The notes under the pieces are model-generated. The model was given only the letters and a program-made list of their open reading frames with translations, searched no databases and had not been told where the DNA came from. The position numbers were made by a program, and so were the translations under genes. A DNA stretch of 63,994 bases, the filler included, from Sluysia triapertura (Eukaryota): assembly GCA_046118255.1 (NCBI GenBank). It is 5 parts of 5 records of this genome, joined end to end, with 100 filler letters (N's around TTAATTAATTAA, not from the genome) between each part and the next. Parts side by side here need not be neighbours in the genome. Positions count along the whole stretch, not along the records: positions 49,566 to 63,994 come from JBJNIA010259846.1; 4 more parts are not named here. One strand, written 5' to 3'. This document shows, piece after piece, positions 1 to 63,994 of the stretch (positions are counted from its first letter, which is position 1; every line of letters begins with the position of its first letter).

Positions 1-372
1 TTAATTTTCTTTATTTTATTAACTTATCTAATTTTCTTAATTTTGTTTTAAAATATTTTATTTATAGAATTTCCTTATTTTATTAACTTAAATTTAAATA
101 TTAATATATTTTATATAATAATAAAAATATTCATTTTACATAAATCAGACAAATAAATATCAATTAAAATAAAATCAAATAAATAAATATCAATGAATTA
201 ATCATGTTAATGTTAAATCAAATAAATAAATATCCAATTAATTAATTCTCGGGACACTTGACACTATGCTCGATATTGTCACATTGACATTGACATTATT
301 CTAACATAAATAATGTTGTTATTTTTATATTTTAATTAATATAATATTATGAATTATTAATATTTGGATTAA

Positions 373-424
<52 letters not shown>

Positions 425-1516
425 TTATTACTATTAGTAAAATAGCATGATCCACTGGATTCTCAAAACTTCCACGATATCTACTGAAATCCTTAACTTT
501 TATTTACCTTTACACCATTTATATGGAAATATGTTTTCTTTGCATTTATCCATATTATAAACTATTGAAAATTTAACTGCTACATAATTTGTACTCAAAA
601 TATTATAAATTCCATTAAAATTAAAAGAAAAATAAATTATTGAATATTTATTAAAAGCGCAAACATTTTTCTTGGCAAGGACAAATTACGCATTTAAGAA
701 AATTTATTTTATCATTTATTTGTTTCTTTTTATCTATTTTCGAAGCTAATTCATCATAGAAATTTTTAGAAGATGAAACTTTCTTTAAAATATCTTGTGA
801 ACTTTTTATTACTCTGATTATTTAATAAATCATTGAACTTAGTTTCATAGTAATCATTTGGTATGACTTTAATAGACGTTTCAAAATCTAAATACTTGGT
901 TAAATCTGGAAAACCAACACTTTTCATTGATTTAAGAGTATACACTTAACGATAATTAGTAATTTTTTATTTATCAAAATAACTAATTGTTATGATGTTT
1001 GCTAAATTTTATAAATTACTAATCAAATCTTCTTTATTGAACCACACTTTAAAAAATAATTTTTATCGTTATTTTTTAATCGACAATAATCACTAAATTT
1101 TTATCTACTAAAGGATTTTCAATTCACAAATTATTATTGTATTCAAGCTAACAAATCGTCTAGAATAATTATCCAACTGCATAAATTAAATCACATATTT
1201 GCATCAGTACAGGTCGTCCACATATCACCAACAACCAAACACATGTGCACATCAATTTGTGAATGCCATTAGATGGTCAATAAAAGAACGTTAATGAGCA
1301 ACTTATTTGTTGCTGTGATTCATATATGTTGATGGGCAACTGTCATTAGTTGGCAGCTAAGAATGTGTATTGAAATTCGTATAATGACAGACACGAAATT
1401 AAAATTATTTGATGCAAAATGGTAGTAAGTAATAATAATGATAATAACGTTCAATAATAATAAAGATAATAATAATAATAAAATAACATTACAATGATAA
1501 ATAATAATACTAAAAT

Positions 1517-1556
<40 letters not shown>

Positions 1557-1925
1557 GAAATAAGATTAAAAATAAATAATAACAATAACAACATACATAA
1601 TTCTTTATAAATATACATCTTATCTTAAAAATAAAAATACATAAAATTCTTCCTTTTAGAAATTTCTTTTTCTTAAAAATTACATGTTCTTTTCTATTGA
1701 ATATAAATATGTAAAGAGATAAGAAGAAGTATAATTGGAAGTGTTAAAAGAAATTCCATTTTGATTATAATTTTGAATTACGTATAGTTTTAATGTTACG
1801 TATAGTTTTAATGTTACCAAATTGTAAACTTAAAATGTTTTGATATAATAACAATTTTTAATGTTTTTAAAGAAATATAATTTTTAATTTAAGTTGGCCA
1901 CCACAATATCCTCTATTAGTCTTCG

Positions 1926-1963
<38 letters not shown>

Positions 1964-3372
1964 GCTTAATAGTTATAATCACAGTTATTATTATAATCAC
2001 TATATTTTATTCTCACTAATACTTTATTATTTATTTATTATTATAAGTAATTTATAAAAAGTTTTTAAATCGATTTAAACTGATTTTCCTTTGTGATAAT
2101 CTGGAGATAATGGATATCTATCCATAAATTCAATATCAGAATTTGAAGATCATCTAGAAACATTAATATATCAAAAGATAAAGCTTTAAAACACATAAGA
2201 AAGAAGATATTTAGAATGTAAAATTTTGCAGTTTTAAGAGGTTACATAGAATGTACAATTTGTAATATTTTATAATATAATATACCAAACAGTTTTATTA
2301 TTTAAATTAAGACATTCTTACAACAATTGACAAAGTTCGTTAGCCGAATTTAAAAGTTTTACGTGAAGAATGAAACCAAATCGAATATATTTAAATCCAT
2401 TCATTTAAACAGCTATTAGAAAATGTTTAAAGTTTGTACGAGTTTGTAAATTGAAATTGAAACATTTTATTGTATTTCTCACGATTTCGAATGTCGACCT
2501 ACATGTCGCAAGAAATGATGTTGATCTTTTACTAATTGTTTTCATGGTTGTTTCTTTTTTATTTTGGTTGGATGTCGTCAAAATAATGATGTAGCGCCTT
2601 TTCTGTATATTTCAGGCATTTAAGCCATTAATGTTTATATATTCAATAAATGTCTTAAGCATTATAAAGATAATACAATTAATTATTCTATTCCGATTAA
2701 TGCCTTGTGCCAGACAAATTAATTAAAAGTAAGTTCTATTTTATTTTTGTTTACCTTCATTCACAAATCTCCCAATTAAAATCACATTAATCATTGTCGA
2801 GAGATTAAACTCGATTATTTTTCAATCTAACGTTATACTAATACTGGAAATTAAATGGTATTACTGCTTAAAATGCGATGAATTATATCTTAAACAAATA
2901 TATCGTTTTCCTATTTTTTCGAAAATAATTACATTCTGAACATCTTAATATATTTGAAAAATTTTGATAATTTGCTTAAGAAATAAATTCAAATTTTAAA
3001 TGGAATTAAAAATATAATTCAAATTACAAAATAAAAGGAAATATATTTACATTTATAATAATAATAATACTAATACTAATAATAATGATTTATAAAAAGC
3101 TTTTAAATAATTCCGAAAAAATTTTCTCACTAAATATCAGCATCAAGATTTTCGTAAGTGGCATTTTATTTTTATTAAAAAATCGGTCATTTTTAACTAA
3201 AACGTCTTTTTTTTATAAAATTCAAAGTACCCAAAAAAATCTACCAATAAAACCTCACTAAATTCTAATTGGCCTATTTTATCAGAAAGCATTTGCTTTT
3301 TATCCCATTAAATTATTATATGGTATAGTTAAAATACTTAAATCATTTGTAGAATTATCATCCAGCTATGTT

Positions 3373-4857
3373 ATGTATAGTTATATTCGAGTTTTTATTT
3401 TGTTTGAGCGTTTAATTGTTTTATTTTTAATATTCAACATAATGCTATCATATGAATTTACTATTCGCCTAAATGTTACAGAAAATGTTTCAGTTGGTAC
3501 TAAAATAGCATCATTATTTGATTTAATTATTCCTCGACCAAAAGAATCTAGTACCGAATTACGTTTATTGAAACATGATTATTTTATTATAGAATATCCG
3601 GATACGTTAATTGTTTCTGGTGATATTGATAGAGATAATAATCCCAACTTATGTAATTCTGAAACTGATGAGAAATTATTTACAAATCATCAGAAAAAAT
3701 TTGATACTATTCGTAAATGTATATGGAAATCTATAATTTTGTCTAGCTCAACTATTGTATATAATATTGAAATAAGAATTATTGATCTTAATGACAACAT
3801 ACCTAAATGGCCATTTGATAATTATTTAATTTCAATTACAGAAGAAGTTGCGAGGGAATCATTTTCTAATGATTTACCTCAAGCATTCGATCCAGATGAA
3901 TATCCGAATAATGTTCAAACTTATACGATTTATCCGCCTTCAAAATATATATACATATCACAAATTAATTTAACTGATTCGAAACCGATACTAAAATTAC
4001 ATCAAAAAATTGATCGTGAATTACTCACATGGCTTAATGTAACTTTGCTGGCTATTGATGGTGCTGATTTATCCACTAATCGTTTTACAGGCACACTGAA
4101 ATTGATTATAAAAATATTAGACATTAACGATAACACACCATTATTTGAGTCATCGCATTACGAAAAAACAATTAATAAAAGTTCATTAATTAATAGTCCA
4201 ATTAAACTCCACATAAAAGCTAATGATTTAGATGAATTTGGTCCAAATAGTCTTGTGACATATAAATTTTCATTAGATGCGCCATTTTTAGTGAAATACT
4301 GTTTCAAAATTAATTCAGAAACAGGAATTATTTCCGTTGCTCGTCCATTAATCAATCAATGTTCACATCCGTTATATAAATTTAATATAACAGCACATGA
4401 TAATGGTAGTCCAATTAGATTTTCAAAAGCTACAATTGTAATTATTATTAAACAAGAAATAATTGATCCACCGATTATCAATATATTTAATTTTTCAAAT
4501 CCAGTTCAAATAATCGAAAATCAATATAAAGAAATGAAAATATTTGATGGTTTTGTTAAGGATCCAAATAGTTTTACAACAGAACTTGATAATCAATTAT
4601 TTTGTGAATTACGTGAAGAAAATGCAGTTAAATTTAAATTAATTATTAATCGAACAGAATTTGCAAATATTTTATTATTAAAAATAATGACAAAAAAAGT
4701 GTTGTTCGATCGTGAAGAGTTGGAATCATTTTCTATCGTTTTGTCTTGTCAATATCGATTAAATATGATATTATCTGCTACTGTAAAAATTAGAGTAGAA
4801 ATTATCGATGTCAACGATAATGGACCTATTTTCGAGAAAGAAATTTATCATTTTGAA
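3373..4857 (+). CDS. Protocadherin-like cadherin, exon 1 (signal peptide, EC1-EC4, start of EC5)
   Basis: The ORF has a hydrophobic N-terminus and cadherin motifs (IDRD, IIDLNDNIP, AFDPD, IDRE, AIDG, ILDINDNTP, ANDLD, AHDNGSP, FDREE, IIDVNDNGP). A donor GAA|GTAAGT at 4858 is in phase 0. A large ectodomain exon is typical of protocadherins. Confidence 0.92.
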
Positions 4858-7800
4858 GTAAGTTATTTTAATTATTAATAAAATGAATTAATAAAAATTT
4901 ATATTTGGAGTTTTAACTTAATTATTAACTTAAATATTTAATTTAATTTTCTTTTTACATGGATTAAAATAATAATTAAAATACTATGAACGTGGTTAGT
5001 CATCATAATTGTTTTTAAAAACATATGAAATTGATATACTTAAAACATTTTAAACTATAAAAAACAGATGTTATTTTTATAAATTATTATTATTTATTAC
5101 ACCACATTTATATTTTCATTACAATCACAGCACGATTTAAATCATACATTTTTATAAAATGCAAATTCAAACTGTTTTTTAGAAAATGTAGCAAAATGAA
5201 AATAAGTAATACTTCATCTTTTACATGCTCTCCTTAGTAACCTTCACGTGAGACGCATGCTTCGTCGCCACTTATTATTATTACTTTTTTTTAAAGTTTT
5301 GTTAGTATTAAATTTAGTTTCCATAATAATCGAATTAAATTTCGAGATATTAAAATTCAGGTGTTTAAAAATTATCAAAGTTGAATTTTTTGTTACATTT
5401 AAAGAAAGTTAGATTTAAAATTTATTGCCGACTTAATGCCAGATGAAACTATGGTAAAATTTATCATATTTAAATGGTAAATAGCACATGAACTAACAAG
5501 GTTATTGGATTTAAAAATAAGTACTGATTTATCATCTAAAATGTTGATAACGGAGCATCATTAAAGTTTTCATTATCGATAGGAACATGATTCCGGTTGA
5601 TAAATGTTACCAATCACATAAGAAAATATATATTCAGAAATATAACGCCACATATGCTTATCAATACTTCTTGATTCATTTAGAGCTTCCGATTTTTGCC
5701 CCATTAACATTATCCATTATAAAGATTATTTTCTGATCAATTATACTAGTATTTTCAAAATCATAAAACGTATTTGAAAGTTACGACTTTATTTGGGTTT
5801 AGTTTTACTGATGCTTGACTAATTTGAAACTTGTAAGGAGTACCAAATGAAGCTTTAAAAAATTTGAGTTTTCTGATTGATTAATTACCTTTACTTTAGG
5901 ATTTAAGTCCGCAACCATTTAATAATAATAATAATGTCAAATTAAATGTTGAAACATTTAATAGATCGTTAATCATAATCTTATTGATTGAAAAATTATG
6001 ATTTATTTATTTTGTATTATTATGCTTTATTTTATCTTTTAATATATTTCTTTTGTATTTTATAATTTAAATAAAACTCTAGGAATAAATTAAAAAATAA
6101 TTATGCAATCATATTCTGATAAATATTTCAATAATATATTTAATTTAAGTTATTAAAAGATTTTAAGAGGATGATATTCTTTGAAACAAGGGTTTTTGCA
6201 CAATCCAACCTTTGCATGCATTACAGTGAAATTTTGTATCTTTTCTTTTTCTCTTCTGTGTACACTAAATATTCTTCTAGATTAAAACTGGCATAAAAAC
6301 GTTCATTATCGAAAACGTGGATATACAATATATTTTATTTAGAAATATAAGACGAAAACTGAAATTGGGGTTGTGTGTTAAACTGATTAACAACATTTTA
6401 TTGATAAAATAGTTCATTTTTCATAAATCCCGCAAAGGGTTAAAAATAAACTTGATTATTATCTCAGAAATAAAATTTCAAATCAATATCATGTTCAATT
6501 AAGTCTTATAATCTTTAGTCATTACAAAATTTCGTGTTTGTATTTTTTGTGTTATCGATTTTGTATGATGAAATTTCGCTAACAAAAGACGTAGCTTCAG
6601 TAGTCGTAGTAGCAAGAAATGAAAGCTGCGTGTGGTAATGGTAACGCAATGTTTTCTGTTGATTTTGATGATTCACAAAGGTGTTTGAAATTGTTGATTT
6701 AACATATCCCGCTTAGTAATGAATTCAATTTATTCGTTTAAGAGATGATTAAGCTTTTAGTGGCAGTGCTAGATGAGTGTTACAGTGATTACGGTGATTG
6801 GTTGATTTAGAAATTTTGTACTAGCGTTACTGTGATATTTTCGAATATATTGAAGATGACGGATTTATATTGTATATGACATGATTATAATGATCGCAAC
6901 GAGCCAATTGATTTCACACATTCGTGATTAGCACGAAGAATTTATGATAAGTGAATAATTGACTATGTACTCTTCGATATGGTGCTACATTAGTTTGAAG
7001 TTGACATAAGTCATGATTCAATGAGTGTGTCGCAATATGCAACAGTAGAATAACAATATATACCTAGAACAATAACAACGATAATTGTAAAGCAACAAAA
7101 ATGACAAATACACTGAATAATAAGGACATTCGATGAAAGCTGTAACTATGACAAAAAAATAGCAATACTAGAATAATGATAATAAAAACTAAAACAAGAC
7201 AATAATAAAAACCGGGTGATAACAATAACAATAATTTTATTATTTATTTTGTTTACTAAATGAGATGGCAAGTGATTATTTCGTTTGTATGCGTGCGTGT
7301 GTGTGCATATGTCAAAGTAAAAACGTAAAAATGAGTATTGTTCGAAGATATTGTTACAGCTAATTGTTTGAGATATGAGTACTGAAAGATGTGTTTGCAT
7401 TTTAATTATTGCCGATAGGTTGTAAATAAATTGTTTGTGTTTTGTTTATTGCGCTTAAATTGTTTATAGTGTTTTAATTGTAGTGTTTTGCTTGTTGTTA
7501 TGTATGTTTAAGGCCAAAGAGGATTGAGGTGACCGCACTACTATTATTATAAATTGTTATTATTAACGAAACATTTCTTTATAAATTAAATGAAATTTTA
7601 CGTTCTCTATATTGAGTTTCGAAACTTTTTCGAATTGCTCTAATCACGGTTTTCACAATTAATTGAAGCAGTAATAAATAAAGTCGATTTAAGAATAAAA
7701 ATAATTTTAGAATTTACAAATAAAATAAATAAAACTTTTTATTTTTATTCTTATTAAAAAAATTCTTTCATATATTTTAATCCTTAATATCGCTTTTATT

Positions 7801-7992
7801 AATACTGTCTTTTTGATATTTTAAAGTAATAATATTAAGTTTTATTTTAAATTTAAGCCTATTTTACTTAATTTTTCTTTTTTACTTAACTTTTTATGCA
7901 ATACTTATTTTGTTTTGAAAATATTTGTTTGAGAAAATATTTAATATCTTATTTTAGATATATTGTTATCTGTTTTAATATTTTTCTTAGTT

Positions 7993-8070
7993 TGTTAGAC
8001 TATATAAAATTGACTGAGTGGGTATCGAACCTGGGACCTCTCTCTGCGCAGTTCGATGCTCCGTCTAACA
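7993..8070 (-). repeat. Degenerate copy of the tRNA-derived cassette, inside the protocadherin intron
   Basis: Aligns to 23040-23139 (atcgaacctgggacct..cgcagttcga) but lacks the A-box part. Bounded by TGTTAGAC...GTCTAACA. Confidence 0.7.
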
Positions 8071-8860
8071 ATTTTTAGATTACCATAGTCTATTATACTA
8101 CATGGCACTTTAAGCCTGTATTTTATCGGTTTTTGTTAAGATGTTACACTATTTTATCGCAATTAAAAAATTCAATGCTATTTAAAGTACGCTATTATCT
8201 TCTCAAGCTCCTATAGCGAACGTGTTAAGATATAAGTAAAGTTTATAAGCATAAAAATAATAGCATCTGTTAAATGTACTTTTCAAAAAGCTCATCATAC
8301 TAGATCTACTATCTATTCATACAGTTTAGTTAAAATAATAATGCTGATTCTATCTACGTCTTTGAAATTAATAAATTTTTTGTGTCAAAATACAGAAATA
8401 TAGTTTCCAAGTTATCGTAAGTTCTTTTGATTCGTTTCATGTATATTTTGTCAATTTTTTACAGAATTCTTAATTCTTATAATTGCACCTTATAATTATG
8501 TTTAATGTGTAAAAGCTTGCACAGAATACACGGTGGTATTAAGTTAAATGATATAAAATCAGTTATCAGCGAGTGTCAAGCCACTGGAAGATTATGAAAA
8601 ATAGATAAATACTGTTTTAAAATTTCCATTTCAATTTCTGCATCATATATAAAAAACAATTATTAACCAATAGAAATGAAACAAAATTAACCAATCGTAT
8701 TTTAAAAGTTCATCATGTAATCGTAATATAACGATAAAATATTACAAGCCTAGTTAAGATAAACTTTGACTTTCTTTTTTAATTTTAAATATTTTTGTTA
8801 TTTTTCAATTACCAATATTAATTTTGTGTTGATTATACAACGAGAAATGTATAATTTTAG

Positions 8861-9088
8861 ATTTCAGAAGAAAATGATAAAGATGAGAAGATAGGTTCTG
8901 TTCACGCTAAAGATGCTGATAAAGAATTAAATGCTGAACTTACATATCGAATTAAACAATGGGAAGCATCAAATATTGATAACTATGACAATATTACACT
9001 AGATTTTCTTTACATTAGCTATAATGGTGACATTTTTGCATACGATAAAATTGATCGAGAAAAATATCCCAATGGATTCAGTTTTCAG
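8861..9088 (+). CDS. Protocadherin exon 2 (EC5); not in the ORF track
   Basis: Acceptor ttttAG at 8859-8860 and donor CAG|GT at 9089. The 228 nt read in phase 0 as ISEENDKDEKIGSVHAKDADKELNAELTYRI...DKIDREKYPNGFSFQ, continuing YHFE from exon 1 across a 4003-nt intron. No further exons were found before the contig end. Confidence 0.9.
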
Positions 9089-9246
9089 GTTATTTATATT
9101 TTATTAATTTATTTTATACTGGAAATAAATATGACAATTTCATAGCATATTTATAAATACAAAAAATGGTCAATAATTCTCATTTTAATGTAAACATTGG
9201 AAATAAAATCGGTTTTATTACGTATAGATGATAGACCTATCATAAT

Positions 9247-9655
9247 TAGGGTTGTTCTCGGTGCACCGGATAAATTTTCTGCATCTGATTTTATCTTATG
9301 AACATGATCGATAAATAAATGACAGTATAATGGTCTTAAAAATCATGACTTTTCATTATCCTTCTTGAGTGTTTTTTGAAATAAAATTCTAGAATATTTA
9401 CAATACATTTCTAATTGGGTAATCAATGTTTTATATGTAATATATATGCATAATATATGCATCTGGTTCTACCTTTATTTTACTAAAAAGCCATCGAAAT
9501 TCATAGCATTATGTTGTAATTTCATTCTTGTTTTTATTATATTATACTTAACTGAATAATACATTATTATTAAATCATTCAGTGGGAGTTTAATTATTGA
9601 GGATGGCTGTTCCCGGTGCACCGGTGCAGGAAAATCCTTCAAAGACCCAGCCCTA
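9247..9655. mobile_element. hAT-type MITE (non-autonomous)
   Basis: Ends TAGGGTTG...CCCAGCCCTA with the subterminal motif cggtgcaccgg repeated near both ends. The 8-bp target duplication is only partly retained. Confidence 0.5.
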
Positions 9656-11388
9656 TTAATTATTAATTATTATAGTTATGTTTCATTGCTTTTATTTAAC
9701 ATTATTATTGTTTCTTAAGCCTAACAATGTAATAAGATAATTCAAATTCAATTTTAAAAACTTAAAAAATTTAGAAATAATTTTAAATATTTACAATATT
9801 AATACAATCAATCTTTGTATTGTATTTATTGTCAAAGTTTTTCAAAATGTTTATCTGTAAAAATAATAATAAAAATGACAATGCACAATATTATTTCAAA
9901 CTTTTATTAATTTTTAAAAGAAAATATATTTAAAAAAGAAAATACTTTAATAAATATAAAAATAAATACTATTAAAAAACAAATAATTCATTATTATTCA
10001 TTTAAAGAAGATTAATAACGGAAAATATGAAACTTTTGCACGATATTGATAGACAGTTTATAATAATAATAATTATTATTATTATTATCATTATATTTAT
10101 CATTATTATTACTATCATTATTATAATTAATGTAATAAAGCATTTATTTAATAAAGTGATTAATTGGAACACATTCTTCGTTTCACTTTATGGTTTAGTG
10201 TAGAACCTACTCTAAAAGTTCACTTTATATTATCTAAATATCCACGAATATTCACTTTACAACTTAAATAACGTTTAAGAAGCTCAAAAACGTATTGAGA
10301 ATAATGCGGAAGAAGTGAGAAAGTAATGTATAAATGCGAATAAAGAAGACACTTAAATAGCAACCAAAAAATGTTACAGATCAAACATAAAGGCTAATAA
10401 AACATAAAACAATATAAATAATAAGGAGCATAGTAAAAATGTCACCTAAATGAGATTATATACACTGTAATTAACAGTTATAAAATCCATAGCATATTAA
10501 CTATTATGTAATTAAATTGGCGAGAAAGTGAAATATCGAGTAGAGAAAAGTTGATTATAGAAAAGGTCTTAAATTCTGAACAGAAATATGTAAAATATGG
10601 TTTTAGTGTGTCTGTAATCTCCTACAATTATAAAAATTAATTAAAAATAAACAATAATTAAGATAATTTTAAAATAAATAAAAAACAATTAAAAGACATT
10701 TAAAAAATTAGAGAATAAACAAATTTAAATTAAATAAATTGCAAAACAAGAAAAAATTCAATTAAACAAATAGGGAAATACATTAAATGAAATTTACTTT
10801 TACAGATAATAAGCACTTAAAAAAGCAATATGTAAAGAGGAGTAAATTTTACATAAGACAAAATAATTATCAATTCCATACGATTTAGCAATTATCATTA
10901 TATTGCAGGAAAAATATCGAATCTTTGTGTATTATTAAGTTTATTATTGATAAGGCTATTCTACTTTAGAGTAGAGCTAAAAATGACGTAAACTTTTAAT
11001 TATTTCTCACAATTAGTTTAAACTAATCATAAAATTTATATTAAAATAATTTATTTGCAATAAATTATTTTATTGTAATAATATATTATTTTTATTATTG
11101 AATTTAACTCGTTTTAGTCATTTTGTGATCACAACAGCTATATTTGATGAATTATTCAATTAATTATTTTCCTCGTGTAGTGTTTCAACCATGCACTATA
11201 ATCCCATATATAAATTCACACAACTCATAATTATACATATCACTACTTCAACTTACGCAATACAAAAATCCTACACTAAAATATATTTAAATTTACCAGC
11301 AATTATATTATATCAAATGAATGTTACACATTATTAATTCATTGTACTCGACATAATTCATAAATTATAAAACTTCAGGCCACAAAAT

Positions 11389-11488
11389 NNNNNNNNNNNN
11401 NNNNNNNNNNNNNNNNNNNNNNNNNNNNNNNNTTAATTAATTAANNNNNNNNNNNNNNNNNNNNNNNNNNNNNNNNNNNNNNNNNNNN
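11389..11488. other. Artificial contig linker N44-TTAATTAATTAA-N44
   Basis: An identical 100-bp structure occurs four times; the 12-mer gives stop codons in all six frames. Confidence 0.97.
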
Positions 11489-13457
11489 CGATCTTATTTT
11501 TAAATGACTGCAGTGGCAAAATATTGATCGTTAGTAATTTTAGCATGAATAAAGGCAAATAAATTTTCCGAATAAATAAAATTTCTAAATCTACTTAATA
11601 ATTTATTTTATCAAACATATTTTAGTTTATATTACCATTTAAATTAAACATTTCCATTATTTAATTTTTAATTTTTAATTTTCCTATATTTTACTTTTAT
11701 TAGTTTTGTTTAAATATTTCTAATGAAATTACAAGAGTTAGATTTTAAAGAAAATATAATAAATGTCATAATATAAATGTATTTTTAAGAATCGAAGCCA
11801 ATCAAAATAACTTTTATCTCTATATTTATTAAAAAGGAAGGATGAATTATTTAAAAGAAAGGTGTGATAAAACTAAAGACATTATATTATCTTTTATTTG
11901 TGATTTAAGTATACAAATTTATATCGCATTAACTCTGTTGATTATAAATACTAATATATATTAATTGCTGATATTCAAAAAAATATATAAAACGTTTATT
12001 GAAGATTAATAAACGCAGTTGTCTTATCCAAAGAAGATATTTTAAAATCTTATCGACAATTTTTAGTAATTAAAAGTTAAAATAAGTGGTTTGTCGAGTT
12101 TTATTAATTAAAAATTATTTCTAAGAAAATATACCTAAGATATATTTGAAGTAAAAACCAAATTAATATTTATAAAGTATTAAAGTATTAAATCAATATT
12201 TATAAAGAATTGATTATTTATGAAGCATCAAAATGAGTGGTTCTTTTACAAAGTCGCAAATATTTGAATTCTCATTTCAGAAAATGATTCTTTTATGGGT
12301 TATTAATAGTTCTGTTATTAGGCTATCAGAAATAGTACTATTATTTTCGAAGAGTTATTTTTGAAAATGCATCTGAATATTGGAATGCGTTTAGGTTATT
12401 GCAACACGTACTTAAACTTTCGTAATTGTAGTCTATTTCAATAATCTCGTATAAATACAAAATTAGACATAAATGTAAAGCAATCAATTAATAATCGGAG
12501 TAAACTAAACAAGAATACATTATCTCATTTAGTTAAAATTGTAAGTTCTTGGAAACAAGGTTAATAAAATATCTTTGAAAATGATAGATTTTGCGACAAT
12601 ATTGAAGAATATCTAATAAATACTTCTTCAAGATTTGATATTCTTACATTTATCAACGGTTAATAGTTTAAATTGTTAATGCCATTTGATTTTTGATCAT
12701 GAATAATCATTTTTGGCAAACTGCAAAAAATGTGATTATTAAAAAAAGAAGTTGACAATCATAAAGACCAAATTCTCTAAACAATGTAGTTTTAATTTTT
12801 ATACTCCGTGTATTTAAGTCTGTTTTAGTAATATGGAAATGTAAATATATAAATTATTGATGCATTATTAATAGTCTAATTTTTTGTTATCTTAATCATT
12901 ATTATAAGACATAAAATTAGTTTATATATTAAACATTCTTTTTCGTTTTAAGATTAATTTCATCACTTGAATGATAATTAATTATAAAATTTTTAATTTG
13001 ACGTTTGTTATTAATTAATTTAAATTTATTTCATTATTAATGTCAATTAGAATTTTTATCAAATCTTTAAAAAATTCAAAATAAATTCTTCTTTGAACTT
13101 TCTCTTCTTTCACTTGAATGAACATTATCAGTATCGGAGGAGATTGACAACAAGACGAACCTCTGTCAAATTAATACACAGTAGTAATTACGAAAATAAA
13201 ATTTTGTTGTTATTGTATCAATCAAATTAGTCATAATTTTTATCCATTAATGACTTTAAAATCACACTATAATAAATATTATATTAATGAAAACATAAGT
13301 ACATTAATATCAATAAAAATTCATACAGACGCATTATGCAGTACTATTTAGCGTTAATAACATTAATAATGCTAAGATACGCAATTAAGACAATTATTAT
13401 GTATGATATTTCTTAAATTTCCACCAAATTTGATTTTTAAATATAAATAATATATAT

Positions 13458-13935
13458 TATATTGGATTGGCAAGAATGAAATTTGTATGTAATAATATTG
13501 CCAACTTTAGCAGCTTATTATTTGTCTTATCTTGCCTGTTTAAAGAAATCATCGTAAACTCTAAAAAATATATTAAAAACTCCTATGAAAATGGAACGGT
13601 CAGAAATTAAAACTATTATGAAGTAAAAGTTCTTATGTTTAACTATGGCACCGCAGACCATGTGAAACATTGATAGTATATTTGGTTCTAGTATGAATTC
13701 TTGGTAGACAGTATCAAATTGAGTAGCCAAATGTCTTACAAGTAACTTTGACCTCAAAAATGAGCACTGCAGCCACCCAGAATCCAAGATCTAACTAAAG
13801 GTAACACTATTAATTCATTTAGCTCAAATCAGTAAGGTGAAAAAGTTTAATAAATGAGTTTCACATGAACTGAATTAGAAACAGAAATAAAAGCGTTTTG
13901 AAGTTTGTTTGTTGTTGCTGACTACATAACTGTAA
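13458..13935 (+). mobile_element. Decayed mariner transposon (TIR-like 5' end and N-terminal transposase pseudogene)
   Basis: From ATG 13591 it reads MERSEIKTIMK*KFLC...NIDSIFG...TVSN*VAK...NFDLKNEH.SHPESKI, then IHLAQISKVKKFNK*VSHEL, the mariner WVPHEL motif. Multiple stops. TA-TATTGGATTGG at about 13458 resembles a mariner TIR. Confidence 0.8.
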
Positions 13936-16194
13936 TAATTATCACATAATTATTTTTCTTTGTTAGTTTATTAATAAAACTTCAAATTTGTTTTAGTATG
14001 TATATTAAAAAAATATTTTACAAGTAATGTTAGTTTAACTAGAATTGATTGATTTAAATGATTGATAATAAAACAAATAAACATTAAATAAACAAAGTAT
14101 AAGTAATTTTTATTTTTCTATAGAAAACATATGTTCTTTAAGCAACAGTGTATTGCAATTTATGAAAAGGTGTAAAAATTAAATAATAAAAACAAAATAT
14201 TAATATTACTACATTAAAATATTTTCAAGTACTTCTAATAAACATTTAAATATGTAATTTTTAAATATCAGAATCAAAAAAAAATTTTCGTTTGGAAAAC
14301 ATAATTAACGTTTAAACAGTTTTGTGATTCAGATTTTAATGATATTGTAAAAAAGAAAACTATTATTATATAATTAAAATATTGAATTTATATAAGATTT
14401 GGTTCATGTAATAATTTCATTTTCCAACTGGCAATACTATATGTATGGTAACTATAAACTTAGTTGTGAATAAAAGAAAATATAAATCTTAATAAGATAT
14501 CAAAAAGAAAAAAAGTAAATTTCTAAAATTTCAACTTTTTAAATAACTAAAATTAATTATTCAAATGACAAAGATTAATTATTCAAATTAATTATTCAAA
14601 TGTGCGTGTTATTTGTTACTTTTTATTACATATTTATTTATTTTATGAAAAATCTTTTACATAATAATGTGATCTACATTAAACAATATTAGAATTAAAA
14701 TTACCATTAATTACAAATACTTTCTGAAGATAATTTAAATATAATTAATAAACTTTTAGGAAGCGGCACTAAAATAAACAATTGTTTTACTAGTTCTATG
14801 TTTAAATTTACAAATTTACAAATTACTTATTTTGTCTTTCTAATATTAATTATTGGTTTAAGAAGAAAATTCATAATAAATCAATTACAATTAATAAATC
14901 AATTATTTACAGTCAATGAGCAAGACTTATCTTCCAGGTAATAAGAACTCACATGGCACTTTATCTTAAAGAATTGCATTAGTTATCAATCAAATCAAGA
15001 TTATAATGGAGACCTCAATATCTCTTGGAAATAATATATAAAAAGATTCGAAATCAAAATGAATGCCATTATTACGATTTAATAATTTATATAGAAAAAG
15101 CCAGGTAATAGGTTATATAATGTTTATGTTTCAAAAATTTATAACTAGCTACAAGAAAATGTTAAATTGCTGATAGATTATTAAATATTTAAGAAAGTTC
15201 TTTCTGTTTCAAAAATATTATATTGAATGATCTATTTTAAGTACTTTTAATTTTTATTACATAAATAACAACAGTAAAATTAATACTTTTCACTTTAATG
15301 TAACTGAAATATAATAATTACTTAAATAATTAATACTTAATGAAAAAGTTTAGATCAATGATACCAACATAAAATTACTTAGTGCTTCGTTTTAAGACAT
15401 CAATTTCCGCAATTTAGAGATAATACACTTAATAAATTTAATTATGAGTTTCACATGACTTAATAATCGATTTATTTTAACAATATTTATTTTCTACGAT
15501 TTAATATCATGTTTAAAATATTATAGCAAGGTTAAATTTATATATTTAAGTATTAATATGCGTTTATAATTTTAATTTTATAATTTTATAGTTTTTATTG
15601 ATTTGAAGTTTGATTAAATAATATTAGATCGGTGCAAACTTGTACTACCAACAACTTTAAATCACTGAATCGAATTTATCAGGATATTTATGCTTATATT
15701 TGGCAAAACCTTGTGTATTTACATTCTCGTGTGAAGTATGTTGTAGTTATTTTGAACTTATTATAATGTTATTACACATTTCTTTGCAATTCCAAGTGTT
15801 TTTTTTACATAATCATAGTAATTTGTTAAACGATATAATTTATTACATATGCGATACATATATTGAGTGGTACATAATTTATCTTTATATTTATTTGCTG
15901 TATTTTTTAGCTTCAATGCTAAAATATCTAAATTTAAACTGATAACCGCGATATTTGAATACCGTCCCGAATGGTTAATTTCTGAATTATTAATTATGAT
16001 TTCAAAATTTATTTTAGTGAATTACGAGTAGATTATTTTTGTTATTATAATTCAGAATTATATAATCAGCAATTATTTAATAGTTTTAGATTCTTTCAAA
16101 TTTATCATAAAATAACAATGTGCTAAAATAAAATAACTTCCACATCAAATAAGAATCCTAAGGTAAAAATCTTTAAACTGCTTTAAAATATTAA

Positions 16195-16297
16195 CCCTCT
16201 GACGATCAGAAGATTGCGATAAATTTTAAAAACTATAGCAGAAATAATGTCTTTAACAAAGTAACCTGATGTTTAAGCTATTTTGTTAGTCAAGAGG
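16195..16297. mobile_element. Possible piggyBac-type mini element
   Basis: TTAA|CCCTCTGAC ... GTCAAGAGG|TTAA: an imperfect TIR flanked by TTAA on both sides. Confidence 0.4.
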
Positions 16298-16934
16298 TTA
16301 AGATTTAAAATGTAAGTTTTGCAATAAGTACAAAGTTTTAATAATAATTTTAAAATATAAAATATTTTGTGTAAAACTAAGCCATAAATTATAAAATATG
16401 AAAACCAAAAATAAAGAATTTAATGAAACTATTTTTTTAGCTTTTTATAAATTAATTATAATATGTATTATTTCATAAGAAAATTAAACAATTATTTACT
16501 TTTTGTCTCTTCTTTATATAAATCTTTAGACATGAATTAATTAATTTTGAATAAAAATTTATTTTTTAATTTTTTGATTAGAAAATATAGTTTCTTTGAC
16601 AAAAAACAATGATTGAAGTCTTAATTTAATAAATTTATTAGTCTCATTTTGTTTTCTACAAAAATAAATTAACTAAAACTGATTAACTAAAAAATTAGAA
16701 ACATTTTTAAACAGAAATGTATATAAATAATTTTTCCTATATAAATATAATGATTTGGATTATATCAGGAAGACGTCATCAAGTACTTAATATTGCAGTG
16801 TTTATTTTTGTAATCTATTAATTTTTTTTAAAGTAGTACAATATTTAAGTAATAATCGAAAGTATCTTTCCCAGGAGATGTAAGAAAGAAAATATATGAT
16901 CATAAGTAATCGTCTAAAATAAAATAAGAGTAAC

Positions 16935-16985
<51 letters not shown>

Positions 16986-17019
16986 TAATGGTGATTATAA
17001 TAATTATAAATATAGAGGA

Positions 17020-17510
17020 AAAAGTTTGTGCACCGTGCTAAAATAATGCCTCCTACTAAATTTTTGTGGTGTTTGCGTGGTGAAAATCACGATCGAAGTA
17101 CATGCTGACTGGCAAAATATCAAAATCATGGATCTATTTTAAAACAAAATCAAAATTGAAAGAAGATTTCCGATTTATTGAACATGTATTAATAGGCGCA
17201 CAGAACTTTACTGTGATTGAAAATTACCCAAGTCTTATTCGATAAAACATGTTTTATTTCAATTGGACAATATTAAGCTGCATATTGCAGAAAGACCATC
17301 AACAAGACTGAAGAAATTCGGAATCGTCCAGCTCTATTTGATTATACTCTCTACTGATCATTGTAGAACTTTATGAAAAGTTGAGTCTGTGATCAAGGTT
17401 GAAAGGCTGTCTCTATAGTGATCTTTTGACAAAATCTGAAAGCTTGCAGATAGATCGTGGAAGGTCATGGACAATGATCATCTTTATTTTGAAAAACATT
17501 TGTTTTTTAA
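17020..17510 (+). mobile_element. Decayed mariner transposase, C-terminal half
   Basis: Fragments read ENYPSL../KHVLFQLDNIKLHIA (the mariner HDNARPH region) and KLADRSWKVMDNDHLYFEK (the mariner C-terminal L..RW....DG.YF). Frameshifts and stops are present. Confidence 0.7.
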
Positions 17511-20500
17511 TAATTTAGTTAAAATAATTTTTATAAATTATTATATGATAAGACATTTAGAAATATTTTTATGTGAGATTTTGTTAGTTAAGCTAAGAAT
17601 TATTTTCCATAAATATAAAAACGATAATAAAAATCAAATTTAATATTTAATGATGTTAATTTATATTGATTCAATGTTCACAATATCTTTTATATCCTTT
17701 ATAGAAAATTATTATTTTCATTAGATTTATATTTTAGAAGACCATAAACAGCTTAAATTATGAGTTAAATAAAAACTAAAGTGAATATTTAACATTGTGT
17801 TTTCTTAAAGTTTTTAATAAACATTTACATAGTTTAATACAACGTTAATAGTAGTTTAAATATTAACCTGTTCCTATTTTGTAAAACCTTTATTGAAAAT
17901 AATTAAATAAATTTCTTATGGAAATAATATTAATAAAAAAATCAACAATTAATTTTCATTTATTAATCATTTTATTATTTTTAGACTTCATTATTATTTT
18001 CTGCCTTTTCCTTTAAAAATTAATAATTTGCAAATAAGCCATTTTGAAATATGGTTACTGAAATTTGCAGTGATGTATGTATATGTAACATATGTCAGTT
18101 AGTATAAATAATTTCTTTATTAATATTATTAAATAATTTTATTAAGTGCATGAATTCAAATTAAGAAACATAATGTAAATATATAAAAGTAAAGATTTTT
18201 TTATAAAGTATGGTTTTGTATAACAGCATAATTGATTTTTATTTTAAATATAAATTATAAAAATATTTTCGAAATTTAATTTCAAATTTGTAATTTTATA
18301 TTTATATTTTAAATTGAAATAAATTAATATAATTCATTTAATTAAATTATACTACACAATTTTTACATTATATATGCATTATAGTTTATTTTATTATTAT
18401 TATTATTCTATGCTAAAAATTAATTAAATTGTTTAATCAAATTATTTAATTTTAATATGAAAATTGTTTATTTGAAAAAAATAACGTTAATTTTATTAAT
18501 TATATTATATAGTGCTAATATTTACTACAAAATAAGTACTCAAAAGTGCATTCTGTTAAATGTTTCGTAATGTTTCATTAATTTAACATTATCTGGTAGT
18601 TTGTTGTATAATCTATTCCCTATCTTATCATCACTTTGCATTCTGTACAAATTATTATATCATTTTGGTTTCACAATTTTCTATTATTTCCGAGAAAGAA
18701 TTCATAAATTATTGTCACGATTTTGAATTCTACTTTTCCTTTAATTTGTAACTAATGTAATTCTTTACGATAGGGTGTTTTAGTGGTTCTTTAACAAGAT
18801 TAAAGCTATTAAAATTAATTTTGAGAATTATATTCGGCTTACAGCCGTTAGAGATTTATTGGACCTTATTAAGAACTTATAAAAACGAAAACTAATAAAA
18901 ACACTTAACATTCAAGTATTCTTGTTCAAAACATTAATGAATTTTTCGTTTGAAGAATTCAATTGAAGAATAAAATTGAATTTATCGCTAAATCTTCATT
19001 AGATATGCAACCATTTTCTAGAAATGTTTAATGCTAGTTTCGAACTGTACACATTAAGTCTATGGCAAGTCGATTTTTTTATTAAACGCATAATAAAGTA
19101 GCATCATATGTGCCTTATAATTACCATTGGTTTGATGGCAAAGAAATTTCCATTTTCTCACAACCTGAATCACGTGACCTAATTGAACTTTGTTAAATTA
19201 ATTCTACTCTTACTAAATTTCTGATATTTCTTCATTCTATAAGTTCAAAAAACAATTAATTTCATTGTCTAGAAATAAAAATTACATTTAGATGTAAACG
19301 AATCATCAGAAAAACGAGACACTTTTAGATAAACGTCACAATCAAACTATTTCATTATTATAACTTTTAAAGTTCATTTGTGATTTAGCTCAATTGCTAA
19401 ATGCAAAAATATTGATTAAATTTAGTCATTTTTATTACTTTTTAATAATTTCATAATTTCAAGTTTACGAACTTATGAAGGATGAAAATGGATGATGATA
19501 TTCTTCATCAAAAATTTTATCAATAAGAATAACTTCTCTCTGGCCACATTTAAGAGCTGTTACCTGTTATGTATGTTCTACTAAATCAGCTATGCATGAA
19601 TATGGACCAGAATACTGAAAGAGTTACAAAGTAATTTAAATATTTTTATTTAAATAATTTTATCTATTAAATAATTTTATTTTAACACCTTGTAAAGTTA
19701 AGCTCACTAGATCCAGATTTTAATTTACTCAAAGTTCCAAAAATATGTAAATCTTATTTATCCCGATTAGAAATCAATCTCGGAGTTGTATATTCAGTTT
19801 TATTCCATGTTCCAAACCTCAATGTGTTCTTATATTCAGTTTCTTCCGAAGATACAATATGATATATCATTTAAAGTTAAAAATTATTCCATAATTAATC
19901 ACAAACATATGCTATTAAGGCCTGGAATGTTTCGTGTAAATACAGTTGTTGAGCACGTATTTCAATTTCCAATTTATCAGTCAAATTTACAGTAATGCCA
20001 AGTTACTTTATTTTTCGCAGAAATTATTTTAGTTTTTCTGTAATTTATTGCCGAACAGGTGTTATACGAACAGTCATTTAAATTATATTCGCATAACTTA
20101 AAGACTATTATTGACATATCGTATTAGAAACCTTTATTAATACAATTAATAGTTTATTGAATTAAGGCCACTTCTTTCCAATAAAATTTTAAAAATAATT
20201 TGAAAATTTTGAAATGAAAATTAACGATGTTAAAAGCACAAACGAACAACGTCTATGAATTAATGTGTAATGGCATTAGCCATAAAATCACGAAATTTAA
20301 TTTCTAGCTATTTGTCTAATATTGGGTAATGATTCATCACTTTCATCACTTTTTGGTGAAAGTTCATTTAGTCTAATTGATGAATTTAGTTGGTTCTATT
20401 CATGAAACAACTATTATTATTATTTTTGACAATAATAAGAAGTGTAGAGAATAAGAGAAGAAAATAATTACAAAACCAGGAAAAATAATAAATATCGAAT

Positions 20501-20705
20501 AATTACAATAATTTTATGCTTTATTGTATATATTTTTTATTGATCTGAAAGAGTTTGTTGATTTGTGAAAGCATTTTGCTCATGTGAAAGAATTTTTTAA
20601 TTTGTTTGAGCGTAGAGAAATAAGAAAGAATATCACTAACTCGAGTTTATGTCATTGCAGACAACAATTCTTAAGTTTGAAGATGAATTATTTAACTATC
20701 TAGAT

Positions 20706-21009
20706 CAGCCATGTCCAACCCAAATTACTCTTCGGGCCAAAATTTAGGAATGTACAAGGAACTGGGCCGCCACTCACCTGAACAAAAAAAATTTCAATTG
20801 TAGCTCACACTCGCGCTCAAATGAGATACGTACACAGAAATTAGCATGTACACAGATATACACAAAAATATATAGGTATTTTAGTAAATTACAACAGATA
20901 TTTAATATGAAACTTATTTATTATCGATTATTAAAATTTAAATATTAATTTGTGTGATTTCCTTTTGTTGTTATCGGGCCACACAAAAATCGCACGTCGG
21001 ACATGGCTG
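20706..21009. mobile_element. hAT (Charlie-type) MITE, 304 bp
   Basis: 14-bp TIRs CAGCCATGTCCAAC / GTCGGACATGGCTG (1 mismatch). The 8-bp flanks atctagat / acctaaat match at 6 of 8 positions and fit the NTCTAGAN target. Internal cgggcc motifs are present. Confidence 0.8.
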
Positions 21010-21675
21010 ACCTAAATAAATAAGATAATCCCATTGCAAAAAAATACAAATTTTTTTAATATAAATTTGTTGTAAAAATCAGTTGTAAAATGATTGTGCT
21101 AAAATATGTTCGAATACTGATTGGTCCATTTTATCAAGTCTTGCAAATTATTAATAGCAAAAAAATTTTGTTTTAAAATAGAAACTACTATTATTAAATT
21201 ATTGTAAAATTATTATTTTTTAAACATTAATTTGAATATTTTTAAAAATTACTTTTTTAGTTATATTGACTGAAACTCTTGACTAAAATTCACTAAATTC
21301 ATAGAACTTAAAACTGTACTTTGATCAAACGATTATCAGAGTAAAAATAGTTTATTAACACCTTGATTGTACGCAAGTTTGCAAGAAAATATCCTGCTAA
21401 ACAATTTTTCTACATTACTTTTATAACAATTTAATAGTTTTATTATATCTTGTGAAGAATCTTTCCATATACCTACTAACTAACCTTGTAAATATTCAAA
21501 TGACGCGGCACTCAAGTAAGTTAAAAAAATTGATACTTCAAATATTTGATAGAAAAAATATTTTTAAAACTGTATAAAATATAAAAGATGCAACAAATAT
21601 TTATTAAAAATGAATTTTTATGCCTTTTGTTTAAATTCTTATTATTAATATATTAATTAAATTATTTATAATAAT

Positions 21676-21726
<51 letters not shown>

Positions 21727-22828
21727 TCAATAAAAATATAACAATATGATAAAATTGCATAGCTATAATTAATTGGTGCATGATTAAATTAAGTAATAAT
21801 ATTGGTATAACTCAATAATTGAGAAAAAATGATATTACAAATTATTTTATTTTTGTTTAAACTTTTTCTATTTAAACACGTCTTTTAGACTTCTTTGGAT
21901 AACAGAAGAAACAAAACATTAACAGAAGATTCTTTTGCAAGAACAATAAATATATAAATCATGGTATTACGTACGAATACATTTATTAATTAATGAGTTG
22001 GTAAAAATGCACTGGTTTCTATGTGACTTATGGATAGATTTGAATAAGAAAATGCTGTGGTTTTCTTAAAGATAAATCTACGGCAAAATAAAATTGAGCA
22101 GGTTACAGTAGTTGGCGCTTCTATAAATATTAAAATATTAGAATCTTACTTTAAAATATTGTCTAACATGTTCCGAACAATTTTAATACTAGGCTCTTAA
22201 TTAAATGTGACAGTTACATCAATTTATCAAGAACGAAGAATAATACTTAATTTTTATTGACAATACAATAAAGAGTAGAGGTTATAATTGAAATTCTTTA
22301 GGCATCTTTAATTTGATTAGAAATTTTAATAATGTAACATTCCTCTCATTATATCGAGGAAAAAACAATATTTAATTAAAGTTTTTAGAGTATTATTTTA
22401 AAATTTTTATCTCCTCCAAGAAGGTAAAAATTCCCTACAAAAACGAATTACCATAAGCATGGAAAATAAAGGATCTCCAAAAATCCAAGTAATATCCAAG
22501 TAAAGAATTCTGCAAATAGATTAGTTAGACCAAATATTCGTATTGAAAAACCAGACAGAAATGTGTGTGACTGATAAAAATAACGATTTTCATTAAACTG
22601 ATGCTAGCTTATATACTAGTCATTAGACAATGAAAATCGGTGGAATGCTCTGGAACATTCTAGAAGCTTAAAGAACATTATAGAAGCAAATTTTCTTTTT
22701 GGAATTTCTATTTTCTTTTTTGGAAAATAAATTTTTTTGGATATTTGGAAACTTTAGAATATTTTTTTTAATGATTTAAAAATTTTTTAATAATATTTTA
22801 TATAATTTTAGAGGGTTATGATAACAAC

Positions 22829-22928
22829 NNNNNNNNNNNNNNNNNNNNNNNNNNNNNNNNNNNNNNNNNNNNTTAATTAATTAANNNNNNNNNNNNNNNN
22901 NNNNNNNNNNNNNNNNNNNNNNNNNNNN
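22829..22928. other. Artificial contig linker
   Basis: N44-TTAATTAATTAA-N44. Confidence 0.97.
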
Positions 22929-22986
22929 ATATCTATGGTAAAAATTTATAAATTAATTTCTGTGAAATATTTTGTAATTTAATATT

Positions 22987-23041
<55 letters not shown>

Positions 23042-23059
23042 TTAGACTTCGTAAAATGA

Positions 23060-23130
23060 AGTCTGACCGGGGATCGAACTCGGGACCTTCGCTACGCAGT
23101 TCGAATGTTCTACCACTGAGCTATCAGCCC
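23060..23130 (-). pseudogene. tRNA-derived sequence (tRNA-Ala(UGC)-like pseudogene or SINE head)
   Basis: The minus strand reads GGGCTGATAGCTCAGTGGTAGAACATTCGAACTGCGTAGCGAAGGTCCCGAGTTCGATCCCCGGTCAGACT. It has an A box, a B box (GTTCGATC), and acceptor, D and T stems with mismatches. The anticodon arm is irregular around TGC, and TTTT lies just downstream. Confidence 0.75.
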
Positions 23131-23479
23131 AATCTAACAGTTTTATTTTATTATTGTCAATTTTACCAAATGGCACTTTAGGCCTTTTTACCCCAACAAT
23201 AATAATAATTTGAGTTATATTCATTCAGCGGAATTATCTTTCACTTTCATTAGTCTAATTAAAATTGAATATTTCCGGCATCTACTCCTTTTCTATTTTA
23301 ATCCACATTTCCAGTCAATGTCGAACCATCTTGCTGGTCTCAGATTTGAAAACGAAGAAGCAATTGTAGTGGCCAACACCCATAATTCAAAATTCACTAA
23401 AACCTCACAACATTTAAATCACAATCACATTCAACATTATCAAATTACAACAACTAGTTCACAAAAAGCATAACATCTA

Positions 23480-24195
23480 AATCAATCACATCTCACACTA
23501 CATCGAACTACATTAACTGATTCATCGTAAAGAATATTCAACATTTATAACAATCAAACAATTCGTCTAACATCCTCAATCATTCACCTTACACTATACT
23601 TTGATAATCAATACCGAATAATCCATAACATTCACTCAGCAGTCATTCTCCCAAACCAAATCACAACCACAACACATAATATTTAAATCACAAACACATC
23701 AACACCATTCAACAACATTAACAAGTACCTGAAACATAGAAAACATTTACGTCACAATCTCGAATCAATTATACTAATTCAAACCCATTTCATCTACACA
23801 TAACCATTATCAACATTCTACAACAACATTGTAAATACGCCAAGATTTATTTTGTAATTGTCTTTTAAATTTAATAAACTATAACCTTTTAACAAGCCTC
23901 TCAAACCATTATATTCAGTGCATAAATCTTATTTTCAACTATAAACTTTAAATAAATCTCAAGAATTTATTCTAACAATCTTCAAAAATAAATTCAATAC
24001 AGCTTTAAAGAATGCATTTCCTTATGATGAAGCAACAACGATAACTGAAGCATTGTGTACCACATAATATCAATAATTTTTATTTCTCAATTTTATTTTT
24101 ATATGTAAGAAATTAAGATGTAGAAAGAAAAGATCATGTAGTTAAGATTTATAAAGACAATAATTATGCGTTTATTGTCAATAATAATAATAATA
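23480..24195 (+). mobile_element. Decayed CR1/L2-like LINE 3' end with AAT-rich tail
   Basis: C/A-rich and clearly homologous to 34945-35758 (for example 23923 taaatcttattttcaactataaacttt vs 35315 taaatcttgttttcaattatgaacttt). Traces of YFDNQ..HNI..LRHNLES resemble the RT C-terminus. The family assignment is inference. Confidence 0.5.
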
Positions 24196-25749
24196 ACAAT
24201 ATTATTATTATCATTATTATTTATCAAATCATTAAAGTACTAAAAAATTTCAAATTAAACAATTGTCGATTAACCTGCTAGCTACCATCACCAGTGTTGA
24301 CACAATGTTATATTTTTCATTAAAGTGCTAACACTGATGATGGTCAATCATCAGATTAATAATCTCACTGCAAAATACCACTTACATCATACGTCATCCA
24401 ATCAGTACTTATCATTCGCTTTAATCATTATCAAAGGTCTGATTGAATGACCAATAATAACGTCATGTTTAAAAATTAACAAAAAATTTTTGCTAAAAAT
24501 AATAACAATTAAAAAAGATTGTTCTCAATAATCGCTCAAAAAAGATTAATATTAAATTATCGTTTATTTCGTCAAACAAATAAATTACGGATTATTTTAT
24601 GAGAATATAATTATCAGTGATGCAACAAGATCTAGATATCATGCAAAGTGATGTACATTGAATTTCGCCTTTTTATATTGAAAATTCATCGATTAAACCA
24701 GAACAAAGTTCATCAAAAATTTCATCTAACTTCTGAAATCTTAACCAATCAATCGAATAATGTAAAACTAGTTAAAGACGACATAGATACGTATAACAAT
24801 AAAGACTTTCATATCAGTCTAAGTATCGCTTACAACCAATATTATGCATACCGAGGTTATAAAGTTTCACTCACTCCTCATGATGAATTACAACAGGCGC
24901 ATGCTGAAACATCGACACGAACGAACGTAAATAACATCAGACACTATTAGAAGTAACATTTTTTGTTTTGTTAGAAAGTTTATAATTCTTTTATTAAATT
25001 ACTATGATACATCCAATGATTCTGGTGAAAATTTGTATAAAGACAATTATTCCTTGAACATACTTCGTAAATTCCATAAAAATAATGAATGGAAAACTCA
25101 AACAGAAATTTCTGAACTTGTTAAAGGATCCTTCGTCAACTATACACAAATCATTATTTCACAAAGAGAAAATTAATTTAGTCGTAATATTAGAGAAGAA
25201 AATGTCTGTAGCCATGAAATCAATCATTCGTTGTGAACGAGAAAGAAATGAATTGTCAACTTCCCTGAGCACTACACATGTCTATGACGAGTTCGTAATT
25301 TCATCAAATCCATCAGATGCCAGTCATATTATATATATGCTTAGTTTATCAAAAATTCCATTGAAGATTCTTAATTGGATGCCAAGTATACGGACAGTTT
25401 CAAAAATAAAAGAAGATATAGTAAAGTGTTTCAATATTTTACGAATTAAAAGAATAAACTTAATTTTGTCTGGCTGATACATTTCTACATTATTAATTAT
25501 CGATGTAACTACTCAAACAGCTCTATGTGTAACGAAGTCATGGAAGTCTATTACAAAGTTAGTTCACAATAAGATATTCTATGTAAAGTTTAATTTTGAA
25601 TTGATAATGTTTTACTTTTTAGATAACGTGTTTAAAATTAGGATCTGTGCAATGCAACAACGTGTAATATTGAAAAATTTCAAACTAGTAGAAGAATATT
25701 TTTTATAATTCAAACCTTTTGTCATATATAATAAAATTTGTTTAATTAA

Positions 25750-26700
25750 ATTCAATATGTCTTCTGTTAATGATAATAAAATTATTCAAAACTCGTCATC
25801 AATAATTAACTTAATTGTCTCTTATAAAGGATACCAGGGAGAAATCACCTGGAAACTTAAAGGGATCATATTTAAAATCTTTCATGAAATTTGTAACTAT
25901 AAACAAATAATCAAATTAATATTAGCAAATGTCATTTACAGGCTTCCAAACCTGAGAGCAACCAATTCTCACTTTTATTTAACCTCTCTATTTAACGCTA
26001 TGATAATGAATAATAACTCAAGCATTACATAGAAATCTCGATCACTTAATCATACGTTAAACATTCCAAATTATACGAACGATCTTCTTACTATTAACTA
26101 TAAAAATGCTTTAATTAAAAACATGAAAATTAAGAAACATAAAGTAGTAGATTATTGTAAACTACTCGAATTCAATTCTTTAAAATTACTTATAGAACTC
26201 GAATCCAAAATTTTAAATAAACACCATATTATTAAACCTCAAAACTTATCACATATTCATAAATTAAATAATTCAAATTGGCTTCTGAAATATAACTTCC
26301 TAAATTTGTATCACAAAAATAATTTCCCAAATTGGTGTCAGGAGTGGGATTTCCCAAAAGAAATCCTTAATCTTTGGTGCACAATTCACTAATTCTTTAA
26401 CACTTGTCAGAGGGTCTGTTAATTAATCTGTTAGCACAAAATATCTTTCTATTTATCTTAACACAAATATCCTTTATTTTACTTAACACTAATCTACGTT
26501 ATGGAACTGTAACAAATTACTTTTTAGTCACAATTAAAGAAAAACTCAGTTACCTCCCGAATATATATTATGAACAAACTAAATAAATAGGTTAAATACA
26601 AAATAAATATGATCAATATACAATGGTATATATTCTAGGATTTCTCCTAAGATTAAATATAAACAAGATTTTTAAGAAGATTTTAACCCAGGTGAATACT
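25750..26700 (+). mobile_element. Decayed non-LTR retrotransposon C-terminal region (RLE-endonuclease type, R4/NeSL-like)
   Basis: A chain of short same-strand ORFs carries SNWLL.YN, LRYGTV (the RHD.V position) and SPKIKYKQD (the KPD position) in the expected order. Heavily mutated. Confidence 0.35.
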
Positions 26701-29416
26701 TGGGCTTGGAAATTGTTTATGATAATTTACGTATAGTTTAACACAAAATAATTATTGTGAACTACTTTTAATAAATAGCTTACGATTTCATGGATGTTTG
26801 AAAAATAAAGTGTAATGCTAGAACAATTAGAATCCAATTCAAATTTAATCGATCAACGAGGTGTATATTCCGAATCAGGTTTAATAGCTGATACAAATTT
26901 ACCACGAATATTCCAACGAAGTTTTGTGATTTCTCTCTTTTAATTGTGCTTCAAAAATTGTGTGTTTTTAGCCAGAAATCACAATCTATTTATACTGAGT
27001 CAATTTTGTGAACTATGCCAAAAGTCTTTAGAGTATGCCGGCGATTTAATTGCGACAATTATTTTATAAAAGAAAAATATGATTAATGAGATTTTGTTTA
27101 TCAAAATAAAAGAATTTTTTATCTAAAATAATAGAAATGTTAATTAAATTTGTACTTATTAATTAATTTAAATTTTTCTAAAATTCTTTATAAAGTTATT
27201 AAACAAAATTTATTTACAAAATTTAATATTTTATTGTTTTAGGTAATCATATTTTCTTATAATTTTTAATATTTACATATAGAAATTTGATTTATTATCA
27301 ACCATCATTTCCTTTTACTCTACTCAATCTATTTTTACTTCAAAATAGATTACTAAATTACTTCTCATATTAAAATAACAATCAACAATATTATTGACAT
27401 ACATAAAAATAATGCATTTAACTTCACTTTTTAGGATTATTTTATTTTCGTAAATTTAAATAAAGTATTTGTTAAAATATTTTGAAACAATTTCTGTTTA
27501 AACTCATCAGTACGATAAACAATGTTGAAAATTTTCAAATTATTCAGTCTATTATTTTAATAGTTTTAAAAATGAAGCATCTTATGAAATTTAAAGTGAC
27601 ATTTCAAATAAATCAGTGAAAACAATTACTTTAGTTTTAAAGCAGATTGTAAAGACAAGGCCAAAATATATAATTTAAATTATATAAAATAATTATTTCT
27701 TTTAATTTATAATTACAAAATTGGCATAAGTAAAATAAACTTAATAAATGTAAAACTATTCATTTACCAATTTAAAATACATATCTTAACTCTATTACCG
27801 ACAAAACAGCTAACTGTCATTCAGTAAAATGACGTGCGATAGCGCAACTCAAACCGTTCTAAGTATTTTGGCAAGACAGCCAAGATCATTGTATTTCTGG
27901 CGAACTTATAAAAGAAATTTTAAGCATTTCGTGTTTATTGTACATAAAAAATTAACAATCAATCCCCCATACGATTAAAAACAAATAAATAACCATTTAA
28001 TTTTATTTAAAAATACAAAATAATAAAAACTAATTATTAAAATATCTTAAAATAAGTACTATAAAAATGTTGGTAACAAAATAAATGCTTTTACGAGTCA
28101 TACTAAAGTAATAAAATTGTAATTATTTTATTAACATTGCAAATATTTGGCATAAAATGGTTTTTAATGACCCATGAATAATAATAAAAAACAAACTGAA
28201 TGAAAATTAATCGATTGGTAAAAGAATTTAATATTAATTTAAAATATCAAAAATTTAAGATTTCAAAATAAATTGTTGTTTGCATGTATTATAAGGATAA
28301 GTGAATAAATAATGAGATGATTTTGATAAAAGAAGATAATTCTTAACGCACATATGTACTATTTATACAGATATTTTGTCGCTAATAAAAGCAACACAAG
28401 ATACAAGTTTAATTCCATTTGAAATAGATTGAAAAAAAATATTTTAGGCTTAGTTACGTACTTGTGATTATGTCAAGAAAGATCATCGACTATATTATAA
28501 TTGGCCACTTTTTAATAATTTTACGAAAACAGTTAATATTTACATCAATTTTAGTGAATCTGAAATTTGAATAATTCCAAATTACATAATACAAGCAAGT
28601 AATTTAAATCAAGCTTCAACTCTAAAAATCAAAGTACAATTATTAAAGCAATGGAATTAATGCTACATTATAACAATAAATTGTAAATTAAATACAACCT
28701 TTAGCCCATATTTTTAGAATTAATAAAATCAAGCAGCTAATATTAAATTCTGTAAATTATTAGAAATTATTTTTTATATTGAAACCATTTATTGGTTTGT
28801 ATTTATTTCAAATTTAAACCGACTTTAAACAGAATAAACTTTATTATTTCTTCGAAATTCCAGATTTTTCTCTGAAGTACGCGGAAAAGTAATAACATTA
28901 AAGGTTTATTACTTTAATAACAAAAATCGTACATTGTGAAACATCAAAATGTACTATAAAAATAGAAAGTAAGTCTTTAACATTAAACAATATGCACCTT
29001 TTAGATTTTAAAAATGAGAAAATAGTAAACTTAATTTGAGAATAAAAGATTTATGTATTCTAAATAAATTATGTAACCCTCTAAATCCATAATAAAACAA
29101 TGCATTAAATTTGTAAAAGTGGAAAGATTAAAAGGGATTTCTACTTTGATATACTTTAGAATTTATATTTCATTATTTTACATTAAATGTTAATCTACGA
29201 TAAAAACAATCATTGAAATAAATAAGTATTGGCAAGTTACTTCGCAGTAGCAAATATGTTTGATATCTAATTAGTAAAAAGTTTAAATAAATTTAATGTT
29301 GCATATCAATCAAATGTGATAATCGGATAACAATTAAATAAAGGGTTAAGCAAAAGATGGAAGTAAAAAACGAAAATACAAAATATTCATAACTTGAATT
29401 GTTTCGTTTGTGATTT

Positions 29417-29871
29417 CTAAATAAGAGATGTTCCGTTATCATTTTTGTTTGGACTAGGTGGCAGGGGATAAATACATGTCGACTTATTACTACTCGAATT
29501 AATAGAATAAGTTCGCTGATATCTTTTCAGATTATGTCGAGATCTGCTTCTTGAATGATGTCTCGAATGATTAGAACGTGATAAAAATGATCCATCTTGA
29601 TAATGACGATGATGCCGATGAAGATGAGATCGGCTTTGATTATTGAATGTAGTTATATAATCTGATCCTGAGCTGTTATTAGTTGCAGCTGCTGATAAAA
29701 TTCCCTGAAAAACACATTGGGGATAACTGGACTTATCGAATTCTGTTTGAGATGTATTTTTAATATTGTTTGAAAGAATACGTTGTTGGCATGTCGTATT
29801 ATCATTTTCATCATCTGTTGAAGTGACTGTAACGCTGTAAGCTCGAGAATTTCGAGGTGCTCGCGGTATTC
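29417..29871 (-). CDS. LRP5/6: LRP5/6 (Arrow)-like Wnt co-receptor, last exon
   Basis: The acceptor AG at 29873-29872 is in phase 1 and joins the previous exon (EEDYI-R-IPRAPR). The exon ends YPLPPSPNKNDNGTSLI*, a PPPSP-type motif. Confidence 0.75.
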
Positions 29872-30205
29872 CTATATTTAAATTAGAGCAATAATTAAAT
29901 TTTATATAATTTAATGTAATTAAATTTAATAGTTTTAAAGTCATGCTTCAAATAAAATTAAACATGATAAAAGATTCATTTTAATTAGTTCAAGATTCAA
30001 GGATTTATTAACTTCACAACTGATTAGGCCACTATTAGGAGGTTAGAATTCAAGATCATTTTTGTAATTTGATTATTAAGGTTTCTAAAGCATGACAGTA
30101 GTTATTAGACATATAAAACTGATATGGATTCCAAATGAATTAATTAATGGAGAAATTAAAAAAATAGGGATAAAAAAATATCTTATATTTAAATAAAAGA
30201 CAAAC

Positions 30206-31575
30206 TTATATAGTCTTCTTCGTCATTAATATCGATATGACTTTCTTGGAAAGTGCTGTACATTTTTTCATTATTCGTAATGAAAGATCTAGATGTACGT
30301 TTACTTACCAAACTGGGAGGAGGTGGTGATGTAGGTTGAATTAATTTCATTATTTCAGAATCGTCATTATTATCTTCATTATCGCAATCCAAGATTGTTG
30401 CTGCTTTAACATGTAACATTTCTTCATCATATTCTCCTTGTTCATCAATGCTTGATGGAGGAGGTGCAGTGATAATTCCAATATTTGATCGTGAATTAAT
30501 TCGAGATAATGATGAGGTCGAAGATGTGTTATTTGTTTGTGCAGTTACTGAGGTATTGTGTAAGTTTTTGTTGTCAGCAGAAGGATAGTGCATTAACATA
30601 TTTCCAAATATTGCATCTTGACAGATATCTCGACTAGTAAACAATGGAGGTACTTTGGATATGTTAGTATGCATAGGAGAAGATAAAGATAGAGATGGCT
30701 GAAATATTTGAACTTGCGGCGGAGGTGGATAAGGGTCTCTAATACGACGATAACACTCGGATAGAGAAGAAAGTGATAAAGTTGAGTTGTAATTATTTTC
30801 AGAAGGAATATGATCATAGTATTGTTTATGGTGTTGTTTTTGTTGCTGAGGTGTATTTGTAGTCGTTGCTGTATTGTCATAATAACGTGATGATTTTTCT
30901 CTACTACTTTTACTCGATGGGGTTGAAACAAGCATGATCATGTTGATATTTTGTGTTTGTATAATTTGAGATTGATGATGCTGATAATGATGATGGAGAT
31001 GGTAATGATGCTGATTATTCTGATAATGTTGATGATAGTGCTGATGATAATGATTATGATTGTCACTACGAGTAGATCCGGTAGTATCAGGATCAACATT
31101 TCGACTTGTTCTTCTTGCAACCGGTGCAAGTACAGTGCCAAAAGAAAGTGATTTATCTGTCCTTTTTTTAAACCCATACTTTTTTAAATACCACTTTTTA
31201 TAAACTACTGTAATTGCAATATAAGATAAAATAATAATAGAAATAACTGCACCTACAGAACCACAAATAATTTCTACTTTGTAATTATTAATTCTATCAT
31301 TATGTCTGATATTATCACGAGTTTTACCATTAATTATTTGATGATAATTTCTAAAATCTGAATCGTCATTTTTATTAGATAAATCATTAATTAGGTGAAA
31401 GCTGTTTTTAAATTTATTGGAATTTAATGTTCGATAATTAGGAGAATTGGGTGAATGATGTTGAGATAAGAAAAGAAAATTGTTTTCAGTACCATGCTCT
31501 TTATCGCAATTTAATTCATCAGAACCATCTACGCAGTCAATAGCGTTGTCACAGTGGCGGTTTTTGGCAATACAT
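30206..31575 (-). CDS. LRP5/6: LRP5/6-like exon: end of LDLa repeat 3, transmembrane helix, cytoplasmic tail
   Basis: Contains CIAKNRHCDNAIDCVDGSDELNC, a TM segment (IICGSVGAVISIIILSYIAITVVY, followed by KK) and the Pro-rich motifs DPYPPPP, APPPSS and SPPPPS. Acceptor at 31577-31576, donor at 30205. Confidence 0.8.
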
Positions 31576-32098
31576 CTAATAAAATAAAATATTATTAGTG
31601 GTTTATTATATAACAAAAGTGAAAAATTGTTACACCTATTTTGTTTTTCTAATAAGTTTAATCGTTTGATTACTAGATTAACATTTTTTACGTGAGAATT
31701 ATTGTTATTGGATATCGATATTAATCTATTCGTGTATTTGTATGTGGTGGCTCAACTTGTAATTGTATCATTTCATCAGCATACAATCATCATACAACTT
31801 ATAAAACATTAACAAAATATTTAATCGTAATTACAACGCTCTTAGATTGTCGAGTATTTATTTGTACATTTCGTGTTTCAAGCTTTGCACAACTACTTAA
31901 TTCACAATGTTATTCATTAAAATATTTTTATTCCACATTATTCCATTAAAACGTTTGTACTAAACAATATTATGCTAGAGATTATCCTCAAGCTTAAACA
32001 CATCATATTTTATACAACTTTTACTTAACACTGTTTGATATCATTCTAGACTCTGAACTATCATAACTCTACAACTTCTAACTTTATTAAGTACACTA

Positions 32099-32924
32099 CA
32101 CTAGAACTCCCAAAATTGGAACATTCTCAAACTGGACATCCTGAAACGGGAACAATTTCCTAAAACTGGAACGTACTTGTAGATTATATTTTTACTATAA
32201 TTTTAGAACGGATAATTGTGTTTTGTTTAAATATTATTGACATTTTTTATTCATTATTGTGCTTATTTCTTTTACTTTACAGATTTTGTTTGACAGAGCG
32301 TTTTAGTATTTTGGTTAGCAAATTAAAACTAAAATTGTGCTCTTTCAGAAAATAGTAATAAACCGAAAAATGGTGAAGTTAACTCAGTAGTTCAGTAAAT
32401 CATTAACATTATCCAGCCCACAGAAAATATCTCATTTATGAATCCGCTTGATGCAAACGCATGGATAAATTATGATGAAAGAATTGAAACAGAAACTATT
32501 GATCAGGGAAGTAGTGATTCCGAAAATAAAACGGAATGAAAATTGTGAATGGATGCAAAGAATGATCTTTGTTTTACAGCGAATACCTTATGCAAGCATA
32601 TGCGTTGCAAAGAGAAATAGCTAAGCAGAAGTTTCAAAGCCGTAATCTTGTTAAAGCCGAGTTTCCAATAAATGAATTAGTCATTGATGAATTGGAAGAA
32701 GCCAGCACAACAGATAAATTAAGATTTTATTTAGTTATAACACCAACCACTTGCAAAATTAAATTTCAATAAAATTCGGTTAAGTAGTCAATACTTAAAA
32801 GCGTATAAAAGCAATAGTTATTCAGTTTAGAGAATATGATTCTTTATTTAAGTATATGAAAATTTATTATCTAATTTCCACTATTAGAAAATTAGAACAT
32901 GTTCCAGTTTTGGGAGTTCTAGTG
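32099..32924. mobile_element. pogo/Tigger-like non-autonomous DNA transposon in the LRP5/6 intron (826 bp)
   Basis: 26-bp TIRs CACTAGAACTCCCAAAATTGGAACAT / ATGTTCCAGTTTTGGGAGTTCTAGTG (1 mismatch), TA on the left flank, subterminal aactggaac repeats and a decayed acidic coding remnant inside. Confidence 0.8.
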
Positions 32925-34234
32925 CACTTTAAAACACTTAATTCGAAAAGCATTATTAAAAAACTGTACAACTCTCTAAATCATCTACAAATAATCTATA
33001 ACAATGAATTTAAAATTCCATAAACTACTGTGATACCGATAAATACACAAAAGATTATAGTCACATTAAAGTCAGTAAATATGGCGTGTGCTGTGATACA
33101 ATAGAAGTATTCTTAATCTTAAATATATAGTGTACAATAGTTTCTGAAAAAATATTTTCAAAGGAAATTGTGATTAGAAGTTCTTATGTGAAACTTAATT
33201 CTTGTTATTAATAAAATCTATAGTGTTGCAACTTATATAAACACAATTACTTTTTATGAAAGAAAAGTACTAAATCAAAATTTATTAGTTTTTAATTTAA
33301 TAATAATAATATTATTATTCTTATTATTATTAAAATTTTAAATGTAATGACAAAAATAATGTATCACCATCATTATCAATTATAATTATCATGTGACACT
33401 CAGATAATAACCAATAATCACATTATTTTATTGAATTTCAGAATAAAAGAAAAATGGAAAATAATGAATTATTAAAATTTTACGTCATAAGAGTTGTAAG
33501 AAACTCTTGGCCGTTCTATTATTTAGGTATTGGAGTTGAATAGATTCTTTTACAAAAGAACGAAACTATCTTTCTTCGTTCATTGTTTATATTTTAAATT
33601 TTATTTATAACCCAAAGATGTATACTATCGAATAAAATAACAAACAATATAAATATAACCAAAATTCCGAAAAGTACAAAAATATAATTTTTAAAAACAA
33701 ATACAATTTAACTTCAAGTTTTAAAATTCACTACTCGGAATTCCTATTTCATCTTAACAATACCTTAATAACTGAAATGATTTCCATATGAACAATTCAT
33801 TTCTAATAATGTCGAATATACTATATACTATATATTTATCCTTGATAAAATCCATCAACAATATTCGATTAGAATTTAATTTCTCAAATTATAACTTTGT
33901 AAATAAACTATAAAATCTATAAAATGTAATATGAAACTCTATATTTGGTAAAAATTTCAACAAACTATTCTTTAAAATAACTAATTTAACTAAGTTATAC
34001 AGCCCTTTAAAACTATATCGTTACGTTTTTACTTGGTTTTTTCTGAGTTTTAAGGATCCTAACTGAACTTCTGATTAAGCTTTAAACAACTAAAATTGCA
34101 CTTACATCTCTTTCACTAGAGAGAAGTCGGTTTATCTACATTTTAAAAGTTAGATGTTCTAAGTAAGAACGGATAGTCATTTCAGTTATTACAACTTATT
34201 GCTTAAAACGTACCTATAAAAGTTTAAAGTATCC

Positions 34235-34278
<44 letters not shown>

Positions 34279-34321
34279 TTATTTACAATTGCAATAAATA
34301 TTTAAAATGATTTTTCTTAAC

Positions 34322-34569
34322 CTGTCAAATCTATGTGAACTTGTAAAACATTGAAACTCTGACGTTGAATTACAACATTCTTCGTCTGCATGATCATGAC
34401 AATGTATAACACCGTCGCAAAGTACTGAAACAGGTAAACACACTAATTTATTATCTAGAGTACAGGTGAAAGGATGAGAATAGTTACAAGGACCTGAATA
34501 ATGTACTGTAGGTCGAGAAAATAATATTTTATCTGAATTGGTGAGACAATTTGATTCGTCAGATCCATC
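34322..34569 (-). CDS. LRP5/6: LRP5/6-like exon with LDLa repeats 1-3; not in the ORF track
   Basis: Reads DGSDESNC...CNYSHPFTCTLDNKLVCLPVSVLCDGVIHCHDHADEECCNSTSEFQCFTSSHRFD. The phase-2 donor AG|GTTAAG splices in frame to 31575. Three LDLa repeats, a TM helix and a PPPSP tail make up the LRP5/6 architecture. Upstream exons were not found on this contig. Confidence 0.82.
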
Positions 34570-34944
34570 CTATAAAAATATGAGATTTTTTTAACATGTA
34601 ATACAACATATAAGGTAATATATTATTAGGTTAATTAATAAATTTTTGTTTTGTGACAGCAGTTTCTTATAAATAATATAACACGGGTATATGAAAATGA
34701 CAAAATTTTAATAGCCAAATGTACATCTCAACCAAAGCTCATCATAACATAAGGACCAGATCCAGAAATGCTTGTTTATGCATTAGGTTTAGAGTTTCAC
34801 ATGGAGTTTGCCTTCAGTAAAATTTGTTTCCCAAGTTATATCAGCAATCCTTATACTATTAGTTTTAATGATTATAAATGTAGTTGACGATCTTTATAAC
34901 TATTAAAAAATTAAAAAAATTTTTTAAAAAAAGAAACTAATTAA

Positions 34945-35685
34945 ACCCTCAACACCTCAATACTTACACATTCACAAAATAGTTCATTTTCTTAAAATCT
35001 AAGCTATATTCACAAACTCATAGTATATAAGTCACAATTACATTTAATACCATTAACTTACACCAACAAATTTATCTGAAACATATAAAATATCTACTTC
35101 ACACCTTCGAATCAATTACATCTCAAATTCACTATTCGTCTATGCATATTCCCCAACACAATACAACACCATCAAAAACATCAAATAAACAAATCGCATA
35201 AAACATTGTATAATGATATTTTAAATATACCAAGAGTTGTATTGCATTTGCCTCTTTAGATTTACTAAATTACAATCTTCTCAATAAGCCTTTTATCCAC
35301 GATCTTCCATTACTTAAATCTTGTTTTCAATTATGAACTTTAATCACCATCTAAGAACTCATTCTAACATTCTCTATTTCATCTCACGACGCAAATCAAT
35401 TATTATATCTTGAAACGTTAAAGCAATTCAACTCAGAAACTTTAAGTCCAAACACATTTTAAATTTATTGCAATATGTTAGAAATCTTATGAATTAAAGG
35501 AAGATCGTGTACAGTTTTAAAGAATTCAATTTTATGCAACGAAATAACAATAACTGGAACATTGTGCACCCTGTTATTGTTACTATTTATGTCATTTTAA
35601 TTTTTAATATGTCGAGAAGTAAGTACTAAAAGAAAGAAAGCTCGTGTGTAATTAATAAAAGAAATTTATGCATTTTTCTCCTTTT

Positions 35686-35758
<73 letters not shown>
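34945..35758 (+). mobile_element. Decayed CR1/L2-like LINE 3' end ending in (AAT)n
   Basis: Homologous to 23480-24195. FMQRNNNNWNI at 35531 resembles the FF..RV.N.WN.L terminal motif. A long (AAT)n tail runs to the contig end. Confidence 0.55.
35688..35758 (+). repeat. (AAT)n microsatellite (others at about 376-422, 1520-1555, 1930-1962, 16937-16983, 21680-21726, 22990-23040, 34236-34273)
   Basis: Direct reading of perfect AAT/TTA runs. Confidence 0.95.
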
Positions 35759-35858
35759 NNNNNNNNNNNNNNNNNNNNNNNNNNNNNNNNNNNNNNNNNN
35801 NNTTAATTAATTAANNNNNNNNNNNNNNNNNNNNNNNNNNNNNNNNNNNNNNNNNNNN
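35759..35858. other. Artificial contig linker
   Basis: N44-TTAATTAATTAA-N44. Confidence 0.97.
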
Positions 35859-38606
35859 TTGAAGTATTAATGTATTTTAAGCGGAATTTATGCAGAATTA
35901 CAAAAGACAATAATGTAATTAAAGATGTTAAAAGAAATTACATGTGATTATAGTAATGTTTTGAAAATAGTTTTGAGATTTAATTAATTTGGTTGATTTT
36001 TATCACTCTCCGTCTTATTTATTTAGCGCTTTGATCGTTATATCGACAATAATTTTCTAAAAACGTTGATTATTTTTGTTTTAGAATATAGACATTAATG
36101 TAATTATTGGATTCAGCTCCTTTTAGTAAAGAATTAAGGAATGAAAACACGTAAAATAAGAAAACTATAGCCTTATTATTATTTAGTATTATTATTTCTA
36201 TGTATGTACATTATTATTTTTATTACAGTGGTATTATTATTATGTTTATAAATGTAGTTAATTTACATGTACAAACATATATTAGAGTTATTGTTATTGT
36301 TTGATTTATCTGTAAATATCTGTAGATTCTGTCATATTTTAATTTATGCAAGAAAAATTATAAAAATCTTAGTTCGATATACAAGAAACAATTTGTAAAA
36401 ATATATTAATTATTTGAGTGATCTTTACTAAATTATTTTGTTGTTCTTTAATATGAGTATATATTATTAAAGTATATGTTTTTTGTCAAATACTAGTTAT
36501 TTTCTGTTTGCTGTTCACTCTAAAGACTCCCATTTAGTATTATACCATATTACTTTTTTTCTCTATTATTCTTTAATTCAGTCTTTCGATACCCTAAGAA
36601 ATATAAATTTTAATTAATGGGTTCGCTTGAAGTTAACGATTAAAATACGTAGAAGACGTTGCTTGAAGATTTTTCTATTACAAAAAGAAATTCCTATTCT
36701 CGTACGTATTTTAATTGTCTGAATTCCTCTTATGCTACAAATGCGAAGATGCGCTTAACACGGTCAAAGTTGCAATACTTATATCTAAATTGTCTGAAAA
36801 TTACTTTATCTTAAAACTGGGGTTATTAAATAAAATTAACTAAGGAGACTTTATTAATTAAATATTAAAATGTGATACATGAGTAAATATATATAAATAA
36901 ATTACAAAATTAGATATTGAAATACAATAGACAGATTTTAAAAATATAGTTTAACCCAGGAGTAATTCATGGGCGTGAAAATGTAGAAATAATTTAAATA
37001 GATTTTAAATCTAAAAAAATAGATGAACTTGTTCAGAAAAACTTATGTGGACATTAAATTAGATCAATTTCAATTAATAGGTCGCAAGATAGTAAATTAT
37101 TGTGCGTCAAATTGAATTCCAATCAAAAAATCGCGAGACATAGAATTTCCAATTCGAAGATTGCAAGTCGAATTAAATTCCGATTGTCTTGATGTATCGC
37201 GAAATAACGTTCTCCGGAGACAAGATAGATTTTGTTGCTTGGAATTTTTTATTTTGTTTATCGAAGTTCCACGTTTTAAAAAATGTCCTTTTTATAGTCG
37301 TTTTTTATATTATATTTTTTTTACCAGCATAATTATTTATAAAATTTTCCTTTGATTTATTATAAATAATTTTTTATATAGTTATTATATCGTAAATGTG
37401 AAATTTTGCTTCTGCTTAGTCTTTAAAATTTTATGCATTATTTCTGTCAAATTTAAATACTGTTTTATACTTTATAAATTTTGTACGAACTTTAAAAACT
37501 CTTGTTTTTTACTGCTAATTTAAATCTCTTTACGAATTTTTATAATATTCTGAACTTCTCTATCAATGTTATCACTTTATATTAAACTCGTCCTTGTTGT
37601 TCAGGATAGAAGTACTTAATCGACTAATTATTTAACTATACTTGAATTTTACTTTTATTACTTTGTTTTATTTAAACTATTTAAATGCTCTTGCTATCTG
37701 CTCCTGATAATAATTTTATTCCTATTTCCTACTCTTTACAAGAAAATATTTAAACAATTAAGTAAACAATTAATACAATTTAACTATTACACAATAATAC
37801 AAATTAAACATTTAATTTTAAAATGTATCATTCGAACAAAGAAAAATAATAATCCTACCTTTGATAACTCTCGAACAATTAATAAATTTCAATTGAAAGT
37901 TGGTAACAGCAATTATTTCGGTAGATCTCGATCAATAAATAGCAAAATTTCTTCATATTAAAACACTGATTTTTTTCTGATATTTTTTAAATTATTTTGA
38001 TAAAATTATTTTTCGTGTTTTTAATGTTCCCTTTCTTCTTCCTTATATAGATTTTGCAGATTCTGAACCGTCCATTTTATCTAATCTAGCAATACTATTA
38101 CTTATTCTGTATTTAAAATTAATATGATTTATTAGTCATTTTATTTTTAATATAAAATAATTTGAGGTATCAAAATAATATAGCCATGACCATAATGTCA
38201 AACCATTTTGACTATAATATTTATTATTAATATAATAGCTAATTAATTCTTATATTGTGATACTAATTCCTTTCTACAATTCAATTATTTCTGAAATTAG
38301 TTAAATACATTAAAATTATTAAAATTGATCGGTTATTCTAAACACAGGAATACCAAAATTGCCAAGAGTATAAGAATCATAAATATTTAAGACAAACTGA
38401 CATACAACTATCTTTTATATTTGTGTGGCGTTAGGTTTATTTTGCATTTTATAATTGATGGGTTTATTAAATGTTAGCTAATGTACAGATGTTCTTAATA
38501 AAAATAGCAATATTGTGTAACTATCGCAATTTAAATTTAAATATTATATAAAATAAAAATATAAACACATTTAATTAAAGTGTTATTTGATGTAATTGCA
38601 TTTCAG

Positions 38607-38906
38607 TGTCTTAAAGTGATTAATAATTCACTGGCCGTTGCTCGCAGTCTTGCCACTGACATTGATATTCACTTAATGCCACATGTTAAATTTGGAAAGG
38701 GCATTATGAAGGATATGCAAGTTAGTCCAGATGCATTCATTCAGTTATCACTTCAATTAGCTCATTTCCGCGATCAGAAAAAATTTGCTCTAACTTATGA
38801 AGCCAGTATGACTCGTATGTTTCGGGATGGTCGAACTGAAACGGTTCGATCATGTACGTTACAATCTTGTGAATTCGTGCTAGCTATGGAAGATCCTAAT
38901 ACACCG
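38607..38906 (+). CDS. CPT1: Carnitine O-palmitoyltransferase 1, internal exon
   Basis: Contains the [25 protein letters not shown]...[22 protein letters not shown] signature. Acceptor tttcAG and donor CCG|GTGAGT; 300 nt in phase 0. Confidence 0.93.
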
Positions 38907-39611
38907 GTGAGTTAAAATTCATGTAGAAATACGTAACTCAATTCAATTAAATGTAACTTATGCATTTGTTTTAATGCATAATAATAACTTCGTAATTTCT
39001 TTTTATATGTAAATGAAACTAAAATACATCGTCTTAAATTAATTATGTATACAGTAACACCGTATTTAAATATAATCTGGATACTAAGTGAGCCTAATAC
39101 TACTGAATACGATTACCTTATTAAACATTTTTAAAATTTTTTATAAATTGTAAAATATGGACACGTTAAGTGTAAATGAATAAGTAATTATAATTTTATT
39201 ACGATTATTTTATAAATTTAATTATCAAAATTATTTTGAAATATTAGTTTTTATGTAATTATGTACATTATTCATGTACATTTATGTATTTCTATTTTTT
39301 AATATTTAATATAGAAATTCCAAAACATTGATTTTATTTTTATGTAATGAATTTTTTTATGAATCTGGTCCATTGAGATTTACGTTCCTTTTGTAATAAT
39401 TGATTCTTGTTTACGAGTCAAAAATTCTGGTGGTTTTATAATAGTATTTAGATCTTTTATTCTACTTAAGAGAGCAGTATCTCAGTGTCCATCACATATT
39501 AAGTCTAAAGTTTAAGTTTTTGCATAAATTATTGTTTACGTTTTAAATAATACATTAGAAAATTTATGTATTTTTCTTTTTCAGTAATTAATTTATTTTA
39601 TGCAATTTCAG

Positions 39612-39974
39612 AAAAAAGAATTAGTTGCAAAATTTAACAATGCAGTTGAAACACATCAGAAATTATATCGCGACGCAATGACTGGACGAGGTGTTGATAG
39701 ACATTTATTTGCTTTATATGTCATGTCACGATATTTGCAAAAAAAGAGCGCTTTTCTGGATCGTGTACTTGGTGAACCGTGGCGTCTTTCTACCAGTCAA
39801 TCTCCACACACACAGTATCCTGGCCTTATCAATGTTAAGAAATACCCTGATTTAGTGTGCCCGGGAGGAGGATTTGGGCCTGTTGCTAATGATGGTTATG
39901 GCGTTTCTTATATTATTGCTGGAGAAAATACCATTTTTTTTCATATTTCTTCTAAAATATCTTGTCCATCAACG
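39612..39974 (+). CDS. CPT1: CPT1 penultimate exon
   Basis: Contains [22 protein letters not shown] and [16 protein letters not shown]. Acceptor tttcAG and donor ACG|GTAGGT; 363 nt. Confidence 0.93.
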
Positions 39975-40063
39975 GTAGGTTTATAAATTATTATTAATTA
40001 TTATTATTACTATTATATTATAATAATTATAATTGTAATAACAATAATAATTATAATTATTAG

Positions 40064-40141
40064 AATTCGAAACGATTTGCTGGCGAAATCGCAAAGGCTA
40101 TGTCAGATATAAAAGATTTAATTGAAATGTATGACGAGTAA
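40064..40141 (+). CDS. CPT1: CPT1 last exon; not in the ORF track
   Basis: After an 89-nt intron it reads NSKRFAGEIAKAMSDIKDLIEMYDE*, matching the CPT1 C-terminal S.RF...I..AM.DI..L pattern. Confidence 0.88.
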   Translation, partial: NSKRFAGEIAKAMSDIKDLIEMYDE

Positions 40142-43100
40142 GTGAATCTTTTTTATTTTATTAGTGAATGTTGACTAATAAATAATATTGACTTGATTAT
40201 TTTTATTTTAATAAATTACATTCATTTCAAAGTAGTAAATATGTAGAATATTTAATTTAAATTATCGATTAAGAAACGTAAGAAATAAATAATGCATTCA
40301 TGTTTATTGATTTTTACATTTATAAAAATATACTCTCAATTTGCAATGATATTTACTTAATGAGCGCATTGCCAGTGTGTGTAAAAACAATTTAACATAA
40401 ACATTTCAGTGTTAAATTTCAAATATAAGTGCTTTCTTATGTAAATTGTATACTTTTGGTAAAGTTTTGAACAATTTTAATTTTTAAAATTGTCCATACA
40501 TTAAAATTATAGGCTTTTCAAACAATCGTTAAAGATGTAATTATTACATGAATTATTATAAAATCACTAAGTAATATTGATCAAAATACAATAAATTTCA
40601 ATATTACTTAGCATAAACTCTAGTTATCACTATTCGAAGCGATTATCATCAACATTCAAATATTTTGAACTACAATAAATATGCGATTTTTAGAAAGTTG
40701 CTTTTCATATATTCTAGATATTCTAGGTCTAATCAAATTTATATAGCTTTTTAAGGTAAAGTTTTTCTATTAATGATCATATATTATCGTACATTAATTA
40801 TCACATCAAAAATAGGAAACATGCAGCATAAAGTATGAAAATTGGCCACTAATATGATTTAGATTAAATTAATTTTTTAGTCATTATATGGGTTTGATAA
40901 AGATTCCAAATTTACGGTATGTATGTACAAATAATTTGAATTATTGTAAACTTTTAATATGTTAATAATAGAATCATAGACATGGCACTTGTCTATGAAT
41001 TTGGAAAAATAAGTTAGTAATACTCACTTCTATTGAATTAAACAATAAGTTTATCTAAATCCTATCAAGAAAAAATTAGAATTTTAAAGGAATTGTTAAG
41101 TTAGTTAACGAATTACATAATTATGTCTGAGTTAATTTTGATTTTAAGGCAATTTTAGATTAAAAATTTTACACTTGATTTATTTTATTTTAGAGGATAT
41201 TCAGTTAATAAAGTAACTAATTTTAATAGTGAGAAGAAAAATTAATCGAACAATATTTACATTGTTTTTTATTGATATTTGTAATTATTTTTTTAGTCTT
41301 CATTTTGTTTTATCAATTTTTATAAATTTTTAATTTTACGACGACATGAATTTGTTGTTTCATTGCGGTTTTATCTTGTTTTTTATTAAAAAATTATACA
41401 AGTTTAATTTTAATGTGGTAATAATAAAATAAGATAAACTTTAATTGCTGATTTATGTTAAACTATAAATGTTGAATGTTTTATTCACAAATCTACAATT
41501 ACTTAATATTTTCTATCATTTAAATCTAGTAAAATTGAATAAATGTTAGTATTTAAATTAATAAATTTAAAAAATATTAACATTATAATTGTAGAATTAA
41601 GCAGAAAGTATTATAATTTATTTAAGTATGGATTAAGTATTATAAAATGATTTAAAAAATATCATTTTGCTTTACATTTTATTCATTGTAATTTAAATTT
41701 TGTACATTATTGCAATAAATGTGATATAAATATTTAAATTATCTATTCATTATTTGTTTAATAAACACCTGTCATACTATACTTGTCATGTAAATCTTTG
41801 TGTTGTAAAACCATTTTACTAAAAATAACATTAGGTAATATATTTCATAAATTTACTGAAAATATTTATCAAATATCTTATTTTTATAATTAAGTTTTTG
41901 CTATTTAGATTTGAAATATATTGCTGGTTTTTATTTATTAGTTTTAGTTTTGTATCATGTATTTTTAGAGCGTTAAATTTAGCGAAAATTTTTGCCTCAT
42001 AACAGAATTAAATTTAATGTTAGATATTTATTTTAGAATAAGATTATATTTTTAGGCTGTGAAATATTGAATAGTTTCATAGTTTTGTAAGGATTTTACT
42101 TTTCTAATTTCATATTGGTTAAGTTAGGGATGCCCAACCTCTAAAATTTTCCGGATTACTGATGAACAAAAAATAAAAATTATTAATTTATGAACTTTGA
42201 ATAAATATAATTATTTGAGTATGATCTTAATCTCATTGCTAAAGTCGCTTATAAAATAATAGTATTTTAAAATGGTATTTGTATTTTTAGTTATACTCGA
42301 ATAAGTTTGTAAGTTGACGATTTTTTTGAGCACTAAGCTGCCAGTGAATTTCGAATTGGATTAAGATTTACATTGTACGGTTTTTATACTTTTTTTCCAA
42401 TATTTTAAGTTTAACATCATTTTAATAAGTACTTTTTATACAGTTTTTGAGAATTCTATTAAGTTAAACACGCTTTTTGATTTAAATACGCGAACTAAAA
42501 TTTGTTATAATGCTTTGAAAGTATGTTAAGATGTGAAATATTTGATATTTTTTAAAAGACGATATAATATTTAATCTTGTGTAAATATTAAAACTTGTCC
42601 TTCGTAAAACATTTCTCAATAAATTTACAACTATAATATTTAAGAAATTAAACGTTTCTTATTGGATACTTCTGTAATAAAATAAAAAAAATTTACTGTA
42701 AATTTTGGTTTTTTAAATCTTTATTGAGTTACCTGAGTTCCTTTCTACAAAATATTTAAAGAAAATATTGCTAAAAAATGATTTTAGTTTTCATAATCAC
42801 TATGTTGGCTAATTAATTTTTTGAAATTTTTATTCAACGGTATGAAGTAATATATATTTATTTAATGTGTAGTAAGTCGATTATTTAGTTTTATTTCTGT
42901 AATCGAATCATAAATACGAAATATTTTGTAACTAATCTATTCATCTTAAAAAATTCATCGGTATATCGAAATAATATTCTTCTGATGATGATGCTGATAA
43001 AAATAAAATAAACTTTATAAATAAAATAGATTTATTTTTGTTTTCAAAGTATAATTTAGTTGAAAGCAAATAAAACATTTTAGAAATGTCCTAACGCGTA

Positions 43101-46100
43101 TTTCATAAAACTATTAAAATTTTAAAACATTTTCGCACAATATGCAAAGAATACCATATGATCTTTATAAAGTAAGACAACATGATTTTATGTTTCATTT
43201 CCAGATTTTAATTAACCGTTTACAAATATGCTAATAAATTTTTTACCGATCTTTGAATTATTTGAAAAACAATTGAGTTACAATAAATTTTAAATATAAA
43301 GTGCTTTATTTGCAAAAAAATAATTTTAATTTATTTTTGAAAAATTAATTATTTCTTAAACCAACCAACGTTACAGAATTTTTATCCAGGAAATACTTGA
43401 TTTAAAGAAACTTTAGATTATTTGTGCCTAAGTAATGCACAAATACTTTTACTGATCAGGGATGGTATAAAATGTACCGATTAATAAAACTGTTTTAACC
43501 TAAAGAGTATAAAATATTCAATTATACATGAATTAAAAAATTAAAATTTCAAATATATTAAATTATTTTTATGTTTAACATTAATTTATTAAGCATTTGT
43601 GTGTTAAAATTGTTCTAATAACCGAAAATGTTTATTTTTGTTTTATTTCTAATATTGATATTTTTAGAATTTTATTAAAAGCTATTTTGATTTTCAGGAA
43701 ATTGTAAACTGCTGGTTAATTATAACTATATTTAAGTATTTATTAAATCCTGCCCCTTTATTTTAAAATGTTTTGAATATATTTTATAGCAGTTGTTCAC
43801 TAAGAAATACTAGTTAGTCCGCAGTGTTATTTTACTTAAAAATTTTGATAACGCGAATAAAATCGCATGACAAATTGATTTATTATTTTTCAAGTTTTTT
43901 TCATGCACTTGCACCCATAGTAATCCGCGTTTAAGGTCACTGTCGTAGTTTAATTCATTATTTCGATGAAAATTACATTAACTTTGGTAAAATTAATGTT
44001 TTTATATTTAAATGATTACTAAGATTTATTAATTTGCTACTGCTTGATTGTTTAAATTTACTAAATATTTAAATAAGTTTTGACGTGTTTTTGTTTATTG
44101 ACATTTTAAGTTTAGTTTTTATGTTAAATTTCAAATTATATGTAACTAGTTTTATACTCAATAATGTTAAAATATATTTTGTACTTTTTTTATTTAGTTT
44201 GTGGTGTAACCACTCAACTTAGAATAAATTTTTTGGGATCGCTGTATTTGTTATGTTTTAACTAATGTTAATCGAATTGTATTCTAATAGATAATATCCT
44301 TTGGTGGTTCTAATTCCCAATATATGTACTTATACTTTGAAAACTTAAACTAATTTTATTACTAATGTATTTGTAAATTGTTCCAAAACACATTTTGCTT
44401 ATTATCAGGAAAATAATTTGAAGTTCGCGATAATTTATGTTCATGATGGGAGTACATATGATTTTTCTTAGTTCTTTTTAAACTGATCAAATAATAACAG
44501 TTATTTCCGTCAAAAGCGCCTAATTCATAAACAAAGTCAAGGAAATAGTTTTGTAAGAGTAATTACAATAAAAAATAAATTTAATTTTAGATTTAAATAA
44601 GATCTAATTAAGTCGACGGATATATCTGCGCCTATGTACCACTTAATAATAAATCCTAGCAAATATAATTGTTTTCTTCGGGTTCGCCTGAAGTCGGTGA
44701 TTTATATGCGAACAAGATTTGGTTCAGGATTTTCTTTAACGATAATGCTACGGAAGGTAGATTCTTACTCTTGGCAAATTTACTATAAATGTCAAAAAAT
44801 TCAATAGAGGATCACAAGTGAATATTATAAATTAACGTGTATCTTTTTTAATTATCCTTAGATGTTTATACACAAATATGAATACTTTTACTTTTGTATA
44901 ATTTCCTTAACTGATTTAAAATATTCATACAATCAACTAGCTTTTAGTTATTTAAAAGATAAAAATAAACGATACCAAAGGTTTATTATAAAATAGTGTT
45001 AAATAAAATAGAAACAATATAAACAATATATGATGATAATAATAATAGAAAATTAAAAATTAATTTTTTCCACGTAATCACAAAATTTTAGTTTTACAAA
45101 TTAAGATTGAGCCAGATATAATATTTGGCTTGTAAAAATAATTAATGAAATTTTACGTAAAATATTATTCCTAAAAATTGTAGGACAAAGCTTATCAGGA
45201 AAAATCTTACGATTGCATGGATATATTTTGTTTAATAATTTTCCATTGCCACCGTTAGTAACGAATTGAATATAACAACTGTTATGATGTTTACCATGTT
45301 CGACCTGTAGTTTTGTCTATAATGATGATAACAACCACTTGATGTCGAGATTCGATCGATGAATTTATTGAGCAACCTAAATGTTCCAATACTATAATTT
45401 CAAGAAACTTGTACTGACTTTAAAAATTTTTGTGTTAACTTCGCGACTATTGAGTCTGAGAGCTTTTAGTTTTTTTATATAATAAATCCAAACAGTCGTA
45501 AAAGTTTTATTTCTAGACAAGAAAATTGTAGAGTTTATTATTTAAACGATAAAATTGTGATAAAATTATAGAGTTTTTATTATTAATATTACTATAATAA
45601 TATAATAATATTATAAAATTGTAATATCTTTTTTAATGTTTTTATATACTTAGTAAATTCAACATCTATTTATTTGTACATTATTTCTTAAAATGTTTTT
45701 TATTAAGTTTTTAAAATTTCTAAAATAAATTTAATTTAAAAATTATTACATTTACATACATGTAGACTCCTTGCCATGTTTTTCAATTTTAGATAGACGC
45801 CCTTTCACTTTGAAAGATTTAAATTTCTAACAGTAGTGAAGCACCTGTAGCCGTGATTCCCTATAGCACCTATAGCACATATAGCCGTGGTCTTATCGAT
45901 CCCCAGGAGAGAGTGAGACACGCATAAAATGCTCCGAGGTAAGTGGAAGCAGTTTTAGACCGACGATATTAATTATATTAATATTATATTTTTGTAATTT
46001 TTTTAATGCCAAAATTATATCAATTAAACTGTTTTTTGCAATTTTTGAAATTTCTTGCCATTGGCCCCCAATTTTTTTCGCTCACGTAGACCACATGCAG

Positions 46101-47049
46101 GTTTTCATCGACCTGTACTGTTTTAAACTATGTACATTATCCTTTTCGATGGCAATAATCTCATATTCAATTCAACATCACTTCATCATTCTAAATAAGA
46201 GTAATTTAATTAGAATTGAGAATTATTTAAAATTTGACTTTGCTCAATATTAAGATTTTCCTTATCATTATCTAAAAATCTTACTAGAACAAACTAATAT
46301 ATACAATAACAATTATCATAGCATGCGCATTCAAACGTTATTTTAAAAACATAATTTTCCTTAATTAAGTTAATTAATATTTTAATTAAATAATCTATTT
46401 TTAAAACATCCTATTTTATGGTTAAATGTTTTATTAAGGTTCTAAAGTTGTTTGGCGCTTAGTACAGTATGCTAATTATAAACATATCAAATTTGTCTTT
46501 GTTCAAGGTAACAATGATTTTATTTCGCAAGCATTTTAAGATTTTAAGTAATGTGCGAGGTTTCTCAAAGGGCTTAAACACTCGTCAAGATTTCAGAAAT
46601 CTTCAATGGTCTCAATATTCACAAGCTCAAAAGTGCTTTAATGCTTTAAAACGTTTAAAACATAATTTCACGTTCCTTATTCTCCATTCTTTAATCCAAT
46701 CAAAAATGTTTTTCTTTTTTATAAAAAGAATTCAAACGAATAATTCACTGATTAATGATTAACAAAAAGGTGTACAAATAATTATAAAAGAATAAATATT
46801 AAAAACAACACAAATTTTCAATCATATTCAATCGTAAAAGTATTTTTATCACATTTTAAAAGACATTTTATTTAGTTAATTTAAATATGTTATAAATATT
46901 TTACAAATAAAATCACATTTATTTTTATTTAATTCCAAAATGTAATATTTTTAAAAAGAATCATCTTGATCATTGAAAATAATGTAGTGGAAGAAATGGT
47001 AATAATATTAATGGTTTAATCATCATCTTTAACAAATTTTTGGTTTTAG

Positions 47050-47212
47050 GAACTTTTCTATTCAGTCCTTTAATTGAATACTTTAATTCTGAATACGGTT
47101 GGCAAGGAACAATGCTTTTAGTTGGAGGATTGATTTTTAATTGCTTTGCATGTGGAGCAATATATAAGCCACCAAAAAACGTTGATTTTTATGATGTTTC
47201 TTCTCAGAAGTC
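47050..47212 (+). CDS. Single exon of an MFS monocarboxylate transporter (SLC16/MCT-like)
   Basis: GTFLFSPLIEYFNSEYGWQGTMLLVGGLIFNCFACGAIYKP matches the MCT TM5-TM6 signature. Acceptor ttttAG at 47048-47049; the donor position is approximate (GTTAGT at 47213). Confidence 0.75.
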
Positions 47213-47786
47213 GTTAGTAATTATTATTTTTTATATTTATAAATAAATATTAACTTATTTTTGAAGTAATAAATTTATAACTTTTTAAGAGTTCTAATAA
47301 TCATGTTATACTCAATACATTGTATAAAATACTTCTCTAAACATTCAGTTTTACAATAATAAAATAAAATGTGTTGGGTATACAATGTAAAATGGGAATA
47401 TGGATTAGACATACACTTTGGTCAAACTGTTAATATTACAATTTCAATCGATTATAAAACTTACATTGAATAAAAAATTCAGATTTTATTTTAAAATTCT
47501 ACTTTGTGTATTTTCAAATCCAATTATTAACATTTTATTTTCATTTAATCACCATAATCCAAAATATTAATTTCACATAAATGAAACAAATAAAATTTAT
47601 TTAAATGATGCTACTACATACACTGAAATATTGCAAATAAAATTGTAATCATCGTTATTGATATTTTATCCAAGTAAATATGAATAATTCAATAAAACAT
47701 CATTAATACTTAGCATGTCGTTTAATATCATTGTATGACTATTTTAAATATCGTGTTGAAGTTCTTTGTAATTAAGAATTATGCTA

Positions 47787-47930
47787 CACACCTATTCCTC
47801 GTTTTATACGGTTTAAAAAAACTTTAAATTAAATATTAAAAATTTGTTCCTTTATTTTTATTTTCAATATTTAATTTTAAATATTTTTTGAACAATGTAA
47901 AAGTAAAACGTCAAAAACGAGGGATGTATA
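47787..47930. mobile_element. Short Tigger-like MITE (family also at 57564-57690)
   Basis: Inverted ends cctcgtttt / aaaacgagg. The internal stretch ttcaatatttaattttaaat(a)ttttttgaac is shared with the 57.6-kb copy on another contig. Confidence 0.5.
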
Positions 47931-48519
47931 CTACTAATGGCACATTTTGTTATATTTATCCCCCCAGTTTATTTTGTGTCCAAGTTGGATCAGACTTCCG
48001 TCGAAATCTTCTGATTCCCTGACAGTATGCTATAAATATAAATTTCAAATGAATCACGCGACGCATTTATTTTAATTTCTTTTAACATCCGATTATTCAT
48101 CCATGCTCTCCAAAATTAGTTTCCTCATTCATCATTACCTCTTCAAACCATCTGTACATGGATATATCGCGTATTAATAAGTCCACAAGATACCAACAAA
48201 TCTTGAATTAATGCATAATAAAAAGTAGTCTGCAAATTTAACTAATGTCTCTACTTTCGATTTTCTAGGCATTCATTATATTTCTTGCTGAAGCTTACTT
48301 AAATGAGCGACTCCAATGTTCATTAGTTAGTTGAAAAAAAGTTATTCCTTCGGGCATGCTGGTGCTGAGTCCCAGTGTTCAAGATATCACTGGTTTTTCA
48401 CGTACTAATAGATTTAAAAGGATATTTGAAAATCTAAGAATCCGAAACCCTTACTGACTTATCTAATACTAACTGGAAAATCAAAATTAAGATAATAATT
48501 GGTGATTGTGTATACAGCA

Positions 48520-48665
48520 AAATTTTTCTTTCTGAGGTTCCATCTATTTGGCACTCTATTATTAAACAAAAATTTTAGTCTTTGCAGTTTAATTTATTCA
48601 GCACACCGGAAAATTCAGATTTTGTGGACTGTTGATCCAACACTTTCCATGGCATGCCGGATAAA
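48520..48665 (-). mobile_element. CR1-like LINE 3' fragment
   Basis: The minus strand reads G.PWKV... and KFLFNNRVPNRWNL, resembling the CR1 ORF2 terminal motifs RGH..K and FF.NRVV..WN.L. Confidence 0.45.
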
Positions 48666-48746
48666 TCCGGAGAATAACAAAATAAAAACAAAACAAAAAT
48701 GTATTCTTACAGATAGATTAAATATTTAATATAAATTAAACATACT

Positions 48747-49038
48747 TTAAAATTTTTCATACGTTATTTCTGTTATTTGTCTTAGACTAATATCTTTAAT
48801 AATAATTCTAATATGTAAAATGATACATGAAGACATTATTATAAAAACAACAATTAGAGTGCTAAAACTTATCATTTCTTTATAGTAAAAATGTTTTGAA
48901 TCATAGTTAAGGTATACGAAATCCACAAAACTATGTAATATAACTGAAATAGTTGTAAAAAGGAGAAAAAACGTAAAACCGAAAGTTAAAATTGCTACGT
49001 TGAATTTGTATTGTTTTGATAAAATAAATGAACAAATA
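48747..49038 (-). CDS. Putative exon of a multi-pass membrane protein
   Basis: An open frame with two hydrophobic helices follows a candidate acceptor at 49040-49039. It faintly resembles the post-DHHC TM region, but no diagnostic motif is present. Confidence 0.3.
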
Positions 49039-49465
49039 CTAGCCGATATATAAAAAAAATCAAATAACATAGCATCATATAGATATTAATAAGATTAAAA
49101 TAACAGCTTTGCTTAGCCAAAAACCAGTTAGTTGTTATCATACTTACCAATATAATAGAACATAAACTATAAAAAATGCCGTAAATCAAATGTTTCATAT
49201 TATATGATGATAATGAACTGAGTAACGTTTTGGTTTCAAAAGAAAATCGGAAAACATTAATCTTCTTATTAAAAGTTTTATTTTGAACAATTGTTAAATT
49301 CATTTCTTAAATATGTTTTATTCAATAATTTAATTATTAATTCGAATTTTTGAAAAGATATAAATCGTAATAATAATAATAGTTCATGATTGTATATTTA
49401 CAATGTTGATTAAAACGAAGTTTTGCCATGAAAATTATTATAAAAGTTATTATAAAAGTTATTAT

Positions 49466-49565
49466 NNNNNNNNNNNNNNNNNNNNNNNNNNNNNNNNNNN
49501 NNNNNNNNNTTAATTAATTAANNNNNNNNNNNNNNNNNNNNNNNNNNNNNNNNNNNNNNNNNNNN
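49466..49565. other. Artificial contig linker
   Basis: N44-TTAATTAATTAA-N44. Confidence 0.97.
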
Positions 49566-51039
49566 TTTTTAGAGTATAAAATAGTATCCAGACATAGTTA
49601 AATTTGATAAAGATTTAATAAAATAAAATTAAAGAGACAACGCATAAGATTTCAAAGACTTAAAAGAAGTCGAGACTAAAGTTTTACATTAACACATTTT
49701 ACATATAAACAACAAAAATAAAAAATTATTACAATACCAAGATATTCATTTTGACTTTGCTATTGAATCTGCACTGATTCGTTTATTAACACTTATCAAT
49801 CATTGAAGATAATCACTGTGCATTACAAACTCAATACGTTAGTAAAATTCTTTAAATATTTAATGTCAGAGCTCGGGAAATCTTACACTATATTACGAGT
49901 TTTGAATAATAGTTATTAATTAAAAATAACATTACATTATAACATATCAGACTAAGAAGAGCATAAACACTAGTAATTAACGGAAACATAGTAAACATAG
50001 CTGCATTTATTTAAAGATTACTGGATTTTCAGAATTCTAATTATTGATACGAAAAATTTAATTAATATCAAAGATTTTCAGGACTTTAATTTTTAATTCA
50101 AATTTTATAGAATTTGTGAAAGAATTTTCAGAATTTGGAGATCTAGTTAATATTATTTGGTAACAGTTAATTTTCAGTTATATACGACGGGTTTCATTGG
50201 TAAGTATAATTTTTTATCTGAATGTAAGATTAATATACTAAACCTTTAAATTAAAGCATATAATTTGATTTTTTATTAAATTAAATTTTATCTAAATTGA
50301 GCTATAAAATTTAAATGTAATTCAAACTGATAAATAAAGTTTGGCTTCGATCATATCATACCGCTTTCGTTTTATTGTTATAGTCTAATTTTACTTATTT
50401 CTTTTTACTATTAAGAGAATTTGGTATAAAGCAATACATAGATCGCATCTGAACACCAGCAAAATAAAATATCAAAATTATTTTCGAAATGTCATGCCTT
50501 TATGCCATTTAATTTTTTTGATTTTCATCAATGAAACATCTTATTTATTTATACTCGAAATAATACATAACATATCAATTAAAGTTAACTTTTAAAAATT
50601 ATATTCATTTTTTATTAAAATATTAATATATTAAAATAACTCTCAAAAGTATAATTGCAGTCATTATTCTCCATTCATGTCCAATGTCTCTTATATACGA
50701 TCTCTCACAACCTTTTGCCAACTATAAAAAATGTGTCCCATCGACTTTACAATAACTTACTACCATTCAAGTTTCTATTCATGAATATCACTACTGCATT
50801 AATACAATTTACTTAAGCATTATGAAGCATTTTTGCTTCTTAATCGTGAATACAATTTAAACGAAAGTGTTATGTTATAACAACCATATATTTTAATTTA
50901 TGGTCGCTGGAAATAACGGATGCATGAAATAAAATGTTTGAATTCTGTTTCGAACTCTGTATTTTTATTTTATTTTTAAATTTATTATTGTAAATAATGT
51001 TTAATATTACTTTGTCTATTCCTAAAAACTTAAGAAGTC

Positions 51040-51561
51040 TTAAACTAACTCAAAATTTCCACTTTTAAAAAGCATTGTAATAACAGTTTCTCCATTGCTA
51101 TTAACAATCCCAACATCAGCACCATGAATAAGAAAAAGCATAACTATTTTCTCCAAATTTTTTTCTAAATTTATCTTAATTATAAATAATAAAATGTGCA
51201 CAGATTTACTAACATTTTTCGCATTTTGAGTGGCAGAATAATTCGAAACACTTAAATGAAGTGGCGTATCTCCAGATTTATCTTGAGAATTAAGCAGATT
51301 CATTTTTTCATTTTTAAAATTGAGAATTACAATTATTTGTTCTAACAGAAGATAAAGCGCAGCCCAATGTAAAATATTGCGACCATCATTATCAACAGAT
51401 AAAATTGAAAAATCAGTTGAAAGAATAATATTTATTAAATGTTTCAGAAATTCTTCTTTACTCTCACTTTTGTCAAAAAATCGATCAAATAAGCTGGTAT
51501 GCCGTAATAAATTTGGAATACATTTACAAGTATTTGAAACCAATTTCGGTATTTTATCAAT
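51040..51561 (-). CDS. Ankyrin-repeat protein, 3' exon(s)
   Basis: Contains DNDGRNILHWAA, QDKSGDTPLHLSV and LFLIHGADVGIVNSNGET. Acceptor at 51563-51562, with a probable in-frame 39-nt intron at 51213-51175. Small upstream exons likely extend to about 52.4 kb but were not resolved. Confidence 0.8.
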   Translation of the reverse strand: MDKIPKLVSNTCKCIPNLLRHTSLFDRFFDKSESKEEFLKHLINIILSTDFSILSVDNDGRNILHWAALYLLLEQIIVILNFKNEKMNLLNSQDKSGDTPLHLSVSNYSATQNAKNVSKSVHILLFIIKINLEKNLEKIVMLFLIHGADVGIVNSNGETVITMLFKSGNFELV

Positions 51562-52977
51562 CTAAAGATTACACAATATTACAAATAATTATAATCCTGA
51601 ACATTATCTTGTAAAAATGAAATTAAATCACTGAAAAACAACAAGCGTTAATTCTAAAGGTATCAATTTGAGTTATCCAAAATTTGAAAACAAATTATTC
51701 ATATTTACTATAAATAATTAATCATTTTCAAATGTTATAATTAAATAACTAATATTTAAACATGACTATTACATTTTAATTATAATTATCAGCGGATTTT
51801 TAATTGTCTAAAACATTTAATTTAAATTTTAATAAAAAATGCATTACTTTATATAATGATGAATAAGAACAATTCAACAATGTATTATTTTTTAACAACA
51901 GTTTTTTGTCTAATAATTAAAAATTACATTAATAAATAATGAACAATTAAAAACATAAAAAATAAAATATTCTTAAAAACAAATAAAAACATTTACGTAA
52001 TTTAAGGTAAGTTCAAAATTTTGAATTAAATTATGCTATGAATAGTTACTTTTTTTCAATCATCGATTTAGAAAATTGTAAACACCAGATTCTTTAATTT
52101 CAACATAAAATTATTTTTGAAACAGTTGTCTGTATTAAGAAATCTGTTTCAATATTTAAAAATACTTACTGCTGACTGAGTTCTAACTTTTACGTCTGGT
52201 TTAACAATCTGCGAATTAAATTTATTGAATAAATATATAATCATAAAAGCATATTGTGCATTATTCACTGTTCAATATTTTTTTTAATATAATTTTTTTG
52301 TCCTGCATAGAATTATAAAATAATTACAGTAAAATTACAATTCCTACCTATACTAAAATTCATTAATTTATTTAATTTAAAATTCGATTGTCCCTGATCT
52401 CAAAACACCACGGACTGAATCATAAACACTATCCTAGAATATCTTGTAAATAAACTTGTAAAGTATATTAATTGTAATTATTTATGAATTGTGTTTTATG
52501 TATTTTATAATTGATTTTAAAAAAATTTTATTATTATTATATAATTAATGAAAAAATGATAAAATTACTAAAATGTATAAAATTATTAAATTATTATAAA
52601 ATTAAATTATAAAATTATTCTTAAATTAGAAGTTAAAAAATTGAAATAAAAACGTTAATATAAAAAATTATAAAATTAAATTTGTTTAAATCAGAAAATT
52701 AATAAATTTTGTTTAAATATATTAACTAATTTAAAAGAACAAAGGTTATTTATTTTTAGAAATTAAAATTATTTTTTAGGTAGCCATTTTGAAAAATAAT
52801 TTACATATAAATAATGATAAATTTTAGTTGAGAGAACACAAGAAAATTAGTTCAAGAAAAATTACTTAGCAGTTCAAACATTCAGTCCATGTTTATCAAG
52901 TAATTAATTTTTCATAAGATTATAACTTCACTTTATATAGGAAGTTTAAAATATTACGTAAATTAATTTCATTTTAT

Positions 52978-53436
52978 ACAACACCTTACACGGGTTGTGT
53001 AACTTATTTTTTAAAATCAAATAGTTCAGCAACTGAGGTTGACTAGAACTTTAAAAAATCATTATTAGTATTATATTTGTTATTTGACGTTATTGTTTGT
53101 AAGCTGTAATATATTTTAAGACATTTTGTTTCATAAGTTGTTAATAAATATTTAACATTATTTAAGAAGTTTTGTCTTATTAATCTAAAATACATTTTTG
53201 CTAAAGCAACACCTTAATACGGGTTGCGTAACATATAAATTCATCAAAAAGTTTTTAAAAGCAACACCTTAATACGGGTTGCGTAATCTCCTAAAATACT
53301 AAACGATTTTCAAAGCAACACCTTACTAAGGGTTGCGTAATGTATACTTATTTTGAAAAAAGCAACACCTTAATACGGGTTGCGTAATTTATAAAATATA
53401 AAAGCTTCATTTGAACAACACCTAAAAAAGGGTTGT
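52978..53436. repeat. Interspaced array of six bulged-hairpin repeats (CRISPR-like layout, no cas genes)
   Basis: Cores start at 52978, 53206, 53261, 53315, 53362 and 53415. Consensus AAAGCAACACCTTAATACGGGTTGCGTAA, with divergent 17-25 nt spacers between the last five copies. Confidence 0.92.
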
Positions 53437-54143
53437 AGAATTAATTAAAAGTTAAGTTAATAGTTAATAGTTTAAGAAAATCTAATAGTGCGTCTCCAAT
53501 AGTGGTATAAAGCGTATATATTAGGCGAACCGACTCCAGATAATTTGCTTAAGTTTAAGAAAAACACTAGCACATTTAACGAATTATTAACTCTATTTTT
53601 ATTCTTTTTCGTTTTGTAACTATAAATATAGTGTCCATTTTTACTTAGTCATTTTAAATAGGCTCGTAAAATTAAATGGCTTTAAAAAACCTAAAAACTA
53701 ATTGTATTATTTACAAACAGTCATTTTAAATAGAATCCTAAAATCATTATTTAATTAAATTTTGAATCGTTTAAAGCTCAAAAAATAAATAAGAACATTT
53801 GCTATATTGAGACAATAGTTATTGCACATAAGATAAGTATAAGTTATTATTGACATTCGTATTCTTAGAATACAAAACCTTGTGTAATTATTGTTCATCT
53901 TCAAATTAATAAAATATATTAATAAAATTAAATTAATAAATTAATAAAATTCTTCACATTAAATTCGTTTTATGATTCTTATATAAGTACTTAGATCCAA
54001 ATTAACCTTTCATATAAGACATAGGGAATATTAAAGGTGATATTATTTTAATCAATCATTTTATTTGTATATTATTCTCTTAAATGAAAGTATTATTAAA
54101 ATAATGTTTGTTATATACATTTATAATTTTGTTTTTAAATAAG

Positions 54144-54165
54144 GTTTCCACAGCAACATAAACAA
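54144..54165 (+). promoter_or_regulatory. RFX X-box with adjacent forkhead (FoxJ1-type) site
   Basis: GTTTCCACAGCAAC (54144-54157) closely fits the RFX X-box palindrome and is immediately followed by ATAAACAA. The X-box ends 46 nt before the TEX55-like ATG. Confidence 0.7.
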
Positions 54166-54203
54166 CGTTTTATCATCTCATGATTAATTTTATTTAAATT
54201 CTC

Positions 54204-54559
54204 ATGTCAAGTTTCAAAAGTGATAGTATATCAGATGATGAAAGTATATATGCTCAAAGATGTGTGGAAAAAGCTTTAAATGATAGCATTCAACAATTAA
54301 TAACAAGTTCATTCAATGATGAAAATCTAAAAACTGTTCATTACGAGTATTTAGAACATCAGGATGTAGTTAAAAATCCATATCAATCAGCACTACAATA
54401 TTTACAAAAATATTCTATAATTCAGTTATTTCAAGTATTTCGTTTATTAAAAAATCATAGTTTTAGAACTTGACTTATGGAATGGTTTTAAATAAACCTG
54501 AAGATCCAATTGATTTTATGATTGATTTTATTGAGAAAGGTTATGAAAATTGTGATTGA
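54204..54559 (+). CDS. TEX55: TEX55/C3orf30-like small protein with C-terminal RIIa-like dimerization/docking domain (107 aa; exons 54204-54434 and 54467-54559)
   Basis: Removing the 32-nt GT-AG intron gives NPYQSALQYLQKYSIIQLFQ|NLTYGMVLNKPEDPIDFMIDFIEK, the D/D-domain pattern Y..K..I.Q.FQ..T..LV..KPEDP..FM. Confidence 0.75.
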
Positions 54560-56564
54560 ATATATAATATATAAACTATTTTGATAATGTGTATGTATTT
54601 TTGACTTTGCACTTTTTTATAGGTAGAAAATCTTACTTAATTAATAAATTTTATAAGGAATATTAATGATCATATTTATAAATTTAATTATAACTTAATG
54701 GAATAATAGTTTTCATAAAACACCGAAGACGTACTTATTTAATAACAAATCATAACAGAATACATTTTATGCAAGTAAGTAATCACCTTAGGTAGTTTGT
54801 ATTTTATTGTGTTTAAGTTATCATATTAAGTAAAAATATTTAACAAAGATTAATTTAATGTATTTCAAATTTAATTTAATTTAATGTATGGACATTCCTT
54901 ACTTGTTATTAAAATTGTTTTATATTTGTATTTTAACGCATTTATCCTAAATGTAAGAATACTTAAAATGATACAAATTATAATCACTAAATATGACTAA
55001 TAACTATTGAATTACATTGAAATTAGCTTAAAGTGGTTCTTTAAACTATAATTTTGTTAAAATCCTAGTAAAAATTTAGAATGCCAAACATTATTGTTCA
55101 AAAACTTGTAATTTTTAGAACGATTAAACTATTTTATTTGATAAAATTTGTACAATTACACAAAATAAAAATTAATTTAATCATGAAGTATCTATATTTT
55201 ATTTTTAAATTAATTTATATTATTCAAAAAATTTATTTTTTATTGAACCTTAAATGTAATTACGAGTAAAAATATAAAACATTTTATATTTTGAGGAAGT
55301 ATTTTGTTTAAATGACCTATTTAGTAAATATTATTATCCAATAAGAATCTGACAAGTGTGTAAACGCCATATTGTTTAGCTTTTCACTGATTCGCTTTAA
55401 TGACGGTTAGTATTGGTTTATATATATTTGACTGCATAGTTTCAATATTTCATTTGTCTTAGCTTATTTTTAAAATGTGATTTTGTTTGTCTGTTATGAT
55501 AAACATAATATTTTAACTACTAATTTTTTAAGAACAGTCAGTTATATTGATTTCCAAAATGTTTTTCTGTTGTTTTACTTAATTATTTAAAATCAATATG
55601 GTTTACGTGGTTCAATGCAAAACTTAGTTTTTACGTCATCGTTATGGAATTTAGTAGGTCATAAATATATTTTTGTGATAGAGTTAGTGTAAATTTTATT
55701 TTTAAATTAATTTTTAGATTTTGTAGCAGAAGATCATTTTTATGTGGAACAAATGACTGACTTAACTATGTATTGTTTCTTGTTTATGAAATAAATGATG
55801 TTTGACTTCAGAAATTTTTTGTCAGCTTCACTATTTAATTATCCATTTTTAATAATCTTAAAATGTATATTGAATCACAAGTGTAAGACATAATTAATAT
55901 GTGAATATTAAAGAAATACGTGGCAAATTTATATGTAATCAGGTGAATACGTGACTGTTCATTATGATATGAGTAAAGCAAGGTTTAACCTTCTGAGTAT
56001 TTTATCACTTATATTGAGATATGTTTTTGTGCCATTGTAATATAAATTGTTTCGGGGTGAAAAATCAACCGAACTCCATGTGTATTAATGTGGCTACTAT
56101 TAATTTATATATGTAGTTTTGTATTACATATTTTAATTAAACGGTTACACAAGTAGAATCATGTTTATAAACGTAAATAAGTATCAGTTCATCTTCAATA
56201 CTAAAAGATACTTAAATACTAGATTTGTCTGATTAAAATGTAACAAGAATAAAATGTTAATAAGAACTTCAGTTTTATTTGTGCTATTTGTATTTCAATT
56301 TTATAATTAGAACTTTAAAGTCACGTAATTATTAAAATGATGCAATAACTTTATTCAACACAAATAAAGTTACGTATAAGCATGAATTAAAATTTATTTT
56401 ATTTAATGAATGTGTATATGGATATCTATTTCTATATACATTTTAAACTAATTGTTATCATCATTTTACTATAAAATTGTCAAAGTTAATTTTATTTTAA
56501 CAGTATATTTTATGTAACGATAAGGTTGGTAAATATTCATATTACTTAGAATCATTTTATTTAG

Positions 56565-56688
56565 ATGTTAGATTACAGTGAAGACACTAGTACTACCAGT
56601 AGTTCTGAGTAATATTGTTATATTTACAATATTTTTTATTAGAGACAGTGAAATAATTCCAAAATCTAGGAATACTAAACATAGAACG
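56565..56688 (+). CDS. CHD1: CHD1 5' micro-exons (56565-56608 and 56643-56688)
   Basis: They read MLDYSEDTSTTSSS-E-DSEIIPKSRNTKHRT across a phase-compatible 34-nt GT-AG intron. The phase-0 donor GTATGT joins the exon at 58044. Confidence 0.7.
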
Positions 56689-57563
56689 GTATGTATATTT
56701 CTATAAATTTATGTAACTATAAATATCTAATGTAGAAAAATTTAGTGTGTAAATAAAAATCAATATTTTTTCTAAATGTTGTAATGAAATCAATTTAAAT
56801 GAAAACATTGTATTTTATCAGTCTGTATTAATCAAGAATTTTGCATTTTATATATTAAAATTAAGTATAATTAAATGTATTTTTTGAAGCCTAATGCAGT
56901 TTATAGTGACAAACCTTTGAATTATCTAGCTATCTTTTAATTTATTAAATTTTTCTGCTTCAGAAATAGTGAGTGATTTAATTTAAGCACTTTTGAGTAC
57001 TTATTTTGCATTAGATATCACAATAAAAATAATGTATTATCATTATAGTAATCCGAACGTAAAAAATTGTATATGCCGTAAAGTAATTAAAATGTTTTCA
57101 CAAATATGCTTGCAATAAGTTTGTATGGATGGATGCTATGATATACTGTTAACGTTTTTTATGTGAACAAATGGTAGAAAGTCGTTCAGAGGACTACATG
57201 AAACTGTTTTGAATTGATGCATGCATATTTTTTGAAGCCTGCATTTCACTTGAATGATACAACTATCTACTTCTTTGGCATCATACTGAAATCATTGATC
57301 TTACGTGGTATATTTCGCAGTAAACCATGTTATAAAAATTTTTGAAAATGTACAATACTTCTGTCAGAGATTCGTGCCTTTTGAAAGAAAAAAACTCCAA
57401 AACTTTTCAAAATTGGTACAGCTAGACATGAGCCTATTTTTGAAATACTAACATTTCGAAAAACAAACTTTTCTTAATTCAAGGTGGATGTGATAGATAT
57501 TCGAAATCACATTTTCTAATTGACAACGTTCTGGATAGTTAAAATTTAGATGCCTTGTAAACT

Positions 57564-57690
57564 ACACTTATCCCTCATTTTAAAAGTTACTTTTTTACAC
57601 GTTTTCGCTTTTAAAAAAGTTTAATTTCAATATTTAATTTTAAATTTTTTTGAACCCTGTTAAAAACTGTAAAACGAGAGATTGAAATTG
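57564..57690. mobile_element. Short Tigger-like MITE in the CHD1 intron
   Basis: Homologous to 47787-47930; ends ccctcatttt / aaaacgagag. Confidence 0.45.
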
Positions 57691-58043
57691 ATTTCGTCAT
57701 AGTTGATTATATAATATCTTGTATTTAATTAATTAGCTTATTATTGTGTCGTCAATTCAGAAAAGTAGCTCTTAACATTAAAGTGGTATTGATTTTTTAT
57801 TAAAATACATTCGACCGCATTTTAAATGTTTTCACATTACATGTATTTATGGATCTAATTTATAATTTGCTTTACAAGCATTGTAACATTAAATTAACCA
57901 AACTTTAAAAACAAAGTGTAATTATTTTCGCGATAAAATAAACATTTGAATTTTTTGTGATTTTTATTTTATTGAGTTCGGTATTATGCAAAGAATTAAA
58001 TTAAAAAATATATTTTATAATTTGTAAAATATAAAATGTTCAG

Positions 58044-61000
58044 CTCTTAGCAGATATTAAAGAAAATCCTGATTTATATGCTACTAGAAGATCAGAAAGA
58101 AATAGAAAAGAACCAACTAGATTAAATATTCAGAATTCACCACTTAAAGGATCACGTTTACGTCGAATATACAGTGGATCATCTTCGCAAGATGAAGAAG
58201 ATGAAGATAGTGATTTTGAATTTACAAAACATAAACGATATCACCAAAGCAAACCAAACAGAGAATTTCGTAAACGAACTCATGTTAGTTATAAGGAAGA
58301 GGATTCTGAAGTTGATTCAGACGAGTCTGGTGAACCAAAAACAAAGCAAAAGAAATTAAACAGTGTATTCACTAATACTGTGATGCGAGATAATCCTCTA
58401 GTAAACAGACCAGTTAGTTTATTTCGTAGAATAGAAACAGATCAGAATGATGATGATAGTAATAATGATGTTACATTGGATGTTAATGTTGATCAAGAAG
58501 AAGGAAACGTTATTGAAGAAGTTATTAGCTTTAGATTGGGTATGCCTGGTAATATAGGTTCGGATACTACTTTTTATAATCAAAAATTAAAGGGTTTAAA
58601 AATCGAAGATGGAACGGAAAAACAATATTTAATTAAATGGCGAGGATGGAGCTATATTCATAGTACTTGGGAAAGTGAAGAAAGTATAAAGCACTATTCA
58701 AATATTGATGGTTTGAAAAAGTTGGAAAAATTTAAAGAAATTCAAAAAGTTAGAGAATATTGGAAGCAGAATGAAGCTACCCCAGAAGATTTAGATGCAG
58801 CACAATTTGAAGAAGAAAGAAACGAGTTTTTACTACAAGAAAAAATGGATTGTGAAAGAATAATTGACTGCTGTCCTAATAAGCAAACAAGTGATACAGA
58901 TTATTTGATTAAATGGAAAACTCTGGATTATCGCTATTCAACTTGGGAGTCTGGAGAAGAAATAGTAAAACTTTTGTATTTTGAAGCTATCAAAGAATTT
59001 GAAGAACGAAATAATAGTTTAAAAATTCCAAATAGAAAGTGTGAAGTATGGACTCGAAGACCTAAATTTATTCCCATTCGTGAACAGCCCGATTATTTGT
59101 CAACTAATCCCAATTTAGTATTACGTGATTATCAGCTAGATGGTATTAATTGGTTAGTAAGGGCATGGACTAGAGGTAATAGTGTAATATTAGCTGATGA
59201 AATGGGTCTTGGAAAAACAATACAGACAATCGGATTCTTGTCTTACTTGTTTAATCAACATAACATGTTTGGACCATTTCTGTTAGTAGTTCCTTTAAGT
59301 ACAATTGGAAGTTGGCAGTTAGAGTTATCAAATTGGGCCCCTTATATGAATGTTATAGTTTATACAGGTGATGCAGTGTCACGTCAAGTTATTAGAGAAT
59401 GTGAGTGGTATTTTAGTAAGAAAAAGATACTAAAATTTCACGTATGTATTACAACATATGAATTGGTTTTAAAAGATAAGGCTTGGCTTAGTCAAATATC
59501 ATGGGCATTCTTAGGGGTAGATGAAGCGCATAGATTAAAAAATGATGAAAGCCAATTATATGCGGCATTAATGTCTTTTAATACTAATACTCGTTTATTA
59601 ATTACAGGTACTCCTGTTCATAATTCACTTCGAGAATTGTGGGCATTATTGCATTTTATTATGCCAGATAAATTTGAAAAATGGAATGATTTTGAAGAGA
59701 AGTATAATATATCAGACGAAAACAATGCAGTTGGTGAAGTTATATCACATTTATATCGCGCATTGGAACCATTTCTATTACGTAGAACCAAGAAAGATGT
59801 TGAAAAGTCATTACCATCTAAAAGTGAACAAATTATTAGAGTACCTATGTGTAAGAAACAGGCTGAATTATATAAATTAATATTAACTAAGAATTTTGAT
59901 GCATTATCTAAAGAAACCAGAGGTCATAAATCAGCATTTTTAAATGTTGTCATGGAACTTAAAAAATGTTGTAATCACGTGCAGCTAGTTAATCCTCTCG
60001 ACGAAGAAATTGATCATTCTATGAAACCAGAAGATCGATTACGGTATTTTATAAAGTCAAGTGGAAAGGTGATGCTATTAGATAAATTATTATTTGAATT
60101 AAGAGAAAATGGTCATAGAGTATTAATTTTTAGTCAAATGGTACGCATGTTAGATATAATATCAGATTATCTGTTGTTGAGGGGTTGGGGATTTCAGCGT
60201 TTAGATGGATCAATAAAAGGTAGTTTAAGAAAGCAAGCAATCGATCATTTTAATGCTGATGGATCAACAGACTTTTGTTTTTTATTATCAACTAGAGCAG
60301 GTGGATTAGGTATAAATTTAGCTACAGCTGATACTGTGATTATTTTTGATAGTGATTGGAATCCTCAAAATGATCTTCAAGCCATGGCCCGTGCTCATCG
60401 AATTGGTCAAACGAAACAAGTTTCTGTATATCGATTTGTTATTAAAAACAGTGTTGAAGAAAAAATTATTGAGTGTGCAAAAAAGAAGATGGTGCTAGAT
60501 CATTTAGTAATTCAACGTATGGATTCAGCACTTAGAAAAAAAACTGATGTTAATAAAAACCAACCTTTTAATAAAGATGAATTAAACGAAATATTAAAAT
60601 TTGGTGCTGCAGATTTATTTAATCAAGATGAATCAATGGATGAAGAACATGACTTAAATATACATGACATTTTACAAAGAGCAGAAACCCGTGATAATGA
60701 TGAAGTTCATAATCCAGCAAATGATTTACTTTCAGCATTTAAAGTTGTCAATATTACTGAAACTAGAGAAGATGAAGATGTTGTGTATATAAGTCATAAA
60801 GGGAAACCGAAATTATGGAGTGAGATAGTTCCTCAAGAATTCAGAGATAAAGTTCGCGAAGAAGAACAACAGAAAACTTTATTGGAATTAAATCTTGGTC
60901 CTCGAAAGCGTAAGAAAGTTAATTCATACCAAGTTGGTCAGCACAATGATGATAGTACTAGTGATGAAAGTAGTGAAGATGAATTTAATCAAGCTATACA

Positions 61001-62588
61001 ATTAAATGAAAAAGAAATTCGAGCAGTTGTTAGAGTCATGAAGAAATTTCCAAGACCTTTAGAACGAGTTGAATCTGTAATGATTGAAGGTGAATTAATT
61101 GAAAGGGATCAGAGAGCTGTATACGATCTTATGAAACGAATTATTGAAGGATGTAATACAGTTTTAAATGAATGTGAAAGTGACGAAAAGAAATCTAAAG
61201 CAACATTGACAATAGGTAAGATTAATATTCCAGCCAAGCAATTTTTGCAATCGTTAGATTATTTAGATGTATTACACACAGTATTCCCTGCTACAAAATC
61301 AGAGCGACTGTTGTATAAACTTCCTTTTGAAACAAAATTTGCTAGTTGGTCTTGTGATTGGGAAACTGCGGATGATGCTAAATTATTAGTTGGTGTTTAT
61401 GAAAAAGGAATGGACAATTGGGAAGCAATTAAAATGGATCCGGATTTTAAATTGACTTCAAAAATATTACCCAATTCAAGTACAGAAAGACCACAATCAA
61501 GTCATTTAAAAACTCGTGTTGAATATTTGTTAAAAAAGTTACGTGATACTTTAAAATCTGAATTACAATCAAGCAATAGAACAACTGTTAACAAGAATTT
61601 AAAGTCTAATAAAAATTTGAAAAAAAATAAAACTTACGTCAAGCCTCCTAAATCAGCTGAATTTGTTGAAGAAAGTGATAGTAGTAAAACTTCAACTAGA
61701 AATTTTAAAAAGAACAGTAAAGTATCAAAATCTAAACAGGACAAATCTAAAGACATGCAAAATCGCCCAGAAAAAGATTTAGAAAATGATGAAGTACAGT
61801 TTTACGATATGCGTGGTCCGTTGTTTGATAAAGTACGTTATTTTATAAATTATTTAGAAACTTATTTAGTGCACTAAAAAAATGAAACCTCTTAAACGGG
61901 AGTTAAAGTATTTAGAAGATCTTCAAAATAAACATCATAATAAATCCATGAGTATCAAAACTGAAGATGAAGCTCTTGGTGAATGTTTATTAGCTATTGG
62001 CAATCATATTCGTAGTATTATAAATGAGTATAAAGAAGATGAAAAACGTCGGTGGAGAAAGTAAGATTTTAATAAAAAACTTAATTTTTTTAGCTATTTA
62101 TGGATTTTTGTGAATTTTTTTTTTGATGTGTATTCAAAAGAAGAACTGCATAGAATATACAAAAAAAGACTAACCGAATTTAAACTTCGTAAAAAAAATG
62201 AAAAAAAATCAAATCATAATTCAAGTATTCCAAATTCAGAACATAAATCACATGAAAAACTAAAATGTAATTTTGAGGCTAAGTCATACCAAGAATATCG
62301 AGACCGAATGAAAAATTTTACTGGTGAAAGTACCAAAAATCGAGATTTTATAAAGTAATGTTTTATTTTATTTAAAGATTATTTAGGAATTATCAAAAAC
62401 CTTATTATCGATCAAATGATCAAAAATCTCAATCTCACAATAAAACAACGAAATTAGAATCTGAAAATTATAAAAGATCTTATGGTACATATACAAAGAG
62501 TATAAATAATCATTTTCACAAAAATATTCCAAAATCAGATTCGCATAACAGTAGAGATCCACGTCTTTCCAAACCAAATGTGAACTAA
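58044..62588 (+). CDS. CHD1: Chromodomain-helicase-DNA-binding protein 1 (exons 58044-61832, 61870-62060, 62094-62354, 62387-62588)
   Basis: N-terminal ENPDLY..RRS.R motif, tandem chromodomains (YLIKWRGWSYIHSTWE, YLIKW..LDYRYSTWE), SNF2 ATPase (ILADEMGLGKT, DEAH, STRAGGLGINL, QAMARAHRIGQ), SANT/SLIDE region and C-terminal KCTKKMKP...WRNYLWIFV domain. Introns of 37, 33 and 32 nt are all GT-AG and phase-consistent; stop TAA at 62586-62588. Confidence 0.95.
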
Positions 62589-63994
62589 ATATTTGCCTTA
62601 ATTCCTATTGCATTTTATATATAATTGTAAATGTGTTTTATATTCGTTGATATTTCTGTATAGATTTGAAGATTTATAACAAAAGACTCATTCTTTTTTT
62701 AATTTAACATGATAATTTTAAAAAATAAATGTATAAATTGAATGTCAATTATAATAAATAACTGGCGATTACAATAACATACTGGAGTAATTTATAGTAG
62801 AGTCCGGTAATCACAGTGGCTTGGTAGAAAACAATCTACTTTAGTATTGAATAAATTTTTGTAATAAGTATTTTGATTAAGCGAACCACACTAATTCTAG
62901 TGAAATTTTTCATTGATTTTTATATAATGTCATAAATTACTTCAAATTAATTAAATTCATTCATATTTAAAACTAACTGTTTAACCAACCTTAATATGAA
63001 CATTTAACTTAGGGAATTTTAATAAAGTTACGTAGCTTAAGTTTATATTGATTTTATATTTCAGAATTCAATAAACAGCTTTTGAATTTTGCTACTTAAG
63101 GATATGTTAATTCACTTAAGGCACTTACATAACTAACCATGATTTTTGATTATTTGGCTACACTTGATAATTGTATCAGGAAGTTATTTTAATAAAGATT
63201 TTAATGAGAATATATCAATGTGAACATTTTGGAGTATATTTATTTCTATGTAAAATAAACCTTAGGTGAGTTCGTCTCTTGAAACTCTTATCCTAGCGGA
63301 AGGTATCCTATAGATTTTCAATCAAAATTAATATAGAAAATCTTAACTCTAAGGATAGTGATTAATTCTCGGCTGAAATATCAATATTTACTTGTTTCAA
63401 ATGAGTCGCATTATGTTTAACATTGTGAAACTTAGTATAATCACATGTTTAGTAGTTCATTTCTTAAATTCTCAGGGTTGTCATCACATCCACATTTGAG
63501 GATAATTAATAAATAAAAAAATATCAATCTATTATCTATTCATTAAAGTGAGTAGGTAATAGATCAATTTTTAAATAAAATATTTTAAAAATTTTACTTA
63601 TAAAAGTAGGAAATTAAAATTAACAAATTCTTTAAACAAAATTGGAAGTGGTTAAAAATAATTGGTCGAAAACTACTGCTTAAGTAGGACTTGATTCATT
63701 AAACTTGTTAACATTTAACGTAATTCATCAAACCATTTTGGTTCTTAGTAATAAAGCAACATTATTTACATCGACTGTTCTTTATCAACTCAGATTCATT
63801 GTTACCGCACTATGTTCAAGAACTACATACATTAATCAATTATGTAGTATTTAGAACTAGAATTAAGAAAAAATTAAATATAAAATTAGGTGACAATTAA
63901 ATAAACTTGTAAATAAAGGAATAACGGTAATTAAATCAAATGGAAAATGCAGAACCTTTTCTTAAAATAATTCATTAATAATATATAATGTATA

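Follow-up and report, generated by a model that had tools for sequence, protein, structure and literature searches.

The window analysed here is a stretch of 63,994 nucleotides, filler included, from the genome of Sluysia triapertura (GCA_046118255.1), and the locus described below lies in its last piece of 14.4 kb (49566-63994), of which positions 53900-53936 were masked in scripted analyses. An ORF at 58380-61877 in this piece encodes CHD1, with its best matches among the trematode and cestode CHD1 proteins (49-54% identity). The gene apparently starts at about 56566, and two mini-exons precede a large exon that begins near 58045. Part of a CHD1 intron (57066-57565) is GC-richer (0.31) and contains neither an ORF nor an Rfam match. 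From the CHD1 matches, which include no close relative, the host is probably a flatworm-like animal with a very AT-rich genome (~22% GC, 78% AT).

The feature of interest is an array of short repeated units located, as the initial annotation had stated, between two divergently oriented genes (Table 1). To its left is an ankyrin-repeat gene on the minus strand, and to its right a small Tex55-like gene on the plus strand, whose two exons are separated by a 32-nt intron (54435-54466). These exons were searched separately. Exon 1 gave a weak Pfam match to Tex55 (E = 7.7e-4, below the cut-off), and the Dpy-30/RIIa motif at the exon junction was read by eye. The ORF of exon 1 is not on record; it has no word-sharing homologue, and an exhaustive search returned repeat-protein artefacts only. 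No nuclease ORFs were found, in agreement with the earlier statement that no cas or nuclease gene lies nearby.

Synteny with TEX55 and CHD1 in related species had been proposed as a check, and its outcome was negative. Neither the motif nor a Tex55-like neighbour is present at the CHD1 loci of Hymenolepis, Macrostomum, Schistosoma turkestanicum, and Echinococcus, and the array is therefore not deeply conserved. Compared with these four loci, the genome is unusually AT-rich for a flatworm (~22% GC here versus 36-48% there). Nor is the order of genes in this region conserved.

A pattern scan of the whole 14.4-kb piece with CAACACC-N6/7-GGGTTG returned six matches, at 52979, 53207, 53262, 53316, 53363, and 53416, all of them on the plus strand and confined to 52979-53435. 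The same pattern was matched in none of 100 shuffled sequences, and the six-unit array is real and non-random. Its description as six units of the form RCAAC-A-CC-(6-7 nt)-GG-GTTGY was confirmed, with the R of each unit at 52978, 53206, 53261, 53315, 53362, and 53415. The same is true of the closing pair, with G:C closing the four central units and A:T both outer ones, and of the loops TTAATAC (three units), TTACTAA, TTACAC, and TAAAAAA. The units are numbered u0 to u5 in Table 1. Five of them stand in tandem with the start-to-start spacing reported previously (55, 54, 47, and 53 nt), and TRF detects a 54-bp period in the array; u0 is an isolated unit 228 nt upstream of the tandem five. The short palindrome AGCAAC-TGA-GGTTGA that follows u0 could be a unit that has decayed and lost an internal segment. 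Searches with a unit HMM (nhmmer) revealed no extra or decayed units in the 14.4-kb piece and none between u0 and u1, so that remnants with a 54-nt period, seen by eye in that interval, are unsupported.

Table 1. Features of the array and its flanks (positions in the window)
Feature	Position	Strand	Details
Ankyrin-repeat coding ORF, divergently oriented upstream gene	51040-51543	-	ORF and domain searches; 5' end of the gene not located
u0, distal isolated copy	52978-52998	+	ACAAC-A-CC-TTACAC-GG-GTTGT; 6-nt loop; dyad with flanks 9 + 2 bp, including one T.G; -10.8 kcal/mol as RNA
Possible decayed unit, AGCAAC-TGA-GGTTGA	53028-53045	+	short palindrome 50 nt past u0; below significance in nhmmer
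u1	53203-53231	+	29-nt core AAAGCAACACCTTAATACGGGTTGCGTAA; hairpin 53206-53227
u2	53258-53286	+	core as in u1; hairpin 53261-53282; T-run and AGCAAC (53251-53265) match degenerate X-box consensus
u3	53312-53340	+	loop variant TTACTAA, giving an upper stem of 4 bp; hairpin 53315-53336
u4	53359-53387	+	core as in u1 and u2; hairpin 53362-53383
u5, most diverged unit	53415-53436	+	ACAAC...GTTGT; loop TAAAAAA; 3' flank now AGAA
GC-richer block, candidate core promoter	53496-53523	+	CCAAT 53496-53500; TATAAAG 53506-53512; TATATATTA 53515-53523; 60-70 nt past the last unit
X-box-like site GTTTCCACAGCAAC	54144-54157	+	46 nt before the ATG of the Tex55/Dpy-30-like gene
Small two-exon gene, Tex55/Dpy-30-motif-like	54204-54559	+	exon 1 54204-54434; exon 2 54467-54556 plus stop

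Alignment of the units shows 13 stem letters that are invariant in all six copies, nine of them G or C. Outside the stem, the T that opens the loop, one A within the loop, and two A's on the 3' side are likewise invariant. The 29-nt core AAAGCAACACCTTAATACGGGTTGCGTAA is identical in u1, u2, and u4, and the 22-nt hairpin of u3 differs at two loop positions. The initial annotation held that only the hairpin had been conserved. This is too narrow, as the units also keep a 5' AAA, a 3' GTAAYnTAT, and a run of T's located 5-9 nt upstream; in gapless register, the conserved unit is a sequence of 29-34 nt, which is more than the stem alone. Despite the AT bias, the diverged outer units retain the full set of 13 core letters with its nine G/C positions.

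The spacers are low-complexity A/T sequences of 17-26 nt, and a weak similarity among them had been claimed. Pairwise global alignments did not support this claim, since their summed score was 26 compared to 28.2 +/- 3.8 in shuffled sequence (p = 0.75). As the spacers are no more alike than shuffles, the core must be either constrained or recently copied, and the data support the conclusion that something held the core constant while the spacers were randomised. One option is an old tandem duplication that has become saturated everywhere but in the core, which would mean strong constraint. The other is copying of the core alone. Old tandem duplication agrees better with the regular spacing and the uniform orientation, and a unit of ~54 bp was probably duplicated in tandem to give the array.

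Each unit folds into the bulged hairpin that had been proposed, with a stem of 5 + 2 bp and a bulged A (-7.6 to -10.8 kcal/mol as RNA, z -2.5 to -3.6). As DNA, the units fold at -3.7 to -6.7 kcal/mol, and two of the four DNA hairpins tested were unremarkable compared to shuffles. The dyad symmetry is real at roughly the 1-3% level and better than in shuffled sequence. By contrast, the description of the stem as covarying applies to a single pair (GC in four units, AU in two). The other six of the seven pairs are constant, a score as good is reached by 26 of 500 column shuffles, and multiple independent compensatory changes were not found among the six units. Replacing the G:C closing pair by A:T takes two GC-to-AT transitions, and a genome of ~22% GC would be expected to decay in this direction. 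Because the two A:T units, u0 and u5, have a similar 5' flank, the double change may represent a single inherited event.

Although few events are involved, every change in or beside the stem maintains or extends pairing. The flanks of u0 add four pairs, one of which is a T.G that counts only in single-stranded form, and one to two pairs are gained through the variant loops of u3 and u5. The 251-nt array folds better than shuffles on the plus strand (z -4.0) and on the minus strand (z -4.2), and pairing between units is possible in the array fold. Any array of palindromes must fold on both strands, and thus no strand is favoured. Selection on structure, as suggested initially, is consistent with the constant core and the dyad symmetry; the six units do not establish pairing itself as the selected trait, given that stem letters are invariant, loop and flank letters are conserved, and both strands fold equally. 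No Rfam family was matched at E <= 1 (cmscan, 49566-63994, both strands), and ARAGORN found no tRNA or tmRNA genes.

The term "CRISPR-like", under which the array had been introduced, is an overstatement, as the resemblance is architectural only. CRISPR arrays are built of identical palindromic repeats and unrelated spacers of similar length, and here three of six cores are identical and the spacers are unrelated, but the repeats are of 29 nt with low-complexity A/T spacers of only 17-26 nt, there are five to six units, and the outer repeats are diverged. A CRISPR array proper was rejected on the basis of a eukaryotic nuclear locus with spliced flanking genes, in which cas genes, nuclease ORFs, and a leader are all missing.

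The array forms the GC peak of the intergenic interval (0.30-0.34 versus 0.06-0.22). The GC-richer block that follows it, with CCAAT, TATAAAG, and TATATATTA, is at best a weak candidate for a core promoter; such words are common by chance in DNA of 78% AT. A small RNA gene behind the TATA-like block was considered and rejected, as the block shows no RNA structure signal. The bZIP-like TTGCGTAA reported for the four central units is indeed present. The decamer of C/EBP-type bZIP proteins is RTTGCGYAAY, and u1-u4 carry GTTGCGTAAY (GTTGCGTAAC/T), a predicted C/EBP-PAR type site according to this consensus. The same position reads GTTGTGTAAC in u0 and has degenerated in u5. A perfect palindrome, the PAR-bZIP-type octamer TTACGTAA, occurs at 52954-52961, 24 nt before u0, with a second copy at 51993. 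A literature search for the octamer strings returned primers and unrelated text only.

An RFX-like half site, AGCAAC, had been assigned to each unit; it is present in the four central units and absent from u0 and u5. AGCAAC is the right half of the X-box, which has the consensus GYTNYY N1-3 RRNRAC (PMC2375033), and in u2 and u3 the T-run completes a weak match to the most degenerate form of this consensus. Nevertheless, the array units were rejected as RFX X-boxes. In their conserved dyad GCAAC...GTTGC the halves are everted across a gap of 11-13 nt, unlike the inverted halves and 1-3-nt spacer of the X-box, and the most conserved letters of the unit (CACC, GGG, GTAA) lie outside the X-box. 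A better X-box-like site, GTTTCCACAGCAAC, is located at -46 of the adjacent gene. It fits the definition GYTNYY N1-3 RRNRAC and is the sole match to GTTNCCNNRGYAAC in the window, with 0 matches in shuffles. Its position suggests that the downstream gene may be an RFX-regulated cilia or sperm gene.

Under the reading that we tentatively favour, with a probability of roughly 45%, the array would be a homotypic cluster of sites at which proteins bind double-stranded DNA, serving as an enhancer or promoter module. As in homotypic clusters, several copies of one motif lie in intergenic DNA and are conserved above background. A clustered DNA-binding site had been mentioned previously as an alternative, and it fits the context better than an RNA structure does, in view of the intergenic position, the GC peak, the CCAAT/TATA-like block, the RTTGCGYAAY decamer, and the X-box-like site downstream. 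It is also favoured by the long run of specific letters that are conserved, loop and flank included, and by the fact that no strand is distinguished. The units, their invariance next to randomised spacers, their position, and their motif content can be read directly from the locus; that a protein binds, which factor it is, and which gene it acts on are what we infer.

Repeated promoter or enhancer modules are represented by the SV40 72-bp repeats and the array of Su(Hw) sites in gypsy. Tandem promoter repeats that each hold conserved short motifs are a known arrangement, which further favours binding sites; G564 of bean, for instance, has five 150-bp upstream repeats of this type (PMC4441743). 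The present array shares with such modules the same-orientation copies of a short conserved core, the variable upstream DNA, and an intergenic position near a gene start. It differs in that its core is an imperfect palindrome of 29-34 bp, which is longer than typical single sites.

If the array is a cluster of binding sites, each 29-34-bp core would recruit a sequence-specific factor. It may bind as a dimer to the dyad GCAAC(A)CC / GGGTTGC. Alternatively, the site could be composite, with GTTGCGTAAY bound by a bZIP-type protein and AGCAACACCT by another one. An array of five to six copies would permit multivalent, cooperative occupancy, which would drive or insulate the transcription of a neighbouring gene. 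The likeliest target would be the Tex55/Dpy-30-like gene, the ATG of which is 770 nt downstream. Several points speak against binding sites. The factor motifs are matches to consensus sequences, TATA-like words often turn up by chance at this AT content, and the units are not canonical X-boxes. In addition, the spacer of u0 is 6 nt and not 7, which a rigid dimer would tolerate poorly, and the pairing-friendly changes at the stem are better predicted by structural constraint than by independent half-sites.

The same observations must be weighed under other explanations. The array may be selfish or neutral DNA, such as a small mobile palindromic element, a minisatellite, or hairpin repeats in terminal or subterminal position of a Helitron/Helentron- or hAT-type transposon, in which identical cores would reflect recent copying or template-switch repair and have no host function. 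We regard this as a serious though rather unlikely explanation. Template switching can produce "compensatory" palindrome changes in one step, and TE-derived hairpin arrays are known from other invertebrates. That three cores are 100% identical and that the spacers have no detectable shared ancestry, as if the core alone had been copied, would also be expected. However, the regular 47-55-nt spacing and uniform orientation point to tandem duplication and not to separate insertions, and the diverged outer units keep their core letters against the AT bias. Within the 14.4-kb piece there are no more copies, no inverted partner, LTR-like repeat, or TIR of the array (self-BLAST), and no transposase, RT, or other TE ORFs. 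Another proposal is that the hairpins function in single-stranded or cruciform form at the DNA level, for instance to signal replication or recombination to an HUH-type nuclease, as in rolling-circle origins. With its extrahelical base and a loop that is rich in A/T and ends in TAC, the imperfect palindrome loosely recalls nick-site hairpins, and the free energies of the DNA folds given above are compatible with it. Yet the loop sequence varies between units, leaving no constant nick site, the DNA hairpins are weak and in half of those tested unremarkable, and a Rep or helicase gene was not found nearby. Scans of viral contigs gave no match either: the 22-letter unit pattern was matched in neither metagenome nor viral contigs, and a 17-letter version gave 82 single matches and no arrays in public contig collections, which by our own estimate is about the chance number. 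A signal of this kind is very improbable.

It is unlikely that the array is transcribed and works as RNA, in the form of repeated bulged-hairpin modules with A/U-rich linkers. Such an RNA could be a multivalent platform for RNA-binding proteins, as the Xist A-repeat is, or a precursor cut into RNAs of ~50 nt. The folding of the single units and of the 251-nt array against shuffles agrees with this, as does the tolerance of a loop of 6 or 7 nt and the T-run ahead of each core. The changes next to the stem, all of which keep or lengthen pairing, include one U.G that is possible on the plus strand only. The Xist A-repeat comprises 7.5-8.5 copies of a 26-mer with U-rich linkers between them (PMC5742192), and the locus described here parallels it in copy number (5-8 copies across the two), in core length (~26-29 nt), in variable AT/U-rich linkers, in hairpin-forming cores, and in possible inter-unit pairing. 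There is no sequence similarity between the two, the host is an invertebrate, and the hairpin has a 5 + 2 bp stem, a bulged A, and a 7-nt loop in place of an AUCG tetraloop. Against an RNA role, the stems are short, the one covarying pair may be a single event along the mutational bias, the minus strand folds equally well, Rfam contains no matching family, and loop and flank letters are conserved in the manner of a sequence motif. The more specific proposal, in which an unannotated non-coding RNA of a flatworm would have the array as its functional core and five to six bulged-A hairpins would recruit several copies of an RNA-binding protein, either an independently evolved analogue of the Xist A-repeat or the precursor of a new class of ~50-nt small RNAs, is distinctly doubtful. 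If an RNA role were true, the array would represent a new repeat-module non-coding RNA.

If instead the cluster of binding sites is the correct reading, the locus would provide a clean natural example of a tandem-duplicated regulatory module in a poorly studied, very AT-rich, flatworm-like genome. The 29-mer could then be used as a probe for its factor and for co-regulated genes. Given the Tex55/Dpy-30-like neighbour and the X-box-like site, the latter may be cilia or sperm genes.

Further repeats and compositional features occur on either side of the array. Between the array and the downstream gene there is a 26-nt direct repeat on the plus strand, the two copies of which (53647-53672 and 53719-53744) are 88% identical and 72 nt apart. 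Just upstream of the array region, 52450-52700 has a GC content of 6-9% and consists of overlapping tandem repeats of 8-24 nt. A stretch at 52340-52420 (minus strand) is GC-richer, with a strongly negative GC skew on the plus strand and without an ORF, and may belong to the ankyrin gene, either as its promoter or as a 5' exon that is non-coding.
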